Source of the DNA: an archaeon
GTDB lineage: Archaea > Iainarchaeota > Iainarchaeia > Iainarchaeales > Iainarchaeaceae
Length of the DNA stretch: 14,172 bases
Reading direction: 5' to 3'
Assembly: GCA_038046625.1 (NCBI GenBank)
Contig: JBBSVV010000009.1
Span: forward strand, 1-14,172
Shown: positions 1-14,172 of the stretch, piece by piece
How positions within the stretch are numbered: position 1 is the stretch's first letter
Layout: each line of letters opens with the position of its first letter
The notes under the pieces: model-generated
Seen by the model: the letters and a program-made list of their open reading frames with translations, nothing else
Database searches by the model: none
What the model was told of the DNA's origin: nothing
Program-made: the position numbers and the translations under genes

Positions 1-21
1 GGCTGCCATGCTGTGGTTTTT

Positions 22-387
22 TTATTTCACGTATTCCACGTTCTCCATTCCATTGAACTGCCTGTCTCCGGTAAGGAACTTTACGCCGGTTGATTTTGCG
101 GTAATGTAGCCGATGCAGTCTATGTATGAGAGATTAAGTTTTTTGTGCGCGGCACGGAATTCGTTTGCGACCATTATGGTGTCATCCCCGACTTCCACTG
201 TATATTTGAGCAGGGACTTGTACTTCGCCTCGGCGAACTTTTTCCCGTATTGCCTGAGAAGACCGTAATGCAGTTCCATGAGGTTAAGGCGCGTGGTTAT
301 GAGTGTTGCTTCAAGGTAACCGGCGTAGTTTGGATTTGCGTTTATTATCTCGAACAATGCATAGGAATCGAAGAAATATGATTTCAC
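22..387 (-). CDS. vapC: PIN-domain VapC-family toxin (121 aa)
   Basis: PIN motifs: N-terminal YFFDSYA, NLMEL, LSYIDC, FLTGDRQF. The GTG at 387 overlaps the antitoxin TGA (GTGA, 384-387). The longer 570 start in the ORF track would overlap the antitoxin gene. Confidence 0.9.
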   Translation of the reverse strand: MKSYFFDSYALFEIINANPNYAGYLEATLITTRLNLMELHYGLLRQYGKKFAEAKYKSLLKYTVEVGDDTIMVANEFRAAHKKLNLSYIDCIGYITAKSTGVKFLTGDRQFNGMENVEYVK

Positions 388-596
388 ATTGACCCTTTCC
401 TTACCATGTCCTTGAACTTCTGGCCTGACATTTTTCTGAAAGGAGCAGAACCGAAAATATCCGACAAGTCCGATTTCTTCACTACCTCTACCAATATTTT
501 GTCGTCTTCCTTTATTCCGCGCTTTTCCAGGAACTCCTTCGGGAAAATCGCGCCTTTCGAGTTTCCCCACTTTTTTATTGTAACTTCAACGGCCAC
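384..596 (-). CDS. AbrB/MazE/SpoVT-family antitoxin (VapB-like)
   Basis: Typical AbrB-fold start VTIKKWGNSKGAIFPKEFLEKRGIKEDDKI. It lies directly upstream of, and overlaps, the PIN toxin. GTG at 596 follows a GGGTGG SD-like motif; GTG at 605 is the alternative start. Confidence 0.88.
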   Translation of the reverse strand: MAVEVTIKKWGNSKGAIFPKEFLEKRGIKEDDKILVEVVKKSDLSDIFGSAPFRKMSGQKFKDMVRKGSM

Positions 597-608
597 AAAA
601 ACCACCCT

Positions 609-630
609 TAGTTATACTTGTGTATAACTA
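609..630. promoter_or_regulatory. Palindromic operator of the TA operon
   Basis: Perfect 9-bp inverted repeat TAGTTATAC-ttgt-GTATAACTA between the TATA box and the antitoxin start, the usual position for TA autorepression sites. Confidence 0.75.
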
Positions 631-631
631 T

Positions 632-639
632 TATTTAAA
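632..639 (-). promoter_or_regulatory. TATA box for the TA operon
   Basis: TTTAAATA on the minus strand, about 35 nt upstream of the GTG at 596. Confidence 0.6.
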
Positions 640-664
640 CATTTGTGGAGCCGAAATTTTGCCT

Positions 665-1693
665 TCACAGGATTTTTGTATCAACGCAAGTAAGAGAACT
701 CTTCCTTTTCAGGCTCCACGAAGGCGCTTTTTGCGGATTCATTTTCCCCAATTTCTCCAATTGAGTGCACACATTGCACAATGCTCCGTTCGAGGGGTTG
801 CCGCACGCTTCGCATTCCTTCATTGGAGCCCCGCCTTTTTTCGCCATTTCAACGAGCATCGGTTTCATATTCCTGAAAGAAGCGAGTATAGCGTGCTTTG
901 TTCCGGGCGAGAATTCCTCCAATTCATTCAGCATTTTCCTGTAGTGGTTGCGCTTCGCCATCCATGAGAACGGGCAGCATTCTTCCGAGTAATGCTCTAT
1001 CCCGTTGAATGCGGCATAAGCAATGATTTCTTTTTCGGGTGTTTCGTAAAGGGGCTTGATGCGCGGAACGAATTTTTCCTTTTTCGCGCCAGTTGTTTCT
1101 CCAGAGCGCGAGATTTTTGCGAACTCGTTGTTGAACAGGCTCATTGCAATGCTCTGAACCTCGTCATCAAGGTTATGCCCTGTCGCTATTTTGTCCGCGC
1201 CGATTTCGAGAGCCTTTGAATTCAGGAAGTGCCTCCGGAACACGCCGCAGAAGCCGCACGTGCTTCCTAATTTTTCGTTTCCTGAAATTTTTTTCATCAC
1301 GTCTTCCATCGAGCATCCAAGCTCCTCCTCAAAGCGCACAACGTGATAAGGAATTGAGTTTTGCCCGCAGTATTTCACTCCAATCTGGAGTGCGTTATCG
1401 CGATAACCGCGTATTCCTTCGTCAATCATTATTGCCTCGATTTTGTTCAGTCCTGTTTTGCCGAAAATGTTGTGCAGCAAGTGAAGCGTTGTCATTGAGT
1501 CCTTTCCGCCTGAAACTCCGACAGCTATTTTCTCGCCGTAATTTATGAGCTTGTTTGCGCGTATGGTTTTTCGCACGCGGTTTTCAAAAAAGTTGTTGAA
1601 GTGCTCCGCGCAAAAACGATGCGGCCCGTAGCCCAGAAACACTTTTGCTGGGGCTCCGCACTTGTCGCAGCGGTTGAGTGAAAGTTCCTGCAT
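665..1693 (-). CDS. ttuA: tRNA 2-thiolation protein, TtuA/NcsA/Ncs6 (TIGR00269-like)
   Basis: PP-loop SGGKDS, N-terminal CDKC...CAEH, central CGFCGVFRR, ATGHNLDDE, RIKPL, CCP and C-terminal CEACG...CNVC zinc finger. Start taken at ATG 1693; ATG 1702 is possible. Confidence 0.88.
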   Translation of the reverse strand: MQELSLNRCDKCGAPAKVFLGYGPHRFCAEHFNNFFENRVRKTIRANKLINYGEKIAVGVSGGKDSMTTLHLLHNIFGKTGLNKIEAIMIDEGIRGYRDNALQIGVKYCGQNSIPYHVVRFEEELGCSMEDVMKKISGNEKLGSTCGFCGVFRRHFLNSKALEIGADKIATGHNLDDEVQSIAMSLFNNEFAKISRSGETTGAKKEKFVPRIKPLYETPEKEIIAYAAFNGIEHYSEECCPFSWMAKRNHYRKMLNELEEFSPGTKHAILASFRNMKPMLVEMAKKGGAPMKECEACGNPSNGALCNVCTQLEKLGKMNPQKAPSWSLKRKSSLTCVDTKIL

Positions 1694-1798
1694 ATAAAGC
1701 ATTTCCCCATGAAAAATTAATAATAGTAAGCAAAACCTATTTTTTTCACGAACATCACGAACAGAAAAGAATTTAACCAACAAAACCCCAATCTAAAA

Positions 1799-2071
1799 AT
1801 GGCGAGAAGAATAGGGCCCGGAAGGCTAAGGAAAACGCGTTCGAAACAACGCCCGTCAGTTGCTTTTGTGGGCCGCGTCAGGCGGTTTGGGGCAAGGCTT
1901 AAACCTGGAGAAAGAGCCCATTTTGGGCAGAATTTCCTCGTCACTAGGCTTTCAGACGGCAGAATCGGATTGAGCGGAGTACCTGAAGGCACAGTTGAGC
2001 CACTTGTTTTTTCAGGGTCGAAAAACGCGGCGAAAAGGCAGCAGTCCTGGAAGAACGAAAGGGTTGCTTGA
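1799..2071 (+). CDS. Small Arg-rich hypothetical protein (90 aa)
   Basis: ATG-started ORF filling the gap between ttuA and rpl15e, with an AT-rich upstream region (ATTTAA near 1770). No recognisable family. Confidence 0.55.
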   Translation: MARRIGPGRLRKTRSKQRPSVAFVGRVRRFGARLKPGERAHFGQNFLVTRLSDGRIGLSGVPEGTVEPLVFSGSKNAAKRQQSWKNERVA

Positions 2072-2102
2072 ACCTCCCCCGAAACCGCGGATCCACGCAT
2101 AC

Positions 2103-2110
2103 TTTTATAT
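2103..2110 (+). promoter_or_regulatory. Putative TATA box for the rpl15e superoperon
   Basis: TTTTATAT in the intergenic region about 130 nt upstream of the rpl15e ATG. Confidence 0.4.
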
Positions 2111-2238
2111 TCTTTCTTTATGAACAATAAGTGAGTCAAATGCCCTGTTAGTAATGGCATGCCGGGTATATTGGCTTTTTCTTTTCGTAAACGTTTTCTT
2201 TTTGGCTAAAAAAGAAAAGGTTTTTTTAGTGGTTTTGA

Positions 2239-2841
2239 ATGAGTTTTACAAAGCAAGTGGCGGAAACAATCCAGAGCGAAGTGCATGGCAAGAAGTCGAA
2301 AGACTATGCCTACTCGGCCATTTTCAGGCAGAAGGTCGAGGACCAGAGGAAATTGGGCGCTTCAGTGACCCGGCTTGAAAAGCCCTCGAATCTTCCGAGG
2401 GCGCGGGGCTTGGGTTACAAGGCAAAAAACGGTTTCTTTGCTGTTCTCGTAAGGATAAGGAAAGGCTCGGGAATGCATGTCCGGCCTGTAAGGGGAAGAA
2501 GGCCGAAGCGCATGGGCGTTTCAAAGCTCACAAGGAGGCTTTCAAAGCAGACCATGGCGGAACAGCGTGCGGGAAAGAAATACCCGAACTGCGAGGTTTT
2601 GAACAGTTATTGGGTTGGAGAAGATGGAAAAAGAACGTATTACGAGGTTCTTTTGGTTGATGTTTCGGCCCCTGAAGTGATTGCGGACAGGGAAAGGAAC
2701 TGGATTACCTTTAAGCAGCACTCCAGAAGGGCGGACCGCGGACTCACTTCCTCGGGCAAAAAGGGAAGGGGCCTGTACAAGGGCAAGGGCCACGAAAAGA
2801 ACTTCCCGAGCCAGCGCGCACACAAGAGAACTGCCAAATGA
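2239..2841 (+). CDS. rpl15e: 50S ribosomal protein L15e
   Basis: Signature ARGLGYKAKNG, GRRPKRMG, AEQRAGKKYPNCEVLNSYWVGEDG, YYEVLLVD, RGLTSSGKKGRGL. Confidence 0.97.
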   Translation: MSFTKQVAETIQSEVHGKKSKDYAYSAIFRQKVEDQRKLGASVTRLEKPSNLPRARGLGYKAKNGFFAVLVRIRKGSGMHVRPVRGRRPKRMGVSKLTRRLSKQTMAEQRAGKKYPNCEVLNSYWVGEDGKRTYYEVLLVDVSAPEVIADRERNWITFKQHSRRADRGLTSSGKKGRGLYKGKGHEKNFPSQRAHKRTAK

Positions 2842-2877
2842 TATCTGTTTTTCATTTTTTTCATCCATTTTCTTCTC

Positions 2878-3498
2878 ATGAACCTTAACCTGGTGCAGTT
2901 CTGGGAGCCCGAAATTCTTGGGCATTACGCCCCGGAATTCAAAGACGAGGCAATAATCGTTTGCTCGGATTTCACGGAAGCCGAACTGAAGGAATTCTCG
3001 CAGAAAAAAAGGAAATGCAGCACAAAGTTTTTTTCCTGCAAGCTCCTCGCGCGCAAGGATAACAATGAAATGCAGCGCTTCAGGAGGCTCGCAGATTTTG
3101 TTGCGGTGCAAGGAAGCTCGCCTGAAATGTGCTTCTGGGCTGGAACCCAAAAGGCGGATTTGCTTGTGCAGCCGTTCTCTTCGCAGAAGAATTTTCTTGA
3201 TTCGCAGACAATAACGGTTCTGAAGCAGAACAATGTTTTCGCCGCGTTTTTGTTCAGTGATTTCCTTGCGGCGCGCTCCTTTGAGCAGTCGCAGCTCCTG
3301 AAGAACGCGATGCTTTCACTTAAATTGCTTGACAAGGGCGGCGCGAAAACGCTTTTCTTTTCAGGTGCGCGCAACGAGCAGGAACTCCGCGCCGCAAAAG
3401 ACCTTTCCTCGTTCGCGGTTTTCCTCGGGATGAAAAAGGATTCCGCTTTGAAGGCTGCGCGCAAAAGCACTGAAGAATTTCTGGAGAGGGTTAAATGA
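2878..3498 (+). CDS. rnp3: RNase P protein component 3 (Rpp30), divergent
   Basis: About 200 aa in the conserved position after rpl15e. Carries Rpp30-like C-terminal FSGARNEQELRAAKDLSSFAVFLGM plus DFVAVQG and KADLL segments. Confidence 0.78.
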   Translation: MNLNLVQFWEPEILGHYAPEFKDEAIIVCSDFTEAELKEFSQKKRKCSTKFFSCKLLARKDNNEMQRFRRLADFVAVQGSSPEMCFWAGTQKADLLVQPFSSQKNFLDSQTITVLKQNNVFAAFLFSDFLAARSFEQSQLLKNAMLSLKLLDKGGAKTLFFSGARNEQELRAAKDLSSFAVFLGMKKDSALKAARKSTEEFLERVK

Positions 3499-4037
3499 AA
3501 ATCCCGCCCATGGAAGAGTGCGAGGCTCTGATGGCGGAGTTTGAGGTGCCGGAACACATCAGGAAGCACACGGAAGAGGTGCGCAAAGTCTCGAATTTCC
3601 TCGCAAAAAAAATTTCCTCGAACGGAAAGAAAATAGATTTGGGTTTGGTTGACCGCGCCTCCTTGATGCACGATTTCCTCAAGATGCATTGCATCAAAAA
3701 TAACTGCAGGCATGCTTTGGAAGCCGGCAAAGTAATGGCCGGGCGCGGTTATGCCGAGTTCGGCGAGGTTCTCAAATTGCATGGCCTTGAGGAAGTGAAC
3801 AATTTTGATTCGAAAACATGCCTTGAGGCGAAGATTGTCTGGTATGCGGACAAGCGCGTGAACCATGGCGGCATTGTTTCCCTGAAGGCGCGTTATGATT
3901 ATCTGAAGCAACGCTATGGTTCAATGGGCGAACAAAAACTGAGGGAAATACTTTCAACGGAGAAGAGCGCTTTCGGCGTCGAGAAGGAAATTCTTGGCCT
4001 CGCCAAAGTGAAAAGCGATTTCGGGGGTTTGAAATGA
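3495..4037 (+). CDS. HD-domain metal-dependent phosphohydrolase
   Basis: HIRKHT...ASLMHDFLK...RHA...LH...IVWYADKRV motif series. ATGA overlaps with the genes on both sides. Confidence 0.9.
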   Translation: MKIPPMEECEALMAEFEVPEHIRKHTEEVRKVSNFLAKKISSNGKKIDLGLVDRASLMHDFLKMHCIKNNCRHALEAGKVMAGRGYAEFGEVLKLHGLEEVNNFDSKTCLEAKIVWYADKRVNHGGIVSLKARYDYLKQRYGSMGEQKLREILSTEKSAFGVEKEILGLAKVKSDFGGLK

Positions 4038-4513
4038 AGGCAACGAAAAAAGAAATGAATCCCATTCCCCCGACCTTGAGGGGGAAGAAGCGTTACGTGA
4101 AGTTCAGGCTTGTTTGCATTGGTGCGAGCATAGCGCGCCATGGCCCTGCGCAGCAGGGGCAGTCGCACGCCGCAAGCCCGCGGCGGGAGGGCATGCGAAC
4201 TGAGGTTCGCCAGGCCAGTGCGAAGCACTGTCCCTCGCTCCCAACCGGCGAAAGGGTTGTGAGGGAACAGGATGCGAAGTTTTCGTTGTACAGTTCTTTT
4301 GCGCGGCTGTTCGGCGAACAAGGAATTGCGGAGCAGAGGCTCTGGCTCATAAAGTGGTTCCCTGAAAGGAACGAGGGGATTGTGCGCTGCGCGCTTGAAA
4401 AGGAGGAGCAAGTGAAGGCGGGCCTTTTGTTCCTGCGCGAGGTTCATGGAGAACCCGTGGTTCCGCTGATTGAAGGCGTTTCGGGCTCTTTGAAGAAGCT
4501 GAAGCTCCGTTGA
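4034..4513 (+). CDS. rnp2: RNase P protein component 2 (Pop5/Rpp14) with a ~42-aa internal insertion
   Basis: Pop5 motifs PPTLRGKKRYVKF, LFGEQG, GIVRC, GVSGSLKKL. Residues ~29-70 are extra relative to the usual family layout. Confidence 0.92.
   Translation: MKATKKEMNPIPPTLRGKKRYVKFRLVCIGASIARHGPAQQGQSHAASPRREGMRTEVRQASAKHCPSLPTGERVVREQDAKFSLYSSFARLFGEQGIAEQRLWLIKWFPERNEGIVRCALEKEEQVKAGLLFLREVHGEPVVPLIEGVSGSLKKLKLR
4119..4244. repeat. 126-nt multi-hairpin palindromic insertion element, in frame within rnp2
   Basis: Ends pair (TTGG/CCAA, GCGAG/CTCGC) and enclose four hairpins: 4144-4158, 4168-4185, 4195-4210, 4216-4230. Positions 4162-4192 match 11476-11506 at 28/31 nt. Confidence 0.72.
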
Positions 4514-4552
4514 TAGCGGAAAATATTTATTCTGTGCAAGCATTCTTCTTTC

Positions 4553-5044
4553 ATGATTGAGCGCCCGAGAACTCCCGGAAACACAAGAACTACCCTTCTG
4601 AAACTTGTTTTGAAGCATCAAGATATTTCAGCCACGCATAGAGGGGAGCGGCTTTATGGGCACGTGCCTGCTTCAAAGTTCCCTGTTTTTATGCGCGAGC
4701 TTGCAGATGTGTTGTTTCATGATGAGCGCCTCGCGAAAATAATGGTAGGAACACGGGGGGCTCCTGAGAGGATTCATGGTATAATGGCTTATGCGCTGGA
4801 AAGGGCACGGAATGACCCGGAAAAAGCGAGGGCTTTTTTGGATGCAAAAATAAGGTTTGTGACCGGTTTGAAGGCTGGCAGAAGTATTTTTTTCAGCTCC
4901 AAGCAAATAAGAAGATACTCCAAAAAACTCGGCATTCCTGGTGAAAATGTTTGGCGTACCAGCAGTGATTTTGCCCATATGCTAGGTTTCCTTACTGAAA
5001 ACTTTGTGGCGGAACTGCAGTCTGCGTGGATTAAAATAAAGTGA
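4553..5044 (+). CDS. Hypothetical basic protein (163 aa, ORFan-like)
   Basis: Clean ATG ORF filling the rnp2-psmA gap, with a TATA-like ATATTTATT about 30 nt upstream. No family recognised. Confidence 0.7.
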   Translation: MIERPRTPGNTRTTLLKLVLKHQDISATHRGERLYGHVPASKFPVFMRELADVLFHDERLAKIMVGTRGAPERIHGIMAYALERARNDPEKARAFLDAKIRFVTGLKAGRSIFFSSKQIRRYSKKLGIPGENVWRTSSDFAHMLGFLTENFVAELQSAWIKIK

Positions 5045-5068
5045 AAAAAGCGCCTTTTTTGCGTTTTT
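5044..5068 (+). terminator. Putative terminator (short hairpin plus oligo-T tracts)
   Basis: AAAAAAG-cgc-CTTTTTT followed by GCGTTTTT immediately after the ORFan stop codon. Confidence 0.35.
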
Positions 5069-5157
5069 CGGCCTTTTAATGCCCCCGCGGGGTTGGTTTT
5101 TATTATTAACTGTTTAGAAATAGTAATGAATTCAAAGGCAGAAAGAGGAGATTAATT

Positions 5158-5886
5158 TTGTACCCAGGTTCTCAGTCATCGAATTACGACCGCGCAGCAA
5201 CCATGTTTTCCCCGGACGGGAGGCTTTACCAGGTTGAGTATGCCTCGAAAATCGTTTCGCAGGGCACAATGGGTGTTGCTTGCAAGTACAGTGACGGATT
5301 GCTTTTCGGCGCGGAGAAAAAGGTGAACAGCAGGCTCCTGATTCCGGAGTCCGTTGAAAAAATGTTTGTTGTTGATGACCACATTCTCGCGATTTCAGCG
5401 GGTTTGGTTGGGGACGCGAGGCGCCTCGTGGGAATTGCGAGGCAGAAGGCGCAGGAAAACAGGATGTATTATGATGAGGCGATTCAGATTGAGAACCTCG
5501 TGAAGGAAGTTTCCAACATAATGCAGGTTTTCACGCAGTACGGGGGCATGAGGCCTTTCGGAATCTCGTTCATTGTCGGCGGCATAGACCGGACGGGCAA
5601 AAGGCTGTTCGAAACCGAGCCTTCGGGAGCATTGGCGGAATACCATGCAATCGCAATCGGAAGGAACAGGAACAAGGCAATGGATTTGTTCGAGAAGGAC
5701 TGGAAGGAAAACCTTTCAAGGGATGCCGCGGTAAGGCTTTGTGTTAAAGGGATTGAAAGCGGCCTCGAGGAAAAGGAGAAGCTCGAGGTCAAGAGGCTGG
5801 AGTTCATTTACATTGATTCGGCAAAGCAATTCAAGCCGATTTCTCAGGACGAAATAAAGTCCATTTTGAACAACAAGAAGGAATAA
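5158..5886 (+). CDS. psmA: Proteasome subunit alpha
   Basis: YDRAATMFSPDGRLYQVEYA signature, GLVGDARRLV, TQYGGMRPFG, LFETEPSG. TTG start preceded by SD GAGGAG. Confidence 0.97.
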   Translation: MYPGSQSSNYDRAATMFSPDGRLYQVEYASKIVSQGTMGVACKYSDGLLFGAEKKVNSRLLIPESVEKMFVVDDHILAISAGLVGDARRLVGIARQKAQENRMYYDEAIQIENLVKEVSNIMQVFTQYGGMRPFGISFIVGGIDRTGKRLFETEPSGALAEYHAIAIGRNRNKAMDLFEKDWKENLSRDAAVRLCVKGIESGLEEKEKLEVKRLEFIYIDSAKQFKPISQDEIKSILNNKKE

Positions 5887-5891
5887 ATTGA

Positions 5892-6593
5892 ATGGTGCGT
5901 ACGGAAGACGCCGTGATTGCCCGCTTTGAGCATTCAGGCGAAAAATTCGAGATTCTGGTTGACCCAGACCTTGCAATGGATCTGAAGCACGGCAAGGAAG
6001 TGAGCACGGATGACTTGCTTGCTTCGGAAATGGTGTTCAAGGATGCGCACAAGGGCGAGGAAAAAAATGCGGAGAGCCTGAAAAAGGTTTTCGGGACAAC
6101 CGACATCGCAAAGATTGCGAAGAGAATAGTTTCCGAGGGCGAGGTGCAGCTGACAACGCAGCAGAGGCATGGCATTGCGGAGAAGAAAAGGAAGGAGATT
6201 GTCGCATTCATTTCGCGCAACGCCTTCAATCCGCAGACAAACACGCCGCATCCTGCGCAGAGGATTGAGAATGCACTGGACCAGATTAAGTTCAGTGTTG
6301 ACATTAATAAAAGCGTCAAGGAGCAGATTACAGAAGTCCTGAAGGAAATCAAGAAATTGATTCCGATTTCCATGGAGAATTTCCGCGTTGCCGTAAAAAT
6401 TCCGGCGCAGTACGCGGGCAAGGCATCGCCCGTGCTCCACAAATACGGCGTCCAGAAGGAGGAGTGGCAGAACGACGGGAGCCTGGTTGCAATGCTCGAG
6501 ATTCCCGCGGGGGCGAAGCAGGATTTGTTCAATGAGCTTAATCACCTGACGCACGGTGAAGTTGAGTCTAAGATACTTGGAAACAAGGGGTGA
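5892..6593 (+). CDS. sdo1: Ribosome maturation factor SBDS/Sdo1
   Basis: GEKFEILVDP, VFKDAHKGE, FGTTD, GEVQLT, NPQTNTPHPAQRIENAL; conserved position after psmA. Confidence 0.96.
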   Translation: MVRTEDAVIARFEHSGEKFEILVDPDLAMDLKHGKEVSTDDLLASEMVFKDAHKGEEKNAESLKKVFGTTDIAKIAKRIVSEGEVQLTTQQRHGIAEKKRKEIVAFISRNAFNPQTNTPHPAQRIENALDQIKFSVDINKSVKEQITEVLKEIKKLIPISMENFRVAVKIPAQYAGKASPVLHKYGVQKEEWQNDGSLVAMLEIPAGAKQDLFNELNHLTHGEVESKILGNKG

Positions 6594-6599
6594 AAAACA

Positions 6600-7277
6600 G
6601 TGTCAAAAAGATTGGTTATTCCGGGAGAATTGGTGACGGAAGAGAGGAAAAAACTGGGTTCGCACGTTTTCATACGCGACGGAAAAATATATTCCGACGC
6701 AATGGGATTGGTGAATGATGAGTCGGATTTCGCGTCGGTTGTTCCGTTGGAGGGGAAGTATACCCCTGAGCAGAACGACCTGATAATAGGCGTGATTGTG
6801 GACGAAAAGTTTTCGGTCTACGAGGTTGACATAAACAGCTTTTATTCGAGCTGGATTTCGAAGAAGGAGCTGCGCGAAATACTCAAGCCCGGAACAATAA
6901 TTTCCGGAAAGGTGATGAAGGTGAACGAGTTCAACGAGGTTGATTTGGGCGGAATACGCTCGTTCTTCGGCGGGGAACTGATTGAGGTTTCCGCTGTGAA
7001 GATTCCGCGCGTAATCGGAAGGGAAGGCTCGATGCTGAACGTATTGAAGAACGGCACGAAAAGCAACATTATTGTCGGAAGGAACGGGAGGATTTGGGCG
7101 AAGGGCGGAGACGTGAACCTGTTGCGCAGGGCAATCAACAAGATAAATGCCGAGGCGCACATGGACAGCCTTACGCAGAGAATCACGGATTTTTTGGACA
7201 AGGAAAACGGCGGCGTGAAAATGCAGCCCCCAAGTGATGATGGAAACATGGAGAATATGGATGAAGGTGATGACTGA
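6600..7277 (+). CDS. rrp4: Exosome RNA-binding cap subunit Rrp4
   Basis: LVIPGE, VVPLEGKYTP..NDLIIG, VDINS (S1) and KIPRVIGREGSML...IIVGRNGRIW (KH). GTG start. Confidence 0.96.
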   Translation: MSKRLVIPGELVTEERKKLGSHVFIRDGKIYSDAMGLVNDESDFASVVPLEGKYTPEQNDLIIGVIVDEKFSVYEVDINSFYSSWISKKELREILKPGTIISGKVMKVNEFNEVDLGGIRSFFGGELIEVSAVKIPRVIGREGSMLNVLKNGTKSNIIVGRNGRIWAKGGDVNLLRRAINKINAEAHMDSLTQRITDFLDKENGGVKMQPPSDDGNMENMDEGDD

Positions 7278-8023
7278 TGGCAAAAAAAACTGAAGAAAAA
7301 ATAGTTTACGTGGATTCAAAGGGAAAAAGGCTTGACGGCAGAAAAGTCGAGGAATTGAGGCCGATAAAGATTCGCGCGGGCGTAATCCCGAGCGCGGACG
7401 GTTCGGCATATCTTGAGTGGGGGCAGAACAAGGTGTTTGCCGCGGTTCACGGGCCAAGGCCCTGTTTGCCGAAGCACACGGCATCCCCGTACAAGGCAGT
7501 GATTAAGTTCGACTACAAGATGGCCACGTTCAGCGTTCCGGACAGGAAAAACCCGAGGCCGAGCAGGCGCGAGATTGAAATCTCAAAGGTCTGTGGCGAG
7601 GCGCTTGAAAAGGCGATTTTCGTTGAAAGGTTCCCGAACACGGAAATAGTTGTCATTGTGGCAGTGATTGATTCAGATGCGGGCTCCAGGATAGCTTCCC
7701 TGACCGCGGCATCGGTTGCAATGGCTGACGCGGGAATCCCGATGCGCGACATGGTTACGGGAACGGGCATAGGAAGGGCCGGCGGAAAGATGCTAGTGGA
7801 TTTGAACAAGGCCGAGGAGGATGCCCCCGACGCGGTGGATATTCCGCTCGCGATTTTGCCTAATTCAAAGGAAATAGTCCTGCTTCAGATGGACGGAATA
7901 ATGACCAAGAAGGAATGGGAAGACGTGTATCCGCTTGGTGAAAAGGCCATAATGCAGGTTTATGAGCTGCAGAAAAACGCCCTGAAGGCAAAGTATGCTA
8001 AAAACGGAGTTGAGGAGAAATGA
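7277..8023 (+). CDS. rrp41: Exosome catalytic subunit Rrp41
   Basis: RNase PH fold: RLDGRK..ELRP, ADGSAYLEWG, VHGPR, SRREIEISKV, DAGSR, DAGIPMRD, LLQMDG. Confidence 0.96.
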   Translation: MAKKTEEKIVYVDSKGKRLDGRKVEELRPIKIRAGVIPSADGSAYLEWGQNKVFAAVHGPRPCLPKHTASPYKAVIKFDYKMATFSVPDRKNPRPSRREIEISKVCGEALEKAIFVERFPNTEIVVIVAVIDSDAGSRIASLTAASVAMADAGIPMRDMVTGTGIGRAGGKMLVDLNKAEEDAPDAVDIPLAILPNSKEIVLLQMDGIMTKKEWEDVYPLGEKAIMQVYELQKNALKAKYAKNGVEEK

Positions 8024-8799
8024 GCACACAGCTATGGGATTTGAGAGTGGACAAGGTAATCGCCGAGTTAAAGGAAGGAAGGCGCGGCGATTCAAGAAAA
8101 ATTGACGAGTACAGGAAACTGGAGGTAATCCGCGGAATCGGCGAGAATGCCGATGGTTCGGCAAGGGTGAAGCTCGGCAACACAGATGTTGTTGCCGGAG
8201 TAAAAATGATGGTAGGCGAACCATACCCTGATTCTCCGGACGAGGGAAGCATAAGCGTGGGCGCGGAATTATTGCCGCTCGCATCCCCTGATTTTGAGTT
8301 CGGCCCGCCGCGCGAAGGGGCAATTGAACTCTCGCGTGTGGTTGACAGGGGAATACGCGAAAGCGGGGCCGTTGATTTCAAGGGCCTCAGCATTGTCGGG
8401 GGCGAATCCTGCTGGGTTGGGTTTGTGGACATTTACGCAATCAACCATGACGGGAACCTCTTTGACGCGTGCAGCATTGCCGCTGTCGCGGCTTTGCTGG
8501 AGACAAAGATGCCAAAGCTCGAGAACAACAAGGTTGTGAAGGGCGAGTACAAGGGCAAGCTTTCCCTGAAATGCAGGCCCGTGCTGAATACTTTCGCAAA
8601 GGTCGGCAATGTGATTGTTGTTGACCCGGCACTTTCGGAGGAAAAGGCCATGAATGCGCGCTTTTCCGTGTGCATAATGGATGATGACGGCATCAGCGCT
8701 TACCAGAAAGGCCTTTCGGGCTCTTTCACAATAAGCGAAATAAACGGCACAATCGATACCGCAATCAAAAATAGCAAACAAATAAGAAAGTTATTGTGA
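8020..8799 (+). CDS. rrp42: Exosome structural subunit Rrp42
   Basis: GSARVKLGNT, GEPYPDSPDEG, PLASPDFEFGPP, ELSRVVDRGIRES, HDGNLFDA, VDP..EE. Confidence 0.96.
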   Translation: MSTQLWDLRVDKVIAELKEGRRGDSRKIDEYRKLEVIRGIGENADGSARVKLGNTDVVAGVKMMVGEPYPDSPDEGSISVGAELLPLASPDFEFGPPREGAIELSRVVDRGIRESGAVDFKGLSIVGGESCWVGFVDIYAINHDGNLFDACSIAAVAALLETKMPKLENNKVVKGEYKGKLSLKCRPVLNTFAKVGNVIVVDPALSEEKAMNARFSVCIMDDDGISAYQKGLSGSFTISEINGTIDTAIKNSKQIRKLL

Positions 8800-8818
8800 A
8801 GAGAATTGGTTATATAAC

Positions 8819-9265
8819 ATGGCACTTAAGAAAGTGGGCACAACAGGCCGTTACGGCTCGAGATACGGAGTAGGCATAAGGAAAAGGCTGCTCAAAATCG
8901 AGCCAACGCAGGTGCAGAGGCACTTGTGCCCCAATTGCGGTTCCCGAAAGGTGAGGCGCCAGAGCAAGGGAATTTTCCTTTGCTCCAAGTGCAGGCACGA
9001 GTTCATCGGGGGCGCGTATCTCCCGCAGACCCTCACAGGCGGCATCATTGGGAAAATGGTTTTGCAGAAGAACTTCGGGCTCCTGAATGAGCTTGAGGAG
9101 AAGAGGCAGAAGGCGGAAACGGAATCCGAATCCAATAGGGAAGAAGGGGAAACCGAGGCCGAACCGAAAAAAGTGATGAGTGCAAAGAAAAGGCGCGGAA
9201 AAGAAAAGGAAGCCGAAAAAGAGGGGCTCGAAGAGGCTGCGGAAGAAGTTGATGAAGGGGGTTGA
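8819..9265 (+). CDS. rpl37ae: 50S ribosomal protein L37ae (eL43) with a long charged C-terminal extension
   Basis: GRYGSRYG, CPNC...CSKC zinc ribbon, FIGGAYLP, followed by about 60-70 aa of Glu/Lys-rich tail. Confidence 0.95.
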   Translation: MALKKVGTTGRYGSRYGVGIRKRLLKIEPTQVQRHLCPNCGSRKVRRQSKGIFLCSKCRHEFIGGAYLPQTLTGGIIGKMVLQKNFGLLNELEEKRQKAETESESNREEGETEAEPKKVMSAKKRRGKEKEAEKEGLEEAAEEVDEGG

Positions 9266-9271
9266 GTGAAG

Positions 9272-9403
9272 ATGTACAAATGCTTGAGATGCGGAAAGGA
9301 AGTCCAGAGCCTCGTTGCGGGTTCCATAAGGTGCCCGGGCTGCGGGTACAAGATTTTCTCGAAAACAAGGGAACCTATCACAAAAACTATTCGGGCGAGA
9401 TGA
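9272..9403 (+). CDS. rpoP: DNA-directed RNA polymerase subunit P (Rpo12), 43 aa
   Basis: Not in the ORF track. Manual translation gives MYKCLRCGKEVQSLVAGSIRCPGCGYKIFSKTREPITKTIRAR*, the classic YxCxxC...IRCPxCGYKI pattern, in the conserved position after rpl37ae. Confidence 0.95.
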   Translation: MYKCLRCGKEVQSLVAGSIRCPGCGYKIFSKTREPITKTIRAR

Positions 9404-9663
9404 TGCCTTCGGCAGAAATAACCGCCGATTTTCCTGATTCGAAAAGTGCGGGGAACGCGGCAAGGTCATTAAAGGTTGAGCTTAAGCATGGCTTTGAAAG
9501 GCGCTCGAGGGCCTCAATAAAAACCAATAAAACTGTTGTTTACCTCACGATTAGTGCTTTGGATGAAAGCGCTTTAAAGGCTTCAAGGCATTCTTTTGAA
9601 AGGCTCTTAGGGCTTTGCAGCGGAATTTCTTTTATGGGGGGAACAAAAAATGGCGGACGTTAA
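9400..9663 (+). CDS. pcc1: KEOPS complex subunit Pcc1
   Basis: About 87 aa with Pcc1-like SL..E...RS...LTISALDESALKAS.HSF.RL. Sits between rpoP and pfdB with an ATGA overlap on the rpoP stop; ATG 9403 is the alternative start. The track's 9262 start is an over-extension. Confidence 0.85.
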   Translation: MMPSAEITADFPDSKSAGNAARSLKVELKHGFERRSRASIKTNKTVVYLTISALDESALKASRHSFERLLGLCSGISFMGGTKNGGR

Positions 9664-10006
9664 CAAGTCCATTCAGGAGTTCGAGAGGGGCAGGATACAG
9701 CTCTCGGCAATAGAGAGCCAGAGGCAGTCAATGGAGATACAGTCCAAGGCCATTGAAGAAGCCATTACCGAGCTTAAGGCCTCAAAGGAACAGAAGGTTT
9801 ACAAGGCCGCGGGAAACATCCTCATTCTTTCCGACGCAAAAAGGGTTGAGAAGGAACTAAAGGAACAAAAGGAAACAATGGACCTGCGCGTCAAAACCCT
9901 GAAGAAGCAGGAAGAGGCAATGCTTGACAAATTGAACAAGCTCAAGGCGGACATAGAAGGATTCCAGAAGCCCGCCGAATCAAAATCAAGTGAAAAGGAA
10001 GAGTAA
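9650..10006 (+). CDS. pfdB: Prefoldin subunit beta
   Basis: Coiled-coil arms around KVYKAAGNILI, then ELKEQKETMDLRVKTLKKQE; conserved synteny. Confidence 0.94.
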   Translation: MADVNKSIQEFERGRIQLSAIESQRQSMEIQSKAIEEAITELKASKEQKVYKAAGNILILSDAKRVEKELKEQKETMDLRVKTLKKQEEAMLDKLNKLKADIEGFQKPAESKSSEKEE

Positions 10007-10011
10007 TCCGG

Positions 10012-11019
10012 ATGCCGCTGAAGAGCCTTTCTCCGCTTTACGGAAAAAAGGTTCTTCTCCTGACGCATTCGGGCGCGGACGTTGATTCATTTGGAAGCGC
10101 CGCCGCAATCCAATTCTCATTGAAAGGCAAGGCCAATGCAGTCATCGGCGTTCCTGACCATTTGAACCTTCCCTCAAAGGCATTTGCGGAGCGCATCCGC
10201 GCTGATTATGAAATAAATCCCCCGTTCAGGAATTTCGGTGCGATAGTGTGCCTGGATTACAACAAGGCGTCTATGCTCGGCTCATTGAAAAGCGCTTTCG
10301 ATTCTTTTGAAGGGGAAAAATTCCTTATAGACCATCATGTCCCTGAAAAGGAGCGCCTTGCTCCGGAAAAAAATTCGCTCCAGAGCAAAGATGCCATTTC
10401 CACGACCGAACTGGTTTACTCTTTGCTTAAAAAATCGCGCATGAAAATCCCGAAAAAGGCGCTCGAGTGCATTGCCGCGGGAATAGTGACTGACTCCGCG
10501 GGCTTTTTGGTTGCCGACCACAAAACCTTTTCAATAATGGCGGAAGTGATGCGCGCGGCCGGAATCTCTTATGGCTCGCTGGTTTCGCTTTTCTCCGTTG
10601 AAAAGGATTTATCCCAGAAAATTGCGGCGCTTAAAGCCGCGCGGAGGTGCAGGATTTACAAGTCCCGGGAATCAATTTTTGTTTCCTCGGATGTCGGGGC
10701 CTTTGAGGCGGATTCCGCAACCGCATTGATAAGGGTCGGGGCGGATGTTGCTTTCTGCGGTTATGCCGAGAAGGGCAAAATACGCGTAAGCGGGCGCGTG
10801 AACAATTCATGGCTGAGGGAAAAAAAGTTTGACCTCGCGCGCGACGTCTTCAACCGCCTCAAAGAGTTCTTTGAGGGCGAGGGCGGGGGCCATCCCGGCG
10901 CGGCGGGCTTCAATGGTTCCGGCGGCAATATAGCGCCGGTGCTGGAGAAGTGCATTGCGCTTGCGCACGAATTCAATTCAAGGAATGAGAAGAATGCCGA
11001 ACTGAAAGAGTACCCATAA
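10012..11019 (+). CDS. DHH/DHHA1-family phosphoesterase (NrnA-like)
   Basis: THSGADVDSFGS, CLD, IDHH, GIVTDS, SGR and GGGHPGAAG motifs; commonly follows pfdB in archaea. Confidence 0.92.
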   Translation: MPLKSLSPLYGKKVLLLTHSGADVDSFGSAAAIQFSLKGKANAVIGVPDHLNLPSKAFAERIRADYEINPPFRNFGAIVCLDYNKASMLGSLKSAFDSFEGEKFLIDHHVPEKERLAPEKNSLQSKDAISTTELVYSLLKKSRMKIPKKALECIAAGIVTDSAGFLVADHKTFSIMAEVMRAAGISYGSLVSLFSVEKDLSQKIAALKAARRCRIYKSRESIFVSSDVGAFEADSATALIRVGADVAFCGYAEKGKIRVSGRVNNSWLREKKFDLARDVFNRLKEFFEGEGGGHPGAAGFNGSGGNIAPVLEKCIALAHEFNSRNEKNAELKEYP

Positions 11020-11049
11020 AATTCGGGAACTGCCTATCGAATTCAAAAA

Positions 11050-11340
11050 TTATTTTTTCCTTGTTTTTCTTTTCGCTTTTTTTCCGCTTTTTTTCTTTTC
11101 GCTTTTTTTTGCCGCGGTTTTTTTGTGTTTCCTTTTTTTTGGGCGCTTCGGTTTTGCGGCCGCGGCTTTCTGCACTTCTTCCTCGGCCGCGTTGAGGTTT
11201 TTCATTTCAGTGCGCGAGAGCAGCATGGCGTACTTCCTGTATTTTGTTTTTGCCCAGTGCTCGGGCTGCTTCTTTCGCAGCTTGAGCTCTTCCTTCAAAA
11301 GCGCGAGCCTGAGTTCTTCGGATGGGCCGCTCAAATCCAT
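11050..11340 (-). CDS. Small hypothetical protein with Lys/Arg-rich, histone H1-like C-terminal tail (96 aa)
   Basis: ATG at 11340 lies about 30 nt downstream of TTTAAATA (11377-11370). Tail reads KAAAAKPKRPKKRKHKKTAAKKSEKKKSGKKAKRKTRKK. Confidence 0.72.
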   Translation of the reverse strand: MDLSGPSEELRLALLKEELKLRKKQPEHWAKTKYRKYAMLLSRTEMKNLNAAEEEVQKAAAAKPKRPKKRKHKKTAAKKSEKKKSGKKAKRKTRKK

Positions 11341-11369
11341 GAAAACCAGTGAATTTACTGTTTTTCTGG

Positions 11370-11377
11370 TATTTAAA
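11370..11377 (-). promoter_or_regulatory. TATA box for the Lys-rich gene
   Basis: TTTAAATA at archaeal spacing from ATG 11340, implying a leaderless or short-leader transcript. Confidence 0.55.
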
Positions 11378-11444
11378 CCTGTATGGGGCAAACCGCCCGA
11401 ATTAGGTGCTTTGAGAGGTTAAATGCCTTTATTCAGGGCTTTCT

Positions 11445-11574
11445 ATTCCAAATTTTTTAACCTGAGAAAACAATTGTCCCACGCCGCAGGCCCGCGGCGG
11501 CAGGGCGGCTATCTTCGTTTGGACTCGATAGGCCTTCATTCCAAATTTTTTAATCTGAGAAAACAATTATCGCA
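11445..11574. repeat. 37-bp imperfect direct repeat (11445-11481 and 11538-11574) duplicating the 3' end of the Zn-ribbon gene
   Basis: attccaaattttttaaCctgagaaaacaattGtcCca versus attccaaattttttaaTctgagaaaacaattAtcGca: 34/37 identical, period 93 nt. Confidence 0.9.
11476..11506. repeat. Second partial copy of the palindromic element found in rnp2
   Basis: gtcCcacgccgcaGgcccgcggcggCagggc versus 4162-4192 gtcGcacgccgcaAgcccgcggcggGagggc. The CGCCGC/GCGGCG stem is intact in both. Confidence 0.8.
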
Positions 11575-11856
11575 GATGAATTTTTCCTTGAAATCCATGC
11601 CATGTTCGCTGAGCTCATTGCAGAGTATGCATTCCCTCGCGTTTTCCATGATGCGCCTCTGCTGGCTCCACTCGTACAATAAATCCCAGTTCAGCCAGGG
11701 CGGCAGGACAAGCTCTTTCAAAACGGTTTTGTCGTTCTGCTGTATGCGCCTCACATGCGAAGGGACGATTGATTTGTGGAGGTCATTGAGGTACTTGATG
11801 CGGTCCTTTTGCCCGCGCTTAATCATCTCGAAAAGCCTTTGCTCCCACAGGTCCAT
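11536..11856 (-). CDS. Hypothetical protein with C-terminal CxxC...CxxC zinc ribbon (106 aa)
   Basis: ECILCNE...FKEKFICDNCF; TATA-like TTAAATA at 11887-11881 upstream of the ATG. Confidence 0.8.
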   Translation of the reverse strand: MDLWEQRLFEMIKRGQKDRIKYLNDLHKSIVPSHVRRIQQNDKTVLKELVLPPWLNWDLLYEWSQQRRIMENARECILCNELSEHGMDFKEKFICDNCFLRLKNLE

Positions 11857-11899
11857 GCAGCATGAGAATGGGTTTCAGGCTATTTAACACTTTTCATTT

Positions 11900-12271
11900 T
11901 TACAGGTAAACTATTTTGTTTCCCTCGCGGATTTTCTGCCGCTCCGCATACGCAATGAGGTAATGCGCCGTGCTCTTCGGAATTCCGGTTATCCTTTCTA
12001 TTTCACGGAAAGTCCTGTGGTCCCTGTGAAGCTCTATTATTTCAGCCATTTTCTGCACGGGAATGCCGATAGGCCTGCCGCGCGCGCTTTCAAGGAGCAT
12101 ATTCACGTTCTTTTCCTTTACCATTGCCCTTGCCGAGAAGCTCATGCGTTCGAACGCGCTCTTTGGCATGCGCAATTCATCAACGCCGCCTTTAATGTCG
12201 CGCTTCAGCTCGCTTATTTTTGGAGCCCTTGCATAATGCTTTGATTCTGCCACGGAAAACACCTTACTCAT
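11900..12271 (-). CDS. Helix-turn-helix protein, N-terminal part reminiscent of archaeal DUF1699 (123 aa)
   Basis: GRP hook followed by HTH RTFREIERITGIPKSTAHYL. ATG 12271 chosen because the track's 12478 start overlaps ribBA. The DUF1699 resemblance (ELRMPKSAFERMS) is from recall only. Confidence 0.8.
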   Translation of the reverse strand: MSKVFSVAESKHYARAPKISELKRDIKGGVDELRMPKSAFERMSFSARAMVKEKNVNMLLESARGRPIGIPVQKMAEIIELHRDHRTFREIERITGIPKSTAHYLIAYAERQKIREGNKIVYL

Positions 12272-12283
12272 TTTTGTTAATCG

Positions 12284-12297
12284 TAACGCTTTTAAGT
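12284..12297 (+). promoter_or_regulatory. BRE/TATA promoter for ribBA
   Basis: TAACGCTTTTAAGT about 33-40 nt before ATG 12330. The same AACGCTTTTA core precedes the EamA gene. Confidence 0.5.
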
Positions 12298-12329
12298 AAT
12301 TGTTGCGGGGTTCATTAATAGTGGGTCTC

Positions 12330-13526
12330 ATGGGTTTTAAATTCGATTCAGTTGAAAGCGCCGCAAGTGCCCTTGCCAAGGGCGGAATGGTTGTCATGGT
12401 TGATGATGAGCGCCGCGAGAACGAGGGTGATTTGGTTATTGCGGCGGAAAAGGTTACCGCGGAGCACCTGAATTTCATGGCGCGTGAAGCGCGCGGCCTG
12501 ATCTGCGTCCCTATTACGCAGGAAAAGGCGCTTCAATTGGATTTGCCGCGCATGACCCAGAACAAGGACAAGTTTGAAACGCCTTTCACTGTTTCGGTTG
12601 ATGCCGCGGGAACCTCTACAGGAATAAGCATCAAGGACCGCCTTTTGACAATCAAAACAATTCTCAGCGATTCTTCAAAACCGGAGTCTTTGCACAGGCC
12701 GGGGCACGTTTTTCCCCTGGTTTCAAAGGAAGGGTGCGTTCTGCAGAGGGCCGGGCATACAGAGGGCGCAATTGATTTGGTGAAGCTCGCGAAATTAAAG
12801 CCCGTTGCGGTGATTTGCGAGATAATGAATGAGGACGGCTCCATGGCGCGCCTTCCCGAACTCCGGAAGTTTGCCAAGAAGCACTCATTGAAGCTTGTGA
12901 CTTTGAAGGATTTGATTCAGTACAGGCTGAGGAAAGGCCTGCAGATTAAGCGCATTGCGGAGGCCAACCTTCCTACCGATTTCGGGGATTTCAAGGCTGT
13001 CGGCTTCCTTGATCTTGCGGGAAACCATGAATACCTCGCGCTTGTGAAAGGAAAAGTTGCCGGCAAAAAAAACGTTCTTGTGAGGGTTCATAGTGCCTGC
13101 CTTACCGGGGATGTGTTCCACAGCAAGAGATGTGATTGCAATGAGCAGCTGCACATTGCGCTGGAAAGGATAAATGCCGAGGGCCGGGGCGTTGTTCTTT
13201 ACATTCCGCATCACGAAGGCCGGGGAATAGGCCTTTTGAACAAGCTGCGCGCATATGAGTTGCAGGAGAAGGGCAAGGACACTGTTGAGGCAAACCTTGC
13301 TTTGGGGCTTCCGAGCGACAGGCGCGAATTCGGTACGGGCGCGCAGATTCTTTGCGACTTGGGCTTGACAAGCATAAGGGTTCTCACTAACAACCCGAAA
13401 AAATTGGCTGCCTTGGAAGGCTTCGGATTGAAAATTACCGCGCAAGTTCCGATTAAGGTGCACGCGAACGAGTACAACAGGAAATACCTGAGAACCAAGA
13501 AACAGAGAATGGGCCACTTATTGTAG
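12330..13526 (+). CDS. ribBA: Bifunctional 3,4-dihydroxy-2-butanone-4-phosphate synthase / GTP cyclohydrolase II
   Basis: RibB: DDERRENEGD, FTVSVDA, RPGHVFPL, RAGHTEG, ICEIMNEDG. RibA: LVRVHSACLTGDVFHSKRCDC, EGRGIGLLNKLRAY, DTVEAN, LTNNPKK, YLRTKKQRMGH. Confidence 0.97.
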   Translation: MGFKFDSVESAASALAKGGMVVMVDDERRENEGDLVIAAEKVTAEHLNFMAREARGLICVPITQEKALQLDLPRMTQNKDKFETPFTVSVDAAGTSTGISIKDRLLTIKTILSDSSKPESLHRPGHVFPLVSKEGCVLQRAGHTEGAIDLVKLAKLKPVAVICEIMNEDGSMARLPELRKFAKKHSLKLVTLKDLIQYRLRKGLQIKRIAEANLPTDFGDFKAVGFLDLAGNHEYLALVKGKVAGKKNVLVRVHSACLTGDVFHSKRCDCNEQLHIALERINAEGRGVVLYIPHHEGRGIGLLNKLRAYELQEKGKDTVEANLALGLPSDRREFGTGAQILCDLGLTSIRVLTNNPKKLAALEGFGLKITAQVPIKVHANEYNRKYLRTKKQRMGHLL

Positions 13527-13529
13527 GGT

Positions 13530-13543
13530 AAACGCTTTTATTC
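13530..13543 (+). promoter_or_regulatory. BRE/TATA-like promoter for the EamA gene
   Basis: AAACGCTTTTATTC about 25-30 nt upstream of ATG 13565. Confidence 0.45.
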
Positions 13544-13564
13544 TAAATCGCTTTACTTGGTTCC

Positions 13565-14172
13565 ATGGGACATAAAGCCGCCATCATCGGCCTCATCATT
13601 GCAGGGGCAATCTGGGGCATTTCGGGCTTTGCCGCAAAATTCTTCATAGAACTCGGTTTTTCTTTCATATTCATCCTGTGGCTTTCCAACATTTTCAGGT
13701 TCATCTCGGTCTGGCTCATTTCTGATTACAAGGGGATTAAGCACGAGGTTGTAACTGACATAAAGGAGCTGAGGATGATTCTCCTCAACGGCCTCTTTGC
13801 GCTTTTTACCCCGCTTTTTTTCCTCGCTTCGCTTGTTTACACTACGCTTTCTAACGCTTACTTCATTGCTTATACTGCACCTGCGTGGGTGCTTGTCGGT
13901 GCCGTGCTTCTGCTCGGCGAAAAATTGACAGCGAAAAAGGTTTTTGGTTTGGCCCTCACCATTCTCGGGCTGTTCTTCATTGCAAACCCGGAAAGCATTC
14001 TCTCGCTTGACCTCGGGTTTGTTTTCAGCTTCATTGCAGCGCTCACTTACGCGGGAGATATAATAACTTCCCGTGAATTGAAGGATTATCCTTTCCACAC
14101 GGTTTCGATTTATGCCAACGGCTTCCAGACGATTGTGCTCACAATGGTTGTGCCGTTCACGGGCCTGGTTCC
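13565..14172 (+). CDS. EamA/DMT-family transporter (runs off the window end)
   Basis: Not in the ORF track because it has no stop in the window. Manual translation gives MGHKAAIIGLIIAGAIWGISGFAAK...YTAPAWVLVGAVLLLGEKLTAKKVFGLALTILGLFFI, with multiple TM helices and EamA motifs (IWG, YTAP, LGEK). Confidence 0.9.
   Translation, partial: MGHKAAIIGLIIAGAIWGISGFAAKFFIELGFSFIFILWLSNIFRFISVWLISDYKGIKHEVVTDIKELRMILLNGLFALFTPLFFLASLVYTTLSNAYFIAYTAPAWVLVGAVLLLGEKLTAKKVFGLALTILGLFFIANPESILSLDLGFVFSFIAALTYAGDIITSRELKDYPFHTVSIYANGFQTIVLTMVVPFTGLV

Follow-up and report, generated by a model that had tools for sequence, protein, structure and literature searches.

The RNase P protein Pop5 of a tiny groundwater archaeon of the family Iainarchaeaceae (Iainarchaeia/Diapherotrites, DPANN) carries 44 extra residues, which probably represent one composite copy of a small, GC-rich, non-coding hairpin element that is translated and tolerated. 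The element would have entered the gene after the split from the sister species, and transcription and translation would run through it without interruption, giving a basic, disordered surface loop. Its persistence would reflect that RNase P keeps working only where an insertion into this length-tolerant loop is in frame and free of stops. The gene is located in the window, i.e. the whole stretch of 14,172 nucleotides that was analysed (contig JBBSVV010000009.1 of assembly GCA_038046625.1), and the corresponding genome, hereafter G000, is 84.6% complete. The features to which the text refers are the following.

2878..3498, + strand: intact gene for Rpp30, the partner subunit of Pop5 (Pfam PF01876, E 5.3e-15)
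4034..4513, + strand: insert-bearing gene for Pop5 (RNase P protein component 2), taken from the open reading frame list, 159 codons and a stop
4124..4259, + strand: composite hairpin element, whole, with borders from the family consensus and from the empty-site alignment with the same-genus relative G001
4124..4139, + strand: 5' module GCGAGCATAGCGCGCC, a variant of the family head GCGAGCGAAGCGAGCC, with 22 matches in the genome at up to 3 substitutions
4144..4158, + strand: hairpin A, CCCTGC-GCA-GCAGGG, a perfect 6-bp hairpin
4163..4168, + strand: first TCGCAC linker, from comparison with simple and long copies
4168..4185, + strand: hairpin B, CGCCGC-AAGCCC-GCGGCG, with 12 matches in the genome at up to 3 substitutions
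4195..4210, + strand: hairpin C, GCGAAC-TGAG-GTTCGC, a perfect 6-bp hairpin
4216..4230, + strand: hairpin D, CAGTGC-GAA-GCACTG, the variable hairpin found 5' of the linker in every minimal copy
4235..4242, + strand: conserved linker TCGCTCCC, with invariant columns T, C, G ... C, C
4243..4259, + strand: conserved terminal hairpin AACCGGCGAAAGGGTTG, in which the Pop5 frame reads T-G-E-R-V-V
11482..11537, no strand assigned: second, different hairpin element composed of a hairpin B variant and a CTATC...GATAG module, with flanking direct repeats

The 159-aa product of the insert-bearing gene matches Pfam PF01900 (RNase_P_Rpp14) over residues 78-157 only (E 1.3e-10, 41.7 bits with a cut-off of 23). 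Its AlphaFold2 model was assigned by Foldseek to Pop5 of P. horikoshii (2czv_C, E 1.1e-10, target-normalised TM-score 0.81), and the best-ranked matches are the Pop5 chains 2czv_C, 3wz0_C, 2av5_A and 6k0a_A. The N-terminal RGKKRY motif is kept, R16-Y21 being invariant across 43 sequences, and every invariant Pop5 residue is retained in the insert-bearing protein. When the insert is left out, the comparison with G001 gives a dN of 0.11 and a dS of 0.63 (dN/dS ~0.17); purifying selection has acted on the gene outside the insert. A single Pop5 match is present in G000, together with an RNase P RNA gene (C15:1626-1999, 374 nt, 93.9 bits), and Pop5 was detected in 34 of the 41 related genomes searched.

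Alignment of Pop5 with its relatives revealed that 18 of 19 loci lack the insert, which is absent at the same site in the sister species G001 and in 17 further relatives; on the protein level it is confined to one of 43 clusters, corresponding to one species-level cluster. With respect to G001 the net insertion amounts to 132 nt, or 44 codons, and the reading frame through it is open. An initial annotation of this DNA had proposed an in-frame element of 126 nt at 4119-4244, the removal of which would restore a normal-sized Pop5 of 117 aa. Deleting that stretch does preserve the frame, but the size falls short of the net insertion, and relatives measure 106-136 aa, mostly 113-114 aa. The right border had also been set too early, as 4235-4259 (TCGCTCCC followed by AACCGGCGAAAGGGTTG, 25 nt) is the conserved 3' end of the repeat family and is identical in four other copies of G000, on contigs C13, C36, C47 and C53. 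Because these last 25 nt of the insert recur unchanged elsewhere in the genome, the residues TGERVV are encoded by the element. Other copies and contigs match the Pop5 element from 4123/4124 on and through 4259, the 5' border being uncertain within 4119-4127. GC content reaches 71% at 4120-4239, compared to 48% for the genome. In G001 the Pop5 site is empty, yet a simple copy of the element precedes the gene by 57 nt, at a position unoccupied in G000; element sites thus differ between two species of one genus.

No target duplication could be detected around the Pop5 copy: a search for direct repeats of at least 8 nt was negative, and the best flank repeat, 8 nt long, is equalled in 39 of 200 shuffles. 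The two ends are not connected by an inverted repeat and feature local hairpins only, and no near-identical full-length twin was found in the genome. Both the missing duplication and the missing twin weigh against the preferred reading.

In agreement with the initial annotation, the insert can be assigned to a family of non-coding, hairpin-rich elements present in many copies. Partial matches to it occur in at least 8 contigs of the genome, and the Pop5 insert has in common with other copies identical stretches of 25 nt and 27 nt and a 46-nt stretch at 89% identity. A minimal copy consists of a variable hairpin, a linker TCG(C/T)NCCC and a terminal hairpin AACNG-NCGAAA-CNGTT-G, and this combination, with AACNGNCGAAANNGTTG as its terminal hairpin, fits exactly at 4216-4259. 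The genome holds 19 terminal-hairpin copies according to the exact pattern and 24-26 according to looser ones, and copies occur in both orientations. On a broader scale, 215 genomes of the phylum were searched, of which 18 contain the exact terminal signature and none a control pattern: 16 of the 23 genomes of its own family (G000 counted) and 2 of the 9 of a second family, the rest being free of it. No published description of the element family, or of in-frame carriage in DPANN archaea, was found in the literature searched.

The Pop5 copy is a mosaic in which a 5' head, another unit that is truncated, and two extra hairpins lie ahead of the 3' unit (4214-4259). The best partial copy of the 5' part is at C48:14707-14752 (89% over 46 nt), and hairpin A recurs with a GAA loop in C48, C7 and G001. 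In simple copies, such as the one upstream of Pop5 in G001, the terminal hairpin directly follows the first TCGCAC linker, while in Pop5 66 nt (4169-4234) separate the first from the second linker; the long copies used for comparison were C32:10755, C48:9800 and C51:28966. The four perfect 6-bp hairpins are located where they had first been reported (4144-4158, 4168-4185, 4195-4210 and 4216-4230) and exceed both the genome background of 0.34 per 136 nt and the dinucleotide shuffles, which average 0.46 hairpins and contain four in 24 of 2000 cases. The same annotation had described a self-contained structure closed by the stem TTGG-t-GCGAG / CTCGC-tc-CCAA. This stem appears neither in the minimum-free-energy fold nor in the centroid fold and, from a reading of the printed copies, does not covary across them. 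The fold energy of the insert as a whole is not unusual: the RNAfold comparison suggested at the outset gave -60.8 kcal/mol versus -56.6 +/- 4.0 for shuffles (z = -1.04), with 32 of 200 shuffles folding equally well.

Hairpins of the family were counted sequence by sequence, since the MAFFT alignment set subtypes out of register; RNAalifold on that alignment recovers the terminal stem only. A stem of at least 6 bp beside the linker is present in 32 of 47 copies, compared to 6% of shuffles, and 34 different arm sequences were counted. Non-Watson-Crick pairs in the hairpin stems comprise 9 G.T, 0 A.C and 6 others, and with respect to one pair of the terminal stem 28 copies divide into 15 with C:G and 13 with A:U. 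As stems covary and G.T pairs outnumber A.C pairs by 9 to 0, a strand-specific single-stranded form is suggested, which points to one particular single strand, the one carrying the family 3' end as TCGCNCCC-AAC...GTTG, as the functional form.

The family behaves as a mobile element that would act via one single strand. Mobilisation through ssDNA, as first proposed, finds some support in the stem data. No linked HUH/RAYT/IS200-like transposase, for which a search had been suggested, was detected, Y1_Tnp having no match in the 85%-complete G000. A moving form of ssDNA type is possible at best, a form templated by RNA is doubtful, and movement by something else is a somewhat stronger candidate that still falls short of being probable. 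A Y1 transposase is present in 9 of the 23 family genomes, but the IS200-like elements found in relatives terminate in other hairpins that lack the family signature. In G000 only a 37-nt solo end of such an element was found (C53:11237-11273), and TnpB (PF07282) gave no matches. Contig C6 of G000 ends where G001 has an IS200-like element, so that an unassembled IS in G000 is possible. A search for reverse transcriptases (PF00078) gave no match in any of the 23 family genomes, 6 of them with a completeness of 90% or more. Flank duplications are long and variable (12-40 nt) in 16 of 42 family copies; because the remaining 26 fell below the criterion, long target duplication is not universal in the family. 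We consider it rather unlikely, though worth stating, that the family represents an undescribed class of prokaryotic mobile DNA, strand-specific, preferring hairpin loops and gene ends, and often duplicating tens of target bases with neither a reverse transcriptase nor a recognisable transposase. Under the same speculative reading RNase P would have been remodelled, with one insert in Pop5 and two in its RNA, and the basic Pop5 loop may contact the RNA.

Gene starts, junctions between genes and RNA genes account for most copies, some of which adjoin tRNA genes or sit inside structured RNA genes. Copies read through in frame lie in the C-terminal tail of an FKBP and in a C-terminal extension of S19e, others form leaders of trpG, of an epimerase gene and of eIF2-gamma, and a mini-ORF bridges leuC and leuD. 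Among 24 copies in G000, the frame is open for at least 225 nt on both sides only in Pop5, in the FKBP tail and in one unannotated ORF, and no mid-gene copy was seen among ~30 copies in relatives. The Pop5 copy is the only one seen to split a conserved domain; for this reason, its tolerance is inferred from its survival.

The location of the insert in the protein is compatible with such tolerance. Model confidence (pLDDT) is above 95 at residues 19-28 and 78-159 and 53-60 in the insert, which AlphaFold2 renders as coil connecting strand 1 to helix 1 in a confidently predicted Pop5 fold. The loop position proposed in the initial annotation thereby finds support in the model. Residues 29-76, a stretch of 48, include 6 Arg, 1 Lys and 3 Glu. 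In three other lineages, too, this loop is extended, by ~33 aa in G003, ~20 aa in P0006 and ~6 aa in P0023. A common origin of the G003 loop insert was rejected, as its DNA shows no hairpins and no similarity to the present insert beyond shuffles (score 17, which 210 of 500 shuffles attain, their average being 16.6).

Several other explanations of the extra residues have to be weighed. Removal of the insert from the Pop5 mRNA, either as a bulge-helix-bulge (BHB) intron via the tRNA-splicing endonuclease or by other splicing, would yield a normal-sized protein and gains some plausibility from element copies adjoining tRNA genes and sitting within structured RNA genes. Archaeal BHB introns are known in mRNA from cbf5 of Crenarchaeota and resemble the present case as structured intervening sequences in a protein gene. 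They are marked by two 3-nt bulges with a 4-bp helix between them at the exon-intron borders, and their removal restores the frame. Here, in contrast, the borders offer no in-frame BHB and the insert belongs to a repeat family occurring in both orientations. A scan of all site pairs (i 4090-4149, j 4215-4289) in both geometries, in which a candidate was defined by 4 central pairs, two flanking helices of at least 2 bp and an in-frame length, returned no full in-frame candidate, and the two-helix candidates nearest to 132 nt (142, 143 and 157 nt) break the frame. Moreover, an open, in-frame insert is not required if it is spliced, and no Rfam family matches it: in the window and four loci only 5S rRNA reached the gathering score, and 4090-4290 gave two chance-level matches only (E 1.6 and 7.7). 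Splicing is thus very unlikely. Scarcely more credit can be given to the idea that Pop5 is inactivated or being so, with RNase P working without it or with a second copy in the unassembled 15% of the genome. The Pop5 insert is the only element copy seen to split a conserved domain, and the genome is incomplete, but 159 open codons, the single Pop5 match in G000, the preserved invariant residues, the low dN/dS, the confident core fold and the wide occurrence of Pop5 in related genomes argue against its loss. An intein was rejected, as the 44-aa insert has no Hint domain, residues 29-77 contain no Pfam domain, and the insert ends in ...ERVV before R, lacking a terminal Asn and nucleophile; inteins carry Hint domain blocks and are roughly at least 130 aa long.

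Least credible of all are two readings that dispense with an inserted element. An assembly chimera made by a repeat could be imagined because repeated modules make up the insert and because the assemblies of other runs include contigs that stop next to the element, at 4102-4109. The artefact considered at the outset is contradicted by contigs of two runs spanning 3900-4600, namely X1 (11,754 nt) and X6 (894 nt, another sample, 1 difference), and by X7 from a third run, which covers 4109-4488, with the proviso that the runs may share one campaign and that X1 is possibly the source of this DNA. No empty-site joint was found in contigs of four runs, contigs being prone to drop rare variants. Equally hard to sustain is a native, lineage-specific expansion of the Pop5 loop that is repeat-like by composition only. 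The variable loop length in three other lineages and the G003 insert without DNA similarity would fit it; the identical and near-identical stretches common to other copies, and a signature without control matches in 215 genomes, would not. The insert may instead have been co-opted, as an RNA-binding basic loop on an element-expanded RNase P RNA or as an mRNA structure regulating Pop5 synthesis, which is improbable, though the least so of the rivals. The excess of Arg would suit this role, and the family has inserted twice in the RNase P RNA gene, once within the P2-P4 linker; 22 of 23 nt are common to hairpin B and the reverse complement of an insert in that gene. In the M. jannaschii holoenzyme, the P2-P4 linker belongs to the central packing that the (Pop5-Rpp30)2 tetramer organises (PMC6565675). 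However, the P2-P4 insert is also present in G001, whose Pop5 is insert-free, the Pop5 insert is limited to one species-level cluster, and a basic peptide rich in Ala, Gly, Arg and Pro is expected from any GC-rich DNA.

The translated and tolerated hairpin element remains the preferred reading, and it has partial counterparts among known systems. The byp elements of Magnusiomyces are GC-rich hairpin inserts in mitochondrial genes which are skipped by the ribosome, whereas the Pop5 insert is open and in frame with nothing forcing bypass; programmed bypass was rejected, there being no stop after a take-off codon. IS200/IS605 and REP/RAYT elements are not known to make target duplications. REP/BIME sequences with RAYT and the PATEs of IS200/IS605 resemble the family in their mosaic of short hairpins, strand-specific structure and lack of terminal inverted repeats, but differ from it in that no Y1 transposase was found in G000 and 16 of 42 copies have long duplications. 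SINE-type retroposons share a conserved 3' end, a truncated or variable 5' part, variable flank duplications and strand polarity with the family, for which no reverse transcriptase was found in 23 family genomes and which has no A-rich or other simple tail. Prokaryotic MITEs are likewise small, non-coding, multi-copy, taxon-restricted and polymorphic in their sites. They are defined by target duplications of 2-10 bp and by terminal inverted repeats whose minimum length is 10-15 bp (PMC11602168). Both are missing from the Pop5 copy. In the family the duplications are longer (12-40 nt) and variable, and while the 3' end is a conserved hairpin, the 5' part varies.

A further parallel, drawn on behaviour (in-frame coding insertion) and not on sequence, is with the Rickettsia palindromic elements (RPEs), which PMC10969869 presents as short repeated hairpin elements that can lie in frame in conserved proteins, encoding a fold-compatible peptide. 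In-frame carriage of repeats in conserved proteins is already well known from Rickettsia. RPEs often lie inside ORFs with a conserved peptide, while here the majority of copies occupy gene starts, junctions and RNA genes, a domain being split in Pop5 alone; moreover, RPEs have a bacterial host and the present family a DPANN archaeal one, with long flank duplications in 16 of 42 copies. Hairpin inserts in essential protein genes are also reported for the coding palindromes of Nematomorpha mitochondria (PMC6649704). The Pop5 copy can be regarded as a natural experiment, with the empty site provided by the sister species, archaeal Pop5 homologues already solved and a reconstitution assay established in other archaea (PMC6565675, PMC9371926). 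With the partner RNase P RNA also expanded by the family, the case allows a direct test of the way in which a selfish hairpin element turns into new sequence, in both protein and RNA, within an enzyme that is ancient and essential, and it offers a defined substrate for finding the insertion machinery.

In the same window, the second hairpin element at 11482..11537 is flanked by 37-nt direct repeats (11445-11481 and 11538-11574) that are 92% identical.

The insert in the Pop5 gene, which encodes a protein of RNase P, is a real feature of the sequence, and the initial annotation was right about its kind, a repeat-family element in Pop5; its borders needed correction. The genome of the window (G000) holds a single Pop5 match, with the Rpp30 gene in the region directly upstream. 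The Pfam RNase_P_Rpp14/Pop5 match is confined to residues 78-157 of the protein and the invariant family motif RGKKRY lies within residues 5-28; between these two parts is the insert stretch, with a GC content of 71% against 48% in the genome. The region is spanned by contigs from two runs and, over 4109-4488, by those from a third, which speaks for a sound assembly as far as the contigs show.

Features of the window
4034-4513, + strand: Pop5 ORF, 159 aa
4124-4139: 5' head of the Pop5 copy, preceding hairpin A
4144-4158: hairpin A, perfect 6-bp stem
4168-4185: hairpin B, perfect 6-bp stem
4195-4210: hairpin C, perfect 6-bp stem
4216-4230: hairpin D, perfect 6-bp stem
11482-11537: second, different hairpin element of another subtype, about 56 nt

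All four perfect hairpins proposed from the sequence were located in the insert at their places, compared with a mean of 0.46 such hairpins in dinucleotide shuffles, of which 24 in 2000 contained at least four. The insert as a whole is not unusually stable, its folding energy being ordinary for its GC content (z = -1.04, equalled by 32 of 200 shuffles), and the closing stem originally suggested is absent from the predicted structures.

As anticipated, an empty site exists in a close relative: the Pop5 of G001, a sister species of the same genus, lacks the insert, and the site measures 15 nt there and 147 nt in the window, the net gain being 44 codons (132 nt). Of 19 Pop5 loci in relatives, 18 lack the region; the remaining one, in G003, has an insert of its own, different from this one and about 33 aa long. 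Among 43 Pop5 protein clusters (E <= 1e-10) this insert was found solely in the window's own, the remaining 42 having lengths of 106-136 aa. Because the 25 nt ending at 4259 (TCGCTCCC plus AACCGGCGAAAGGGTTG) recur identically at four further places in G000, and the matches of other copies and of public-assembly contigs start at 4123/4124, the element spans about 4124-4259, with the residues TGERVV encoded by it; these repeat-family ends overturn the unit of 126 nt at 4119-4244 delimited at first. Some 3-5 nt of the target were apparently replaced at insertion, so the junctions are not definable to a single base. Neither a target duplication nor a terminal inverted repeat was found at the Pop5 copy.

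The expectation of further genomic copies was borne out, as the 126 nt match partially on many G000 contigs. A search of G000 for the linker and terminal hairpin returned 24-26 copies with looser patterns; 19 copies fit the pattern CCCAACNGNCGAAANNGTTG exactly. This exact pattern is present in 18 of the 215 genomes searched in the phylum, namely in 16 of the 23 of the window's own family (G000 counted), in two of nine in a second family and in none elsewhere; a reversed control pattern gave no match in the same genome set. Source databases label the proteins of this group Candidatus Diapherotrites. The minimal copy is made of a hairpin of free sequence, a linker TCG(C/T)NCCC and a terminal hairpin. 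In Pop5 the copy has a composite make-up: nucleotides 4214-4259, the 3' unit, follow the standard minimal plan, and upstream of them stand the head, hairpin A, a first TCGCAC linker that lacks a terminal hairpin, and then hairpins B and C. The order of TCGCAC, hairpin B and, further on, TCGCNCCC is also present in long copies on the G000 contigs C32, C48 and C51, and modules are nested within the loops of other modules, e.g. at C5:33393, C3:38253, C13:14443 and C48:14707. Contig C48 bears both a copy adjoining the 5S rRNA gene and a composite island (9478-9800, about 320 nt) with at least seven hairpin modules, terminating in a terminal hairpin directly 5' of an ORF without Pfam match.

Stems of 6 bp or more that end no further than 6 nt from the linker were present in 32 of 47 copies, compared with 6% of shuffles; eight copies scored zero, being of the CTATCGAG...GAAGATAG type, whose loop exceeds the size allowed by the stem search. 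With 34 different arm sequences, the variable hairpin is conserved as a structure rather than as a sequence. Since the non-Watson-Crick pairs in 32 distinct stems comprise nine G.T, no A.C and six others, the strand on which the structure probably matters is the one reading ...TCGCNCCC-AAC...GTTG, rather than its complement. In the 28 aligned copies, one position of the terminal stem is paired as C:G 15 times and as A:U 13 times.

Insertion sites are polymorphic within one genus, the Pop5 site being filled in G000 and empty in G001. The latter carries a simple 65-nt copy 57 nt upstream of the Pop5 start (L010, G001:C43), and a diverged second version of the stop/start junction flanks it; G000 has no copy there but a plain ATGA overlap. 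When the sequence directly after GTTG was compared with that preceding the element, a significant flank repeat of 12-40 nt was detected in 16 of the 42 copies with enough flank, a score reached by none of 200 shuffles. The second element of the window is likewise flanked by 37-nt direct repeats, 92% identical (whole block 11445-11574). Around Pop5 itself, the G001 region about 57-160 nt upstream of the start holds, after the upstream gene, a further GC-rich hairpin besides the 65-nt copy; in the window, a 180-aa ORF (3495-4037) with no Pfam family at E <= 0.001 lies between Rpp30 and Pop5, whose start it overlaps by ATGA.

Long flank duplications do not fit the known behaviour of IS200/IS605 or REP/RAYT systems. 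The linked HUH/RAYT/IS200-like transposase that had been envisaged did not emerge: in G000, which is 85% complete and whose contig C6 ends where G001 has an IS200-like element, there was no match to the Y1/HUH transposase (PF01797) or to TnpB. Nine of the 23 family genomes do encode the former, with seven matches in G001, and the relatives' IS200-like elements were considered as a source; their end hairpins differ and are without the family signature, the sole terminal-hairpin match in nine fetched IS loci lying 1.5 kb from the transposase gene. Reverse transcriptase (PF00078) was found in none of the 23 family genomes, six of which are at least 90% complete. An intron of the bulge-helix-bulge (BHB) type was likewise rejected, as none of the candidates in a splice-site scan of the Pop5 insert had both flanking helices and kept the frame, and an intein is ruled out by the insert size and the absence of any domain; no Rfam family matched the insert. 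The family differs from MITEs, as these are defined in PMC11602168, in having neither their type of inverted ends nor short fixed duplications, and no cognate Y1 transposase, reverse transcriptase or BHB motif accompanies it. The closest in behaviour to the Pop5 copy are the Rickettsia palindromic elements (PMC10969869). The family as a whole is outside every defined class tested. No published description was found in full-text searches on Diapherotrites/DPANN repeats and archaeal in-frame palindromic elements; a large MITE census including DPANN genomes (PMC11602168) could contain some copies. The family and its mode of moving are the interesting problem remaining. Y1-bearing IS200-like elements of the relatives (G001, G010, G018 and others; L068-L076) often sit at contig ends, G000:C6:1 being a contig break at the place of one in G001, and a 37-nt solo end (C53:11237-11273) is all that is seen of them in G000.

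The most likely role of the copy in Pop5 is that of a passenger which is translated and tolerated. It is in frame, stop-free and adds net 44 codons; by our own estimate, about one in seven insertions would be in frame and open at ~70% GC (1/3 x ~0.42), and therefore survival in an essential gene needs no special mechanism. In the AlphaFold2 model (43 aligned sequences), pLDDT exceeds 95 in strand 1 (residues 19-28) and from the start of helix 1 (78-101) to the end of the protein, and is 53-60 in the insert, which is modelled as coil; the best structural matches were archaeal Pop5 chains. The predicted fold places the insert between strand 1 and helix 1, in keeping with the loop location first proposed. 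This loop is longer in three other lineages (G003, L011:120-551, ~33 residues; protein clusters P0006, ~20, and P0023, ~6), and the G003 insert has neither hairpins nor similarity to the element. Outside the insert, comparison with G001 gave dN 0.11 and dS 0.63. Other copies are likewise read through in frame, one within the C-terminal tail of an FKBP, one within the C-terminal extension of S19e and others as leaders of trpG, an epimerase gene and eIF2-gamma, and one spans the leuC/leuD junction, bridging the genes by a mini-ORF. Of the copies examined, 24 in G000 and some 30 in relatives, that of Pop5 is the only one between secondary-structure elements of a conserved domain, and this position is its special feature.

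The RNA partner of Pop5 is also affected, bringing the RNase P of G000 to three inserts in total (one in Pop5, two in the RNA).

G000:C15:1626-1999 (fetched locus L077:1501-1874): RNase P RNA gene, 374 nt

The seven shortest of 18 family RNase P RNA genes measure 253-268 nt, and both element-derived inserts of the 374-nt gene are antisense to the RNA. The G000-specific insert, which fills the P12 region, corresponds to a minimal copy in reverse complement. The second, roughly 68 nt long, sits in the P2-P4 linker, between the P2 3' strand and conserved region V, is identical in G000 and G001, and its reverse complement has 22 of 23 nt in common with hairpin B of the Pop5 insert. According to PMC6565675, the (Pop5-Rpp30)2 tetramer of the M. 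jannaschii holoenzyme organises a centre at which the P2-P4 loops of both RNAs pack, and eukaryotic RNase P has stem P19 at this position. The Pop5 loop is basic (6 Arg, 1 Lys, 3 Glu), and its contact with the new RNA segments is a matter of speculation; G001 bears the P2-P4 insert but no Pop5 insert. Because the RNase P RNA genes of other element-rich genomes are likewise enlarged, up to 508 nt in G018, structured RNA genes look like favoured targets of the element. The G018 gene (L094, G018:C32:5026-5533) has several GC-rich inserts, one of which, in the P3 loop region, bears the GCGAGCGAAGCGAGCC head of the family, and in the alignment to the Rfam model the 3' end of the G000 23S rRNA gene (L077:1-353 = G000:C15:126-478) contains an insert of 38 nt.

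Follow-up and report, generated by a model that had tools for sequence, protein, structure and literature searches.

A short GC-rich hairpin repeat in the Pop5 gene and next to a zinc-ribbon gene of a DPANN archaeon, with a third copy in Candidatus Iainarchaeum andersonii

In one DPANN archaeon, the gene for the RNase P protein Pop5 contains a GC-rich hairpin, a near-copy of which lies 7.3 kb away, beside another gene. What kind of sequence this hairpin is, and whether it belongs to a dispersed repeat family, is the question that this locus raises. The DNA analysed here, a stretch of 14,172 nucleotides (hereafter the window) with a GC content of 49%, represents an archaeal exosome/RNase P "superoperon" of a Diapherotrites/Iainarchaeia-like DPANN organism, and the named relatives of its Pop5 protein come from Candidatus Diapherotrites and uncultured archaea. 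The genes of the window include those for L15e, Rpp30, an HD-like ORF, Pop5, proteasome alpha, SBDS, Rrp4, Rrp41, Rrp42, L37ae, Pcc1, prefoldin beta, and a DHH phosphoesterase. Successive genes of the operon share 4-base stop/start overlaps at 3495-3498, 4034-4037, 8020-8023, and 9262-9265, which suggests tight translational coupling along the operon. The ORF between Rpp30 and Pop5 (3495-4037, plus strand, 180 aa) has such an overlap with each of the two; it matches no Pfam family above threshold, whereas NCBIfam gives a DVU_1551-family NTP transferase (C-terminal part, 1.2e-22, below cutoff) and TIGR00295, and its product looks like an HD-like protein. Within the L37ae ORF (8819-9265, plus strand, 148 aa), the L37ae domain covers only residues 4-79, which leaves the protein with a long extension at its C-terminus. 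As listed, the RibBA ORF begins with TTG at 12300 and shares 179 bases (12300-12478) with the HTH gene on the minus strand at 11900-12478; because the DHBP synthase domain of RibBA begins at residue 19, its true start is probably located further downstream.

The two copies of the hairpin, at 4162-4192 and 11476-11506, lie on the same strand and are identical at 28 of 31 positions (90% in the repeat search of the window, family D14). As the original prediction had put it, the differences spare the 6-bp CGCCGC/GCGGCG stem, which is the same in both copies: they are a G/C mismatch 5′ of the stem (4165/11479), an A/G mismatch in the loop (4175/11489), and a G/C mismatch 3′ of the stem (4187/11501). 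The identity itself, also claimed in that prediction, was re-derived and is beyond chance, in that the 21-base core CACGCCGCARGCCCGCGGCGG has two matches with up to three mismatches in the window, while dinucleotide-preserving shuffles hold 0.01 on average and none of 200 reaches two. Widened to the 37 positions of the covariance model described below, copy 1 occupies 4160-4196 (plus strand, 52.3 bits) and copy 2 occupies 11474-11510 (plus strand, 55.9 bits). In copy 1, the 6-bp stem pairs 4168-4173 with 4180-4185 around a 6-base loop, and a partial outer stem is present; the repeat thus belongs, by size, among the GC-rich imperfect palindromes of 20-40 bases. The similarity is sharp-edged, with no alignment of the flanks beyond about 37 bases, which agrees with the earlier remark that the flanks differ. 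The 37-mers fold with -15.8 kcal/mol (z -1.0, copy 1) and -18.8 kcal/mol (z -0.5, copy 2), and neither is more stable than composition-matched shuffles.

Copy 1 lies in the ORF of Pop5, or RNase P protein component 2 (4034-4513, plus strand, 159 aa; Pfam PF01900 at 1.3e-10, NCBIfam PRK03717, and matches to solved structures), where it occupies codons 43-53 in the sense orientation and reads HAASPRREG. It is part of an in-frame insertion of approximately 132 bases, or 44 codons, with a GC content of 71% (4124-4255, plus strand), whose boundaries are precise to a few codons, another placement being about 4139-4264. The insertion is missing from all of the 42 other significant Pop5 matches, which are 106-136 aa long. 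Alignment of 12 of the 43 Pop5 proteins places the 44 extra residues after the conserved strand YVKFRLVC, and the closest relative (P0003), 78% identical over the aligned part, has none of them. When the protein is compared with the solved Pop5 of Pyrococcus (2czv_C), residues 6-30 align with 3-27 and residues 80-158 with 33-111; because the structure is skipped from residue 27 to residue 33, the insertion takes the place of a five-residue loop. Two other Pop5 proteins also carry insertions in the same loop, of 19 aa (P0007) and 6 aa (P0024), and the loop is simply permissive. Homology of the 19-aa insert with that of the window was considered and rejected, the local score of 20 being reached by 3,634 of 5,000 and 2,777 of 5,000 shuffles, depending on which of the two sequences was shuffled. 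No similar insert was found in other proteins, either among matches of near length (43 significant among 73 candidates, all Pop5) or in longer proteins at E≤10 (7 candidates; proteins of at least 87 aa were covered overall), and the phage and plasmid collections likewise gave no match to it.

With regard to composition, the insertion looks foreign. Its GC content of 71% compares with 52% in the rest of the gene, and its GC1/2/3 values of 0.73/0.66/0.75 are flat, compared with 0.52/0.38/0.59 in the other genes; furthermore, it is free of stops in the frame of the gene and open in four of the six frames. On account of the high GC, the flat profile over codon positions, and the four open frames, it looks like DNA of non-coding origin that is now read through in frame. 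The region 4139-4262 folds as one long imperfect hairpin (-61.4 kcal/mol, z -2.0), with 6 of 200 shuffles folding equally well, and the edges of the insertion show neither direct repeats or a target duplication nor a terminal inverted repeat. Translation as a loop is the most likely fate of the insertion, and nothing suggests that it is removed from the product. The original prediction had described the insert as a nucleic-acid element rather than a protein loop; the first part of that description is in line with the nucleotide-level homology and the foreign composition, but the choice it offers is a false one, in that the insert is in frame, stop-free, and most likely translated.

Copy 2, in contrast to copy 1, is untranslated. 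It is located in the 3′ untranslated region of a minus-strand gene, just past the stop codon and antisense to it; the gene (11536-11856, minus strand) encodes a conserved zinc-ribbon protein of 106 aa and unassigned function, with 17 representatives at E≤0.001. In this family C76, C79, C95, and C98 are invariant, and Pfam gives only a weak Gin-like match. The authentic 3′ end of the gene forms one member of a direct repeat (D8b, 11538-11574, plus strand), whose minus strand reads CDNCFLRLKNLE followed by a stop; the resulting C-terminus, FICDNCFLRLKNLE, is usual for the family and agrees with 13 aligned members. The other member (D8a, 11445-11481, plus strand), whose minus strand reads WDNCFLRLKNLE followed by a stop, is a downstream pseudo-copy of that 3′ end. 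The two 37-base repeats are 92% identical, with longest exact runs of 16 and 14 bases, and they are 93 bases (31 codons) apart in the same phase, with TGA and TAG stops between them. Enclosed by the repeats is a segment of 56 bases (11482-11537, plus strand) with a GC content of 70% against 35% in its flanks, which holds most of copy 2 at its start and a second small hairpin at its end. A weak inverted repeat, 18 bases at 11435-11452 and 11518-11535 with 78% complementarity, connects the sequence immediately ahead of the first 37-base repeat with the end of the GC-rich segment, and could be a trace of template switching or due to chance. Copy 2 therefore sits in a small insertion plus duplication just past the stop of an intact zinc-ribbon gene, and the duplication, at 37 bases, is far longer than the usual target-site duplication of a transposon. 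The earlier contrast between a coding copy and an intergenic copy at a duplication junction is borne out by these positions, copy 1 being in the Pop5 ORF and copy 2 between the direct repeats. The copy-2 segment had no phage matches, and its plasmid matches were found only in high-GC bacteria at E≥0.01.

Only three GC islands of the window reach at least 0.70 and peak above that value; the 56-base segment is one of them, and it and the Pop5 insert are the only non-trivial ones. The GC island at 10853-10945, the second strongest of the window (0.80 in 50 bases), was considered as a further insertion and rejected, for it is the ordinary DHHA1 motif GGGH..AAG. Between 11053 and 11141 there are T-rich repeats with periods of 11 and 15 bases (families D1 and D2), and, read on the minus strand, these code for a Lys-rich tail at the C-terminus of a small protein of 96 aa (11050-11340) without any family match. 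No transposase, RAYT, or integrase gene was detected among the window ORFs scanned with Pfam (25 + 5).

A scan of the exact 21-base core against 185,579 species genomes gave 17 loci with one match each, of which a single one is not explained by chance. Sixteen of them are found in bacteria of 65-73% GC, and their 16 flank bases match those of copy 2 at 2-8 positions, which is the chance level. The seventeenth (locus L016) belongs to Candidatus Iainarchaeum andersonii SCGC AAA011-E11, a genome that differs at genus level; the locus has a GC content of 48%, and the flanks match at 11 of 16 positions. By blastn, window positions 11475-11509 align with L016 positions 10026-9992 at 32 of 35 bases (E 2.6e-7), and this hairpin is the sole DNA similarity between the window and the 20-kb locus, in which the element region is also the top GC island. 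Two flank changes in the third copy keep the outer pairs (U-G to U-A and C-G to U-G). The possibility named beforehand as fatal to the family, namely that there are only two copies derived from a local rearrangement or mis-assembly, does not hold in view of this third copy.

The third copy lies in the Arg/Gly/Glu-rich C-terminal tail of Nop5 (PF01798), on the strand opposite to the gene, where the protein reads RPSFRRGPAAWNR (including FRRGPAAWN). P0063, the Nop5 of a near relative, has an overall identity of 81% and hardly differs in the Nop domain; at this point the tail of P0063 is collinear, has the same length, and reads RPPYRREPTAQGNR, so the copy in I. andersonii is ordinary coding tail inherited vertically and not an insertion. 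Elsewhere in the tail, two indels, of 26 and 12 aa, distinguish the I. andersonii protein (8913-10325, plus strand) from P0063, the longer being a repeat of the FREKRFEE..PRREYG unit, and because such indels separate close relatives, the Nop5 tail can be regarded as a fast-changing low-complexity region. As deduced from the protein, the P0063 patch would have at least 6 substitutions and a 3-base indel in 35 bases, so that at most 29 of 35 bases would agree with the I. andersonii patch, to which window copy 2 is identical at 32 of 35. The window organism is probably further from I. andersonii than the organism of P0063 is, considering that no protein found exceeds 78% identity with the window Pop5, although this reasoning runs across different proteins. 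As far as these sequences go, the excess argues for non-vertical spread or homogenisation, and this conservation above expectation, the one puzzling result, has to be explained by mobility, by conversion between copies, or by selection. For the hairpin, identity between the genomes is approximately 91%, against at most 78% for their best-matching Pop5 proteins. What is shared is a nucleotide sequence and not a peptide, because the contexts of strand and frame differ among the three copies (sense in Pop5, untranslated, and antisense in Nop5).

Whether these copies constitute a family in the usual sense is another matter. What is directly observed is the repeat with its third copy, as well as the insertions with their composition; the copies known are three, all that they have in common is 31-37 bases, and a real multi-copy family is not established by them. 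Beyond the shared bases, the remaining sequence of the Pop5 insertion (about 100 bases) and of the 56-base segment (about 25 bases) is unrelated. The window organism has two copies within 14 kb of its genome. The tally of coding and intergenic copies proposed in the original prediction gives two in coding DNA and one untranslated, the Pop5 insert being in frame with its length of about 132 bases. Its proposed covariance model, built from the three copies and run on the window and L016 (34,193 bases), gave 52-56 bits for the copies and 8.6 bits for the next independent match, and thus no further copy in this DNA. No covariation was found among the three copies, nor could there be such evidence, because their stem never varies. 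Rfam 15 gave no matches at E≤1 over the whole window and only noise (E≥1.3) in focused scans, and ARAGORN found no tRNA or tmRNA in the window. A CRISPR array is likewise absent, the window copies being 7.3 kb apart and the 17 database loci having a single match each; Rfam CRISPR-DR43 scores 15.2 bits against the D8 repeat, with a threshold of 35. Among the matches listed in a literature search on Iainarchaeum/Diapherotrites repeats, no title concerned such repeats. Of the dispersed family originally predicted, what stands is that the repeat is not purely local; its extent is limited to three copies sharing 31-37 bases, and the search of its core across genomes produced one non-chance match, all others being chance matches in high-GC bacteria.

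Several known systems offer comparisons. Bacterial REPs lie outside genes, in large numbers, and share a conserved 5′ GTAG. In the present case, two of the three copies are coding, the 5′ flank is GTCS, the window has no RAYT gene, and the host is an archaeon. MITEs also differ, since the Pop5 insert has neither terminal inverted repeats nor a target duplication and the 37-base duplication at copy 2 is too long for one. Among archaea, palindromic repeats with coding potential were reportedly described in Methanocaldococcus jannaschii by Suyama et al. in 2005. The likeness to REP/BIME repeats, which in bacteria are mobilised by RAYT transposases, lies in the unit, a GC-rich imperfect palindrome of about 35 bases, and in the placement of copy 2, since the 3′ untranslated region immediately after a stop codon is described as the usual REP position (PMC3184786). 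Rickettsia palindromic elements (RPEs) are described as in-frame insertions in conserved housekeeping genes, which are translated as an extra surface segment and tolerated, and also as residents of intergenic DNA and even of the RNase P RNA gene (PMC10969869, PMC2229807). The Pop5 insert resembles them as GC-structured palindromic DNA that lies in frame and stop-free in a conserved gene whose 42 relatives are all without it. On the other hand, an RPE copy measures 105-150 bases and resembles the others over its full length, with tens of copies per genome, whereas here 31-37 bases are shared by three copies, one of which is not an insertion. Yeast mitochondrial GC clusters, described as short, dispersed, and strain-variable GC-rich hairpin modules in an AT-richer genome (PMC4478555), are similar in kind, but they belong to organelle genomes and occur in many copies and defined classes, with no comparable number here. 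Lastly, the bulge-helix-bulge intron of cbf5 is likewise an intervening sequence in an archaeal RNA-processing protein gene; the Pop5 insert differs in being in frame and open, and its boundaries show no canonical bulge-helix-bulge, in which two 3-base bulges enclose a helix of 4 bp and further helices flank them.

The explanation that we tentatively prefer, while regarding it as somewhat short of probable, is that the hairpin is a low-copy passenger repeat at the DNA level, of the kind represented by REPs, RPEs, or mitochondrial GC clusters, which is translated as a Pop5 loop. The module would be a GC-rich hairpin-forming DNA of about 31-37 bases, with the 6-bp CGCCGC/GCGGCG stem, a 6-base loop, and about four outer pairs, and it would be a low-copy dispersed repeat in the genomes of Iainarchaeia/Diapherotrites (DPANN). 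In the window, it would be carried inside two insertions of about 70% GC in a genome of about 49% GC, one in the Pop5 loop after the first conserved strand and one at the stop of the zinc-ribbon gene. Such a module may be passenger or selfish DNA without a function for the cell. New copies of it would be made at the DNA level, whether through an enzyme that mobilises it in trans or through recombination or template switching at the hairpin. In coding DNA it could persist only when it is in frame, stop-free, and placed in a tolerant loop or tail; it stays open there more easily because either strand of the CGC/GCG palindrome encodes Arg-Arg...Ala-Ala or Ala-Ala...Arg-Arg. In Pop5 the whole insertion would be translated as a loop of 44 residues, which is probably disordered. 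A stronger version, in which the hairpin is an actively spreading or homogenised element across genera of Iainarchaeia, or a functional motif, that enters genes of RNA-protein machines (Pop5 and Nop5) in frame, seems rather doubtful to us.

Of the other explanations, that of one-off repair patches deserves the most attention, although we consider it unlikely. Both insertions would be mosaics of filler DNA from microhomology-mediated template switching or break repair, and the shared 31-35 bases would come from one single-copy donor, such as the organism's own Nop5 tail, so that there would be no family at all. The partial sharing of each insertion fits this, as do the position of copy 2 at a duplication junction with its 37-base direct repeat, the native Nop5 coding sequence of I. 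andersonii as a plausible type of donor, and the absence of transposon hallmarks. The inverted copy of adjacent sequence beside copy 2 and the six junction bases GTCCCA, which resemble the ATCGCA that ends the second repeat, would also be in keeping with template switching, but complementarity of 78% over 18 bases and microhomology of 4 out of 6 are both within chance. The repair explanation further demands that two independent events copied the same stretch with nearly the same edges, and the closer match of copy 2 to I. andersonii than of the nearer relative, with the latter's figure deduced from protein, is hard to obtain by vertical descent of a fast-evolving tail. It is much less probable that the match results from chance or faulty assembly. 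Palindromes of CGC/GCG do arise easily in GC-rich DNA, as the 16 chance matches out of 17 and the plasmid matches in high-GC bacteria illustrate; nevertheless, the shuffles never gave two matches in the window, and the I. andersonii match lies in a locus of only 48% GC and reaches into the flanks. Moreover, the exact runs that the repeats share are too short to mislead an assembler (28 of 31 identical bases for the hairpin, runs of 16 and 14 bases for D8), and Pop5 remains in frame.

Selection might also have kept the hairpin as a cis-acting binding site or RNA signal of genes for RNA-protein machines, Pop5 serving in RNase P and Nop5 in box C/D particles. Two of the three copies do lie in genes for RNA-processing particles, no copy departs from the common core while the flank changes in I. 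andersonii preserve the outer pairs, and between genera the hairpin is better conserved than its surroundings. However, its orientation is inconsistent, namely sense in Pop5 but antisense in Nop5 and in the 3′ region of the zinc-ribbon gene; at the protein level it is missing from 42 of 42 other Pop5 sequences, and it has diverged in the closest Nop5. Since, in addition, no Rfam match or covariation supports this role and no G-A/A-G kink-turn signature was seen by eye, it appears improbable. An even lower probability is assigned to a mature Pop5 lacking the insert, whether by splicing of a bulge-helix-bulge pre-mRNA intron or by translational bypass. The insert is structured and GC-rich, archaeal pre-mRNA introns are described in cbf5 (PMC2738675), and a broad specificity is described for the splicing endonucleases of DPANN archaea (PMC12397907). 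A scan of 4,225 site pairs for the canonical motif at boundaries that restore the length of the gene nevertheless found nothing convincing: the sole in-frame candidate near 132 bases lies at 4128/4263 (135 bases) and combines a central helix of 4 bp with only 0 and 2 pairs on its flanks, and 34 candidates of such quality occur among the 4,225 position pairs. Removal is also unneeded, because the insert is in frame and stop-free.

For annotation, the lesson is that the long Pop5 of this organism represents a normal Pop5 with a tolerated loop insertion. A new mechanism is not indicated, be the hairpin the member of a family or repair filler, and if it is only the latter, the finding amounts to a small footnote on the origin of insertions in archaeal genes. 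If the hairpin were a spreading element or a functional motif, DPANN archaea would have their first described REP/RPE-like system, or else a regulatory hairpin in common. If, finally, the family is real, very small DPANN genomes would carry hairpin passenger DNA that lodges in frame in essential genes such as Pop5, in parallel with the Rickettsia palindromic elements of reduced bacterial genomes, and the repeat would mark recent exchange or conversion of DNA among Iainarchaeia.
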